Shown: positions 1 to 32,938 of the stretch, one piece after another | Numbering within the stretch: position 1 is the first letter of the stretch | Layout: every line of letters starts with the position of its first letter | Made by a program: the position numbers and the translations under genes | Notes under the pieces: model-generated | Seen by the model: the letters and a program-made list of their open reading frames with translations, nothing else | Databases searched by the model: none | What the model was told of the DNA's origin: nothing | Virus record (IMG/VR): IMGVR_UViG_3300045988_147139 | Length of the DNA stretch: 32,938 bases | Origin: a virus | Strand: one strand, 5' to 3'

Positions 1-55
1 TAAATGCCCTCTCCTGCTCCAGCAGCCAGCTGTCGTCATAGCCCTTTTCCAGCTG
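1..55. repeat. Terminal overlap of a circular assembly (copy 1)
   Basis: taaatgccctctcctgctccagcagccagctgtcgtcatagcccttttccagctg is repeated exactly at 32884-32938 and lies inside a coding region. Confidence 0.9.
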
Positions 56-2122
56 CTCGGTCTCCAGCTCACGGAACTTGTCCTCGACAGAGGATTTAAG
101 GGCGTTTTCAGCGTCCTTTTTAGCCTGCTCCGCTTCTTTTGCAGCCTTTTCAGCCGCCTTTGTCTCGGTGTCCGCAAGCTTGTCATAATGCTCCGTTACC
201 TTGTCATAAAGCTTCCACCACTCAGCATCTTCCTCATTGCGGTACTGTTCGAGCAACGCCTTTCTGCCCGCCCAGTATTCTTCTTCCGTGACCTTGTGGA
301 CAGCATATTTGTCCTCCAGCTCCTTGAGCGCCGCATCAAGCATTTCCGACTGGTTTACTACGCCGTCAACACCCGCATCGGGCATACTGTCAGCTATAGC
401 CTCGGAAACGGTCGTGCCTGCTTCCTCCGCCGCCTCTGCCGTGTCATCAGCCGAGGCGCTCAGACTGTCCGCAAGCTCCTTGTATGCTCCTGTCAGCCCT
501 CCGTTCTTGGCTTCCAGCTCGTCCAGAGCTGCCTGCAAACGTGCGTCCGCCTCGTCCTGTGACCCAAGCACAACATAACCGTCATCTTTTGCCATATTGT
601 CAGCAGCCTTTTTCATAGCCTCATTAAGTCCTGCAATGGTGCTGTTGGCACCCTCAGTCCAGTCAAATGATTTAAGACCGCTTACTATGTTTTCACAAAT
701 AGACTTAGGCACATCGGTTATCAGCGCCTGCCCTGCGTCCATCAGGGCGACCACAAGCTTTTCGATGATAACAGGTGCCTGCTGCAAAAGCTGCGGGATT
801 GATGCCGCAAGTCCCTCCGCAATGGCTCCGATAAGCTGCACGCCTGCGTCAATAAGCTTGTCCGCATTGTCCAGCAGCGTTTCGGTTATCGTCAGAGCTG
901 CATTTACCACCGCAGGAATAAGGCTGTCCAGATTGTCCGTCAGCCCCTGAGCCAGAGCCAGCACAATATCCACAGCACCCTGTGTGATGATGTCGGCATT
1001 GTCAAGAATAGCCATGACGAGGGCGGAGCAAAGGTCAGCCGCAGAAGAAGCAAGGTTTGGAACTGCCGAAATAAGCCCCGACAGCAGCGTGTCGATTATC
1101 TCGTCCGCATTATCTGTTACAATAGGTATAGCCGTGTCAGCAATGGAAGAAAGCGTGTCAAGCAGAGCCGCAATAAGACTGTTTGCGCCGCTTATAACAT
1201 CGGGGAGCATATCTTCAAGTGTCTGCGGTATCAAAGGCAGAATGCCCTCCGCAAGTTCGGCAATGCCCGTCGCCATCTGCGGCAGTACCGCCATAATGCG
1301 GGGCATAAGATTGTTCGAGAAATTCAGAACACTGTCGATAAGAGCCGAGATAAGCTCATCGAAATCCTGCGTCGGGTCAGCCATACCCGTAAGCATATTC
1401 TGCCACGCCGCCGTCATACTTGCCATAGATCCCTGCAATGTGTCGGCACCCTCAGCCTGGGCATATCCTGCAAGCCCCTGCATTTCGATGTAGTCAACAA
1501 GTGCATTCTGACAGTCCGCAAGGTTGTCAATAGTGTATCTTGTTGCATCTCCCTGAGCTTCCTTGTATGCGTTTACCTTGTCGATAAGCTCCTGAAAGCC
1601 CTCTTTTGTGGGGGTGATGCCTATCTGCAAATTATCGAGCATTGTGTAGTTGTTTTTCATAATGCCGTTAAAAGCATTCTGAACATTCTCAGCTGTATTG
1701 CCCGTAGCCGCCACGATATCAGCCTCGGCAGTGACTATTCTGTCGGCAAGCTTTGCCGCACCTATCTCATCGCCGCCCATAGCGTTTTTTAAGCCTATGG
1801 CAAAGCCGTTTACCTGTTCAAGATAATCATTCTGGGACATCTGAATGTCCTTGTAAGCGGTCTTGGCTTTTTCCGCAATGAAGTCATAAGCCTCACCGAA
1901 CATCAATTTCGCACCGCCTGCAAGCTGCTCATAATCCCCGAAGCTTGCGATTGCCTCTTTAGCTAAAGCGCCCACAGCCGTCGCAGCCGCAGCGGAAGCA
2001 GCAAGGGCAGCCTCTGCGATAACGCTCATAGTTTGGGTGGCAAGCTTGCCGACATTGCCCATAACCTTCTTGAAATTGGCATCATCGCCCAGAATCTTAT
2101 AAACTATCTCGCCAACATTCAC
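1..2122 (-). CDS. Tape measure protein, first ~707 codons (continues across the junction to the stop at 32024)
   Basis: This - strand ORF is absent from the ORF track because it is open at the window edge. GTG 2122 overlaps the upstream stop (GTGA). The translation VNVGEIVYKILGDDANFKKVMGNVGKLATQ...GALAKEAIASFGDYEQLAGGAKLMFGEAYD is followed by long Ala/Leu/Asp-rich helical sequence. It sits after the chaperone pair. Confidence 0.85.
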   Translation of the reverse strand, partial: MNVGEIVYKILGDDANFKKVMGNVGKLATQTMSVIAEAALAASAAAATAVGALAKEAIASFGDYEQLAGGAKLMFGEAYDFIAEKAKTAYKDIQMSQNDYLEQVNGFAIGLKNAMGGDEIGAAKLADRIVTAEADIVAATGNTAENVQNAFNGIMKNNYTMLDNLQIGITPTKEGFQELIDKVNAYKEAQGDATRYTIDNLADCQNALVDYIEMQGLAGYAQAEGADTLQGSMASMTAAWQNMLTGMADPTQDFDELISALIDSVLNFSNNLMPRIMAVLPQMATGIAELAEGILPLIPQTLEDMLPDVISGANSLIAALLDTLSSIADTAIPIVTDNADEIIDTLLSGLISAVPNLASSAADLCSALVMAILDNADIITQGAVDIVLALAQGLTDNLDSLIPAVVNAALTITETLLDNADKLIDAGVQLIGAIAEGLAASIPQLLQQAPVIIEKLVVALMDAGQALITDVPKSICENIVSGLKSFDWTEGANSTIAGLNEAMKKAADNMAKDDGYVVLGSQDEADARLQAALDELEAKNGGLTGAYKELADSLSASADDTAEAAEEAGTTVSEAIADSMPDAGVDGVVNQSEMLDAALKELEDKYAVHKVTEEEYWAGRKALLEQYRNEEDAEWWKLYDKVTEHYDKLADTETKAAEKAAKEAEQAKKDAENALKSSVEDKFRELETEQLEKGYDDSWLLEQERAF

Positions 2123-2739
2123 TTACCCTCGCCTCTCATTCTCTCCATAGCCTCTCTGTGAATGCGCTCGACCTCGTCAAGCATAGCCCTGTCACGTTCA
2201 GCAGTGTTTTTGAACCTCTGGACCTGTTTCTTCTTCAGTGCAAAAATGCGTTTGAGCCGTATCACCCTTGACCTTTCAGCCGATGACTTTATTTCCGACA
2301 GTCTTTCGGTGCGTATGCCGATTATCTGTTTGAGCTTGCATTCATCGGGCAGCCCCCGAAACAGTGCACAGAAATCAAACCAGTGCAGCTTTGCCACGTT
2401 CAGGTCAATGCCGTATGCGTTCAGGAAATCAGCGTAAAAATACGCCTCATCTTCCGAAAAATCAAAGCACGGCTCACAGCTCTCCGAAACGGAAGACCGC
2501 TTTTCTTTTGCTTTCGGAGCAAGTCCCAAAATGTAAAAATCGGTCATAGCCTCAGCCGCCGCAGCTTCGGAAATGCCTTCGGGAAGTCCTGCGAAATAAA
2601 ACCGCCCCGCAAGCCCACAAGCCTTTTCACCGTCCTTTTCGGACAAAGCCTCGGAGTATTCGCACATAATGCGGAAATCGGGGTCAATGGGAACGGCAAT
2701 GCCGTCAATGTGCAGTATTTTCGGCTTCGGACTGAACAT
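2119..2739 (-). CDS. Tail assembly protein, Phage_Gp15-like (206 aa)
   Basis: It has its own ATG at 2739 behind GGAGGAG. MFSPKPKILHIDGIAVPIDPDFRIMCEY...RFYFAGLP...DFYILG matches my recollection of the Gp15 family that precedes tape measure genes. The 5' part of track ORF 2119..3000 is an out-of-frame overlap. Confidence 0.55.
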   Translation of the reverse strand: MFSPKPKILHIDGIAVPIDPDFRIMCEYSEALSEKDGEKACGLAGRFYFAGLPEGISEAAAAEAMTDFYILGLAPKAKEKRSSVSESCEPCFDFSEDEAYFYADFLNAYGIDLNVAKLHWFDFCALFRGLPDECKLKQIIGIRTERLSEIKSSAERSRVIRLKRIFALKKKQVQRFKNTAERDRAMLDEVERIHREAMERMRGEGK

Positions 2740-3061
2740 TTTTCTCCTCCGCAATTTTTTTCGTAAATGCGATGATCTCATCGTAAACGTATTGAAGCAC
2801 GGCATATCTCTCAACAGCATTCGGGAACCTGTCCGCAAAAATAGCCGCCGCCGAGCCGTCTCCGAGGAGTATATCAATACCCTTGTCAATAGCATTGCAT
2901 ACAACGTCGATATCCTTAGTGCCCTTAAGCGTGTCCTTAAGACCTGCAAACAGTCCCTTAGCCTTTTCAAGCCTGTCAATAAGAGGCTTCTGAAAGACAA
3001 CAGGGTATATCTTTTCGTTTATTTCGATGTTGCAGATACGGTCAGTGAATTTAAAGCCCAT
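2705..3061 (-). CDS. Tail assembly chaperone (gpG position), 118 aa
   Basis: ATG 3061 lies behind GGAGG. The gene sits between the major tail gene and the Gp15-like gene. It is small and acidic, and its 3' end overlaps the next gene. Confidence 0.5.
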   Translation of the reverse strand: MGFKFTDRICNIEINEKIYPVVFQKPLIDRLEKAKGLFAGLKDTLKGTKDIDVVCNAIDKGIDILLGDGSAAAIFADRFPNAVERYAVLQYVYDEIIAFTKKIAEEKNVQSEAENTAH

Positions 3062-3084
3062 AATATAACCTCCGTTTTTTTATG

Positions 3085-3118
3085 AAAAAGCGGCACACGG
3101 AAAATCCCCGCATACCGC
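3085..3118 (-). terminator. Intrinsic terminator/attenuator after the major tail gene
   Basis: The - strand RNA reads GCGGUAUGCGG-loop-CCGUGUGCCGC followed by UUUUU. Three G:U pairs exist only in the - strand orientation. Confidence 0.45.
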
Positions 3119-3129
3119 AGTTTCAGAAT

Positions 3130-3783
3130 TTACTCAGCAGCCTTAGAATAATACTTGTCAGCCGCAAACTCAGGAGCGCTCTCACCCTTTTCGAGCTTCA
3201 CGAAAGCACCGTTCTTTCTCTCATAGTAACTGTCATACTTGGAAGCCCAGTCAGCAGGAGACACCTTAAGAGCAGTGTAACCGCCAAAGCCCATATATTC
3301 AAGCTTTGTGGGCTCAGCGGCAGCCTTTTTGATGCTGCCGCCTACGGAGAGGTTTTCCTCGGGAGCACCCGAACCGTCATCATCGAGAATAAGAGAACCC
3401 GAGCCAATCTCGCCCTCACCCGTAAGAATATTGAACCACGCATATCTTACAATAGCAGCCTGACCCTTTGCGTATTTCATATCAAATGAAGTAACAAAGT
3501 CCTGGAAGGGGTCGCCCTTGTAACGGTCGCACTTGAATGTGATAGTTCTCTGATTGCCCGTCTTTGTGGAGCTTTCGCCGTGGTAGTAATAGCTGTTTGT
3601 CTTTTCCTTGGGATTAAGCGATGAAGAACGGTCTGTAAAGCCCATATATGCGACCGCAAATTCATCAACATCAGCGTTCTGCTCTGCCGAAACGTCAATA
3701 GCAAGAACCATCTGATCCGTAGTGATAAATCCCACAAATGCAGGGTTTGTCTTGACTTTCGCAAACATTTCCTTAAGTGTCAT
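3130..3783 (-). CDS. Major tail protein (217 aa)
   Basis: ATG 3783 (MTLKEMFAKVKTNPAFVGF...) follows AAAGGAA just after the upstream stop. Its position before the chaperones and tape measure fits, and it is followed by an attenuator hairpin. The track ORF start at 3855 overlaps the upstream gene. Confidence 0.6.
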   Translation of the reverse strand: MTLKEMFAKVKTNPAFVGFITTDQMVLAIDVSAEQNADVDEFAVAYMGFTDRSSSLNPKEKTNSYYYHGESSTKTGNQRTITFKCDRYKGDPFQDFVTSFDMKYAKGQAAIVRYAWFNILTGEGEIGSGSLILDDDGSGAPEENLSVGGSIKKAAAEPTKLEYMGFGGYTALKVSPADWASKYDSYYERKNGAFVKLEKGESAPEFAADKYYSKAAE

Positions 3784-3796
3784 AAAATCATTCCTT

Positions 3797-4174
3797 TCAT
3801 TTCTGTATAAAAAATGTAATTTCGATACCGGCGGTGTATATCCAGTACTGTTCATTGTGCATCGTTGGGGCAGGCAGTGAATTTACTTTTACCTTGACCT
3901 GTGAAATGCCCTCGATAACAGGCTTGGAAGCGGCAAGGGCCTCACATATGCCGCAGAGCTTTTCCACAAGCACAGCCTGCCTGTTGTTTGTGTCCATAGC
4001 TGAAACGGAAAATATCACCGACTGAATTTTGCTCCCGTCATAATATTTCTTTATGTCCTTGTTGCCCGCATAGATGATAGCGCTCTGACCCGCCGCCGAT
4101 ACAACGCCTATCTCGTCAATGCCGCCCAGCCTTTTCAGCTCCTCGGCGATTTTTGTGTAAACGTCTCCGTTCAT
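3797..4174 (-). CDS. Tail completion / head-tail joining protein (positional call)
   Basis: 125-aa ORF in the four-gene connector block between the capsid and major tail genes, with overlapping start/stop codons. Confidence 0.4.
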   Translation of the reverse strand: MNGDVYTKIAEELKRLGGIDEIGVVSAAGQSAIIYAGNKDIKKYYDGSKIQSVIFSVSAMDTNNRQAVLVEKLCGICEALAASKPVIEGISQVKVKVNSLPAPTMHNEQYWIYTAGIEITFFIQK

Positions 4175-4611
4175 CGGTGTATCTCCTTTTCATGCGCACG
4201 TTTGAAAACAGCCTGCCACTGATCGCCGAAATCCGTTTCAGCCCTTTGGCACCATTCGGGAACTGCATTGGTATTTTTATCTGTGTATGTAGTAGGGCAC
4301 TTGTATGCTGCTTCCGCATAGGGCATAACCCAGCGCAAAACTCCCTTTTCAAGGTCACTTCCCTGAGAAGCCATAGCCTGAATAAGCTGCTTTGCAGGGA
4401 TATCACTTGTTTTTATTCCGTGCTGCCCTATCATCTCAGCCGCTACACTTGAATGTATAACGGAGCTGAGAATAAGCGCACCGTAATCCTGCTTGCAGAA
4501 ATAATTGCAGTCTTTAAGTGCCTGCTCTGACGTAGCAAAAATCGCCTTGTCCATAGCGCCTTTCATATCGCCGCCCGATATGCCGCCCCTTATCTCAATA
4601 TCCACCCTCAC
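4171..4611 (-). CDS. Head-tail connector block protein (minor capsid 2 / gp10-like position)
   Basis: 146-aa ORF, translationally coupled to both neighbours. Confidence 0.4.
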   Translation of the reverse strand: MRVDIEIRGGISGGDMKGAMDKAIFATSEQALKDCNYFCKQDYGALILSSVIHSSVAAEMIGQHGIKTSDIPAKQLIQAMASQGSDLEKGVLRWVMPYAEAAYKCPTTYTDKNTNAVPEWCQRAETDFGDQWQAVFKRAHEKEIHR

Positions 4612-4961
4612 GTCATCACCACCTCCAGATGATGAATATCCCCCGCAGGGGTAAAAAAGGTGTTCACCTCGCTGACTGTGAATGTCTCAGTCCCGAAAAT
4701 GACCTCGTCCCCCGTCTCAAAGGAAACATCATTGGGCACGGAAGAAAAAGCATCAAAATACATCTTTGCCCTTACCTCGGGAATATCGCCCCCGAGAGAA
4801 AAACGCTGAGAACGGCAAGGCTCAATGTAAACAAAATTGATGTCCGTCTCAAGGGTCTCACCCTTGCCGCCCCACCCGTCCGAGCTTAACTTCTCAATAA
4901 GCCTGACCTTGTGGGGAAGATAGCAGCGGGGAATAGGGGATATCAGCAACATACGCCGCAC
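4608..4961 (-). CDS. Head closure / connector block protein
   Basis: 117-aa ORF. The start is uncertain (4961 or 4952). It is coupled to both neighbours. Confidence 0.4.
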   Translation of the reverse strand: MRRMLLISPIPRCYLPHKVRLIEKLSSDGWGGKGETLETDINFVYIEPCRSQRFSLGGDIPEVRAKMYFDAFSSVPNDVSFETGDEVIFGTETFTVSEVNTFFTPAGDIHHLEVVMT

Positions 4962-5320
4962 CCCCTGTATAAAAGTCCCGCCCGTTCAAGGTAACTCTCA
5001 GCCCGAGAGCATATGCCCCTCGCCGCCGCAGAACCGCCGCCCGAAGAAGAGCCACCCGAGGACATCGAGAACGAGCCGAGAGTGAAGCTCTGCGCCGTAC
5101 CCGATACCGACATAGCCCACGCCTGAACGCCGCCGCAGAGCCCCATATACTCAGCTTCTGCGCATACCGCAAGATCAAACTGCCTAATCTCCTCTTCCGT
5201 CTCGGGAGCACGGAGAATAAAGCAGTTTATCTCGCTTTCGGCTCTCGTCAGCAGGCGGTCAAGGTCAGGATAGTCCATACCGCCGAAAACGTCATAATAA
5301 AAATCCGTACTGACCGCCAT
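4943..5320 (-). CDS. Head-tail connector (gp6-like position), 125 aa
   Basis: It is the first gene after the capsid gene. It has an acidic N-terminal half and a Gly/Ser-rich tail (SSGGSSSGGGS). Confidence 0.45.
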   Translation of the reverse strand: MAVSTDFYYDVFGGMDYPDLDRLLTRAESEINCFILRAPETEEEIRQFDLAVCAEAEYMGLCGGVQAWAMSVSGTAQSFTLGSFSMSSGGSSSGGGSAAARGICSRAESYLERAGLLYRGCGVCC

Positions 5321-5331
5321 AAAATCACTCC

Positions 5332-6435
5332 TTACGCCTTAAGCATCGCAGCAGTCACGGTGATATAGCCGACAGTGACCGCCTTGCTGTCCGAGTTAAA
5401 GCAAACTACCTCGATAACATTGCCCTCGGCAGCTGCGATCTCGGTAGTGCCGCTGGTAAGCGCTGTGCCTGCGTATGCGGTGGAAGTCTCGCCGTAAACA
5501 GCCCTTGCGGAAGGATTTACCTTGTACGCATAAGTGCCGCTTGCATCGCCGCCTGCCGCAACGGTGATAACAGTCTTGCCCTTGGTGCTGCCTGCCGCCG
5601 CTGTTAGCTTAAGGGAGCCGGGAGCATATACCGCACGGATAGCCACGCTTCTGAGCACCTTGTGAGCATACGCGATTCTTCCCTGAACTGCACTTGCACC
5701 GATGTACTTGCCCGAGCCGTTCATGTCCTGGAGATGTACGGGAACGGAGAACTCTTCCGCTCTGGTCGCAAATCTGGGGTGGCCTGCGATCATTGCCAGA
5801 CCCGCAGTCCTGTCATTCCACTCGATAACGTTAAAGCCCGCAATGCGTCCCACGATACCGCTCTGAACTACGTTGTCGCCCAGAGAAGAAGCCTTGACGA
5901 ACTCAGGGGACTTAAGGATAAATGAGTAGGTCGCAGGGGTAACCAGCAGATAGCGTCTGCCGTCATCGGGAATATTGGCCTCGCTCATCTGCTGCCTGAT
6001 ATCCACGATATCGCTGTAAATGCCGTCAACGGTAAGCGCACCGATGTTGGTAACGGTAGCGCCTGCGAGAAGTACGGTAGCGCCGTCAGTATCCTCAGCA
6101 ACGGCAAGGGCATAGCCTGCGCTGTCAAGTCTGTCCGCAACAAGGTTGTCGGGGACAAGCTGCGCATCGTAGCCGTCGATAAGCTCATTTACTGCCTTTT
6201 CTTTGTCGATGGGGAAGTTGATGTAAGATGTGCTGCCGTGCTTAACGGGAATGCCGTTTGCACGGTCGTAGTCCGATACCTCCACCTCCGCATCTCTTAC
6301 GGGAATTTTGACAACGCCCGCCTTGGGGCTGCCCTCGTAGTCGGTGTTAAATACAACGCCGTTTTTCAGCTTGTTTTCCTGGCGGATCTTTGCCAGAACC
6401 AGAGCCGAATATCTTTCCTGTGCTTCATGTGCCAT
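5332..6435 (-). CDS. Major capsid protein (HK97-fold type) with C-terminal Ig-like extension
   Basis: 367 aa, immediately after the scaffold gene. The sequence MAHEAQERYSALVLAKIRQENKLKNGVVFNTDYEG...GRIAGFNVIEWN is typical of coat proteins. The C-terminal ~90 aa are Thr/Ala/Gly-rich and beta-like (SLKLTAAAGSTKGKTVITV...). Confidence 0.85.
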   Translation of the reverse strand: MAHEAQERYSALVLAKIRQENKLKNGVVFNTDYEGSPKAGVVKIPVRDAEVEVSDYDRANGIPVKHGSTSYINFPIDKEKAVNELIDGYDAQLVPDNLVADRLDSAGYALAVAEDTDGATVLLAGATVTNIGALTVDGIYSDIVDIRQQMSEANIPDDGRRYLLVTPATYSFILKSPEFVKASSLGDNVVQSGIVGRIAGFNVIEWNDRTAGLAMIAGHPRFATRAEEFSVPVHLQDMNGSGKYIGASAVQGRIAYAHKVLRSVAIRAVYAPGSLKLTAAAGSTKGKTVITVAAGGDASGTYAYKVNPSARAVYGETSTAYAGTALTSGTTEIAAAEGNVIEVVCFNSDSKAVTVGYITVTAAMLKA

Positions 6436-6455
6436 AAATTACATTCCTCCTGTTT

Positions 6456-7067
6456 TTAGATTTTTATGTTGGGATTTTTCGCAAGGAACGCCGCCTCTAC
6501 GCCCGAAGGCTGCTTGCCGCCGTTCCCGAAGCTTACCCCTGTGGTGACACCCTGAGGGGCGCTTTTCGCAGAGCAGAAAGAAGGGTATTTTGAGATGACC
6601 GCATCAATAGCCTTTTCGATGGGCATATCGTCCGATACCTTTGCCATGGCAAGGGCGATAACGTCATCTACAGCCTCGGCAGTTACGCCCTTGGAATAAG
6701 CGCAGCACTTAGCCTCAGCCGCCGCAAGCTTCTTCTCGGCGTCCGCCCTGCCATTTTCGGCAGCAGATATCTTTTCCTGTGAAAGCTGTTCGGCAGTTTT
6801 CCGGCTGTCCTGCCACTTTCGGAATGCTTCCATCTCTTCCTTTGAGGGCTGTCCCTTTGCCTGCCTTTCAAGTCTCTGCTTGACTATTGCGTCAAGCTCT
6901 GCCTGGGTAAATGTTTTTGCCGTCTGCTCAGGCTCAGACGTAGATACAGCCTTTTCAGGGAGATTTGCTCCGCCCTTTACAGCCTGTGTGGGATCACCTC
7001 CGTAGGCTCCCGTGGAGCCATTTTCAGCCTTGTTGGTTTCGGTTACGGTTGTGTTTGTTTCTGCCAT
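6456..7067 (-). CDS. Scaffolding protein
   Basis: 203 aa with a disordered N-terminus followed by charged coiled-coil sequence (FTQAELDAIVKQRLERQAK...AEKKLAAAEAK). It lies directly upstream of the capsid gene. Confidence 0.8.
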   Translation of the reverse strand: MAETNTTVTETNKAENGSTGAYGGDPTQAVKGGANLPEKAVSTSEPEQTAKTFTQAELDAIVKQRLERQAKGQPSKEEMEAFRKWQDSRKTAEQLSQEKISAAENGRADAEKKLAAAEAKCCAYSKGVTAEAVDDVIALAMAKVSDDMPIEKAIDAVISKYPSFCSAKSAPQGVTTGVSFGNGGKQPSGVEAAFLAKNPNIKI

Positions 7068-7143
7068 TATGATTACCTCCGTTTATAGCCTGTCGGCTTG
7101 TTTTTTCCGTCCTCAGTTTAACGCCGTAAGTACGTTTAGGGCA

Positions 7144-7168
7144 TAAAAAAAGCAGCCGTAAAGCTGCT
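7144..7168 (-). terminator. Intrinsic terminator T3 upstream of the scaffold gene
   Basis: The - strand RNA reads AGCAGC-uuuacg-GCUGCU followed by UUUUUUUAUGCCC. Confidence 0.45.
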
Positions 7169-7180
7169 GATTTACTGTTT

Positions 7181-7202
7181 AACCCCTCGATTTCGAGGGG
7201 TT
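7181..7202. other. Perfect 9-bp hairpin (AACCCCTCG-attt-CGAGGGGTT) of unknown role
   Basis: Seen directly in the sequence. There is no U-tract after it on the - strand and only AUGUUUU on the + strand. Confidence 0.4.
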
Positions 7203-7235
7203 ATGTTTTGGTGGAGCCAACAAAACGTGATTGGC

Positions 7236-7283
7236 ATAAAAATAGCGCATATGTTACCGACAAAATGTCGTGAACATACACGC
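7236..7283 (-). terminator. Intrinsic terminator T2 (long hairpin)
   Basis: The - strand RNA reads GCGUGUAUGUU...CGAC-auuuu-GUCG...AACAUAUGCGC followed by UAUUUUUAUGCC. Two G:U pairs would be C:A mismatches on the + strand. Confidence 0.5.
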
Positions 7284-7293
7284 TTGTGTGGGC

Positions 7294-7322
7294 ATAAGAA
7301 AACCCGCCTTGTTCAAGGGCGG
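7294..7322 (-). terminator. Intrinsic terminator T1
   Basis: The - strand RNA reads CCGCCCUUG-aa-CAAGGCGG (one bulge) followed by GUUUUCUUAUGCCC. Confidence 0.45.
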
Positions 7323-7328
7323 TGATTG

Positions 7329-7357
7329 TTGACTATTTTCCCACTTTGCTATATAAT
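7329..7357 (+). promoter_or_regulatory. Near-consensus sigma-70/SigA promoter for the KTSC gene
   Basis: TTGACT (7329-7334), 17-nt spacer, TATAAT (7352-7357). AAAGGAGG and ATG 7388 follow. Confidence 0.75.
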
Positions 7358-7387
7358 TAAGTTATTACATAGGAAAGGAGGTTTTTT

Positions 7388-7591
7388 ATGCGTAGAAAAG
7401 CTGTTGATTCTTCTCGTATAAATAGCGTTGGTTGGGAAAACAATGTGCTTGAAGTTGAGTTTAAAAATGGTGCGGTATATCAGTACTATGATGTAAGTGA
7501 AGCTGAATATCGTGCATTCATTTCCTCATCTTCGTTAGGTCATGAAATTTCGGTAATTGACAAAACACATAGCTATTCACGAGTTTGTTAA
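7388..7591 (+). CDS. KTSC-domain protein (67 aa), opposite-strand moron
   Basis: SSRINSVGWENNVLEVEFKNGAVYQYYDVSEAEYRAFISSSSLG fits the KTSC domain pattern. It has a strong RBS, its own promoter and its own terminator. Confidence 0.7.
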   Translation: MRRKAVDSSRINSVGWENNVLEVEFKNGAVYQYYDVSEAEYRAFISSSSLGHEISVIDKTHSYSRVC

Positions 7592-7762
7592 TCATTTGGT
7601 CGGCACCCCTATTACAGTTTCGTTCAGCTTGATATAATCACCGTCAACTGTAACACTGCAATAGGGGTGCTTTTTCTTTAAGAACTCAGAAACAGGCTTG
7701 CAGACTTCTTTGAGCTCCTGTATTTCCTGCTTTCTTGCTTCGATTGCTTTTAATTCTTCCAC
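7592..7762 (-). CDS. Hypothetical protein (56 aa)
   Basis: GTG 7762 lies 7 nt after GGAGGAG. The N-terminal half is charged and helical. The coding sequence contains the KTSC terminator hairpin, so its reality is uncertain. Confidence 0.4.
   Translation of the reverse strand: MEELKAIEARKQEIQELKEVCKPVSEFLKKKHPYCSVTVDGDYIKLNETVIGVPTK
7603..7679 (+). terminator. Intrinsic terminator of the KTSC transcript
   Basis: An 11-bp perfect stem GCACCCCTATT (7603-7613) / AATAGGGGTGC (7660-7670) has a structured loop and is followed by TTTTTCTTT. Confidence 0.5.
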
Positions 7763-7776
7763 ATTCTCACTCCTCC

Positions 7777-7809
7777 AATAAAAAATCACCCTACTTGTGT
7801 AAGGTGATT
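7777..7809 (-). terminator. Intrinsic terminator overlapping the stop codon of the 80-aa ORF
   Basis: The - strand RNA reads AAUCACC-12 nt loop-GGUGAUU followed by UUUUAUU. Confidence 0.5.
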
Positions 7810-8050
7810 AAAACCATATTGCTGTTGCTTCCTTGGGAATAGGTTGGCCTAAATCCAAAAGCTCTGAAAGCTTTGAACGCACGTGAGCCACATACATTTT
7901 CTTGCCGTGCTCATATTTGGAAAACTCAACGTTTGTGACCTCTCGTGTTTGGGCATCAACAGTTACTTTTCCGGCATCACTGCTGTTTTCAGGAATATAG
8001 TCGCAGGAAATGCTGTTCCCGTCAAAAACAATATTCAAAAGGCTTACCAT
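7808..8050 (-). CDS. Hypothetical 80-aa protein (candidate immunity/partner of the minor head protein C-terminus)
   Basis: ATG 8050 lies 5 nt after AAGGTG, 13 nt after the stop of the upstream gene. The ORF is bracketed by an internal promoter (8481) and a terminator (7809). Confidence 0.55.
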   Translation of the reverse strand: MVSLLNIVFDGNSISCDYIPENSSDAGKVTVDAQTREVTNVEFSKYEHGKKMYVAHVRSKLSELLDLGQPIPKEATAIWF

Positions 8051-8062
8051 ATAAGCACCTTC

Positions 8063-9718
8063 TTATTCGCAATATTTTGCGTAATTATATTTCTTTGAAG
8101 CCAAGATGTGGGCTTCATTTTGAGAATACCCTTTTTCCATATAGCGGAGTTCGGCATATTCGTGTTTCAGTAAAACGATATCCTGTTCCTTGAAATCGCC
8201 GTTTATAAGCCGCTGCCAAGACTGAGCCATATCATAAGAGGGGTCAAATCGCTTATGCCCTGTCAAGAGGTCGTGTTCGGTGATAAAAACGTGATTTTTT
8301 ATTTTGTCAATTTTATCACGGCTTATTCCTGTTGCCGCAGATATCTTCTGCGTATCTGTTGTCATATGGCGAACAGATTCATAATATTGAACAGCGTGCT
8401 TTTCGGCTTCCTTGCTGTAAGGGTTTAATGCTCCGCTTATTACACCTGTATTCATTATACCACTTCTGCTGCCATTGTCAAGCCCTGATTTCGCCTTCCT
8501 CTCCGCCCAAACCGTCTTGCTCGACTTGCTCCGATCATACCCGTAAACCTGAGTGCGGTCATTGTGCTGTTTAAGCCCCGTCTCCTTGCAGTAAGCCCTG
8601 TATTTCTCCCTCTGATTGCGAAGCCGTAAAGAAGCTTTCTGCAAGCCCTCAGTGTCGCCTGTTTCCTGTAACATCATACATTCACGCTTGGCGGCTCTGA
8701 TGCCCCGCTCCATAGCTCTCTGCTGCTGAAACTGCATATACCGCCTGTCATTTTCCTCTTTGGGATAGGGGAAATATCGCTGAAAATTGATGCCCGGAAC
8801 AAACGGATATTGAACGTGCCCGCAGTTGATACCGAGTATTCCGTCAGGCTGTCCGTAACTCGTCTGAGAAAAAGGCGTAAAATGTATTTTATTTCCTGCG
8901 CCGTCTGTGGTTACTCCGCTTGTGCCGTCACGGGAATAAATTTTTCCTTGGTCAATGGCACATTTGGGACGTGCGCCCAGATGTGAGCTTAGTTCGATAA
9001 GGTTTATCCCGTACTCATCACAACGTGCATTCTGCGCAGCCCTCGCCGTGTTTCCCAGCGTTGACCGCATATCCATCATAACGTAAGCCTCGGGAGACCA
9101 TTCACGCCCACGCTTGTCAACGAAAGCGGGAATGCCCTTTTGAGCAAGCTCACGTATGGTTTTCCTTGTTGCTTCCTGCAAGGACATCTGCCCCGATACA
9201 GCCTTTGCCGCACCCTTGCCCATAATGTCAAGAGCGCCCTGCCTGCCCTCGGAAGTGTCACGGTAAATGGCATTGACCGCATTTACATACGCCGAACCTG
9301 CCTTGTACCCCATGACCGTGTTCACAAGATTAAGGTCACTCGCCGCCTGCCGCTGAAACGCCTTGGCCGCATTCATGGCTGAGGTTTCCGCAGGAATGTC
9401 CGAGAAATATTCCGACAGCCCCGCAGCATTCGCCGCCTGCACCGCATTGTCAAGATATCCTATCTCAGTCTCAGCCGCCGTCAGAACAGCGTCCATAGCC
9501 TGACCGCCCTCGACCTCGGAATATCCCGCAATGATAGCCGCCGCCCGCTTGTCGAAACGTCCTGCCCTCGCCAGCTGCCTTATCCGCCATTTTGACGTGT
9601 CGGAAATATCTCCGTCCCGTGAAAGCTGCGCCGCAATTTCCCGCAGGATATCATCTTCCATGTCCAACAGTACCCGCACCAGAGGCGCCGAGAGCTCGTC
9701 ATACTGTTCCCTTGTCAT
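8063..9718 (-). CDS. Minor head / head-morphogenesis protein (SPP1 gp7 / MuF class) with ~130-aa C-terminal extension
   Basis: 551 aa. Its start overlaps the portal stop. The core region (...MDMRSTLGNTARAAQNARCDEYGINLIELSSHLGARPKCAIDQGKIYS...) is typical of minor capsid proteins that follow portals. The extra C-terminal module ends ...LLKHEYAELRYMEKGYSQNEAHILASKKYNYAKYCE. Confidence 0.7.
   Translation of the reverse strand: MTREQYDELSAPLVRVLLDMEDDILREIAAQLSRDGDISDTSKWRIRQLARAGRFDKRAAAIIAGYSEVEGGQAMDAVLTAAETEIGYLDNAVQAANAAGLSEYFSDIPAETSAMNAAKAFQRQAASDLNLVNTVMGYKAGSAYVNAVNAIYRDTSEGRQGALDIMGKGAAKAVSGQMSLQEATRKTIRELAQKGIPAFVDKRGREWSPEAYVMMDMRSTLGNTARAAQNARCDEYGINLIELSSHLGARPKCAIDQGKIYSRDGTSGVTTDGAGNKIHFTPFSQTSYGQPDGILGINCGHVQYPFVPGINFQRYFPYPKEENDRRYMQFQQQRAMERGIRAAKRECMMLQETGDTEGLQKASLRLRNQREKYRAYCKETGLKQHNDRTQVYGYDRSKSSKTVWAERKAKSGLDNGSRSGIMNTGVISGALNPYSKEAEKHAVQYYESVRHMTTDTQKISAATGISRDKIDKIKNHVFITEHDLLTGHKRFDPSYDMAQSWQRLINGDFKEQDIVLLKHEYAELRYMEKGYSQNEAHILASKKYNYAKYCE
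8454..8481 (-). promoter_or_regulatory. Strong internal promoter inside the minor head gene
   Basis: On the - strand: TTGACA (8481-8476), 16-nt spacer ending TGG (extended -10), TATAAT (8459-8454). Confidence 0.7.
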
Positions 9719-11361
9719 TATTCAGCACCTTCAAGAATTTTCTTTGCCTCTTCCTTGGAAACGCCGATAGCTACGGAAATGACGTTTATAGCCTGTCCCA
9801 GGCTCAGAGCACCCGACTGATACTGCGCCATAACAGCAATAAGGCTCTGTGTCTGTGCACCGTTCAGGGTCTTGCCTGCGGCTTCTTCGGCACTGTCAAT
9901 GATGTCGTCAGTGCCTGCCGTATCATCAGCATTATCACCGCCCGAAGTTACAAAGCCCTCACCGTCCGAAACTCCAAGAACAGCGCTCTCGGCGTTTATC
10001 CTCTCAAGCTCCCGCTTTGCCGCCTCTTCATCGCATTTCATAACCTCCATAATGGCAGAAATCTTTGACTTTAGCCCCGCCGTTACAAGACTGATGTTGT
10101 TTGCGATAAGCGTGTTGTCATCAATAACAACGCTGTCCTTAAACGCCACAGTGACCTCAAAATCGCCCCGGGGGACTTCACCTGTTATCTGTGCCAGTTT
10201 CAGCACAGCCCTGCACATACCCTCAATGAACTCAACGAGGAGATTTTTCTGACAGCGTATCGTAACAGCCGTCTTGTTTTCCTCGGAAACCACCTCGGTT
10301 GCGGTCTTAACTCCGCCCGCCTTGTCGAATGACAGCGAGCCGGGAGAAAGCCCCACCTGAAAGCACAGAATATTCAGCAGAGCATTTATGCCGTCAACGT
10401 GCTCTGAAATTCTCAGCTCCACAGTATTGTCGGTGATTTTCAGGTCCTTGTCCTCATCGCATTTCAGTGCCTGATAAACCTCGTCATCAGCGTCAAAATA
10501 CCGCTCTGTCTTACCCGTTTCGGGATTGACCACAGTACGAATGCAGGAGCTTGGCACGATTATTCTCTTCTTTCCGAGAACAAATTCCCTTGCAAAGCTG
10601 TCAAACGCCACATCAAGAGCTTTGAGCGTGTCCTCGCAGTTTGCAAAGCAGCTTATGCCGAGAGGCAGCTCCGTGGGAATGTTGCTTGGAAAATCGGTCT
10701 TGAAATACTGAAACAGGGGCGTGTCCATAGCATATGTGAACGTGTCTGCCATATCGGGATAAAGCGCCGACAGCGGCACTCTGTCACCCGGAGCATTGGG
10801 GTCAGAAGAACGAAACAAAAAGCACTCCACAAGGATATCATCATCCTTGACGGAATGCTTCTCGAATAACGTGTAATAATATTTGTCCTTGGCTGATACC
10901 GTGCCGAAAATGCCCTCGGTAATGTCCCTGTTGTCCCATTTCAATGGGTAGAACTGCCGCCCCTCAACAAACGAGAGCCGCACCCTGCCCCGTTCTATGT
11001 ATTCCCTCAGAACACAGCCGCCCTGAGCAAATGCCGAAGAGAGAAGCCGTGGAATGTTCTTCCAGAAGCCCTCACGACAGAGGAAATCAAGGATAAAGTC
11101 GTCATATTCCTTTGACCCGCAGGATATGTCCACCTGCTCCGCAAAGCACTTGTGAGCGAACTCATCGCACAGTATCTTCGCCGTGTTCAGCATATTCATC
11201 TGCCGCACAGTGCCCCTGTTCAGCCCCGCACGCTTTACCTCACGCCATTTCGGGCGACCCTCGTAAATATCCTGCCACCTGTCCATATAGCCGCTGTAAA
11301 AGCCGTTATCCCCGGGAAATTCTTCCTCCGGAAACGCCTGCCGCATTTTTTCTATCATCAT
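9718..11361 (-). CDS. Portal protein (SPP1 gp6-like)
   Basis: 547 aa. It lies in the packaging/head block, separated from terL by the DUF4417 gene and a 130-aa moron, and directly before the minor head protein. The N-terminus MMIEKMRQAFPEEEFPGDNGFYSGYMDRWQDIYEGRPKW and the acidic C-terminal tail are typical of this portal family. Confidence 0.85.
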   Translation of the reverse strand: MMIEKMRQAFPEEEFPGDNGFYSGYMDRWQDIYEGRPKWREVKRAGLNRGTVRQMNMLNTAKILCDEFAHKCFAEQVDISCGSKEYDDFILDFLCREGFWKNIPRLLSSAFAQGGCVLREYIERGRVRLSFVEGRQFYPLKWDNRDITEGIFGTVSAKDKYYYTLFEKHSVKDDDILVECFLFRSSDPNAPGDRVPLSALYPDMADTFTYAMDTPLFQYFKTDFPSNIPTELPLGISCFANCEDTLKALDVAFDSFAREFVLGKKRIIVPSSCIRTVVNPETGKTERYFDADDEVYQALKCDEDKDLKITDNTVELRISEHVDGINALLNILCFQVGLSPGSLSFDKAGGVKTATEVVSEENKTAVTIRCQKNLLVEFIEGMCRAVLKLAQITGEVPRGDFEVTVAFKDSVVIDDNTLIANNISLVTAGLKSKISAIMEVMKCDEEAAKRELERINAESAVLGVSDGEGFVTSGGDNADDTAGTDDIIDSAEEAAGKTLNGAQTQSLIAVMAQYQSGALSLGQAINVISVAIGVSKEEAKKILEGAE

Positions 11362-11391
11362 TTTTCATCACTCCCTGTCTAAAAAAGGCAT

Positions 11392-11418
11392 AAAAAAACC
11401 GCCTGATCTCTCAGACGG
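11392..11418 (-). terminator. Intrinsic terminator between the 130-aa moron and the portal gene
   Basis: The - strand RNA reads CCGUCUGA-gaga-UCAGGCGG followed by UUUUUUUAUGCC. The single G:U pair would be a C:A mismatch on the + strand. Confidence 0.55.
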
Positions 11419-11479
11419 TAACAAGCGGACGGAGTTGCACCGCCCATTCACATAATTGTGCGTGTTCCTCTCAACACTT

Positions 11480-11872
11480 CTACTTGTTATTATGATAATA
11501 CCACGTTTTTAATACTTTGTCAACCATTTTATTTTCTTTGCCGGAAGGAGCAAAATCACCCTTTTCATTATGATAATACCCCTTGTGGGTGTGTGGCAAG
11601 GTTGGAATACCGTTAATAATATGAGTTTTGTCTAAATCTATCTGCTTAAAATGCTTGTTCTTTTTGTTGTAATAAGTGATATATTTAGGCTTATTATCAT
11701 AATTTAACGTTACATATATTCGACCTTTAGTCATAGTCTCCAATGGTGGAGTAGCACTGCCGCTGTTTGTCCTGACAAATTTTATATTTCCACTTTGCAA
11801 AATGGTTGTGTATTCGGTTCCGTATCGCTTGCCTTTATCGCTCACCCCGCTTGCACTTCCTCTACCGCCCAC
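11480..11872 (-). CDS. Hypothetical 130-aa protein, AT-rich moron (Gly/Ser linker-like N-terminus, HTHKGYYHNEKG motif)
   Basis: GTG 11872 lies 9 nt after GGGAGG and overlaps the DUF4417 stop by 11 nt. The ORF is visibly more AT-rich than its flanks and has its own terminator. Confidence 0.6.
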   Translation of the reverse strand: MGGRGSASGVSDKGKRYGTEYTTILQSGNIKFVRTNSGSATPPLETMTKGRIYVTLNYDNKPKYITYYNKKNKHFKQIDLDKTHIINGIPTLPHTHKGYYHNEKGDFAPSGKENKMVDKVLKTWYYHNNK

Positions 11873-12494
11873 AGGTCATCGCCTCCCTGAATTTATCCTG
11901 AAAAGATTTGATGTGAATTATATTCCCTCTGCATTCATCGGGAACAGAGCCGTAAAAGATTATTTTGGACGGACAGAGCCGTTCGCACATAGCCTCATAG
12001 CCCCTCAGAAATGCCGCTTTCGCTGCCCTGCTGTTCTGCGTTCCCACCGATGAAACGGCAACAACGCCGCCCGCAGGTTCGCCGTCAAAACACCACTCAA
12101 AGGATCTTTCATCGCTCCAGCAAATTGTGGGAATGACCTTTATCCCGAAGGACTGCCAGTAAGCCCCAAGCCAGTGCTTGCGGTAATGGTTATATATCTG
12201 CATAGCCACAGGAAAATCGGTGTACAGCGAAAAATCAGGAGACAGCACACAGGCAAACTGTGAAAGCGTGTTTATATAATCCCTCGGTCTGTTCCATACC
12301 CTGAAAAACTGGTAATCGTCAAGGAAGAAATGCACCGCTTTTTCTGCCCTGTCCTTTGCAGTTGCGGCATAATTAAAGCCGATAAAGCCGGAGAAATAGA
12401 CTTTATCAGCCTTTATAACAGGTATATCATATCTCCCGACAACATCGGGCGTGAACTTTTCAAGATTTTCATACCGCTGTTTTTCGGGTATCAT
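11862..12494 (-). CDS. DUF4417-like protein (210 aa)
   Basis: The motifs HFFLDDYQFFRVWN, LSPDFSLYTDFP, QIYNHYRKHWLGAYWQ and GIKVIPTICW match my recollection of DUF4417. The start overlaps the terL stop. Confidence 0.6.
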   Translation of the reverse strand: MIPEKQRYENLEKFTPDVVGRYDIPVIKADKVYFSGFIGFNYAATAKDRAEKAVHFFLDDYQFFRVWNRPRDYINTLSQFACVLSPDFSLYTDFPVAMQIYNHYRKHWLGAYWQSFGIKVIPTICWSDERSFEWCFDGEPAGGVVAVSSVGTQNSRAAKAAFLRGYEAMCERLCPSKIIFYGSVPDECRGNIIHIKSFQDKFREAMTCGR

Positions 12495-13732
12495 AAACCT
12501 ATTGTCCTTTCCATCATATCGTTCATATACGGCTCCGTGCTGTATTCCTGCGCATCGAGATTATCAATGTTTGTTGTGCCGTCGTCAAGGCGGACATCAG
12601 CCGTTTTGACCTTGCTATCCCACATAGCCTCTGAGAGCGCATCTATGGTCGATGTGCAGCCTTTAAGTATCTTGTACCGCCCTGCACCCATCATCACCGT
12701 GTAGAAACGTATGCGGTCGTTTATGGGACCCTTTCGGGCATTATGTATTTCCACACACAAATTTCTTTTCGCCGCATCTATGCGCATACCCTCGATGAGT
12801 GTCTGCTCTGCGCTATCGCAATATACATTGACCAGCGGAACGCCCCCGAGAATGAGCCTGCATTCTGCGATAAACCCCGCAAAATCAGCATATAGCTGCT
12901 CAGGTGTCGCAGCATCTTTCCTGCGGTAATCGTGAACAGTCACCATATCCCGAAGCCCACGGGTGAAGCCCGTGCAGTTGAATGCGTGAGCCGACTTGCC
13001 GCCGCCGAAATCAACCCCGACAGTGGCAAGCACGAGGTCAAGTCCGTCAAGGCTGTCAATGATAAAGTCATTCGGACGGTCGTTGAAGCGGCGATATATA
13101 ACGCCCTCAGCATTCACCCATTTGCCAAGCACATAACGGTCATAATATATCGTTCCCGCATATTCCGTTTTCAGATCACTTACAAATTTCGGGTCAAGGG
13201 TCGGATTGTCATCAAGAGTATATTTCTGACAGTAAATATCCGCATCACTGTCAAGGAATTTCTTGAACCAGTGCTGACGTCCCTCGGGATTGCACGTTCC
13301 GTCAAAACGGCTGTAAGGCTTGTCAAGACGTGATTTCAGCATATCAAAGACAGCCTCGTTCCACGTCACGACCTCATCGCCATAGCAGTATTTTACGGAC
13401 ATACCACGTATCTTGTCAACCGATGTTTTTTTGTCAGCTCCGAGGCAGTAGCACCGTTCACCGAAGAGCATAGCTGTGTTGTCAGTCGTGCGGATTGGCT
13501 TCACCAGTTCATCGCCCCACAGCTCCTGCAAGGGGTATATGACATTTCGGAGCAGTGTGCCCTGAGTATGCCCCAGAAGCAGCACAGCCCCCTCACGTCC
13601 CGCCACACTGCGAATGCGTTTGGGTATGGCGTAATAGTCCATATACGTCTTTCCCGAACGTGTCGCACCTGTCTTGACGTTCCATCGGTGCGTGGCATTC
13701 CGGAAGTATTCCTTTTGCATATCTGTGAACAT
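12491..13732 (-). CDS. terL: Terminase large subunit (PBSX/XtmB type, headful packaging)
   Basis: 413 aa. A Walker A-like KTGATRSGKT lies near the N-terminus, and a nuclease-half motif occurs near VDFGGG...DSAEQ. It directly follows the small subunit (ATGA overlap). Confidence 0.9.
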   Translation of the reverse strand: MFTDMQKEYFRNATHRWNVKTGATRSGKTYMDYYAIPKRIRSVAGREGAVLLLGHTQGTLLRNVIYPLQELWGDELVKPIRTTDNTAMLFGERCYCLGADKKTSVDKIRGMSVKYCYGDEVVTWNEAVFDMLKSRLDKPYSRFDGTCNPEGRQHWFKKFLDSDADIYCQKYTLDDNPTLDPKFVSDLKTEYAGTIYYDRYVLGKWVNAEGVIYRRFNDRPNDFIIDSLDGLDLVLATVGVDFGGGKSAHAFNCTGFTRGLRDMVTVHDYRRKDAATPEQLYADFAGFIAECRLILGGVPLVNVYCDSAEQTLIEGMRIDAAKRNLCVEIHNARKGPINDRIRFYTVMMGAGRYKILKGCTSTIDALSEAMWDSKVKTADVRLDDGTTNIDNLDAQEYSTEPYMNDMMERTIGL

Positions 13733-14160
13733 CAGAAGCCCCCTTCAATTTTGCCGAGGACTTCATCAAGCTTGGAGAGTGCCGCACTGTCTCCCTCGGA
13801 AGAAGCCTTTTCCTTAAGCTTAAGCTCACGCTTTTTAAGGGCAAGCTCCTCGTGCGCAATATCCTTGCCGAGTATCTGTATCACCCTGTCAAACGCCTTT
13901 GTGTCACCCTGAGCGGCACTCAGGAACATAGACATAACAAGCACCATCTCGTTGTCCATATCATCGGGAGAAACACCGAGAGCTTCAAGCTGCTCCCTGT
14001 CATTGGCAGCAGCGGGAAGTTCAAGCAGAGCCTTCATCTTCTGCTTCATGTCCTTTTTGCGCCGCCTTGCCTCACCCGAGGCCTTGCCGCCTTTTTGAGT
14101 GATTTCTCGGAGTTCACTCGGAGTTCGTTCGGAATTTGATATTAGATTTTTTTCATTCAC
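13732..14160 (-). CDS. terS: Putative terminase small subunit (142 aa)
   Basis: GTG 14160 follows AGGTGG. The N-terminus is basic (KGGKASGEARRRKKDMKQK). It is coupled to terL. Confidence 0.6.
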   Translation of the reverse strand: MNEKNLISNSERTPSELREITQKGGKASGEARRRKKDMKQKMKALLELPAAANDREQLEALGVSPDDMDNEMVLVMSMFLSAAQGDTKAFDRVIQILGKDIAHEELALKKRELKLKEKASSEGDSAALSKLDEVLGKIEGGF

Positions 14161-14185
14161 GGGTCACCACCTGCCGAAAAATAGG

Positions 14186-14224
14186 ATAAAAAAATCCGCT
14201 TACAGCCTTTAACCGTAAGCGGAT
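14186..14224 (-). terminator. Strong intrinsic terminator in the leader of the late operon
   Basis: A perfect 10-bp stem ATCCGCTTAC/GTAAGCGGAT with an 11-nt loop is followed by U7 on the - strand. It lies 25 nt upstream of the terS start. Confidence 0.75.
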
Positions 14225-14243
14225 ATAAAAATTCACTATATCC

Positions 14244-14272
14244 ATTTTAGCACAAACATAGTGACATGTCAA
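14244..14272 (-). promoter_or_regulatory. Late-operon promoter (PR'-like)
   Basis: On the - strand: TTGACA (14272-14267), 17-nt spacer ending TGC, TAAAAT (14249-14244). It overlaps the stop codon of the 139-aa regulator gene. The dyad GGATATA-N9-TATATCC (14243-14221) spans the predicted start site. Confidence 0.65.
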
Positions 14273-14688
14273 GCATTTTTTGAAATTTTCACAAGAGCCT
14301 TGCCGTGAAGCCTATGTACGTGCCGCACACTGATTCCCATTTTGGCAGCAATCTGTCCCCAAGACTTGCAGTAAAGATAATGCAGGTTAAGCACTTCCCG
14401 CTGCCGTTCATCTTTCACAAGGTAAATGAGCCTGCCCGCCGCACAATACGGGTTTGAAAGTTCTGCTTTGCATTTGTCCGCTTGGGTTTCATAATCAGAT
14501 ACCTCGCAATATGATTCTTCAACGGAATTTCCGTTGCGCTCATATTCTGCGCCTGTGCTGTTATATCGCACTGTTTTGCCGTTCGTCAGCCTGTTTTCAT
14601 AACGCCTGTGCTTGTTACGGGCTTTGAGATACTTGCTCCCTGCCTCTCGTGCATCATTCAGCACCGCCTTGACCTCCTGCACAGTCAA
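14269..14688 (-). CDS. Late-gene regulator, sigma-70 region-4-like HTH (ArpU/RinA/DUF1492 class), 139 aa
   Basis: The C-terminus ERQREVLNLHYLYCKSWGQIAAKMGISVRHVHRLHGKALVKI resembles a sigma region 4 HTH. It is the last gene before terS. The TTG start lies behind AAGGAG. Confidence 0.65.
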   Translation of the reverse strand: MTVQEVKAVLNDAREAGSKYLKARNKHRRYENRLTNGKTVRYNSTGAEYERNGNSVEESYCEVSDYETQADKCKAELSNPYCAAGRLIYLVKDERQREVLNLHYLYCKSWGQIAAKMGISVRHVHRLHGKALVKISKNA

Positions 14689-14694
14689 TATGCA

Positions 14695-15156
14695 TCACTC
14701 CTTTTTCAGCAATTCGGGATTATCGTAAATGTTGCCGATGACTTCTGCTGCAAATTCGTCTGTTTTTCCTATTGCAGCACATCTCAAAATAGATGAATTT
14801 ACCCAAGCGGTAGGATTTGGGGCGTTGACACGGCGCACACCAAAGCTTGAAATTTCATCAATCCAAACAATCACACCAATTGTTGTAGCAGAATATGCAG
14901 TGCCCTTAACGATATCCCCCTCGAAAATCTTTACACCGTTCTTGTCGGTCAGACCTGTGTACTGTCCTATGGTTTCATAATCAACTTCAATGCCGCTTAC
15001 GCCTGACGTATTAGTCATTTCAGCGGGTAAATCATACCTTTCATTATAAGGTTGAGTTAATAATCCATAGACCCAATCGCCGTTCTTATACGTTGTTCTG
15101 TAATATCCACTATCACGGTTTATGGCTTTTCCTCTGAACAAAATTTCACGTTCCAT
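14695..15156 (-). CDS. YopX-family protein (153 aa)
   Basis: ATG 15156 lies behind GGAGGTG. MEREILFRGKAI...WVYG...IGQYTGLTDKNGVKIFEGDIV...VIGNIYDNPELL is the classic YopX pattern. Confidence 0.75.
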   Translation of the reverse strand: MEREILFRGKAINRDSGYYRTTYKNGDWVYGLLTQPYNERYDLPAEMTNTSGVSGIEVDYETIGQYTGLTDKNGVKIFEGDIVKGTAYSATTIGVIVWIDEISSFGVRRVNAPNPTAWVNSSILRCAAIGKTDEFAAEVIGNIYDNPELLKKE

Positions 15157-15712
15157 TGTTTTCACCTCCGTCCATCTTTGCCCCGCAGGTGGGGCAGTAA
15201 TCCGATAAAACAAATTCGTCATTACAGCTAAATATAGCTTCGTTGCCACAATTGGAGCATTTATATCCAGCAATTGGGTCGCATCCTGCGAATTCAGGGT
15301 TGAAGCCTGTCATTTCGCTTTCTGATATTGGCTCCCAAAATCCACTCTTCACTGGTGCAACATCAGCGGCGGGCAACCTTACATCAGATATTGAAAATAC
15401 AATACCTCTGCAATATTTTTCGCCGTCCTCGTAAACGTCAAAACATTCGTGCGGTATATCTGTATCATAAGTCCATGAATACCCGTCCTTACACCAGTTG
15501 ATTTTTACCTTTGCGCCTGCAATAGTCGCTTCGCCGCCGTCAAAACAGTCTATTTCATCATCTTCCGCACCTCTTATCTCGCATAAATCGTCGGAAGCAC
15601 CGAAAACAACTACAAGACCGTTTTCCTCGGCAATAGCCGCCGCCATTAAAGATAACTCGTTTTCGTATTGGCAATTCTGCATATACAGTTTCACAAATTC
15701 ATTAGGTGTCAT
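15146..15712 (-). CDS. Hypothetical protein with C-terminal zinc-ribbon (CSNCG...CPTCG)
   Basis: 188-aa ORF coupled to both neighbours. Confidence 0.5.
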   Translation of the reverse strand: MTPNEFVKLYMQNCQYENELSLMAAAIAEENGLVVVFGASDDLCEIRGAEDDEIDCFDGGEATIAGAKVKINWCKDGYSWTYDTDIPHECFDVYEDGEKYCRGIVFSISDVRLPAADVAPVKSGFWEPISESEMTGFNPEFAGCDPIAGYKCSNCGNEAIFSCNDEFVLSDYCPTCGAKMDGGENNGT

Positions 15713-16169
15713 TGTTATACCTCCTATCTCTATTCGCAGACCGAAACATCATAAGCAGCATTTCAAGCGCAGGACGTTTCCTGTCTGATCGCTTACCTTT
15801 TTTGACGGATTTTAAACCGTTTTCACACGCAACATAAACACCGACACGATACGGAATTTCGTTTTTTATCTTTTCATAAACATCAGGCGGCATAACGTAA
15901 TAATTAAAGTCGCCTATAAAGTTATGTCCGTTCTTGGAATGAAAATCCTCAACAGACGATTTAATCTCATAGCAGTAAAAATCACCTTTTTCTATTCCCG
16001 AAATAGTATTGTTTACGGGAACAAACCGCATATAATCAATTCTGACTTGATTTAATGTACCATAGTCGAATGTTACTTCCTTTGACATATAAATGCGTGG
16101 GTCGTTGTGCGGATTTATATGTAATTCAAGCAGGAGCGACAACGCTGCTGTTGTTGCTTTCCTATCCAT
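15702..16169 (-). CDS. PD-(D/E)XK nuclease-like protein (MmcB-like)
   Basis: RIDYMRF...FYCYEIKSSVEDFHSKNGHNFIGDFNYYVMP fits a D...E-x-K nuclease core as in MmcB-type proteins. Confidence 0.5.
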   Translation of the reverse strand: MDRKATTAALSLLLELHINPHNDPRIYMSKEVTFDYGTLNQVRIDYMRFVPVNNTISGIEKGDFYCYEIKSSVEDFHSKNGHNFIGDFNYYVMPPDVYEKIKNEIPYRVGVYVACENGLKSVKKGKRSDRKRPALEMLLMMFRSANRDRRYNNDT

Positions 16170-16350
16170 TGTCAGCCCTCCTGTTTTTAAAATACCTAAT
16201 AATTATTTTTGCAGATTCTTTCGGGTGACGGAAAATGAAATGCACGATTGACTTACGCATTACCACATTACTGTCGCCTTCATAGGTTTTTCCGCAAATC
16301 TTGCACCGTTGCGTGACCATGAAAGATATGCTTCCGTTGAATTTAATCAT
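16162..16350 (-). CDS. Hypothetical 62-aa protein
   Basis: ATG 16350 overlaps the end of the upstream gene. The longer track ORF start (16449) lies inside the upstream gene. Confidence 0.4.
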   Translation of the reverse strand: MIKFNGSISFMVTQRCKICGKTYEGDSNVVMRKSIVHFIFRHPKESAKIIIRYFKNRRADNG

Positions 16351-16672
16351 CTTCCTCACCGTCCTCCAGCATATCGGAAAAATCATCAGATGAATTATCC
16401 TCTGTCTCAGATGCCTCAGAGTTATCTTTAATCTGATCCTGGAAAACAAGACGCATCAGCACGCCGATAAATTCTATGGGGTCAACATTGTCTCCGGATA
16501 TCTGAGTGTAAAATGCCTTGAACGCATAAAACAGGTCTGTGAGTATCGGTGTTGCATTGCCGTCCTCAGGGATATCAATTTTCCCAACCGCATTGAGTTC
16601 ACGGTCCTCTTCGTCCTTAAAAGCGTCAGAAATCGCTGCTAAAAATATAATTTTGTTTGCCATTCTATTCAT
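16343..16672 (-). CDS. Hypothetical acidic protein (109 aa) with poly-acidic C-terminal tail
   Basis: ATG 16672 lies behind AGGAGG. The C-terminus reads DNSEASETEDNSSDDFSDMLEDGEEDD. Confidence 0.55.
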   Translation of the reverse strand: MNRMANKIIFLAAISDAFKDEEDRELNAVGKIDIPEDGNATPILTDLFYAFKAFYTQISGDNVDPIEFIGVLMRLVFQDQIKDNSEASETEDNSSDDFSDMLEDGEEDD

Positions 16673-16687
16673 TTTATTTTCCTCCTG

Positions 16688-16798
16688 TTATTTTCTGTTA
16701 TCAATTTTTTCTGAATCTCCCGCAGCCAAGATACACGCAACTGCAACAATGGTTATAATACCGATTATCCAGCCTATAAGCAGACCTGCGAGAAACAT
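16688..16798 (-). CDS. 36-aa single-pass membrane peptide (below the ORF-track cutoff)
   Basis: The TGATG overlap joins it to the upstream stop. The translation MFLAGLLIGWIIGIITIVAVACILAAGDSEKIDNRK is followed directly by the RBS of the next gene. Confidence 0.45.
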   Translation of the reverse strand: MFLAGLLIGWIIGIITIVAVACILAAGDSEKIDNRK

Positions 16799-17103
16799 CA
16801 TTCCTCACCGCCTTTTATCGTTCTGAGCAGCTCCATAAGCATTGTCCTTCGGTCACCGTAATTCATTCTGCGTTCCTCAGCCTTCGCCTTTTCGATATCC
16901 ACCTTGCGGATTTCACGATTGCAGTTCGCAATCTCACTGTTTATAGCATCAGCAATGATTTCATTGCGTTTAACCGCATCAGCCGCAGCCTGCAGCGCCT
17001 CTGCGTCCTGGCGGAATATTTCATCGTCGCCGTCATTGGTAAAATGACCCTCTGCTTCTTTTTTCAGGTCTTCAAGATGACGTATGATTTGATTTGCGTT
17101 CAT
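16798..17103 (-). CDS. Hypothetical coiled-coil protein (101 aa)
   Basis: ATG 17103 lies behind AGGAGG. The sequence is charged and helical. Confidence 0.5.
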   Translation of the reverse strand: MNANQIIRHLEDLKKEAEGHFTNDGDDEIFRQDAEALQAAADAVKRNEIIADAINSEIANCNREIRKVDIEKAKAEERRMNYGDRRTMLMELLRTIKGGEE

Positions 17104-17201
17104 TTTGCATATCCTCCTAATTTCAATTTAAATGCCAGTTTTAGGCACTTTGTGTTTTGGCGTGGATTTACCCTACCCGCATCCATAAAGCCTCATACAG
17201 T

Positions 17202-17672
17202 TCATTTTTGTGGGCTTGTCGTTGATTTGGCTGCACTCATGGCATTCAGCTTCTGCAAAACAGTCTTTTCGGTGACGCTTTCGCTTCTTGCCGCAGATAT
17301 CACAGCAAGCGCAGTCCTCAGTGCCTCGGTAACATCTTCGGGAAGTTTCAGCGGAGCCTTGCAGAGAGCTGCGCAAAGGCTCTCAGTCGCCTTGATAGCC
17401 TCCTGATGCTTTCGGCACGCATCGACATAAAGAAATCGCTGCTTGATATCCTCGTTGTACTGAGACAGGAGGCGCTGCTTTTCGGCAGCAGCCTGCTCCA
17501 GACTTATGGCTTTGCTTTTGAACATCGCATATACGCCGCAAAGTCGTGCAAAATATCTGTACTCAGCCGCAGGAAACTCAGAGCAATCAATTACCTGACC
17601 CTTGCAGCCTGCATTATAGCAGTCGGTCTCCAGCTGCTTGAAAACAGCCGGATCCGAAAAACATTTCTTCAA
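17202..17672 (-). CDS. Hypothetical protein (156 aa)
   Basis: TTG 17672 lies 6 nt after GGAGG and 2 nt after the upstream stop. The track start at 17702 would overlap the upstream gene by 29 nt. Confidence 0.5.
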   Translation of the reverse strand: MKKCFSDPAVFKQLETDCYNAGCKGQVIDCSEFPAAEYRYFARLCGVYAMFKSKAISLEQAAAEKQRLLSQYNEDIKQRFLYVDACRKHQEAIKATESLCAALCKAPLKLPEDVTEALRTALAVISAARSESVTEKTVLQKLNAMSAAKSTTSPQK

Positions 17673-17673
17673 T

Positions 17674-18396
17674 TTACACCTCCGGTTTATTTTTGATTGC
17701 ATGATTTACGATCAGGTCAAGGTCAAATGACGGCTGCTTGGAAGGCTGTGCCTTTGCGCCGTCCTCCTCTATCCACTTGACTATCGTGTTGTAGTGATTA
17801 CGATACGGCTTCTTGCCGCTGGATTTTATGTATTCACTGATTTTATCAACGTACGCATTGACTATCGTGTCTCCGTATTTATCGCAAAGCGATTTGTATT
17901 GTTCCGTTGTCAGTCGTACGTTGTTGTGTGTGCCCCTTGCGGGCACCTTACTACTAACACTACTACGTAGTACAGTATCAGTATCAGTATCAGTTACAGT
18001 ATCAGTATCAGTTACAGTATCAGTATCACTATCCATTTGTATTTTTTTGTATGCGTTTGTATCGTTTTGAATACATTTGTATTCATTTGTATTCAAATGT
18101 ATATCTTCTTTGTCGCTGACAACAGGCTTTGAAGTGTTGTCGCTATCTTTTGCCCAGCGCTTTTTGATATTTTCAGCACGCTTCTGGCATACTTCGTTGT
18201 ATCGCTGTAAATCGCCTTCAAGCTGATTGGCAATAAAGGAAAATGCCATTGCTGCCATACCATCGAGGGTAGGCAGCTCTTTTGTATTGACATATTCCAG
18301 AATAGCTTTAAACAGCTTGCCTGCATCTTCATCGGAAAGTATCTGCACCTGCCTGATGTACTCCGCATAAAGGATAAAGCTCTTCTTTTTCGGCAT
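17674..18396 (-). CDS. Replisome organizer / replication initiator-like protein with internal repeat (ori) region
   Basis: The N-terminus FILYAEYIRQVQILSDEDAGKLFKAILEY and the C-terminus NVRLTTEQYKSLCDKYG...YIKSSGKKPYRNHYNTIVKWI resemble phage replisome-organizer/DnaD-like proteins. A central low-complexity linker is encoded by DNA repeats. Confidence 0.6.
   Translation of the reverse strand: MPKKKSFILYAEYIRQVQILSDEDAGKLFKAILEYVNTKELPTLDGMAAMAFSFIANQLEGDLQRYNEVCQKRAENIKKRWAKDSDNTSKPVVSDKEDIHLNTNEYKCIQNDTNAYKKIQMDSDTDTVTDTDTVTDTDTDTVLRSSVSSKVPARGTHNNVRLTTEQYKSLCDKYGDTIVNAYVDKISEYIKSSGKKPYRNHYNTIVKWIEEDGAKAQPSKQPSFDLDLIVNHAIKNKPEV
17961..18032. repeat. 12-bp palindrome plus 18-bp tandem repeats (hexamer CAGTAT based)
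   Basis: TACTACGTAGTA (17961-17972) is followed by cagtat and then three 18-bp units: two copies of cagtatcagtatcagtta and a variant cagtatcagtatcactat (17973-18032). The repeats encode DSDTDTVTDTDTVTDTDTDTV. Confidence 0.85.
18031..18100. repeat. Seven helically phased 10-bp repeats (ATnnnTTTGT), candidate origin iterons / bent DNA
   Basis: The units are atccatttgt atttttttgt atgcgtttgt atcgttttga atacatttgt attcatttgt attcaaatgt, with an exact 10-bp period. Confidence 0.8.
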
Positions 18397-18406
18397 TCAG
18401 ACCACC

Positions 18407-18850
18407 TCAGAACGGAAGATCGCTGTCGCTCACAACTTCCTCAAAGTCCGAAAGGTCGGCAGGAACGGGAGCAGGTGCAGCCGCTGCCGTATTGTTTCGC
18501 TGAGGAGGGGAAGAGCTTTTGTTTCCGCCGCTGTCACCGCCGAAATATGCGTGCTCCGCAAGCACCTCAGTGACATAATGCTTTACATCGGGGTAACGCT
18601 TGTCATCATAATTTCTCGTTCTGATAACGCCCTCAATGCCTATCATCTTGCCCTTGGAGAAGTATCGGCAGATAAATTCAGCCGTCTGTCTCCACGCCGT
18701 GCAGCTGATAAAATCGACCTGCCGCCCGCCGTTCTGATCCTTATACCCCCTATCAACAGCCACGCTGAAGCTACAGGACGATATGCCGTTTACGCTCTGC
18801 CGCAGTTCAGGATCTGATGTAAGACGTCCCATTAAACACACTCTATTCAT
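18407..18850 (-). CDS. ssb: Single-stranded DNA-binding protein
   Basis: The OB-fold N-terminus MNRVCLMGRLTSDPELRQ...FSVAVDR, a Gly/Pro-rich linker and the acidic tip DSDLPF are all present. Confidence 0.9.
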   Translation of the reverse strand: MNRVCLMGRLTSDPELRQSVNGISSCSFSVAVDRGYKDQNGGRQVDFISCTAWRQTAEFICRYFSKGKMIGIEGVIRTRNYDDKRYPDVKHYVTEVLAEHAYFGGDSGGNKSSSPPQRNNTAAAAPAPVPADLSDFEEVVSDSDLPF

Positions 18851-19308
18851 GTTGCACCTCCTAAAATTTTGGCTATCATATAGCCTGTCATACGCTTGTC
18901 GCAGAATACGAAATCAACATCATACCGCTGACCAATGGTAAAGAGTATCTTGAAAAGCTGCTTTCCGCTGACAGCTTTGGGAGACGTTCTGAGGCGGGGA
19001 TTTACCCACCCCTGAACATCTGCAAGTGTCTTGATATTGCTTCCGTGTTCGCAAAGAATAATGATCTTTATCCCATTTTCCCGTGCACGTTTAAGCTCAT
19101 TGATGAACCTTTCGTGCTGCTGGCAGACATTACCGCATATTTCCTGTAAATTCTGCTTGCGGTCAATTACGACCCTCGGATTGTCGAGGCTCATATAATC
19201 GCCTACATAAAGCTTTGACGTATAATGCTGAATGCCTGTTTCATCAAAATAGCTCACTATCTGTTTAATGGCTCTTGATTTTTCTCTGGTATCAATCTGT
19301 ATAGTCAC
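18847..19308 (-). CDS. ERCC4-type nuclease (probable Holliday junction/branch resolvase)
   Basis: IQIDTREK...VGDYMS...VIDRKQNLQEI fits the ERCC4 GDx(n)ERK-like core. Confidence 0.6.
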   Translation of the reverse strand: MTIQIDTREKSRAIKQIVSYFDETGIQHYTSKLYVGDYMSLDNPRVVIDRKQNLQEICGNVCQQHERFINELKRARENGIKIIILCEHGSNIKTLADVQGWVNPRLRTSPKAVSGKQLFKILFTIGQRYDVDFVFCDKRMTGYMIAKILGGAT

Positions 19309-20083
19309 TTTTAAACTCCTCCGAGGTCAGGACCTTGTCAAGCTGTTTTGTGAATTTACAGTAATCACAGTGTCCGCATCTGGTCGGTTCTTCCTTTCCA
19401 GACTTTATTGCCGCATATCTTCCGATATTTGCCTTGACGATCTCCATAGCCGCATCAAGCTCAGCCTGATCCAGACTTATGACCTGTAAGTCGGTCTCCT
19501 TTTCCTTTGTAGCTGCAGCAAGGACAAAGGGGAGAGTTTCCCCTGTGTTCTGCCTTACTATCTCCTGATATACAGCGCCCTGAATGTCATAGCCCCAGGC
19601 TTCATAAAAGCTGAGCCTGCCTCTGCCGTTTACAAATATGGGGGAAAAGTCCTTTATGACCTTGAGGTCAACTATGGTCTTGTGCTCCCGATAGCTGTCA
19701 ATTTTTATCTTGACAGGCACGCCTTCAATCTCGCCCACCATAATTTTCTGCTTTTCTCCGTCCATAGCCTTCATGAAAAAGCTGTCTCGTTCGATTCGGT
19801 TGATTATGTAATCCGCCTGATTATATTCAGCTTTCAACGCACCGTCACGCTTGAATATTTCGGGGTTCTTTGCCTTGAAAATATCAAGCGTGCCCTCGAA
19901 ATGCGCATCGACATACGAGCCTACAAGAAGTGCGGTAGTCTTTTCGGGAGCATATTCACCGTGCAGCTCCGCAAGGGCTGCCGCCTCACATTTTTCAAAG
20001 CTTTTGAACTGAGACACGCCCATATATTTCAGATTGTTCTCCGGCGAAAAATAGTCGGTCTGAGTTATGCTGTGAGGTATCAT
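19292..20083 (-). CDS. PD-(D/E)XK exonuclease, Cas4/RecB-like (263 aa)
   Basis: ATG 20083 shares an ATGA overlap with the ATPase stop. It has a D...DLK nuclease motif (IVDLKVIKD) and a C-terminal Cys cluster CGHCDYC. It is the expected partner of RecT. Confidence 0.7.
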   Translation of the reverse strand: MIPHSITQTDYFSPENNLKYMGVSQFKSFEKCEAAALAELHGEYAPEKTTALLVGSYVDAHFEGTLDIFKAKNPEIFKRDGALKAEYNQADYIINRIERDSFFMKAMDGEKQKIMVGEIEGVPVKIKIDSYREHKTIVDLKVIKDFSPIFVNGRGRLSFYEAWGYDIQGAVYQEIVRQNTGETLPFVLAAATKEKETDLQVISLDQAELDAAMEIVKANIGRYAAIKSGKEEPTRCGHCDYCKFTKQLDKVLTSEEFKSDYTD

Positions 20084-21510
20084 AAATATGTTACCTCCAT
20101 TTCCGAACTGTCGGTCGTTCTTGTGGCGATAAACTGCACACCCTTTTCCCTGCACTTGTTGTACAGCTTTTCACGGTTTTCCGCACTGAGCTTTTCAGCG
20201 CCGTCGATGAGAATTATCTGTAAATTGTTGGGCTTGCTCAGAGCAACGTCAACGCAAAGCTCAAGCTGTTCACCCTCTGAGAGGTTGGAAACGGGGAGAC
20301 CGTGTATAAGGGGAATGCCGTTCTCCACCGTGAAGCCCTCAATGGGGATAGAAGCGGTTTCGAGTATCTTTCCGGGAAGACTGCGGGCAAGCTCTATCTT
20401 TGCTGTAAGCTTGTCCGAAGCGGCGGTAAGCTCCTTGACCTCTTCCTGCATATTCCTCATACGGTTGTACTCGTTGATATATTTTTTCATCTGCTCGGCG
20501 TGCGCCGCCTGCTCTTCCAGAGGAGCCGTTTCAACGGGAATTTTGTCCGCATATTCGTCAGCAACCTTGATATCGGAATCAAGCCTTGCCACATTTTCGT
20601 TATAACGGCTTTCCGCAATTGCTATCTTATCCGCAAGTATCCCGTCAAGGGAAGCAAGCTTGTTCTCATTGGCTGCGATCTCCGCTTTCATGCGTTCGAT
20701 AGATTTCAAAATAGCTTCACGCTGGTTTGATATCGCCATCTTTTCGGCAGCTACAGCGGATTCCTTTTCGCCCTGAAAGCCCCTTATCTTGTTGGCATAA
20801 CTGTCCTTGAACGCCTTTGCACGCTGAATACGGCTGTTGTGTTCCCTGGCGATGTTTATCTTCTTATACGCTTCCGCAAGGTCGAAATTCTCCCATTCCT
20901 CCGCATTGAAATGCTCGGGTATATCTTTGGCGATATCCTCGATGAACGCCTTCTGATTGCGGATATCACGGTTGATGTCCTGCCTGCGCTTAAAATAGTC
21001 CCCATTTTCGGACTGGATATCCGAAAGTACCTGCAGTATGTTCTGGCTGTAATCAATGCCCTGCGGTATCTCACCGAACTGCTGATTTATCCAGTTAAGG
21101 TCCCAGGGAAATTCGATGAGGTCAAGAATGGCCCTGTTCTGCTCCTTTTTGGTCATCTGGGTAAAAGCTACAGGGTCAAGCTGCAAGGGCGTAAAGAGCT
21201 GCTTAAGAAAGTTTTCGGGAGAAGATACTTCCTTGCCGCAGTCCTTTACGGATTTATAATCAGCCTGCTCGGTGCGCTTCTTACGATTGATGTAAATACC
21301 TGTGTCAGTCTCAACAATGATCTCGCCCTCCTTTTCGCCCTTGTGGATAACATAATCACGGGAGCTTCCATTGGTAAGAGCATATCTGATAGAATCTATT
21401 ACCGATGTCTTACCTGTACCGTTTGTACCTGTGATCTCGACAGATCTGCCGTCAAGCTCGGTCTCGGTGATGCCGAAAAGGTTCTTTATTTTTATCTTGG
21501 TAGCCTTCAT
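20080..21510 (-). CDS. SMC/RecN/SbcC-like AAA ATPase with coiled-coil
   Basis: It has Walker A GTNGTGKTS, a long coiled-coil middle region and Walker B LQIILIDGAEKL. Confidence 0.75.
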   Translation of the reverse strand: MKATKIKIKNLFGITETELDGRSVEITGTNGTGKTSVIDSIRYALTNGSSRDYVIHKGEKEGEIIVETDTGIYINRKKRTEQADYKSVKDCGKEVSSPENFLKQLFTPLQLDPVAFTQMTKKEQNRAILDLIEFPWDLNWINQQFGEIPQGIDYSQNILQVLSDIQSENGDYFKRRQDINRDIRNQKAFIEDIAKDIPEHFNAEEWENFDLAEAYKKINIAREHNSRIQRAKAFKDSYANKIRGFQGEKESAVAAEKMAISNQREAILKSIERMKAEIAANENKLASLDGILADKIAIAESRYNENVARLDSDIKVADEYADKIPVETAPLEEQAAHAEQMKKYINEYNRMRNMQEEVKELTAASDKLTAKIELARSLPGKILETASIPIEGFTVENGIPLIHGLPVSNLSEGEQLELCVDVALSKPNNLQIILIDGAEKLSAENREKLYNKCREKGVQFIATRTTDSSEMEVTYL

Positions 21511-21525
21511 TTTTCATATCCTCCG

Positions 21526-22140
21526 TTACAGTTCAATTCTTTCAACGGGCTGAATGTCCTCAGCCTCGCCCTCAACGTGTACGCCCATAAGGACTTCGGG
21601 GCAATAGACCCTCGCAAAGAATGACGATGCCCTGTATGCAAGCATAAGCTCGGGCATATTCGTCCATTTTGGATTTTTACCGAGCCACCCCTCATCCCTC
21701 GCCATTTTCAGCGTGACCTCGGGACCTTCCACTCTGTCACCCGTGTCAGCCCATACAGCCGACAGATAACAGCCTCGGTCATCGGTGCCCTTTGTGCCGA
21801 TATATACAGGTCGGACGCTGCCCGGCTTGAATTTGCCGCAGCCTTCAATGAGAGCCTTGCAAGCCTGCCCGCTCCATGAGGGCTTTCCTTTGACCACATA
21901 AAGGTTTTGCATGACCATCATTGGAGATACACCCATTCTGTCAGCCATATCTACAGCGATGGCGCAGTCGGCAGGCTTGTTTTTGTAGTTATCGGGTATT
22001 ATATCCGCTGTAGAGATTACCTTTGCGAGCTTATATGCTCTTGAAAAATCAGCAACTATATTTGTGGAAGGCTGCTGCACAATTTCCGATATTGCGGCGC
22101 TGCTCTGAGCAGGAGCCTGTATTATGTCGTTTGTTTCCAT
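21526..22140 (-). CDS. recT: RecT-family single-strand annealing protein
   Basis: MQNLYVVKGKPSWSGQACKALIE...NMPELMLAYRASSFFARVYCPEVLMG is typical RecT core sequence. Confidence 0.8.
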   Translation of the reverse strand: METNDIIQAPAQSSAAISEIVQQPSTNIVADFSRAYKLAKVISTADIIPDNYKNKPADCAIAVDMADRMGVSPMMVMQNLYVVKGKPSWSGQACKALIEGCGKFKPGSVRPVYIGTKGTDDRGCYLSAVWADTGDRVEGPEVTLKMARDEGWLGKNPKWTNMPELMLAYRASSFFARVYCPEVLMGVHVEGEAEDIQPVERIEL

Positions 22141-22142
22141 TT

Positions 22143-23213
22143 TTATTCCTCCTCAAAAAGTGACATTTGTTCGTTGGTTTGGGGGATATCCTGCCATTTA
22201 ACACCTATGTAGTCAAGGACACGCCCCCAGCCATATTTTTCACCATCGCTGTCCGTGCAGCATTCATACATCCAGTAATGCCATTCTTTGGGGTTGTCCT
22301 CTCGGAGACGGTCAAAACGGTGTGGACGCTGCTCAATGTGGATACCGAAGCCGCACATCGAACAGCCTGTCCTTTGCGCCCTCGTGGTGTACAGTGTGCC
22401 GTCATCTTTGCACTTTATCTCGCCGTATGCTCGGGGAATAGGGACGTTAAGGTCAAGAGCCAGCTGTAAAAGGTCTTGACGGGAAAATATTGCAAATGGG
22501 CAGGAACGAACAGTATTCTTGCCGTAATAATTACAGCCGTTTTTCATCAGTCCCATTTCCCTCTGTCCGCCCTCGGAAGCCATAAGCCCCAAATAAGGGT
22601 AACTGTTGTGCTCTTTCGCCCAATCGTCTGCGGGCTTTTCTTTCATATAATAACAGCATCTTGATGATACTTTAAATTCGGGCGGCTTTGTGAAAGCCAG
22701 GTCAGGACGGTGCTCTCGGTAATTGTACCCGAAAAGCTTTATCCATTTTTCAGGCAATTTTATTTTATTGCTGTGCTGAAAATGTCCCTGCTCGCCCATA
22801 TCTCCCGTCATTATGGCGTGGATAAACGTCTGCTTTTCGCTGTCGGGTGTGAGAAGATAGTTTATCTTGTTAGCTTTTGCCTTTGAAATAACCGGAAATC
22901 CTAAGTCCTGAAGGACTTTCGATTTGGACATATATGGCTTTATCGGAATTACGCCTAATTGTTTATGTATTTCCTGATTGCCCCTATCTTCAAGGATAGA
23001 TACAGATATTGCAGGAACATCAATGCCGATAGATCTGAGAAAACACAACAGCGTTATGCTGTCAAGTCCGCCAACTGAAACATGGCAGTTGGCATTGTAA
23101 TCTCCGACTGGTGAAGTAATAGTGTTATAGAAATCCTTTGCCATTTTAGCGGCATGGGAAATCTTGCTTTCGTAAGGTAGTTGCTGATATTGTTGGAATG
23201 TCTTGATATCCAC
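22143..23213 (-). CDS. PAPS reductase / DndC-like PP-loop protein (356 aa)
   Basis: GTG 23213 lies 9 nt after AGGAGG. It has a PP-loop-like motif HVSVGGLDS and C-terminal Cys motifs (SRCCYYMKEKP, CSMCGFG). Confidence 0.7.
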   Translation of the reverse strand: MDIKTFQQYQQLPYESKISHAAKMAKDFYNTITSPVGDYNANCHVSVGGLDSITLLCFLRSIGIDVPAISVSILEDRGNQEIHKQLGVIPIKPYMSKSKVLQDLGFPVISKAKANKINYLLTPDSEKQTFIHAIMTGDMGEQGHFQHSNKIKLPEKWIKLFGYNYREHRPDLAFTKPPEFKVSSRCCYYMKEKPADDWAKEHNSYPYLGLMASEGGQREMGLMKNGCNYYGKNTVRSCPFAIFSRQDLLQLALDLNVPIPRAYGEIKCKDDGTLYTTRAQRTGCSMCGFGIHIEQRPHRFDRLREDNPKEWHYWMYECCTDSDGEKYGWGRVLDYIGVKWQDIPQTNEQMSLFEEE

Positions 23214-23242
23214 TTGACAAATCCTCCTAAATGCCTTATAAT
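23214..23242 (+). promoter_or_regulatory. Exact consensus sigma-70 promoter (antisense to the early operon)
   Basis: TTGACA (23214-23219), 17 nt, TATAAT (23237-23242). It overlaps the RBS region of the PAPS-reductase-like gene on the other strand. Confidence 0.75.
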
Positions 23243-23248
23243 AAGGCT

Positions 23249-23300
23249 GTCTTATTTATCTTTTTGCCGTGTACGGTTGCCGCCGTCACGGCTTTTCTTT
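23249..23300 (+). ncRNA. Candidate ~50-nt antisense RNA (promoter plus immediate terminator)
   Basis: The predicted start is ~23249. The hairpin GCCGTGTACGG-ttgccg-CCGTCACGGC (23266-23292; 10 bp, one bulge) is followed by TTTTCTTT. No ORF is present. Confidence 0.5.
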
Positions 23301-23451
23301 ACCCCTGCACAGGGCATTCGGAGAGCGACAGAATACTTGCCGCACCAACAAACTGCTGAGCGCATTCATTCGCCATCTCAAAGCTGTGTGCCTGAATGCG
23401 GCAGCTGTACTTCCTGCCCTCATAGGCGTATCTAAGGATATACCATTTCAT
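23299..23451 (-). CDS. Hypothetical 50-aa protein (below the ORF-track cutoff)
   Basis: ATG 23451 lies 2 nt after the upstream stop, with GGAGGTG just upstream. The translation is MKWYILRYAYEGRKYSCRIQAHSFEMANECAQQFVGAASILSLSECPVQG. Confidence 0.45.
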   Translation of the reverse strand: MKWYILRYAYEGRKYSCRIQAHSFEMANECAQQFVGAASILSLSECPVQG

Positions 23452-23453
23452 TT

Positions 23454-23636
23454 TTACACCTCCTTGCAAACATCTGTGATAACCGCCTCGACCAGATCGT
23501 CAAGACTGTTTTCAGCGAAAATCCTGTCCTTTGCCTTAGCTTCGGCAGCTTCTCTCGACCCAGCCGATACGCTGTACACATCGTTGAATGCGCCGCCCTT
23601 GAACCTGAGGTGGACATATACGTTGTATGTGCTCAT
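23454..23636 (-). CDS. Hypothetical 60-aa protein
   Basis: It shares a TAATG overlap with the upstream gene. The translation begins MSTYNVYVHLRFKGGAFNDVYSVSAGSREAAEAKAKDRIF... Confidence 0.5.
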   Translation of the reverse strand: MSTYNVYVHLRFKGGAFNDVYSVSAGSREAAEAKAKDRIFAENSLDDLVEAVITDVCKEV

Positions 23637-23800
23637 TACTTTACACCTGCCTTTTCCTTAGCCGCTTCAAGCAGCTTCTTGTCGATGATACGCTTGAGGC
23701 ATTTTGCCATAATCTCAGGGCTTGGCTCGTTCACGAGTATGATCCTGCGTCCGCTTTCGGACATCATTTCTCTGATGATGGGCTTTGTGGTTTCATTCAT
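23636..23800 (-). CDS. Hypothetical 54-aa protein (below the ORF-track cutoff)
   Basis: ATG 23800 lies behind AAGGAG. The translation is MNETTKPIIREMMSESGRRIILVNEPSPEIMAKCLKRIIDKKLLEAAKEKAGVK. Confidence 0.5.
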   Translation of the reverse strand: MNETTKPIIREMMSESGRRIILVNEPSPEIMAKCLKRIIDKKLLEAAKEKAGVK

Positions 23801-23835
23801 ATTTATTTCTCCTTCTTATAATATTTAGACGTGTT

Positions 23836-23864
23836 AATATTTTATAAATTGTGCAGGTTGACAA
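23836..23864 (-). promoter_or_regulatory. Weak candidate promoter for the 23800 gene block
   Basis: On the - strand: TTGTCA (23864-23859), 17 nt, AATATT (23841-23836). It lies back-to-back with the + strand promoter at 23909. Confidence 0.25.
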
Positions 23865-23908
23865 ACAACTCCCAAAGTTTTTCGTAAATACCATATATAG
23901 CTATTTTA

Positions 23909-23937
23909 TTGACAATAATTACTATATGTAGTATAAT
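23909..23937 (+). promoter_or_regulatory. Exact consensus sigma-70 promoter for the 48-aa ORF
   Basis: TTGACA (23909-23914), 17 nt, TATAAT (23932-23937). Confidence 0.8.
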
Positions 23938-23971
23938 TAGGCTATAAACTAATATGAAGGGAGGAATGTTC

Positions 23972-24118
23972 ATGTCAAACACTAAGCAGACAAGTGCGTC
24001 TGTCGCTTCAAAAGCATCGACTATTCTTAGAGATGGTCGATACAGCAAGACTTCTAAGTCAGTTGCCGGAAGCGCTCTTTCTCAGACCAAGACATCTTCT
24101 AAGAGCAGCAAGAAGTAA
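23972..24118 (+). CDS. 48-aa Ser/Lys/Thr-rich protein (below the ORF-track cutoff)
   Basis: ATG 23972 lies 7 nt after GGGAGG. The translation is MSNTKQTSASVASKASTILRDGRYSKTSKSVAGSALSQTKTSSKSSKK. It has its own promoter and terminator. Confidence 0.6.
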   Translation: MSNTKQTSASVASKASTILRDGRYSKTSKSVAGSALSQTKTSSKSSKK

Positions 24119-24130
24119 GCTTGGCAAAAT

Positions 24131-24385
24131 TTAGTTTTCTTTGGCGGAGTGCGAATGTACTTCGCCGCTTTTTTTGAACAGTACCTGTACCGGAACATCT
24201 GAAAAGTATTTTTCATGTATTGCAAGAGCTTCATCAAGTGTGAAGCCTGAACGCCCCGTCAGTTTTTTGCTCAGGTAGTCAGCGCTTATCCCTGCTGCTT
24301 TCGCTATGTCTTTCTTCTTTATTTGCCTGCAGGCAATTTCTACTTCCAGTGCCGGATAAGCGGGTTTAACGGTTCTGTATGGCAA
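24131..24385 (-). CDS. Cro/XRE-like HTH protein (84 aa)
   Basis: It uses a TTG start. IKKKDIAKAAGISADYLSKKLTGRSGFTLDEALAI is a typical small HTH. Confidence 0.65.
   Translation of the reverse strand: MPYRTVKPAYPALEVEIACRQIKKKDIAKAAGISADYLSKKLTGRSGFTLDEALAIHEKYFSDVPVQVLFKKSGEVHSHSAKEN
24143..24175 (+). terminator. Intrinsic terminator of the 48-aa ORF transcript
   Basis: GGCGGAGT-gcgaatgt-ACTTCGCC is followed by GCTTTTTTT. It is embedded in the 3' end of the convergent HTH gene. Confidence 0.65.
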
Positions 24386-24402
24386 CTTCTCCTCATCTCC
24401 TT

Positions 24403-24422
24403 CCTGTCCTGATTTCGGGACA
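24403..24422. promoter_or_regulatory. 20-bp palindrome between two early genes (operator or RNA hairpin)
   Basis: CTGTCCTGATTTCGGGACAG has 6-bp perfect outer arms. Confidence 0.35.
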
Positions 24423-24432
24423 GATAATAAGT

Positions 24433-24621
24433 TTACTGCTCAATGATCTCCATATGGTCATAAGCATATTTGACCATATCATAAACGGTCTGAGCCTTGG
24501 TGTTATTGGTGATCTGCATGACCTCCTCGACCATTTTTGCAGCTTCGGGGTAAGTCCTCAGCTGGGCAAACTCGATAGGCGCTTCCTTTGGCGCTCTTTT
24601 GACTTTGAATTTCTCTTCCAT
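24433..24621 (-). CDS. Hypothetical 62-aa protein
   Basis: ATG 24621 lies behind AAGGAG. The translation begins MEEKFKVKRAPKEAPIEFAQLRTYPEAAKMVEEVMQI... Confidence 0.5.
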   Translation of the reverse strand: MEEKFKVKRAPKEAPIEFAQLRTYPEAAKMVEEVMQITNNTKAQTVYDMVKYAYDHMEIIEQ

Positions 24622-24633
24622 GTTTTCAACTCC

Positions 24634-24662
24634 TTGACAACCCACCTCTTACGCTGTATAAT
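24634..24662 (+). promoter_or_regulatory. Exact consensus sigma-70 promoter for the 63-aa ORF
   Basis: TTGACA (24634-24639), 17 nt, TATAAT (24657-24662). Confidence 0.8.
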
Positions 24663-24694
24663 GATGACAATTTACAGTGAAGGGGGGGATATAA

Positions 24695-24886
24695 ATGAGT
24701 TTCTGTCCTTTTATGAGTAATGGTAAGGACATAAAAAATTGGTGTGGCTGTATAACCTCTTGTGAGCTTCGTATTAACAATAGTTGCGCATTGAAGATAT
24801 TGGCTCAAAAGGCGTTATTTGATGTCAAGCATCAAAAGTCACAGATTGAAGAGAGCAAGCAGAGCGTTGCAGATAGCAGCCGTTAA
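24695..24886 (+). CDS. 63-aa Cys-rich protein
   Basis: ATG 24695 lies 6 nt after GAAGGGGGGG. MSFCPFMSNGKDIKNWCGCITSCELRINNSCALKIL... contains five Cys in the first 31 residues. Confidence 0.55.
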   Translation: MSFCPFMSNGKDIKNWCGCITSCELRINNSCALKILAQKALFDVKHQKSQIEESKQSVADSSR

Positions 24887-25000
24887 TCTGTCAAGCCCCT
24901 CAGCGGTATGCTCCCTTTTCGCCTCCTCTGAGAGCATTTTTATATGTTCCCAGAGGAGATTTTTTGCTTCCGTGGCTGTAAAGTTAGATTTGTTCTCCAT
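24839..25000 (-). CDS. Hypothetical 53-aa protein
   Basis: ATG 25000 lies behind GGGAAGTGAG. Its 3' end overlaps the convergent 63-aa ORF by 48 nt, so one of the two may not be real. Confidence 0.4.
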   Translation of the reverse strand: MENKSNFTATEAKNLLWEHIKMLSEEAKREHTAEGLDRLTAAICNALLALFNL

Positions 25001-25052
25001 TTTCTCACTTCCCTTCATTTTTGTCTGTCCTAATTTTCGCCCAAATGCGGTG

Positions 25053-25271
25053 CTATACTGATATAGAAAGGATTTCGTTGATAGCTGAAACAACCTTACC
25101 GCTTGTTATATCCCCCACAAGAATTTTGTACAGGTTGGAACTGTCAACATAGATGCCGGGATATCGGCGTTTGATTTCAGATATTAGCCATTCCTGCCTT
25201 CGATTTTGCTCCATAAGAGCAAGCTTGACCTTTTTACCGTAATTGCATAATGGCTTTTTGTATTCTGACAA
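25053..25271 (-). CDS. Small XRE-like HTH protein (72 aa), first gene of the early transcript
   Basis: TTG 25271 lies 7 nt after GGAGG (an alternative ATG is at 25286). KVKLALMEQNRRQEWLISEIKRRYPGIYVDSSNLYKILVG resembles an HTH. Confidence 0.55.
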   Translation of the reverse strand: MSEYKKPLCNYGKKVKLALMEQNRRQEWLISEIKRRYPGIYVDSSNLYKILVGDITSGKVVSAINEILSISV

Positions 25272-25303
25272 ATTAACACCTCCCATATTGTAAAATATCA
25301 CGA

Positions 25304-25332
25304 TTGACAGTTACGGAAAAATGTAATATAAT
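25304..25332 (+). promoter_or_regulatory. Exact consensus sigma-70 promoter directed at the HTH-like ORF and integrase
   Basis: TTGACA (25304-25309), 17 nt, TATAAT (25327-25332). Confidence 0.8.
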
Positions 25333-25431
25333 ATAGTTGCAAGATATTATTTTTACGTTCTGCCGTAACTGTGATTTTATTATATTACGTTTAGGCGTAA
25401 ATGTCAATAGTAAAATTACGGATTGGCATAA
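25311..25431. promoter_or_regulatory. Four operator-like dyads TTACG-N6-CGTAA
   Basis: The four sites are 25311-25326 (TTACG-N6-TGTAA), 25353-25368 (perfect), 25385-25400 (perfect) and 25416-25431 (TTACG-N6-CATAA). The first fills the spacer of the + promoter and the third fills the spacer of the - promoter. Confidence 0.6.
25379..25407 (-). promoter_or_regulatory. Exact consensus sigma-70 promoter for the early (- strand) operon, face-to-face with 25304
   Basis: On the - strand: TTGACA (25407-25402), 17 nt, TATAAT (25384-25379). Confidence 0.8.
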
Positions 25432-25465
25432 CTTTGTCAGTGTGTATAAAAGCAGGTGCATATTT

Positions 25466-25645
25466 ATGTCTAAATTGTATGAAACTATCGAACAACTTTG
25501 CAAAAACAAAGGCGTTAATATAACGAAAATGTGTAAAGATGCTGGAACATCTCTCGGAGCGCAGGAGAATGTGGTACATTCACCATTCTTTCAATGTGAA
25601 TTATACCATATCCTCCTCCAAATGTCAAGGAGTGATAACAAATAT
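25466..25645 (+). CDS. XRE-like HTH N-terminal fragment ORF, open in frame into the integrase
   Basis: ATG 25466 lies 7 nt after AGGTG. MSKLYETIEQLCKNKGVNITKMCKDAGTSLG looks like helices 1-2 and the turn of an XRE HTH, after which the similarity is lost. There is no stop codon before the integrase ATG. Confidence 0.35.
25540..25640. other. Candidate attP region
   Basis: The dyads GAATGT-ggt-ACATTC (25567-25581) and AGAATG...CATTCT (25566-25589) and the repeated AATGTG (25568, 25593) lie where the HTH similarity ends, just upstream of int. Confidence 0.25.
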
Positions 25646-27181
25646 ATGAAAACCGCCGTAATATACGCCCGGTATTCGTCCGACAAGCAAACGGAGCAGT
25701 CCATCGAGGGACAGCTCTACGACTGCTACAACTACGCCAAGCAGCACGGCATAACAGTCGTGCGGGAATACATAGACCGAGCCATGACAGGTAAAAATGA
25801 CGACCGCCCCGCCTTCCAGCAGATGCTTCATGAAAGCGCCATGCACAAGTGGGATAGTGTTATTGTGTGGAAACTTGACCGCTTTGCACGCAACACCATA
25901 GACAGCGCCGTAAACCGCCAGATTTTAGCTAAAAACGGCGTGAAGCTGCTGTCCGTCATGGAGAGCTTCGGGGACGATGCCAGCGGTCAGATGATGACCC
26001 ATATCATTGAAGCAATAAACGAATACTACAGCGCCGATCTTCGGGAAAAGACTATCCGAGGAATGCGGCAGTCGGCAATGAAGGCTCAGACAACGGGACA
26101 TATCCCGCTGGGTTACAAGGTCGTTGACAAGAAGCTGGTCATTGATGATGAGACCCGAATTATACCCGAAACTGTGTTCCGAATGTACGCAGAGGGGGAG
26201 AGGCTCACTGACATAGCCGATCATCTGAACGCCCAGGGCTATCGCAACCGCCGAGGCAGACCGTTTACCACAAACAGTTTTTACAATATGCTGGCTAATG
26301 AAAAATACATAGGCATTTACAAATACGACGATATAGTGATCGAGGGAGGAATACCGCAGATGATACCCAATGAAGTTTTTGAGGCTGTAAGAGAAAAGCT
26401 GATAACCAACCGCAAGAGAGCCGCCAAGAACACCGCCAAAGCCGATTATTATTTGTCGGGCAAATTATACTGCGGTCACTGCGGAGAGCCTATGAGCGGG
26501 CTGTCAGGCACAGGACGCAACGGGGTCAAGCACTATTATTACCGCTGTAACGGCGTGCAGAAAAAGTCAGGCTGCCACAAGAAGCTGGAGAATAAATATC
26601 TGATAGAGGACGAGGTGTGCAGAGCAGCACGGTCAGCGTTTGAGCAGATGGACAAGGCGGAGACTGCCGAGACCATTTATCAGATGTATTTGCAGACGGT
26701 CAGAAATGAGTATGCGCCTGCCGAACTGGAAAAGGAGCTGACCGAATGCACTAAGCAGGCTGAGAACGTTGTGAACGCCATAGCTCAGACAGGCGGAAAT
26801 CAGCTTCTGTTCGATAAGGTAAGGGAGCTGGAAGAGCGCAAGGAGCAACTCGGCTCCGCCCTCCGATTGTCTCAGGCGATGACCGACAATGTCCCCTCTG
26901 TGGAGCAGATCACCGTGTTTATAGATGATATCCTTGCAACCGATATCAACACCACCGAGGGCAAGAAAGCTATCGCCGACATCATGATATCAAAGGTGTA
27001 TGTTTACGACGACAAGCTCACGGCCATTTTCAAAGATAAGGACGGCAAAAGCGTTGATATACCGCTATCAGACGTGTCAGATAGCTCCTCAGCGGATTGT
27101 GCTCCCTCTGCGCTGGGGAGCCAAAGCACACACAGGCGAACCGTTGGTAATAATCAATGGTTCGCTTTTGTTATCAGTTAA
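25646..27181 (+). CDS. int: Large serine recombinase (integrase), 511 aa
   Basis: It has an N-terminal resolvase catalytic domain (MKTAVIYARYSSDKQ), a recombinase domain, a zinc ribbon (CGHCGEPM...YYRCNG...GCH) and a C-terminal coiled-coil. Confidence 0.9.
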   Translation: MKTAVIYARYSSDKQTEQSIEGQLYDCYNYAKQHGITVVREYIDRAMTGKNDDRPAFQQMLHESAMHKWDSVIVWKLDRFARNTIDSAVNRQILAKNGVKLLSVMESFGDDASGQMMTHIIEAINEYYSADLREKTIRGMRQSAMKAQTTGHIPLGYKVVDKKLVIDDETRIIPETVFRMYAEGERLTDIADHLNAQGYRNRRGRPFTTNSFYNMLANEKYIGIYKYDDIVIEGGIPQMIPNEVFEAVREKLITNRKRAAKNTAKADYYLSGKLYCGHCGEPMSGLSGTGRNGVKHYYYRCNGVQKKSGCHKKLENKYLIEDEVCRAARSAFEQMDKAETAETIYQMYLQTVRNEYAPAELEKELTECTKQAENVVNAIAQTGGNQLLFDKVRELEERKEQLGSALRLSQAMTDNVPSVEQITVFIDDILATDINTTEGKKAIADIMISKVYVYDDKLTAIFKDKDGKSVDIPLSDVSDSSSADCAPSALGSQSTHRRTVGNNQWFAFVIS

Positions 27182-27189
27182 GAGAATAA

Positions 27190-27247
27190 AATAAAAAACC
27201 GCCGCCGATAAGAGCTCCACAGCTCTTACCGACGGCGAATTTTTTAT
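27190..27247. terminator. Bidirectional intrinsic terminator between the integrase and endolysin genes
   Basis: A 17-bp stem (two mismatches), CCGCCGCCGATAAGAGCT / AGCTCTTACCGACGGCG, is flanked by an A-run upstream and a T-run downstream. Confidence 0.7.
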
Positions 27248-27248
27248 C

Positions 27249-27953
27249 TTACATTGATTTAATAAATGCACCCGGATAATCTTTTTTCACTGTTTTAAGG
27301 TATGCCTCAGCATTCTCCCGAGACTTGAAAGCCCCGACCTGCACATAGAACATCTGATTGCTTTCGACAGCAGGCATAAACATCTGCTGAAACTTCTTCC
27401 AGCCCTCAAGCTCTGCCTCCGAATGCGTCCACATAGCAGGGCACAGCTTGCCGGTCACCTGGTGGTGCATTATAACATGGTCAGCTGAAATGCCGTATGT
27501 TTTCATCAGATGCTTGACCAGCTCAGCAGCCAATGCCAGCTCTGCATCGGTGAAATACCAGTCCGTGTCATCTGCGCTCAGAGACTTCCTGTTTTTCTTG
27601 TTGCTGCAAATTTCAATGTTGATGCAGTTGCTGTTCCTGCACTTGCCGTAATATCTGCCGCCCTCTGACGTGGACATCTTGGTGTATTTTACCCCGCCTG
27701 CGCCCCATGAATAACGGTTTGCAATGTCAGGATTATAGCAGACAACATTTTCATCATCCACGATAAAATCAGCGCTGGCAGGATTGGCGGGATTTGCTCC
27801 TGCCCTGAACCATGCTGCAAGATTGTGTGCGCTGCCCGCAGCCGATGAGGTGCCTGCCGTGTAGTGGATCACTATCCATTCGATGGATCGCCCTTTGGCA
27901 ACAGTGGTGTTGGCAGTGCCTGTATCCATTTTGATGTTAATGCTCATCGTCAT
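27249..27953 (-). CDS. Endolysin: N-acetylmuramoyl-L-alanine amidase (Amidase_2/PGRP type) with C-terminal SPOR-like domain
   Basis: WIVIHYTAG...HHQVTGKLCP are amidase motifs. FYVQVGAFKSRENAEAYLKTVKKDYPGAFI is SPOR-like. Confidence 0.85.
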   Translation of the reverse strand: MTMSINIKMDTGTANTTVAKGRSIEWIVIHYTAGTSSAAGSAHNLAAWFRAGANPANPASADFIVDDENVVCYNPDIANRYSWGAGGVKYTKMSTSEGGRYYGKCRNSNCINIEICSNKKNRKSLSADDTDWYFTDAELALAAELVKHLMKTYGISADHVIMHHQVTGKLCPAMWTHSEAELEGWKKFQQMFMPAVESNQMFYVQVGAFKSRENAEAYLKTVKKDYPGAFIKSM

Positions 27954-28386
27954 CGTCCCCCTTATTCTCAGCTGACTTCTTCACATTCTCCGCAATTTTC
28001 ATAAGAAAAGGCGGCAATGGCGTGCCTATATCACGTATATTTTCGAGAATTGAAATTATCTCGTTGGCGATGAGCCATACTGCCGCTACAGAAGCGACAA
28101 CAAAATTAAGCCCGATGGATATTCCCGCCGTGCCGACGGCATATGACAGCAGCCAGTCGAGCATAGCACCTATCGCAACCAGCAGCCACATACAAATCTT
28201 CTTAGCTATCCCACGAAACGATTTGTACGAGCTGATAGCCTCACTGCGGTATTTGGCAGCACACAGCCCAGTTATGTAGTCGATGATGTTGCAAGCAATA
28301 AGTATCAGCATGGGTACATACAGGATACCCAGCCATGATGCGAGCAGCGCTCCAACCGTGACGGAAATTTCTTTTACTCTTTTCAT
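27937..28386 (-). CDS. Holin (phage_holin_4_1 / LL-H-TcdE type)
   Basis: It has hydrophobic TM segments (GALLASWLGILYVPMLILIACNIIDYITGL..., ICMWLLVAIGAMLDWLL, NFVVASVAAVWLIANEIISIL) and a charged end KGDDDDEH. It overlaps the endolysin start. Confidence 0.8.
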   Translation of the reverse strand: MKRVKEISVTVGALLASWLGILYVPMLILIACNIIDYITGLCAAKYRSEAISSYKSFRGIAKKICMWLLVAIGAMLDWLLSYAVGTAGISIGLNFVVASVAAVWLIANEIISILENIRDIGTPLPPFLMKIAENVKKSAENKGDDDDEH

Positions 28387-28398
28387 TTTTATTCCTCC

Positions 28399-29070
28399 TT
28401 ACACCCTCAGAACGAAATTGCCATACATACTAACGTACGTATCGTCACCGATTGTGAAGATGCTGCCGCGGACGGGTTTTTCCATTCCGCCATCAGCGTG
28501 CATAACGTGGCTTTGGATTAAACCGGAAGCTGCGAATGTAAACGGCTTAATGCAGTACGATGCAGTTGTCCCCACTGCGTCAGCTCCATAGTAGGAGAGA
28601 TTGCCATTGATAATCCCGTTTCCGACAAACCAAATAAAACCTGCACTAGATGTATCAACTTCAACGCCACACTCGGTGCCATCGAATTTGGTGGCAGAAT
28701 GAATGCTGCAACACCAAGGGGTCGTGCCAAAACCCAGTCCAACCATATCTGTATCAGAGATGATATACAAATATGGGTCGCCGCTCAGTGCGACACTATG
28801 TGACTGCCAAGCAGGAGACTGATTGCCTGTCTTGGTTGACACTATGTACTGACTACTACTGCTCACCTCAATAGCAATAACCTTGTCGTTGATATTGGCA
28901 AACTTCGGCGTCAGTGTGCAGCCTGTTTCCGTATATGTGATGTCAGCAACCGTTGTCAGGAGATTTTCCACAGAATGTAACCATGCAATAATTTTGGAAG
29001 TGTAGTTAGCCTGTGTCCTGTCATCTTTCGACATACCCAGCGTAGGCTGATATTTGTAAAGCTTTCCCAT
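28399..29070 (-). CDS. Hypothetical tail-distal protein (223 aa)
   Basis: ORF between the fibre genes and the holin, coupled to the upstream gene (ATGA-type overlap). Confidence 0.4.
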   Translation of the reverse strand: MGKLYKYQPTLGMSKDDRTQANYTSKIIAWLHSVENLLTTVADITYTETGCTLTPKFANINDKVIAIEVSSSSQYIVSTKTGNQSPAWQSHSVALSGDPYLYIISDTDMVGLGFGTTPWCCSIHSATKFDGTECGVEVDTSSAGFIWFVGNGIINGNLSYYGADAVGTTASYCIKPFTFAASGLIQSHVMHADGGMEKPVRGSIFTIGDDTYVSMYGNFVLRV

Positions 29071-29486
29071 TATCCTATAACCTCCGTATCTGCAATATCA
29101 ACAGCTTCTCCCACCGCATAAATTGGCAGGACCTGTCCGTGCAACGTTATACCGCCTGTTTTCATGCCGCTTCCACCCCCTTTCTGAACAGCCTTAAAAT
29201 TTGCCGCTGCCTCGTTTTTAGCCGCCACAGCCACAGCACCCGAACCTGTGATATATACAGTGTCCAGCCCCATCATGTGCATATAGTTGAACGTCTCGCC
29301 GTCTCCAATGGTGATAACGCCATCATCGCCCTTGGCAGCACCTGATTTCAGGGATACTGTGATATCCTTGCCCGACTTGTTGCGGATATCAAATCCGTTG
29401 TATTTGGCATCAAATTTCACAGCACATTCAGTGCCGTCAAGGGTGATCTCGATGACCCTGTTGCAGCCTTTTACTTCTTTTATCAT
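29070..29486 (-). CDS. Hypothetical tail-distal protein (138 aa)
   Basis: ORF with an AGGAGG-type RBS. Position is the only evidence. Confidence 0.4.
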   Translation of the reverse strand: MIKEVKGCNRVIEITLDGTECAVKFDAKYNGFDIRNKSGKDITVSLKSGAAKGDDGVITIGDGETFNYMHMMGLDTVYITGSGAVAVAAKNEAAANFKAVQKGGGSGMKTGGITLHGQVLPIYAVGEAVDIADTEVIG

Positions 29487-29506
29487 AAATAAAATATCCT
29501 CCTCTA

Positions 29507-30331
29507 CTACGCATAAACCGCCTGAAAATATACGGGCGATACAAATCCGTTTGGTATGCCAACAGTAGCCGAATTAAATTCCTCGAAAAAGGAGTTCCAC
29601 CAACTCTCAGCACCGCCCCACAATTCGCCATTACGCCAAACTCTTCCAGGATAAAATTGAAAATACTGACCATTAGCATTTATCTGATAATTCTCAACAG
29701 TAAACCGGACGGATAGTTTTTCCGTCACCTTTATTTGATATCCGCCTCGCAAAATATTATCATATGTTACAGTCTGTCCTGTCGTTAAATTTGTCATTGT
29801 TGCGCCAAGATACTTTGAAACATAGGTATTACCGTCGGTCAAAACCTGGGGGTCACTGTAATGCACAAATAGTTTTAACTGCAATCCTGTACCGGGACAC
29901 GTAATAGCCGCCGAACCCTCATTCAGTGTGATACATTTTACGATGTCCCAATCGCTTTCGATAGCATTATCCAGCACAACCTCATTTCCATCGGGATCAG
30001 TAATGCCTGTGTCAATGCTATCGCCAATACCCAGCGCCTGCTCATACAGCTTTTTGTATTTGTCTGATACATTCACCGGGTCAAATCCGTCACAGCCATA
30101 GTCGGACGCATTATACACACCCGGTTCTGATACGGACAGCGGTTGTATCATAGCCGTTGTTTTGACATCAACCGTCACAGGCGCAAATCCCACATACCCC
30201 TCAGCCTTTTCAGCGTCGGAAACATTGTATGTGCCGTTTTCCGTGACGCTCAGCGGCTTGACCTTGCCGCCACCCGAGCTTCCGCCCCCACCTGCCAGCG
30301 ACTGTAAAATAATCCCTCCGTCTAAAATCAC
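29507..30331 (-). CDS. Putative tail fibre / receptor-binding protein (274 aa)
   Basis: A Gly-rich linker (GGGGSSGGG) is followed by two related modules, KPLSVTENGTYNVSD...GFAPVTVDV and QPLSVSEPGVYNASD...GFDPVNVSD, of a kind seen in phage fibres. It lies distal to the tape measure gene. Confidence 0.5.
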   Translation of the reverse strand: MILDGGIILQSLAGGGGSSGGGKVKPLSVTENGTYNVSDAEKAEGYVGFAPVTVDVKTTAMIQPLSVSEPGVYNASDYGCDGFDPVNVSDKYKKLYEQALGIGDSIDTGITDPDGNEVVLDNAIESDWDIVKCITLNEGSAAITCPGTGLQLKLFVHYSDPQVLTDGNTYVSKYLGATMTNLTTGQTVTYDNILRGGYQIKVTEKLSVRFTVENYQINANGQYFQFYPGRVWRNGELWGGAESWWNSFFEEFNSATVGIPNGFVSPVYFQAVYA

Positions 30332-30600
30332 CCGCTCGCCTCCTTATACACCCTCGTCCAGTGCGCATTTTTCCTTTTCCCGCCGTCAATATCATACGTC
30401 ACCGTGATAGTGTACGGCTCGTATTCAAATACCTTTGTGCCCGCCGTTTCTGTTTCATTAGATGTTACAGACAGCAGCGGATACAGACAAAAAATCTCGT
30501 CGCTGTCACGCTGACGGATAAGCTTGTCGCCCAGGTCCTCATATTCCGAGGGGTCATAATGCTCAGCCACTGTTGACTTTCGCCTCCTTTTGGCACACAA
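30328..30600 (-). CDS. Hypothetical small tail protein (start uncertain: TTG 30600 or GTG 30570)
   Basis: ORF coupled to both neighbours. Confidence 0.35.
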   Translation of the reverse strand: MCAKRRRKSTVAEHYDPSEYEDLGDKLIRQRDSDEIFCLYPLLSVTSNETETAGTKVFEYEPYTITVTYDIDGGKRKNAHWTRVYKEASG

Positions 30601-31546
30601 AACTCAGCCCGTTTTCACCGAACATCATGCAGCCATGTTTCTTGCCCAGCTTTACCCGATTTTCAATAGCCCTGCTGTACAGATCATGATACTCGCTGAA
30701 ACTGCAATCCGCCTCAGGCGCAGAAACATCAGCCACGATTCCCAGTCCCGTGAAATCAAAATCAGCACTGAGCACAGGAAGCTTGTCGCCGCCGTATGCG
30801 ATGAAATCACCAATGTTGTACAAATAATCAGTGATCATCTGCGAACATTCCCAGCCGTGATATGCGTACTCGCCGCCGCTGCCGACTATCTGCGATACCA
30901 TCTGCTGTACAGCCGCCTCAGTCAGATACCGCCCTGAAATGCGTTCAGTGTGCCGCCAGTCAGAACCCGAGGCATACTCATCGCCATACGCCTCATCAGT
31001 GGCATATATGCTTGTGATGTGCTTCGTACCCCGCCTGATGACCTCCGTCCTGTCGTTCTCCGCAGGCATATCCAGTCCCGAAGAGGGCGCAGAAAAAGGC
31101 ACAAACGCCAGCACACCGCCGCCGTCATGCCAGTATCCCACATCATTGTGGGACAGGTCGCTGAGTATGACCCTGCACGTCTTGCCTGCAAAATCCTGAT
31201 AGCACAGCTGTGCCATGCGCCCCGAATATCCGCTCTCGGTGAAACCGCACTGATCGGCGATCGCTCCCACTATCTGAGACGTGGGATACCGCTTTGCCTT
31301 GCTTTCGTCGAAGACCTTGTTGCCGTCATCGTCATAGGTGTACTCAAACTGATCGTACCCGCTGTAATCAAATGGAATATCCAGATTTTTACACAGATCA
31401 TACGCCGTGATGCTTGCCACACCGCCCGCATAGGACTGCTGGGCAATGTAAAAATCAGGCAGCAAATAGCCGTTAAACGTTACCTTGCTGCCCTCTATAA
31501 ACGGCACAGCCGACCATACATCACAGGAAAATTCCGTTGTGGCCAC
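30563..31546 (-). CDS. Tail tip / baseplate hub-like protein (327 aa from GTG 31546; frame open upstream to 31675)
   Basis: Second gene after the tape measure. 43 further sense codons (..FSLPYKITYQGTEYGADVLANIRLRRSLEGKGFDG) precede the first canonical start codon. Confidence 0.45.
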   Translation of the reverse strand: MATTEFSCDVWSAVPFIEGSKVTFNGYLLPDFYIAQQSYAGGVASITAYDLCKNLDIPFDYSGYDQFEYTYDDDGNKVFDESKAKRYPTSQIVGAIADQCGFTESGYSGRMAQLCYQDFAGKTCRVILSDLSHNDVGYWHDGGGVLAFVPFSAPSSGLDMPAENDRTEVIRRGTKHITSIYATDEAYGDEYASGSDWRHTERISGRYLTEAAVQQMVSQIVGSGGEYAYHGWECSQMITDYLYNIGDFIAYGGDKLPVLSADFDFTGLGIVADVSAPEADCSFSEYHDLYSRAIENRVKLGKKHGCMMFGENGLSFVCQKEAKVNSG

Positions 31547-31646
31547 ACCGTCAAATCCCTTGCCCTCCAGCGACCGCCTCAGCCTGATGTTGGCCAGTAC
31601 GTCCGCACCGTATTCCGTGCCCTGATAGGTTATCTTGTACGGCAGG

Positions 31647-32021
31647 CTAAAGGCCTGAGCCCGTGAGAGGGCAGGTCATAGATACGGATATGTTGTAATA
31701 GTCCACCGTGCCGTCGTTAAATACAGGCACACAGCGGATAGTCGGGCGGTCAAACACATTGGTCTGTACCGTGGGGCATTTGTATTTTACAGTCACCTCG
31801 TCCGCATTGCAGGCGGTCACAAGGGCAGCTGCCACCGTGTCCGACAGCACCTGAAAATCAGCCGACAGACTGACGCTCACACCCAGACATTTCTTACGTT
31901 CCTTGCCGTTTACAGCAGTGAAGCTGTCCGAATACACAGGCGCTGTCGATATATCTACAGCCTCGCATATAACGTGTTCGGACATATCCACATTGCCGAT
32001 TTTTAATATCGTATCATTCAT
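31647..32021 (-). CDS. Distal tail protein-like (124 aa)
   Basis: First gene after the tape measure stop. It ends with CUU UAG C. Confidence 0.45.
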   Translation of the reverse strand: MNDTILKIGNVDMSEHVICEAVDISTAPVYSDSFTAVNGKERKKCLGVSVSLSADFQVLSDTVAAALVTACNADEVTVKYKCPTVQTNVFDRPTIRCVPVFNDGTVDYYNISVSMTCPLTGSGL

Positions 32022-32023
32022 GC

Positions 32024-32938
32024 TTAACCTCCGCTGGCGGTTTTAGCCCGCTTGTTTTCCTGCGCAACAACCTTAGCCACATACTTGCCGTCCAGATCAA
32101 CCACCTTGTAAACAGGGCTGCCCGACGAGGCAGATGTGCGCTTGACCGACGCAGATGTGTCCTGACTGTCCGCCGCCGTTGTGTTTGCCGCCGATGTGTT
32201 GGCGGAAATGCTCGCTGAAGAGTTGGCAGCAGATACATTCGCCGCCGCAGCGTCAACGTAATTGCCGTCAAAAACGTCCTTCATGGACTGCTCCCAGTTA
32301 GCCTTGAACGCTTCCATAAAGCTGTCGCCAAACAGCGTGCCTGCGTCAGTACCTAACTTCTCGAACTCGTCTGAGTTTTCCGTCACCATGTTGGCAATGA
32401 TGTTGCTTACGCCCTCATCGTCCTTGTACAGTGACTTGATTTTTGAGAGCTTCTTGGGGTCTTTCAGCAGCTGCGTTGCATAGTCCAGCGCCGCCTCCGG
32501 GTCTTGTTTGAGCAGTTCGTTTATAAGGCTGTCAGGCACATTCTTTTCATACAGCTCGGCGATTTTTGATGTCAGCTTTTTCTTGGCAGCCAGCTTTTTC
32601 TCAAATCCGCTAAGGTCTATCTTGTTTGACTTGGTTTTAGCCCCCGTCCGCTTGTCCGTTTCCTCAGAGCTGTTGAAGATATCGCCACTGCTGCCTTTCA
32701 GACTGCTTGCCAGACTGTCACGGGATTTTACAACGCTGTCATAGACTTTTTCAAGAGTGTCCCGCTGCTTTTTGGCAGCGGTTTCAGCCTCTTTCGCTGC
32801 CTTATCGTCGGTGCTTTTCTGCTCTTTCAGCAGTTTAAGGTTATAGTCCTTGTACACCTCAGAATTGTGGTCAAGGGTCTCGATAAATGCCCTCTCCTGC
32901 TCCAGCAGCCAGCTGTCGTCATAGCCCTTTTCCAGCTG
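32024..32938 (-). CDS. Tape measure protein, C-terminal part (continuation of 2122..1 across the circular junction)
   Basis: The frame ...QLEKGYDDSWLLEQERAFIETLDHNSEVYKDYNLKLL... is continuous with the ORF at the window start. Track ORF 32024..32857 is only its tail end. Confidence 0.85.
   Translation of the reverse strand, partial: QLEKGYDDSWLLEQERAFIETLDHNSEVYKDYNLKLLKEQKSTDDKAAKEAETAAKKQRDTLEKVYDSVVKSRDSLASSLKGSSGDIFNSSEETDKRTGAKTKSNKIDLSGFEKKLAAKKKLTSKIAELYEKNVPDSLINELLKQDPEAALDYATQLLKDPKKLSKIKSLYKDDEGVSNIIANMVTENSDEFEKLGTDAGTLFGDSFMEAFKANWEQSMKDVFDGNYVDAAAANVSAANSSASISANTSAANTTAADSQDTSASVKRTSASSGSPVYKVVDLDGKYVAKVVAQENKRAKTASGG
32884..32938. repeat. Terminal overlap of a circular assembly (copy 2)
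   Basis: Identical to 1-55. Confidence 0.9.

Follow-up and report, generated by a model that had tools for sequence, protein, structure and literature searches.

The window, the whole 32,938-nt stretch of DNA analyzed here, represents a complete circular phage genome of ~32.9 kb. The tape-measure ORF is open over both of its ends (positions 1-60 and 32880-32938) with an overlap of 18 residues, and the window is therefore circularly closed and complete. The host is a gut Firmicute of the Ruminococcus/Huintestinicola group, and a near-identity DNA search of a phage collection returned no match to the window. An early operon of ~9 kb runs on the minus strand from ~23213 to 14269 and encodes RecT, an AAA ATPase, a PDDEXK nuclease, ERCC4, SSB, DUF6291 and YopX proteins and, as its last gene (14269-14688, minus strand), a 139-aa protein that combines an N-terminal helical hairpin with a sigma region 4 helix-turn-helix (HTH). 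No strong sense-strand terminator was found within this early operon. The late operon, also on the minus strand and ~20 kb long, extends from 14160 through terminase, portal, head and tail genes and across the window ends to the holin and amidase genes (27249). Its first gene (14160-13732, minus strand; 142 aa, phrog_2412) starts with the GTG at 14160, preceded by the ribosome-binding site (RBS) AGGTGGTGA at 14172-14164, lies immediately upstream of the large terminase gene (12491-13732), which it overlaps, and is by position only the putative small terminase gene (terS). A lysogeny switch region at 23214-25628 packs six perfect (12/12) sigmaA promoters, distributed over both strands, into 2.4 kb. 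These surround small ORFs, one of them with a Cro/CI-type HTH (24131-24385), and a serine recombinase gene, and the promoters at 25304 (plus strand) and 25407 (minus strand) sit within a 40-nt inverted repeat.

A near-consensus promoter, hereafter P1 (14272-14244, minus strand; TTGACA, N17, TGcTAAAAT), is located at the junction of the two operons. Its -35 hexamer (14272-14267) overlaps the TGA stop codon (14271-14269) of ORF 14269-14688, and its extended -10 element, TGCTAAAAT (14252-14244), follows a 17-nt spacer, amounting to an 11/12 consensus match plus the TG; the predicted start lies at ~14237/14236. The minus-strand sequence across the region reads GCTTGACATGTCACTATGTTTGTGCTAAAATGGATATAGTGAATTTTTATATCCGCTTACGGTTAAAGGCTGTAAGCGGATTTTTTTATCCTATTTTTCGGCAGGTGGTGACCCGTG. 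The promoter had been placed at precisely these coordinates in the original prediction, overlapping the regulator stop, and the placement holds. Sites matching the promoter consensus at 11/12 or better number 11 in the window, against a mean of 0.44 and a maximum of 4 in 200 dinucleotide shuffles, and this 25-fold enrichment indicates that such sites are real promoter signals.

Some 13 nt past the predicted P1 start begins an intrinsic terminator, T1 (14224-14188, minus strand), formed by a hairpin (14224-14194) and a run of seven T (14194-14188). A hairpin with U7 had been anticipated at this distance and is present, with a stem of 14 pairs (12 Watson-Crick and two G:U) rather than the ten originally counted. 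Folding of the hairpin region, proposed at the outset as a check, yields -19.7 kcal/mol for T1 on the minus strand versus -14.5 on the plus strand, and the segment 14243-14186 has a z-score of -4.85, with none of 200 shuffles folding as stably. The leader transcribed from P1 thus comprises ~13 nt before the hairpin, and the whole terminated RNA ~50 nt. Only 27 nt, RBS included, separate the T run from the GTG (the 25 nt given previously counts from 14186), leaving no room for another promoter between T1 and the first late gene. A transcription start inside the hairpin, which would allow escape from T1, is ruled out by the -10 element lying 20 nt upstream of the stem. Rfam searches at gathering score over the whole window and six class B loci (see below) gave no match, E-value searches around P1 and T1 (14100-14320) gave chance-level matches only, and the window has no conserved structured RNA between promoter and first terminator of the kind found in cis-acting antiterminators (put, EAR, canT, conAn2). 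The first 17 bases of the leader (AGTGAATTTTTATATCC, 14221-14237) form an 82% direct repeat of the terminator end (AGCGGATTTTTTTATCC, 14184-14200), and in some relatives (L002, L007, L008, L167) the hairpin is preceded by a further, partial copy of 14 nt (ATCCGCTTTTTTAA), which suggests that the leader may have originated by local duplication.

Together with T1, seven sense-strand terminators lie inside the late operon, each formed, on the transcribed strand, by a G+C-rich hairpin with a U run directly behind it. T2 (11419-11391) is a pre-portal hairpin with a U tail; T3 (7809-7778; 11 pairs, U6) falls between an 80-aa and a 65-aa ORF, with an RBS 3 nt further; T4a, T4b and T4c (7322-7294, 7284-7236 and 7168-7144) form a cluster upstream of the scaffold gene (start 7067), adjoining an inserted plus-strand ORF (7388-7591); and T5 (3118-3085; 12-13 pairs, U5) follows the major tail gene. 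All six of these minus-strand sites had been listed in the original prediction, and all six exist. Tails range from U5 to U7, and most stems fold at -10 to -22 kcal/mol. The accompanying claim that the stems are orientation-specific stands in part: U tails at T1-T5 are present exclusively on the minus strand, and T1, T2, T3, T4b and T5 fold more stably as minus-strand RNA, but folding of T4c is nearly equal on both strands (-9.8 on the minus versus -9.3 on the plus strand) and T4a folds better on the plus strand (-11.9, versus -8.6 on the minus strand). Several internal terminators flank inserted cassettes, namely a small RNA gene and the plus-strand ORF. The latter insertion (7329-7591, plus strand), beside the triple terminator cluster, comprises a 67-aa ORF (phrog_3292) with its own 11/12 promoter, in opposite orientation to the late operon around it. 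The operon ends, after the endolysin gene, at a terminator with 18 pairs, -32.6 kcal/mol and U6 (27193-27238, minus strand; stem 27238-27199). This terminator (27193-27247) is bidirectional, lies between the convergent endolysin and integrase genes, and has the longest stem in the genome. The terminators at 7144, 7236, 7294 and 11391, together with those of the distant phages L121, L292 and L294, have a common tail in which the T run is followed by ATGCC; this tail, TTTATGCC, occurs in five copies in the window versus 1.7 expected, a count reached by 2 of 100 shuffles.

Promoters that could restart transcription behind these terminators are scarce. No sigmaA-like promoter was found between 7144 and 7067, no minus-strand site of at least 10/12 occurs between 7150 and 1, and from 32938 to 27249 the minus strand offers a single 10/12 site (32754), in agreement with the original finding that no promoter follows the pre-scaffold and post-major-tail terminators. 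Terminators in series combined with this dearth of promoters after 7150 imply that the capsid, tail and lysis genes depend on polymerase having crossed four to seven terminators. The prediction that the late operon requires read-through of many strong terminators is thus upheld: the operon contains seven internal terminators, the last four of which have no strong promoter behind them. Two near-perfect putative minus-strand promoters are found inside coding regions further upstream, at 8454-8481 (12/12 plus TG, in the minor head gene) and at 13390-13419 (11/12, in the large terminase gene).

T2, listed in the original prediction among the terminators of the operon, turned out to belong to an SpF41-like small RNA (sRNA) gene (11523-11391, minus strand) consisting of a promoter, a cloverleaf RNA and T2 itself, followed by the portal RBS. 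The promoter (TTGACA-N17-TGgTATTAT, 11523-11495), overlooked earlier, lies inside the end of ORF 11480-11872, and its -10 element is encoded by W-Y-N codons, with positions A2 and T6 surviving amino-acid changes. The unit folds with a z-score of -4.64, and its 11391-11490 segment matches RF02435 (SpF41) at 42.7 bits (E 4.9e-6), under the gathering score of 52, whereas the homologous unit in L115 scores 61.7 bits and exceeds it. The cloverleaf has a T-loop-like arm, and ARAGORN finds no tRNA gene at this position. Across 80 viral loci, the unit nearly always directly follows a phrog_9479 gene, which in most cases has a DUF4417 nuclease gene next to it; as a rule the terminase genes come shortly after. 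The corresponding neighborhood in the window consists of ORFs 11480-11872 and 11862-12494. Variants include two tandem copies (L090, L095) and, at some loci, large insertions in the middle arm. The phage units resemble SpF41 in their closing stem, two to three internal hairpins including the T-loop-like arm, and built-in terminator, and differ from it in being tied to the DUF4417/phrog_9479 gene pair with the promoter embedded in the phrog_9479 gene.

The 139-aa protein encoded immediately upstream of P1 matches the Pfam model Sigma70_r4 (E=1e-8), and searches against Pfam, NCBIfam and PHROGs returned Sigma70_r4 or transcriptional regulator annotations only. In a family sample of 73 proteins, Sigma70_r4 is found in 47 and DUF1492 in 31, with weak matches to the ArpU model in three. 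The AlphaFold model (pLDDT 89) predicts helices at residues 3-35 and 55-89 and an HTH at 94-138, with no region 2, and PDB matches by sequence and by fold are confined to sigma region 3.2/4. We therefore rejected the possibility of a full sigma factor, as the region responsible for core binding and -10 recognition is absent. Matches in BFVD are full-length DUF1492/Sigma70_r4 phage proteins (TM up to 0.78), and hhalign relates the C-terminal domain to 80alpha RinA with 87% probability. A profile search retrieved 7815 cluster representatives, and among the best 150 nearly all measure 110-160 aa. The Ltr superfamily, in which LtrA corresponds to Sigma70_r4 and LtrB to DUF1492 and which also includes RinA, ArpU and LtrC (Quiles-Puchalt et al., PMC3753634), is characterized by small proteins whose genes close the early module, right in front of terS, and by Sigma70_r4/DUF1492 or RinA/ArpU homology, and all of these traits are present here. 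Judged by this homology and gene position, the 139-aa protein is a late regulator of the Ltr (RinA/ArpU/LtrA/LtrB) superfamily. No similarity to the Q families (lambda, 82 and 21 type) was detected in Pfam, NCBIfam, PHROGs or PDB sequence and fold searches, bearing out the original view that the protein in the Q position is an ArpU/RinA-class regulator.

To assess conservation of this layout, we compared 40 loci from viral and genome collections, with Ruminococcus and Huintestinicola as hosts. In class A loci, whose regulators share 56-99% identity, P1 is conserved throughout and the promoter, hairpin and T7 run are all kept. Hairpin changes are one-sided and preserve pairing only on the late-gene strand, as seen in L014, L015, L037 and L160, where the hairpin is retained via U:G or A:U changes. 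The P1 spacer is nearly invariant even among loci whose regulators share just 56-60% identity. In L010-L013 a 61-aa zinc-ribbon ORF has been inserted after the P1-type promoter, and the terminator still lies just before terS. The same insertion between promoter and pre-terS terminator (~4499-4684 in L010) occurs in L151 and L156; if the P1-type promoter is constitutive, the inserted ORF would be expressed from the prophage.

Class B loci, with regulators at 40-46% identity, have a promoter (TTGAAT-N18-TGaTATAAT) inside the coding end of the regulator gene, where the LN codons are kept, followed by a 75-nt hairpin from the predicted +1, an unrelated terminator and then terS. The base of this hairpin does not vary (AGCAAAG/CTTTGCT), and in its upper stem 10 of 21 pairs have undergone compensatory change. 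A motif search of viral contigs revealed no class B loci beyond the known set. In class B leaders (L016-L040 and L125; for example, 4446-4520 in L016) a tandem TATAAT TATAAT precedes the 75-nt hairpin, and in L038 an RBS directly follows the hairpin, without a terminator. More distant relatives, at 25-30% identity (phiRM10, L117, L122, L292, L293, L294), show the succession stop codon, direct repeats at ~-41 to -24, extended -10, leader of 25-100 nt, terminator and RBS. In several relatives the T run is separated from the start codon by just 12-25 nt.

To score terminators, a strict finder was applied up to 330 nt from the regulator stop; its background is 0.079 per 335 nt (0.36 per 335 nt for a more lenient finder). 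The strict finder identified a terminator at 19 of 24 loci, or 21 of 24 when counting two misses explained by an alternative fold, in L015 and in the window itself (T1). In ~14 of 18 divergent lineages, including that of staphylococcal phage 80alpha, the regulator gene is followed, in this order, by promoter, short leader, terminator and first late gene; the lineages L038, L039, L085 and L125 have no clear terminator. Regulator, promoter, leader and terminator are inherited together, while the type of terS downstream switches. The promoter-then-terminator unit proposed originally is hence real, and its position is conserved across divergent relatives.

Where on the DNA the regulator would bind is less apparent. 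The direct repeats that, in phiRM10, L085, L291-L294 and 80alpha, come right after the ltr stop codon and accompany a -35-less promoter are absent from the window: none was found in 14150-14450, which contains a full TTGACA instead. The dyad GGATATA-N9-TATATCC (14243-14221, minus strand), which had been suggested as a loading site, is present and spans the predicted start, but its left arm drifts among relatives (GGATATA, GGGTATA, GAGTATA) without compensating change and the arm spacing varies from N6 to N11, and the suggestion is not borne out. With its left arm upstream of the predicted start, the dyad is not a strong candidate for an RNA hairpin or operator. A better candidate appears to be the -35/spacer block, TTGACATGTCAC, placed where relatives have direct repeats. 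The putative regulator-binding block TTGACATGTCACTATGTT (14255-14272, minus strand) holds the palindrome TGACATGTCA and, at -30 to -23, ATGTCACT, which matches the direct repeat ATGTCAGT at the equivalent promoter position of phage phiRM10. No second copy of the palindrome exists in the window, ruling it out as an operator common to P1 and the switch region. A second -10-like hexamer, TATAGT (14240-14235, -3 to +3), lies within the dyad. As a Q-style pause signal it is a weak candidate, given that the arrangement TGYTAAAAT-N3-TATANT-GA also occurs at unrelated Firmicute promoters, in a search whose pattern itself required the hexamer.

The archetypal rinA-terS region, that of 80alpha, shares the order of elements seen in the window. 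In this region (L290, DQ517338, 1421-1610), two copies of TGGCAGT are followed by TAAAAT and, ~70 nt past it, by a terminator of 10 pairs and T6 (1536-1565), beyond which lie the published 5' end and terS. A terminator within this region was recognized in the RinA study, which mapped a triphosphate 5' end 24 nt upstream of terS and found that RinA requires DNA more than 155 bp upstream of that end, a need the authors find hard to explain (PMC3152322). The mapped end falls downstream of, and just past, the terminator, which therefore sits between the required upstream DNA and the mapped end. The layout of the window offers an explanation for the long-distance requirement, yet it conflicts with the mapped triphosphate end. 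In the literature searched, no paper links RinA, ArpU or DUF1492 to antitermination.

We propose that P1 and T1 act as the entry gate of the late operon. Host sigmaA polymerase would initiate at P1 and, without the regulator, halt at T1 after ~50 nt; T1 would likewise block read-through from the early operon. Once accumulated, the 139-aa protein would use its sigma-region-4 HTH to bind P1 at the -35/spacer block, join the initiating polymerase and remain attached, and the modified polymerase would cross T1 and the six further terminators, halting at the 18-bp-stem terminator past the lysis genes. Physically, this might work by a sigma-region-4 mimic sitting on the beta-flap at the RNA exit and impeding hairpin formation. 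A terminator placed after a regulated promoter must serve to stop early read-through and unmodified polymerase, not late transcription, which is the logic of lambda Q. The persistence of the layout despite unrelated sequence, and of regulator, promoter, leader and terminator as one module, argues for such a mechanism. So does the end of the operon at an 18-bp stem, since long-stem terminators are reported to resist the processive antitermination of conAn in plasmid pLS20 (PMC10325885). Against it, the 14-pair stem of T1 falls within the length range that resisted conAn, a conAn-specific result (PMC10325885), and P1 has a full -35 and no direct repeats, for which reason we infer, rather than observe, the binding site. 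On balance, processive antitermination in some form is probable in this phage, and there is about an even chance that the Ltr regulator itself, loading onto polymerase at P1, confers terminator resistance as lambda Q does. Internal terminators beside inserted cassettes could act as partial attenuators.

A conventional alternative, which we regard as unlikely, is that the regulator does no more than raise initiation at P1, whether as a surrogate for sigma region 4 or as a class II activator, and leaves the polymerase unmodified; T1 and the internal terminators would then be leaky attenuators that insulate the late genes from weak early read-through and set protein ratios. Terminators after the major tail gene and beside inserted cassettes are indeed common in phage late operons. 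Activation is also the published model for the Ltr superfamily, whose members are described as activators of promoters that lack a -35 and carry direct repeats (PMC3753634, PMC13123087), and promoters of this type, typical of activation, are those of the distant relatives described above. However, with 11/12 consensus matches and an extended -10, P1 should need no activator, seven strong terminators in series would leave almost no tail or lysis transcript, and a post-promoter terminator in ~14 of 18 lineages is hard to explain as mere insulation.

Antitermination might instead be conferred by another factor, be it an early protein, a host factor or a cis-acting RNA, leaving the 139-aa protein just to activate or time P1. 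At least six early ORFs have no match in the libraries searched, of which Pfam covered all; ORFs 16162-16449, 16343-16672, 16798-17103 and 17202-17702 gave no NCBIfam match, and 23269-23661 and 23842-24048 none in PHROGs. Cis-acting RNA antiterminators are moreover known from Firmicute mobile elements (canT of Tn916, PMC11658703; conAn of pLS20), and class B loci carry their conserved 75-nt 5' hairpin ahead of the terminator. Yet the ~13 nt preceding the T1 hairpin are too few for an RNA element, none of the ~45 ORFs scanned matched Q, NusG or another antiterminator family, and the inheritance of regulator, promoter and terminator as a single module speaks against an outside factor, making this explanation rather improbable. 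Least plausible of all, and quite improbable, is that P1-T1 constitutes a stand-alone sRNA gene, with T1 terminating the early operon and the true late promoter overlapping or following T1: the window does contain one promoter-RNA-terminator unit matching a known sRNA family (11523-11391), and the 80alpha triphosphate end lies just past a terminator, but the class A transcript is barely more than a terminator hairpin, the segment 14196-14178 has neither a repeat motif nor a -10-like hexamer that shows further matches besides A2 and T6, and the 12-25 nt between T run and start codon in several relatives leave little space.

Tentatively, and with odds somewhat short of even, the Ltr-family regulators RinA, ArpU, LtrA and LtrB may in general be promoter-loaded processive antiterminators, sigma-region-4 mimics riding the polymerase as functional analogues of lambda Q with an unrelated fold. 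This would account both for the terminator after the promoter in most lineages and for the need of RinA for DNA more than 155 bp upstream. In temperate phages of Firmicutes, packaging and lysis, as well as the transfer of toxin genes and pathogenicity islands, depend on late-gene control, which has been credited to "activators" of unexplained mechanism; the order promoter, terminator, late gene points to a testable alternative, a terminator-resistant polymerase. Such a regulator would be a fourth, unrelated protein solution to Q-type antitermination and would alter how gut phage genomes are interpreted with regard to late operons and cassette insertions.

Among known systems, the Ltr superfamily shares with the window the position of the regulator gene immediately upstream of terS, the Sigma70_r4/DUF1492 content, the homology of the C-terminal domain to RinA and an intrinsic terminator in the ltr-terS intergenic region (PMC3753634). 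The published order, however, is terminator and then an activator-dependent, -35-less promoter with direct repeats (PMC3753634), whereas in the window the terminator comes after a near-consensus sigmaA promoter that has no repeats; the 80alpha sequence, too, is compatible with repeats and then TAAAAT preceding the terminator. As in the conAn system of pLS20, terminators insulate a long operon that ends at a long-stem terminator (PMC10325885), and in both conAn and canT read-through needs an element-encoded factor (PMC8191782, PMC11658703), but these systems require a structured leader RNA, for which the leader in the window is too short. Any likeness to AlpA of Pseudomonas aeruginosa would be by mechanism only, the protein family and host being unrelated. 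AlpA attaches to DNA at the promoter and enables polymerase to read through a terminator located past the start site. This small HTH protein, once deemed an activator, is described as an antiterminator (PMC9998450). The lambda Q unit differs from the window in its protein, a helical hairpin with sigma region 4 being unlike any Q family, in its leader (194 nt in lambda versus ~50 nt), in its Q-binding element and sigma-dependent pause signal, which have only candidate counterparts here, and in its host, the present one being a Firmicute. Both nevertheless have the regulator as the last gene of the early operon and, directly after it, a strong, constitutive-looking host promoter; in both a terminator follows shortly past the start, before the first late gene, and beyond it stretches a long late operon with internal terminators and a lack of internal promoters (in the window, of strong ones after 7150).

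Follow-up and report, generated by a model that had tools for sequence, protein, structure and literature searches.

The gap between two leftward early genes of a temperate phage is filled by an 87-nt cassette. On the strand opposite to these genes, the cassette carries a perfect promoter followed closely by a terminator hairpin, and conservation, covariation, and strand asymmetry support the view that this is a real transcription unit. An earlier note on the same DNA had proposed a self-contained promoter-terminator unit that makes an RNA of about 50 nt antisense to the intercistronic segment, a prediction that these three lines of evidence support. Judging from the sequence, we consider it somewhat probable that the cassette joins three functions: it would be a cis-antisense unit whose RNA of about 50 nt acts as a brake on the distal early genes, it supplies the Shine-Dalgarno (SD) sequence of the next gene, and it would provide homology for exchange.

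The window, meaning the whole stretch of 32,938 nt that was analyzed, comes from a temperate gut Clostridia phage. Among annotated sequences, Enterocloster phages and human faecal phage contigs are closest to it. A large serine recombinase is encoded on the + strand (about 25647-27181), the strand of the repressor and the integrase. The early operon runs leftward on the - strand, from small genes through a PAPS-reductase-like gene to RecT and an SbcC-like ATPase. The PAPS-reductase-like gene opens the recombination block, which contains RecT, the SbcC-like ATPase, and others. Calls for this gene match on independent assemblies, and the 50-aa gene upstream of it is called there as well. From the stop codon of the 50-aa gene to the GTG of the PAPS-reductase-like gene, the gap measures about 85 to 87 nt, and the cassette takes up all of it (Table 1).

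Table 1. The cassette, its neighboring genes, and the main module types (positions in the window)
Feature	Position	Strand	Remarks
SbcC-like ATPase	20080-21510	-	
RecT	21526-22140	-	
PAPS-reductase-like protein gene	22143..23213	-	356 aa; GTG start at 23213; phrog_424, E 3e-23
-35 hexamer TTGACA	23214..23219	+	12/12 promoter together with the -10; 17-nt spacer
SD of the PAPS-reductase-like gene, AGGAGG on the - strand (CCTCCT on +)	23223..23228	-	within the 17-nt promoter spacer
Perfect 15-bp palindrome GCCTTAT-A-ATAAGGC	23233..23247	.	GCCTTATAATAAGGC; centred on the -10
-10 hexamer TATAAT	23237..23242	+	
Predicted antisense RNA, ~50-53 nt	23249..23300	+	putative start G23249, read from sequence
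Terminator hairpin, 10-11 bp	23266..23292	+	bulged T at 23272; apical U.G pair closes a 4-nt loop
T-run of the intrinsic terminator	23293..23300	+	TTTTCTTT
Upstream early gene, 50 aa, function unassigned	23299..23451	-	ATG at 23451; AAGGAGG before the ATG
Module type V1			AATCCTCCTAAATGCCT
Module type V2			TTCTCCTTAAAATCTGC
Module type V3			ACCTCCTCTGAATATCC

An exact TTGACA-N17-TATAAT promoter had been claimed at 23214-23242, and we located it exactly there. The number of such sequences expected in shuffles of the window is 0.00, and six are observed. All six lie in 23214-25628, so the promoter at 23214-23242 is one of a cluster of perfect promoters around the lysis-lysogeny switch. It is predicted to be strong and probably constitutive, and none of the operator dyads of the main repressor (TTACG-N6-CGTAA) is found at this promoter. 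Read on the - strand, the -35 hexamer is the spacer that sets the SD of the PAPS-reductase-like gene apart from its GTG start, and the start codon at 23213 abuts it. The promoter was also said to overlap the SD region of this gene, and indeed CCTCCT lies inside the spacer at 23223-23228. The cassette evidently supplies both the SD and the start-codon context for the next early gene on the - strand.

The GC-rich hairpin and T-run that had been described about 24 nt after the promoter are present at 23266-23292 and beyond, with 10 to 11 pairs and a distance of 23 nt from the -10 to the stem. The layout of the hairpin is GCCGTG-T-ACGG(T)/loop/(G)CCGT-CACGGC, and because of the bulge a simple terminator scan misses it. 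Its folding energy is -18.1 kcal/mol (z -5.5), a value that none of 200 shuffles reached. At its end, the T-run overlaps the TAA stop of the 50-aa gene (23299-23301, - strand). From the putative start near 23249 to the terminator there is no ATG and no start preceded by an SD. Only mechanical ORFs overlap this stretch, and the claim that no ORF lies between promoter and terminator agrees with our finding of no credible one.

In the fold of the predicted RNA, 51 to 53 nt long, a 17-nt U-rich unstructured 5′ tail precedes the terminator hairpin and the U-tract. The RNA overlaps only the stop codon of the upstream gene and no further coding sequence, and it stops about 20 nt before the SD of the next gene, whose start codon is at 23213. 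When compared with the whole window by blastn-short and RNAduplex, its only strong partner is its own cis antisense site; the next-best duplexes in the window, the candidate trans targets, are about 3 sd away from the average over ~4,400 windows, as expected by chance. A search of Rfam gave no match at the gathering score, and the best permissive match (E 1.2) is far below threshold.

Read along the early mRNA, the cassette begins with the stop codon, an A-rich stretch, a large hairpin, and a second A-rich stretch. These are followed by a small hairpin formed by the palindrome, AUUU, AGGAGG, AUU-UGUCAA, and the start codon. The predicted RNA would pair with the mRNA from the stop codon through the second A-rich stretch, and the end of the predicted duplex coincides exactly with the beginning of the small hairpin. 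Between the pairing region and the SD we found no convincing latent terminator on the early mRNA; the palindrome hairpin is followed only by AUUUA.

We collected relatives of the cassette in two ways. Eighty viral loci were fetched via the PAPS-reductase-like protein, and viral, genome, and metagenome collections were searched for the hairpin pattern and nothing else. Since the hairpin anchor is silent on the promoter, it allows a non-circular test of promoter conservation. There were 31 distinct hairpin-bearing segments, two of which (L178 and L206) are unrelated hairpins without a T-run, leaving 29 modules. A T-run follows the hairpin in 29 of 29, and TTGACA-N17-TA(T/C)AAT, with 11 or 12 matches out of 12, stands at a fixed distance in 28. 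The remaining module, from a contig of low coverage, has 9 nt of its spacer duplicated. The 28 promoter-bearing modules comprise three main types (V1, V2, and V3) and minor variants. Their spacers and the flanks of their -10 elements are unrelated in sequence, so the hexamers and the spacing are kept while the sequence between them changes. The spacers of types V1, V2, V3, L078, and L013 contain a CCTCC-type SD complement. Past the -10, a G preceded by T is found at 7 nt in 11 of 12 module variants; T/G at such a distance is the usual context of a start site.

The hairpin itself covaries. In a sequence-based alignment of 15 variants, 95% of the cells are paired, versus 76% in shuffles, and the covariation score is 0.54 versus 0.20; none of 500 shuffles scored as high, and the values of all slid controls were far lower. 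The count was made on this 15-sequence alignment (A1); a gap-free alignment of 32-nt sister hairpins holds 7 distinct sequences. In one variant, L095, the inner stem ACGG/CCGT is replaced by CCTG/CAGG. Of 18 hairpin variants, 16 have the more stable fold on the promoter strand, where they use 1 to 4 G.U pairs; the mRNA strand would have an A.C mismatch at each of these places. The apical U.G pair is retained in 13 of 15 sequences.

A strand asymmetry is also seen in the 80 loci. A terminator follows within 110 nt for 42 of 100 near-consensus promoters on the antisense strand but for only 6 of 42 on the sense strand. Because the 80 loci are related, these figures describe the set and carry no test. 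A related locus usually has one antisense unit and at most two, and 40 of the 80 have no such unit.

The favored reading would work as follows. The + strand would form a complete sigma-A unit (promoter, start near G23249, intrinsic terminator) producing an RNA of about 50 nt that is fully complementary to the intercistronic part of the polycistronic early mRNA of the - strand. This RNA would set a brake or threshold on the distal early genes for recombination and DNA metabolism: RecT, nucleases, and the ATPase. During weak early transcription, as in a leaky prophage, the head-on promoter would produce the antisense RNA in excess. The RNA would pair with the scarce early transcripts and bring about double-strand-specific cleavage just upstream of the ribosome site. 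The 50-bp perfect duplex would be a substrate for RNase III, which can cleave such a duplex in Firmicutes. Head-on polymerase traffic would contribute transcriptional interference. Once the early promoter fires fully, polymerases traversing the cassette would knock out the antisense promoter and the brake would be off. The cassette would also be a homology patch for the exchange of gene blocks, because many otherwise unrelated phages carry it almost unchanged and show mosaic junctions there. Since the RNA ends about 20 nt short of the SD and has no coding overlap, we do not expect a simple translation block of the sar-on-ant type.

The nearest known systems by kind are sar of phage P22 and OOP of lambda. 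The sar RNA, from the immI region, is 68/69 nt long, has its own promoter and intrinsic terminator, and acts on the mRNA of the next gene (PMC12197685; PMC2629481). As with sar, a short RNA from the opposite strand of an intercistronic region in a phage operon is predicted here. The two differ in that sar lies over the ribosome-binding site of ant and prevents translation, whereas the cassette RNA would end before the SD. The cassette also has no sequence or Rfam similarity to sar, its host is Gram-positive, and it sits in the main early operon and not in an immunity moron, being common to unrelated gene contexts. OOP, 77 nt long and transcribed from pO, pairs with early mRNA, leading to its RNase III-dependent decay (PMC12197685). 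Like OOP and the paQ antisense transcript, the predicted RNA of the cassette would be a short and probably constitutive antisense product of a temperate phage's early region, and RNase III-dependent decay is the mechanism that we infer for it. There is no homology; at the 3′ end of cII, OOP overlaps coding sequence, whereas the cassette RNA would cover only a stop codon and non-coding sequence, and it would act on genes for recombination and DNA metabolism, not on a regulator of lysogeny. The resemblance to sar and OOP drawn in the earlier note is thus valid in kind; it does not extend to the position of the RNA, which ends about 20 nt before the SD, or to any sequence or Rfam relationship.

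Among plasmids of Firmicutes, RNAI of pT181 and RNAIII of pIP501 are short antisense RNAs with strong constitutive promoters and a terminator hairpin. They act upstream of the ribosome site of their gene by inducing a terminator in the nascent leader. The cassette differs from these countertranscripts in that its early mRNA has no convincing latent terminator before the SD, and we rejected countertranscript-driven attenuation for lack of such a terminator on the mRNA.

The cassette is portable. In L006, L007, L048, L107, L157, and L088, the module is 98 to 99% identical to that of the window, and both 300-nt flanks are at background identity (46 to 62%). Modules are found in 14 different left and 16 different right contexts. 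They always occupy the stop-to-start gap of two co-oriented genes, and the gene pair varies by phage. The genes downstream of the copies encode one of three divergent PAPS-reductase-like proteins, a 231-aa protein, a 147-aa protein, an SbcC-like ATPase, or an AbrB-like protein. In nearly all copies, the intergenic region consists of the cassette alone: the start of one - strand gene is 0 to 2 nt away from the -35, and the T-run ends at the stop of another. The mosaic junctions coincide with start and stop codons. Crossovers inside the SD/-35 part are seen in three loci. In L003, the module is located further upstream and only a degenerate -35/SD copy stands directly before the PAPS-reductase gene. 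In L038 and L041, only the -35/SD part stands directly before the gene, and another complete module lies 177 nt upstream. Pairing in cis needs no conservation between phages, so an identity of 98 to 99% points beyond pairing, to a recombination linker or some other partner. A linker role in gene conversion or recombination, with the RecT gene adjoining, explains this near-identity best. The window has one copy of the cassette, and a MITE-like mobile element was rejected: there are no terminal repeats and no target duplications, and each genome has one copy.

Elements of similar make-up, the PeSL cassettes, are known from T4-type phages. With about 90 to 100 bp, they fill the space between the stop codon of one gene and the start codon of the following one (Arbiol et al. 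2010, PMC2839356). Their parts are a consensus promoter of the sigma-70 type, a stem-loop, in many cases over the -10, a terminator-like hairpin, and an SD (PMC2839356). PeSLs mark the places of gene insertion, deletion, or replacement and mediate the shuffling of modules (PMC2839356); mini-circles that form when cassettes recombine are a further mark of them. Our cassette likewise runs from stop to start, carries a promoter, a stem-loop at the -10, a hairpin, and an SD, and is found at replacement junctions. However, the PeSL promoter drives the downstream gene, whereas the + strand promoter of the cassette opposes both of its - strand neighbors. PeSLs also occur in many copies per virulent myovirus, in hyperplastic regions, in contrast to one cassette per temperate siphovirus-type genome. 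Since the cassette is nearly unchanged between unrelated flanking genes, PeSLs are an equally close comparator to sar and OOP. They are the closest in architecture and evolutionary behavior, with the cassette as a reversed, single-copy version.

This comparison leads to the strongest rival explanation, which takes the cassette to be first of all a PeSL-like linker in reverse. The promoter and terminator would be active, the short RNA would have no specific regulatory target, and the terminator would merely shield the neighbors from the promoter. The shared homology would allow swaps of gene blocks, aided by the RecT-type recombinase encoded just downstream. The near-identical modules between diverged flanks in the six loci named above fit this explanation well, as do the 14 left and 16 right contexts with junctions exactly at start and stop codons and the crossovers within the SD/-35 part in L003 and L038/L041; PeSLs of the same make-up also mediate shuffling (PMC2839356). 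However, a linker does not account for the -35, the -10, their spacing, the start base, and the terminator all being kept over unrelated spacers by a promoter that serves no gene. Moreover, with one copy per phage, intragenomic shuffling of the PeSL type is unavailable. We regard the linker as the sole role of the cassette as unlikely; as a component, it is compatible with our best explanation. A more specific version of the reversed PeSL, a threshold brake on the delayed-early genes for recombination and replication that works by a titrating antisense RNA and head-on interference, is switched by a factor recognizing the palindrome, and is combined with a preferred RecT-dependent crossover site for mosaicism in one 87-bp element, strikes us as decidedly unlikely.

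The palindrome over the -10 raises the question of an operator. In the early transcript, the same letters can pair into a 6-bp hairpin that ends 4 nt before the SD. Its arms covary across module types, which have ATCCTAT-A-ATAGGAT, ATCTGC-N6-GCAGAT, or CTCTAT-N6-ATAGAG in its place. The palindrome could be bound as DNA by a dimeric protein of the phage or host that switches the head-on promoter or roadblocks early transcription, making the cassette a protein-controlled timer between immediate and delayed early genes. Four perfect repeats on the -10 with co-changing arms (GCCTTAT/ATAAGGC, ATCCTAT/ATAGGAT, ATCTGC/GCAGAT, and CTCTAT/ATAGAG) are in line with this, and they contain no G.U pairs except in the L205/L209 variant, as DNA symmetry predicts. 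The module also borders the small early genes and the DNA-metabolism block. On the other hand, the palindrome has no second occurrence elsewhere in the window, six module types have no such repeat at the -10, and the L205/L209 variant weakens the symmetry. The type of palindrome is independent of the neighboring small genes, and the operators of the main repressor (TTACG-N6-CGTAA) are different and absent at the cassette. An operator of this kind is improbable in our view. We also tried the 15-mer as an operator set; its 77 exact matches in the viral collection, mostly from unrelated environments, are about the chance number by a rough estimate, and the set was put aside. A bidirectional or - strand promoter in the cassette was rejected as well: the - strand sequence of the palindrome includes TATTAT, but no -35 there matches better than 2/6.

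A further possibility, offered in the earlier note as an alternative, is that the unit is an entry point for lysogenic transcription of the + strand, gated by a terminator that is passed only with a phage factor. Read-through would produce a long RNA antisense to the small early genes, toward the repressor and integrase side. The + strand does carry the repressor and the integrase, and a unit of the same geometry precedes the late genes (14272->14185, 88 nt from -35 to T-run end). Like the lambda PR′-tR′ gate controlled by Q, the cassette has a promoter and then a close terminator, but no operon that depends on read-through follows on the + strand. Downstream there are only antisense stretches and two units with their own perfect promoters (23909 and 24634), so no gene depends on read-through. 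The best -10-like pause match, judged by eye, is TATTTA (3/6), versus TATAGT (5/6) in the late unit, and the units at 23214 and 14272 share no inverted repeat and have only a 7-mer in common. With nothing downstream that needs read-through, the proposal of an antitermination-controlled entry point finds little support, and we consider it quite improbable.

Selection could instead have acted on the early mRNA of the - strand, with the two hairpins as processing or stability signals, comparable to the RNase III sites in the early RNAs of T7 or SP82, and with the promoter match on the + strand as a by-product. The 87 nt of the - strand have a stable fold too (-26.1 kcal/mol, z -4.75), the mRNA is A-rich here, and the palindrome hairpin 4 nt before the SD is where a 5′ stabilizer would sit. 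However, a by-product cannot account for exact hexamers at a 17-nt spacing over three spacer types, and the conserved T/G start context would be unexplained. The G.U pairs favor the other strand in 16 of 18 variants, and the apical U.G is conserved. Only on the + strand does the T-run stand 3′ of the hairpin; the mRNA has AAAAAG after its hairpin. The 10-bp stem is also short for RNase III. Together, hexamer conservation and strand bias argue against selection on mRNA hairpins only, an explanation that we judge very improbable. A type I toxin-antitoxin system was rejected, the 50-aa neighbor being not hydrophobic and the flanking genes varying between module copies.

To our knowledge, the short antisense RNAs described for phage control regions belong, with few exceptions, to a handful of enterobacterial phages (sar, OOP, paQ, and c4), and we know of nothing comparable from the abundant temperate phages of gut Clostridia. 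The copies found here make up a sequence family of at least 29 distinct members: the cassette is 87 nt long, comes with several types of promoter, and stands in dozens of gene contexts. It can be annotated at once in viromes, where it is now an unannotated gap. If the RNA is made, it would offer a simple handle on the silencing of recombination and nuclease genes in lysogens. The island of identity between unrelated genes is a testable case of linker-mediated modular exchange outside the T4-type phages. If the reversed-PeSL reading is true, regulation and gene shuffling would be coupled in a single 87-bp element of gut Clostridia phages.

The module is dispensable in some relatives. The equivalent gap of the cultured Enterocloster phage Saumur has no module, which adds to the 40 of 80 related loci without a unit, and in the phage collection we found no isolated phage with the cassette. 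In relatives with an intact 131-aa repressor, the module is identical. In the genome collection, copies of the cassette occur in Huintestinicola butyrica, where strain Sanger_06 has one of type V1 on NZ_JAOQKB010000019.1 (locus L176), and in an uncultured Ruminococcus genome; a third match, from a Lachnospiraceae genome, turned out to be an unrelated hairpin.

The antisense module at 23214-23300, in which a + strand promoter is followed by a terminator, has a counterpart elsewhere in the window. A second promoter-then-terminator unit precedes the packaging genes and shares its geometry, at 88 nt. The promoter of this unit is an 11/12 match with TGn, and its -10 element is flanked by an inverted repeat, TCACTAT...ATAGTGA. 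The initial transcribed region contains a -10-like TATAGT.

Consensus promoters and promoter-terminator units besides the antisense module
Feature	Location	Strand	Basis
Second promoter-then-terminator unit, preceding packaging genes	window 14185-14272	-	sequence
Perfect promoter adjoining integrase start	window 25600-25628	-	sequence
Two further perfect promoters, between genes of the early operon on the - strand, with their predicted ORFs	23909-24167 and 24634-24886	+	sequence
TTGACA-N16-TATAAT, within late-gene region	window 8454-8481	-	sequence
Sister antisense units	about 120-160 nt upstream of PAPS-reductase gene	- strand of loci	L014-L034 group

We also found a perfect promoter beside the start of the integrase, a large serine recombinase. 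In L089 (- strand), a relative whose lysogeny module is intact, a terminator lies ~80 nt past this promoter, which makes the pair, as predicted from sequence, another short promoter-RNA-terminator unit. A deletion scar interrupts this unit in the window. Other relatives (L005:427, L031:183, L032:184) carry a different, two-hairpin unit (TTGACATTTTCAGGGAGC...) in the corresponding position, where it abuts the integrase SD.

Upstream of the PAPS-reductase-like gene, the related loci of the L014-L034 group carry a sister family of antisense units. These have an extended -10 (TGTGCTATCAT) and two hairpins with an exposed CCUCC in between. The first hairpin shows covariation (GGTATC/GATACC versus GATAT/ATATC). 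Their terminator and that of the module in the window are homologous.

The two perfect promoters in the early operon are predicted to drive small ORFs, both of them gene-called in independent assemblies. One would drive a Ser/Lys-rich ORF of 48-54 aa that matches phrog_5079 (E 6e-21) and has a clean terminator at its end. The other would drive a Cys-rich ORF of 63 aa, overlapping an early gene at that gene's 3′ end. No terminator follows the promoter in the late-gene region.

Some copies of the module are altered. A metagenome contig with a coverage of 3.8 (L204) has a module of V3, one of the main types, with a 9-nt duplication (ATCCTATAT), which gives a promoter spacer of 26 nt. The duplication either reflects an error of assembly or marks a naturally occurring promoter-down variant. 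Two other loci, L038 and L041, have a truncated copy of the V1 type, with the -35 and SD part only, immediately before the PAPS-reductase gene; 177 nt farther upstream they have a complete module whose sequence differs. The arrangement resembles what a gene inserted by recombination within the cassette would leave behind.

Follow-up and report, generated by a model that had tools for sequence, protein, structure and literature searches.

To our knowledge, P2-like phages of Proteobacteria are the only ones whose face-to-face switches between lysis and lysogeny have been elucidated, and these switches became the model for transcriptional interference. The two start sites of the phage 186 switch are about 62 bp apart, versus ~33 bp predicted for the locus described here. 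In P2, direct repeats on both sides of the -10 element of Pe are bound by the repressor C, and Cox is also the excisionase. In 186, the convergent lytic and lysogenic promoters give transcripts with overlapping 5' ends, and the repressor targets the lytic promoter (PMC3675496; PMC7708051). Interference from the strong lytic promoter lowers the activity of the lysogenic one, an effect lifted by the repressor (PMC3675496, citing Dodd et al. 1990 and Callen et al. 2004; PMC7708051). The 186 CI protein is a 14-mer wheel wrapping the pR-pL DNA, and the distal FL and FR sites lie ~300 bp away (PMC3675496). P2 Pe and Pc also stand face-to-face with starts that lie very near each other, the early promoter being the target of the repressor (PMC13026187; Figure 1C of PMC7708051). 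Among the papers searched, none described a face-to-face switch in phages of Firmicutes.

Positions 25304-25431 of the window (the whole stretch of DNA analysed, 32,938 bp) are likely to control immunity, and thereby the choice between lysis and lysogeny, in a temperate, siphovirus-like phage whose hosts are gut Oscillospiraceae; the region has convergent promoters and four putative operators, and most of the repressor gene has been deleted in this genome. The closest host found is Huintestinicola butyrica. The elements of the region are as follows.

25304..25332, + strand: P+, predicted rightward promoter on the repressor (lysogeny) side; TTGACA 25304-25309, 17-nt spacer, TATAAT 25327-25332
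25379..25407, - strand: P-, predicted leftward promoter on the lytic (early) side; TTGACA 25407-25402, 17-nt spacer, TATAAT 25384-25379
25311-25326, no strand: dyad O1, TTACGGAAAAATGTAA, one mismatch; inside the P+ spacer, centre at -20.5 of P+
25353-25368, no strand: dyad O2, TTACGTTCTGCCGTAA, perfect; in the stretch predicted to be transcribed from both sides, near +12 of P- and +22 of P+
25385-25400, no strand: dyad O3, TTACGTTTAGGCGTAA, perfect; inside the P- spacer, centre at -20.5 of P-
25416-25431, no strand: dyad O4, TTACGGATTGGCATAA, one mismatch; upstream of the P- -35, centre at -51.5 of P-

The original prediction likened this region to 186 pR/pL and P2 Pe/Pc. The likeness stands for the face-to-face layout (PMC3675496, PMC13026187); no link of family to P2 C/Cox or 186 CI/Apl emerged, and the proteins here appear to be of the XRE/Cro-C1 type, with palindromic sites. 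Like P2 Pe/Pc, the window promoters face each other with closely spaced predicted starts, but the sites are inverted repeats that fill both promoter spacers, and nothing ties the 72-aa protein described below to excision, a role that Cox has in P2. In place of the 186 CI wheel with its FL and FR sites, the window has just four simple palindromes, which would serve an XRE-type protein, and a search turned up no distal sites. The window phage also differs from 186 in its Gram-positive Clostridia host and serine recombinase, and in its relatives the repressor gene is followed by an ImmA-like gene. As in the CI-Cro pairs of lambda, 434 and P22, two HTH proteins of the Cro/C1 fold probably compete for shared, graded palindromic operators, and one weak site (O1) lies in the repressor's own promoter, as OR3 does in lambda. 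In the lambdoid phages, however, PRM and PR are back-to-back (divergent), whereas those of the window converge, and each would be crossed by transcription from the other.

P+ and P- both have the exact sigma-A consensus in the window, where exact TTGACA-N17-TATAAT occurs six times against 0.00 expected. The convergent pair described in the original prediction agrees with the sequence to the base, and the proposed ~34-nt overlap of the 5' transcript ends is a predicted value that derives from the -10 positions. The starts are predicted at ~25339 (P+) and ~25372 (P-), with ~33 bp between them, and the predicted open-complex footprints overlap at ~25353-25358. At the sequence level the promoters face each other with overlapping predicted 5' ends, a layout that is conserved in relatives. 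The claim of four TTACG-N6-CGTAA dyads, two of which fill the promoter spacers, likewise checks out in positions, mismatches and centre spacings (42, 32 and 31 bp for O1-O2, O2-O3 and O3-O4). O1 and O3 each cover 16 of the 17 spacer positions of P+ and P-, respectively. With at most one mismatch, the motif has four matches in the 32,938-bp window, all within 121 bp, against 0.67 expected, and none of 100 shuffles reached four matches. The window contains no distal operators, just scattered, patternless matches with two mismatches. No distal operators were found in 8-12 kb of the relatives either, apart from one isolated one-mismatch match in locus L088, ~2 kb from the L088 switch. The 10-bp inverted repeat (25307-25316/25363-25372) that had been read from the same pattern exists and extends to 20 nt at 85%, but it was rejected as a separate element: it consists of O1 and O2 plus four flanking bases, and these flanks are unconserved in relatives. 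P+ and P- themselves are the arms of a 40-nt inverted repeat (80% complementary).

Conservation was examined in an operator-blind survey of 80 IMG/VR loci, which were retrieved by repressor alignment without reference to operators. The same face-to-face geometry is present in many gut phages of Oscillospiraceae and Ruminococcaceae, and among the well-resolved representatives of the survey it is kept down to ~39% repressor identity. Dyads occupy the same four positions in all surveyed loci with a repressor identity of at least 57%. Aligning 19 distinct switches showed little or no variation in the hexamers, invariant half-sites and variable N6 cores. O1 has exactly one half-site mismatch in every TTACG-type relative and is thus a conserved imperfect (weak) site. 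Relative to the repressor ATG, the P+ -35 is found ~162-166 nt upstream in relatives whose repressors are 39-100% identical, the P- -35 lies 54-69 nt upstream, and O4 lies 50-51 nt upstream in all relatives; P- scores 10-12 of 12 in essentially all of them. The O3-O4 spacing in relatives is 30/31 or 41 bp, a clean 10-bp indel that preserves the helical phase.

The operator sequence itself differs among relatives. GTAC-type palindromes are found at the same positions in L049/L061 and in Flavonifractor phage Castelnaud, and TTACAG-N4-CTGTAA palindromes in L050. These swaps accompany changes in helices 2-3 of the repressor and helix 3 of the Cro-position protein. In 25 of the 26 spacers of 13 representative loci, at least four of the six outer positions are palindromic, against a background of 8.6%. 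From one -35 to the other, the distance stays within 102-112 bp in loci with three operator specificities and two families of Cro-position protein, Castelnaud among them, and this holds down to 35-39% repressor identity. The comparative analysis supports the view that the promoters and dyads behave as functional elements, because hexamers and half-sites are invariant, cores are variable, the geometry is kept, and the operators co-vary with the HTH recognition helices. The elements, their non-random occurrence, their conservation and the operator-protein co-variation are direct observations.

We propose a model for the intact switch, in which promoter activity, protein-site pairing, cooperativity and interference are inferred. 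P+ would drive the repressor operon, which in intact relatives consists of the 131-aa XRE repressor, an HEXXH ImmA-like protein and cargo, with the integrase further downstream. P- would drive the early (lytic) operon headed by a putative Cro-like HTH protein of 72 aa. The 16-bp dyads are putative operators for repressor dimers and probably also for the Cro-like protein. O2, O3 and O4, the last of which is three helical turns from O3, would form a cooperative array shutting P-, while O1 would probably mediate negative autoregulation when the repressor is abundant and/or be the site that the Cro-like protein prefers. Among relatives, the O2-O3 spacing drifts from 32 to 35 bp and is not strictly in helical phase, which weakens a simple cooperativity model across all four sites. 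As the predicted starts are only ~33 bp apart, the open complexes would nearly collide, each polymerase would have to cross the opposing promoter, and an active P- would be expected to depress P+, either because the promoters compete or by sitting-duck interference. P+ would be freed from this once P- is repressed, as at 186 pR/pL. There are precedents for such a mechanism (PMC3675496, PMC6593788, PMC7708051). A repressor bound to O2-O4 would sit in the path of P+ and could block repressor synthesis, beyond relieving interference.

The region might instead be an ordinary operator-occupancy switch, in which convergence is compact packaging and neither interference nor antisense transcription has a meaningful part. 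Operators placed directly in both spacers would by themselves be enough for repression. Furthermore, the promoters seem to stand back-to-back in some distant members of the repressor family, for example L065, with its + promoter 37 nt and its - promoter 65 nt upstream of the ATG, so the repressor family does not require the convergent layout. We nevertheless regard this explanation as unlikely, because the -35 to -35 span is fixed at 102-112 bp, suggesting that the geometry itself is under selection, and because polymerases with predicted starts ~33 bp apart should physically interfere (PMC6593788).

The candidate regulators of the convergent switch were analysed together with the neighbouring integrase. 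The window encodes the following two of these proteins.

25053..25271, - strand: 72-aa protein in the Cro position, first gene of the leftward operon; TTG start at 25271, GGAGGTG at 25283-25277
25646..27181, + strand: large serine integrase, 511 aa from its own Met and RBS; Pfam Resolvase, Recombinase and Zn_ribbon_recom

The integrase matches PHROG 95 (E 3.5e-107), and the 511-aa protein from its own Met has no entry in the exact-protein index. The 131-aa repressor of the relatives is, judging from its profile matches, a Cro/C1-type (XRE) HTH protein. In L001 it matches HTH_19 (32.8 bits, cut-off 30.2), HTH_26 (31.1 bits, cut-off 22) and HTH_3 (24.6 bits, cut-off 23), and in a PDB sequence search the repressor profile matches the DNA-binding domains of ImmR (7t8i), DdrO and SinR. 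A few repressor homologues carry precomputed PF07022 (Phage_CI_repr) matches. In the NCBIfam scan the repressor received a sub-threshold RstR match alone, and the other proteins had no match. PDB entry 9sf2 is a full-length structural relative of the repressor, and a literature search for this entry found no description of it. Overall, every match from the scans of Pfam, PHROG and NCBIfam and from the search of PDB sequences was to a generic XRE/Cro-C1 family or structure, and none named a P2 or 186 regulator.

The 72-aa protein has a weak match to PHROG 1468 'transcriptional repressor' (E 0.0018). Neither the protein nor its 51 homologues have a Pfam domain, and the family profile gave only spurious coiled-coil matches to PDB sequences. 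Its AF2 model (pLDDT 91) has four helices, and the top Foldseek matches are XRE, 434 Cro, P22 c2 and HipB proteins with TM 0.56-0.65, yet E>1; for 434 Cro, TM is 0.60-0.65 with E>1. The putative recognition helix 3 of the family varies with the operator type, with SSNLYK, SGY(M/L)(N/Y)K or SSYLNK. We also considered that one HTH protein alone uses the dyads; for example, the repressor binds them while the 72-aa protein acts elsewhere or as a MOR-like anti-repressor (TP901-1/phi13), or the 84-aa HTH protein (24131-24385), which has a weak HTH_26 match, is the real second regulator. CI/MOR-type switches are known in Gram-positive phages (PMC9694928), and the lack of a Pfam domain or sequence-level PDB match in the 72-aa family would fit such a division. 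This arrangement is rather improbable, however, given that the putative recognition helix of the 72-aa protein changes with the operator type and that its predicted fold is closest to DNA-binding Cro/C1 domains.

The gene order around the convergent switch resembles that of ImmR/ImmA modules (ICEBs1, phi105; DdrO/IrrE), in that the XRE repressor gene of the relatives is directly followed by an HEXXH gene. In close relatives, however, the HEXXH protein is just 69-72 aa and lies under the Pfam M78 threshold (Peptidase_M78, 15.9 bits for the 72-aa protein of L001 and 20.4 bits for the 69-aa protein of L005; cut-off 22), and is a putative protease; in the window the whole module is deleted. Castelnaud (ON453903) shares the layout, with a -35 to -35 span of 107 bp and dyads in both spacers, and its flanks are as in the relatives: a small regulator lies on one side, and on the other a repressor next to a metalloprotease (142 aa, with the annotation metallo-protease). 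It differs in its GTACAA/TTGTAC operators and in its repressor, which is only 44% identical over the HTH. Castelnaud is an inducible prophage of F. plautii YL31 (PMC10197239). The paper describing it never mentions a repressor, and its switch is thus undescribed.

In the window, which is a complete circular genome with a 55-bp terminal repeat, this module has been cut away. The intact relatives L001-L004 and the H. butyrica prophage L086 have a switch identical to that of the window, followed in order by the 131-aa XRE repressor, the 72-aa HEXXH protein, a DUF4236 protein, a 274-aa protein and the integrase. Approximately 2.8 kb of this sequence is missing from the window, comprising most of the repressor gene, the ImmA-like gene and two cargo genes.

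25466..25546, + strand: repressor stub, first 27 codons; recognition helix lost, fused in frame to the integrase
25535..25546, no strand: deletion junction with microhomology AAAGATGC(T)GGA; ~2.8 kb of relatives absent here

The junction microhomology is 8-12 bp, and the fusion of stub and integrase runs through 33 codons of the former integrase leader. The product of the 25466 ORF had been put forward as a DNA-binding candidate, a role that does not suit a 27-codon stub cut before the recognition helix; being truncated, the ORF has no Pfam or PHROG match. The division of the two promoters between the repressor and the lytic operon is seen in the intact relatives, and the window module is incomplete. 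The proposal of a bistable switch likewise does not apply to the window genome, since a switch whose repressor gene is cut after codon 27 by the ~2.8-kb deletion cannot be bistable. Its operators are intact, and no cognate repressor would be made, as the gene is gone from codon 28 on. The window switch is probably stuck in the lytic state. The deletion phage should form clear plaques as an obligately lytic derivative, and it should stay sensitive to a repressor provided in trans. Such a variant could persist with a helper prophage.

Whether the missing 2.8 kb reflects assembly or amplification, so that the real phage has an intact repressor, was examined at the junction. The exact junction is absent from IMG/VR and JGI metagenome contigs. 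Through the exact-protein index, the identical fusion ORF and junction were found in five contigs from several (at least two) ENA assemblies, among them ERZ1309985 and ERZ501720, one of these contigs occurring in three samples; the contigs match the window at 100% identity, and their samples might be related. An artefact is nonetheless very improbable, as the same junction recurs across these contigs and samples and a microhomology of 8-12 bp is too short to mislead an assembler with k apparently 55 (equal to the terminal repeat).

The complementary arms of the 40-nt inverted repeat could also suggest that the symmetric 124-bp element, including its dyads, is a cruciform, replication origin, recombination site or RNA hairpin with no promoters, but we give this next to no credence, because conservation is confined to the -35/-10 hexamers with their strict 17-nt spacing and the half-sites and does not extend over the whole arms, neither predicted transcript holds both arms, an Rfam scan of the whole window at the gathering threshold (including the switch region and the small RNA described below) gave no match, and the arms are explained by one promoter-plus-operator unit used twice in opposite orientations.

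The deletion also affects the RNA predicted to start at a third promoter, between the convergent switch and the integrase.

25600..25628, - strand: third exact-consensus promoter with a TG-extended -10 and without operators; leftward, towards the switch
25547..25593, - strand: 5' part of a predicted small RNA; terminator cut off by the deletion

Downstream of this promoter, relatives have two hairpins and a U9 terminator, which predicts an RNA of ~75 nt. The fold is stable in L001 (dG -32.9, z -6.0), while the window version lacks the U-run (dG -16.1, z -1.3), and no other terminator is predicted on the - strand from 25600 to 25300. We tentatively raise the possibility, which we hold to be doubtful, that a single microhomology deletion was the one step by which a temperate phage of the gut became a virulent form now in circulation, with the third promoter reading through the operators into the lytic operon, and that the intact relatives are the first family of face-to-face switches outside P2-like phages. 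If so, the read-through early expression would be at least partly insensitive to repressor from resident prophages, and there would be a family of XRE-built switches with swappable operator specificities. H. butyrica Sanger_06 and Flavonifractor plautii YL31 (phage Castelnaud) would then be tractable models.

On the sequence evidence, the window region is likely to be a real operator/promoter switch that is P2/186-like in layout and apparently built with XRE-type proteins. Unrelated proteins of the XRE type, with simple palindromes inside both promoter spacers, appear to have given rise to the same layout. It spans many phage lineages of the abundant, poorly studied Clostridia of the human gut, in which immunity specificities appear to be swapped on a fixed scaffold, and provides a natural series for the evolution of operator specificity. 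The compact symmetric design may be reusable in synthetic circuits, and the combination of promoter geometry and spacer dyads offers sequence rules for predicting immunity groups of gut prophages. The recurring genome with a deleted repressor is a candidate for a naturally lytic derivative of a temperate gut phage, which would matter for phage-host dynamics and for deciding which phages to use in microbiome editing.

The rightward promoter P+ (repressor side) and the leftward promoter P- (lytic, early side) face each other among four dyads, O1 to O4, with centre-to-centre distances of 42, 32 and 31 bp. Dyad positions are also given relative to the predicted transcription starts.

25304-25309 and 25327-25332, + strand: P+, TTGACA and TATAAT, 17-nt spacer
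25407-25402 and 25384-25379, - strand: P-, TTGACA and TATAAT, 17-nt spacer
25311-25326: O1, TTACGGAAAAATGTAA, one mismatch; P+ -20.5, P- about +54
25353-25368: O2, TTACGTTCTGCCGTAA, perfect; P+ about +22, P- about +12
25385-25400: O3, TTACGTTTAGGCGTAA, perfect; P+ about +54, P- -20.5
25416-25431: O4, TTACGGATTGGCATAA, one mismatch; P+ about +85, P- -51.5

On reading the sequence, all promoter and dyad coordinates in the original prediction were correct. Its 10-bp inverted repeat also exists, although it merely consists of O1 and O2 plus four flanking bases. Each promoter, together with the operator in its spacer, forms one arm of a 40-nt inverted repeat (80%): a single promoter-plus-operator unit appears twice, once in each orientation. 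Allowing up to one mismatch, TTACG-N6-CGTAA has four matches in the 32,938-bp window, all at the switch (0.67 expected; four matches reached in 0 of 100 shuffles), and exact TTGACA-N17-TATAAT occurs six times (0.00 expected).

Comparative analysis covered 80 loci fetched by repressor-homologue alignment, with operators not used as a criterion, representing 58 distinct upstream regions. The geometry recurs among these regions, with the -35 elements of P+ and P- lying approximately 162-166 and 54-59 nt upstream of the repressor ATG, respectively, and a -35 to -35 span of 102-112 bp across the loci that share it. It is present in TTACG-type loci, some of which carry a 10-bp shift (e.g., L012, L040, and L005), and in the more diverged loci L049, L050, L061, L062, L067, and L074, with repressor identities as low as 35-39%. 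Promoters seem to lie back to back in some distant relatives, such as L065, so the scan does not force a face-to-face result. Wherever the repressor is at least approximately 57% identical, the locus has TTACG-N6-CGTAA-type dyads at matching positions; in the L013 group, the second of them is degenerate. In 13 representative loci, at least four of the six outer positions are palindromic in 25 of 26 spacers, against a background of 8.6%. Alignment of 19 distinct switches, including those of Huintestinicola butyrica, Hominimerdicola aceti, and an Oscillospiraceae MAG, showed that the invariant columns are exactly the four hexamers and the half-sites, while the N6 cores and inter-operator DNA vary. 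O1 has exactly one half-site mismatch in every member, usually the right TGTAA (the left TTACA in L088), and the sole O3-O4 indel changes the spacing by a clean 10-bp step (30/31 versus 41 bp). These two features point to selection on binding strength and helical phase.

In more diverged phages, the scaffold is retained with a different palindrome. The dyads are of the GTAC type in L049 and L061 (e.g., GTACTTCTGCAAGTAC in the P- spacer), L050 has TTACAG-N4-CTGTAA, and L062, L067, and L074 have GTTGAA/TTCAAC-type sites. The repressor HTH varies in step with operator type: ITKMCKDAGVSRGSLTDLK and close variants for TTACG, PGKMCNDIGLSRGMMTDLK and AGKMCADLGMSRSLMTDLK for GTAC, and ISEMCRESQVSRSALTELK for TTACAG. 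Helix 3 of the Cro-position protein also varies in step (SSNLYK, SGY(M/L)(N/Y)K, or SSYLNK). The neighboring features in the window are as follows.

25271-25053, - strand: 72-aa Cro-position protein, first early-operon gene; TTG start preceded by GGAGGTG
25628-25600, - strand: third exact-consensus promoter, TG-extended -10, operator-free
Met 25646, right of the switch: large serine integrase (Resolvase, Recombinase, Zn_ribbon_recom; PHROG 95, E 3.5e-107)

The early operon runs on the - strand to the left of the switch and continues with an 84-aa weak HTH_26 protein, a RecT-like protein, and others; endolysin and holin genes lie past the integrase on the - strand. The Cro-position protein weakly matches a PHROG "transcriptional repressor" family (E 0.0018). 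Its model is a confident four-helix domain (pLDDT 91) whose best structural matches are Cro/C1 HTH domains (434 Cro: TM 0.60-0.65, rmsd 1.9 A, E >1), and it likely binds DNA. An exact 55-bp terminal direct repeat (1-55 and 32884-32938) shows that the assembly of the window is circular and complete (approximately 32.9 kb).

We propose a three-part mechanism as the simplest reading of the operator positions. Repressor dimers at O3, O2, and O4 would turn off the lytic promoter, with O3-O4 cooperativity suggested by the conserved helical phase; however, repressor occupying O2-O4 could itself obstruct transcription from P+. The weak, conserved O1 would mediate P+ autoregulation and/or be a Cro target. 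Firing of P- would lower P+ by promoter competition or sitting-duck interference, because approximately 33 bp separate the predicted starts and the two open-complex footprints meet at 25353-25358. Both processes are catalogued for convergent promoters (PMC6593788), and interference of this type was shown for 186 pR/pL (PMC3675496).

The window itself has lost the repressor. Four IMG/VR contigs (L001-L004) and the prophage of the cultured gut isolate H. butyrica Sanger_06 (L086) match it at 95-100% identity, and all five carry an extra 1.9-2.8 kb between window positions 25546 and 25535. Their equivalent of the ORF at 25466 encodes a full-length XRE-family repressor of 131 aa, with HTH_19, HTH_26, and HTH_3 hits above threshold. 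After it come a HEXXH protein of 72 aa, which matches Peptidase_M78/IrrE below threshold, a DUF4236 protein, a 274-aa protein, a small - strand gene, and the integrase. The deletion of approximately 2.8 kb (L001 2606-5395; junction 25535-25546), whose end-points have the microhomology AAAGATGC(A/T)GGA in common, removed everything from the repressor C-terminus, through the ImmA-like HEXXH, DUF4236, and 274-aa genes, to the small - strand gene. The 25466 ORF, whose product was originally put forward for binding assays, is only a repressor stub of 27 codons that stops before the recognition helix and is joined in frame to the integrase via the former integrase leader. The deletion is no isolated artefact: the exact 571-aa fusion product is recorded in five contigs (several ENA assemblies), and two retrieved ENA contigs match the window at 100% identity over the junction. 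IMG/VR and JGI contigs lack this junction. Because no repressor remains, the operators are orphaned in this genome, and the phage is expected to be a lytic derivative of the clear-plaque type, still repressible in trans.

In intact relatives, two hairpins and a U9 tract lie downstream of the third promoter, predicting a structured RNA of approximately 75 nt antisense to the integrase leader (L001 5362-5475; dG -32.9, z -6.0), with no Rfam match. In the window counterpart (25547-25628, - strand; dG -16.1, z -1.3, no U-run), the deletion end-point cuts the terminator. With no further - strand terminator predicted between there and the switch, read-through from the operator-free 25628 promoter into the lytic operon is plausible.

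All six exact promoters lie within 2.4 kb of the early region (23214-25628): + 23214, + 23909, + 24634, + 25304, - 25407, and - 25628. The + promoters at 23214, 23909, and 24634 oppose the leftward early operon, giving several convergent pairs beyond the switch. The 23909 promoter, a 54-aa ORF (PHROG 5079, E 6e-21), and a terminator (24142-24167) together make up a self-contained moron-like cassette. The H. butyrica prophage has, after its + promoter equivalent to 24634 (region 24634-24886 in the window), approximately 940 bp of extra DNA encoding a 173-aa protein (L086 4326-4847) that the window lacks. From these two cases, consensus + promoters look like docking points for cargo genes. The H. 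butyrica switch is identical except for a lytic -35 of TTAACA instead of TTGACA (L086 ~5937, equivalent to window 25405), which could be a promoter-down polymorphism in the resident prophage. The circular genome is homologous to the integrated prophages L086 and L001 only as far as 27124, a position within the 3' end of the integrase ORF (stop 27181), which places attP within the integrase gene. Integration exchanges the last ~19 integrase residues (window ...ALGSQSTHRRTVGNNQWFAFVIS; prophage L001 ...ALGSQANFKAN). An imperfect inverted repeat is present at 27134-27167, near the homology end (region ~27120-27170).

By layout, the closest known systems are the face-to-face switches of 186 and P2-like phages. 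Scans of Pfam, PHROG, NCBIfam, and PDB sequences revealed no homology to their regulators. The proteins are of the XRE/Cro-C1 type, with ImmR, SinR, and DdrO nearest by profile. The sites are palindromic, no distal sites were found, and an ImmA-like gene is paired with the repressor. Among cultured phages, no close homologue of the repressor or Cro-position protein was found. The layout is shared by Flavonifractor phage Castelnaud (L105, ON453903), an inducible F. plautii YL31 prophage (PMC10197239): its span is 107 bp, both spacers hold perfect GTACAA/TTGTAC dyads, and its repressor gene precedes a gene annotated as a metallo-protease. A deposited 33-aa "hypothetical protein" CDS spans its switch (1072-1173) and is probably a mis-call over promoter/operator DNA. 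In the literature searched, no Firmicutes phage is described as having a face-to-face switch. H. butyrica Sanger_06 and F. plautii YL31 make this switch approachable by experiment.
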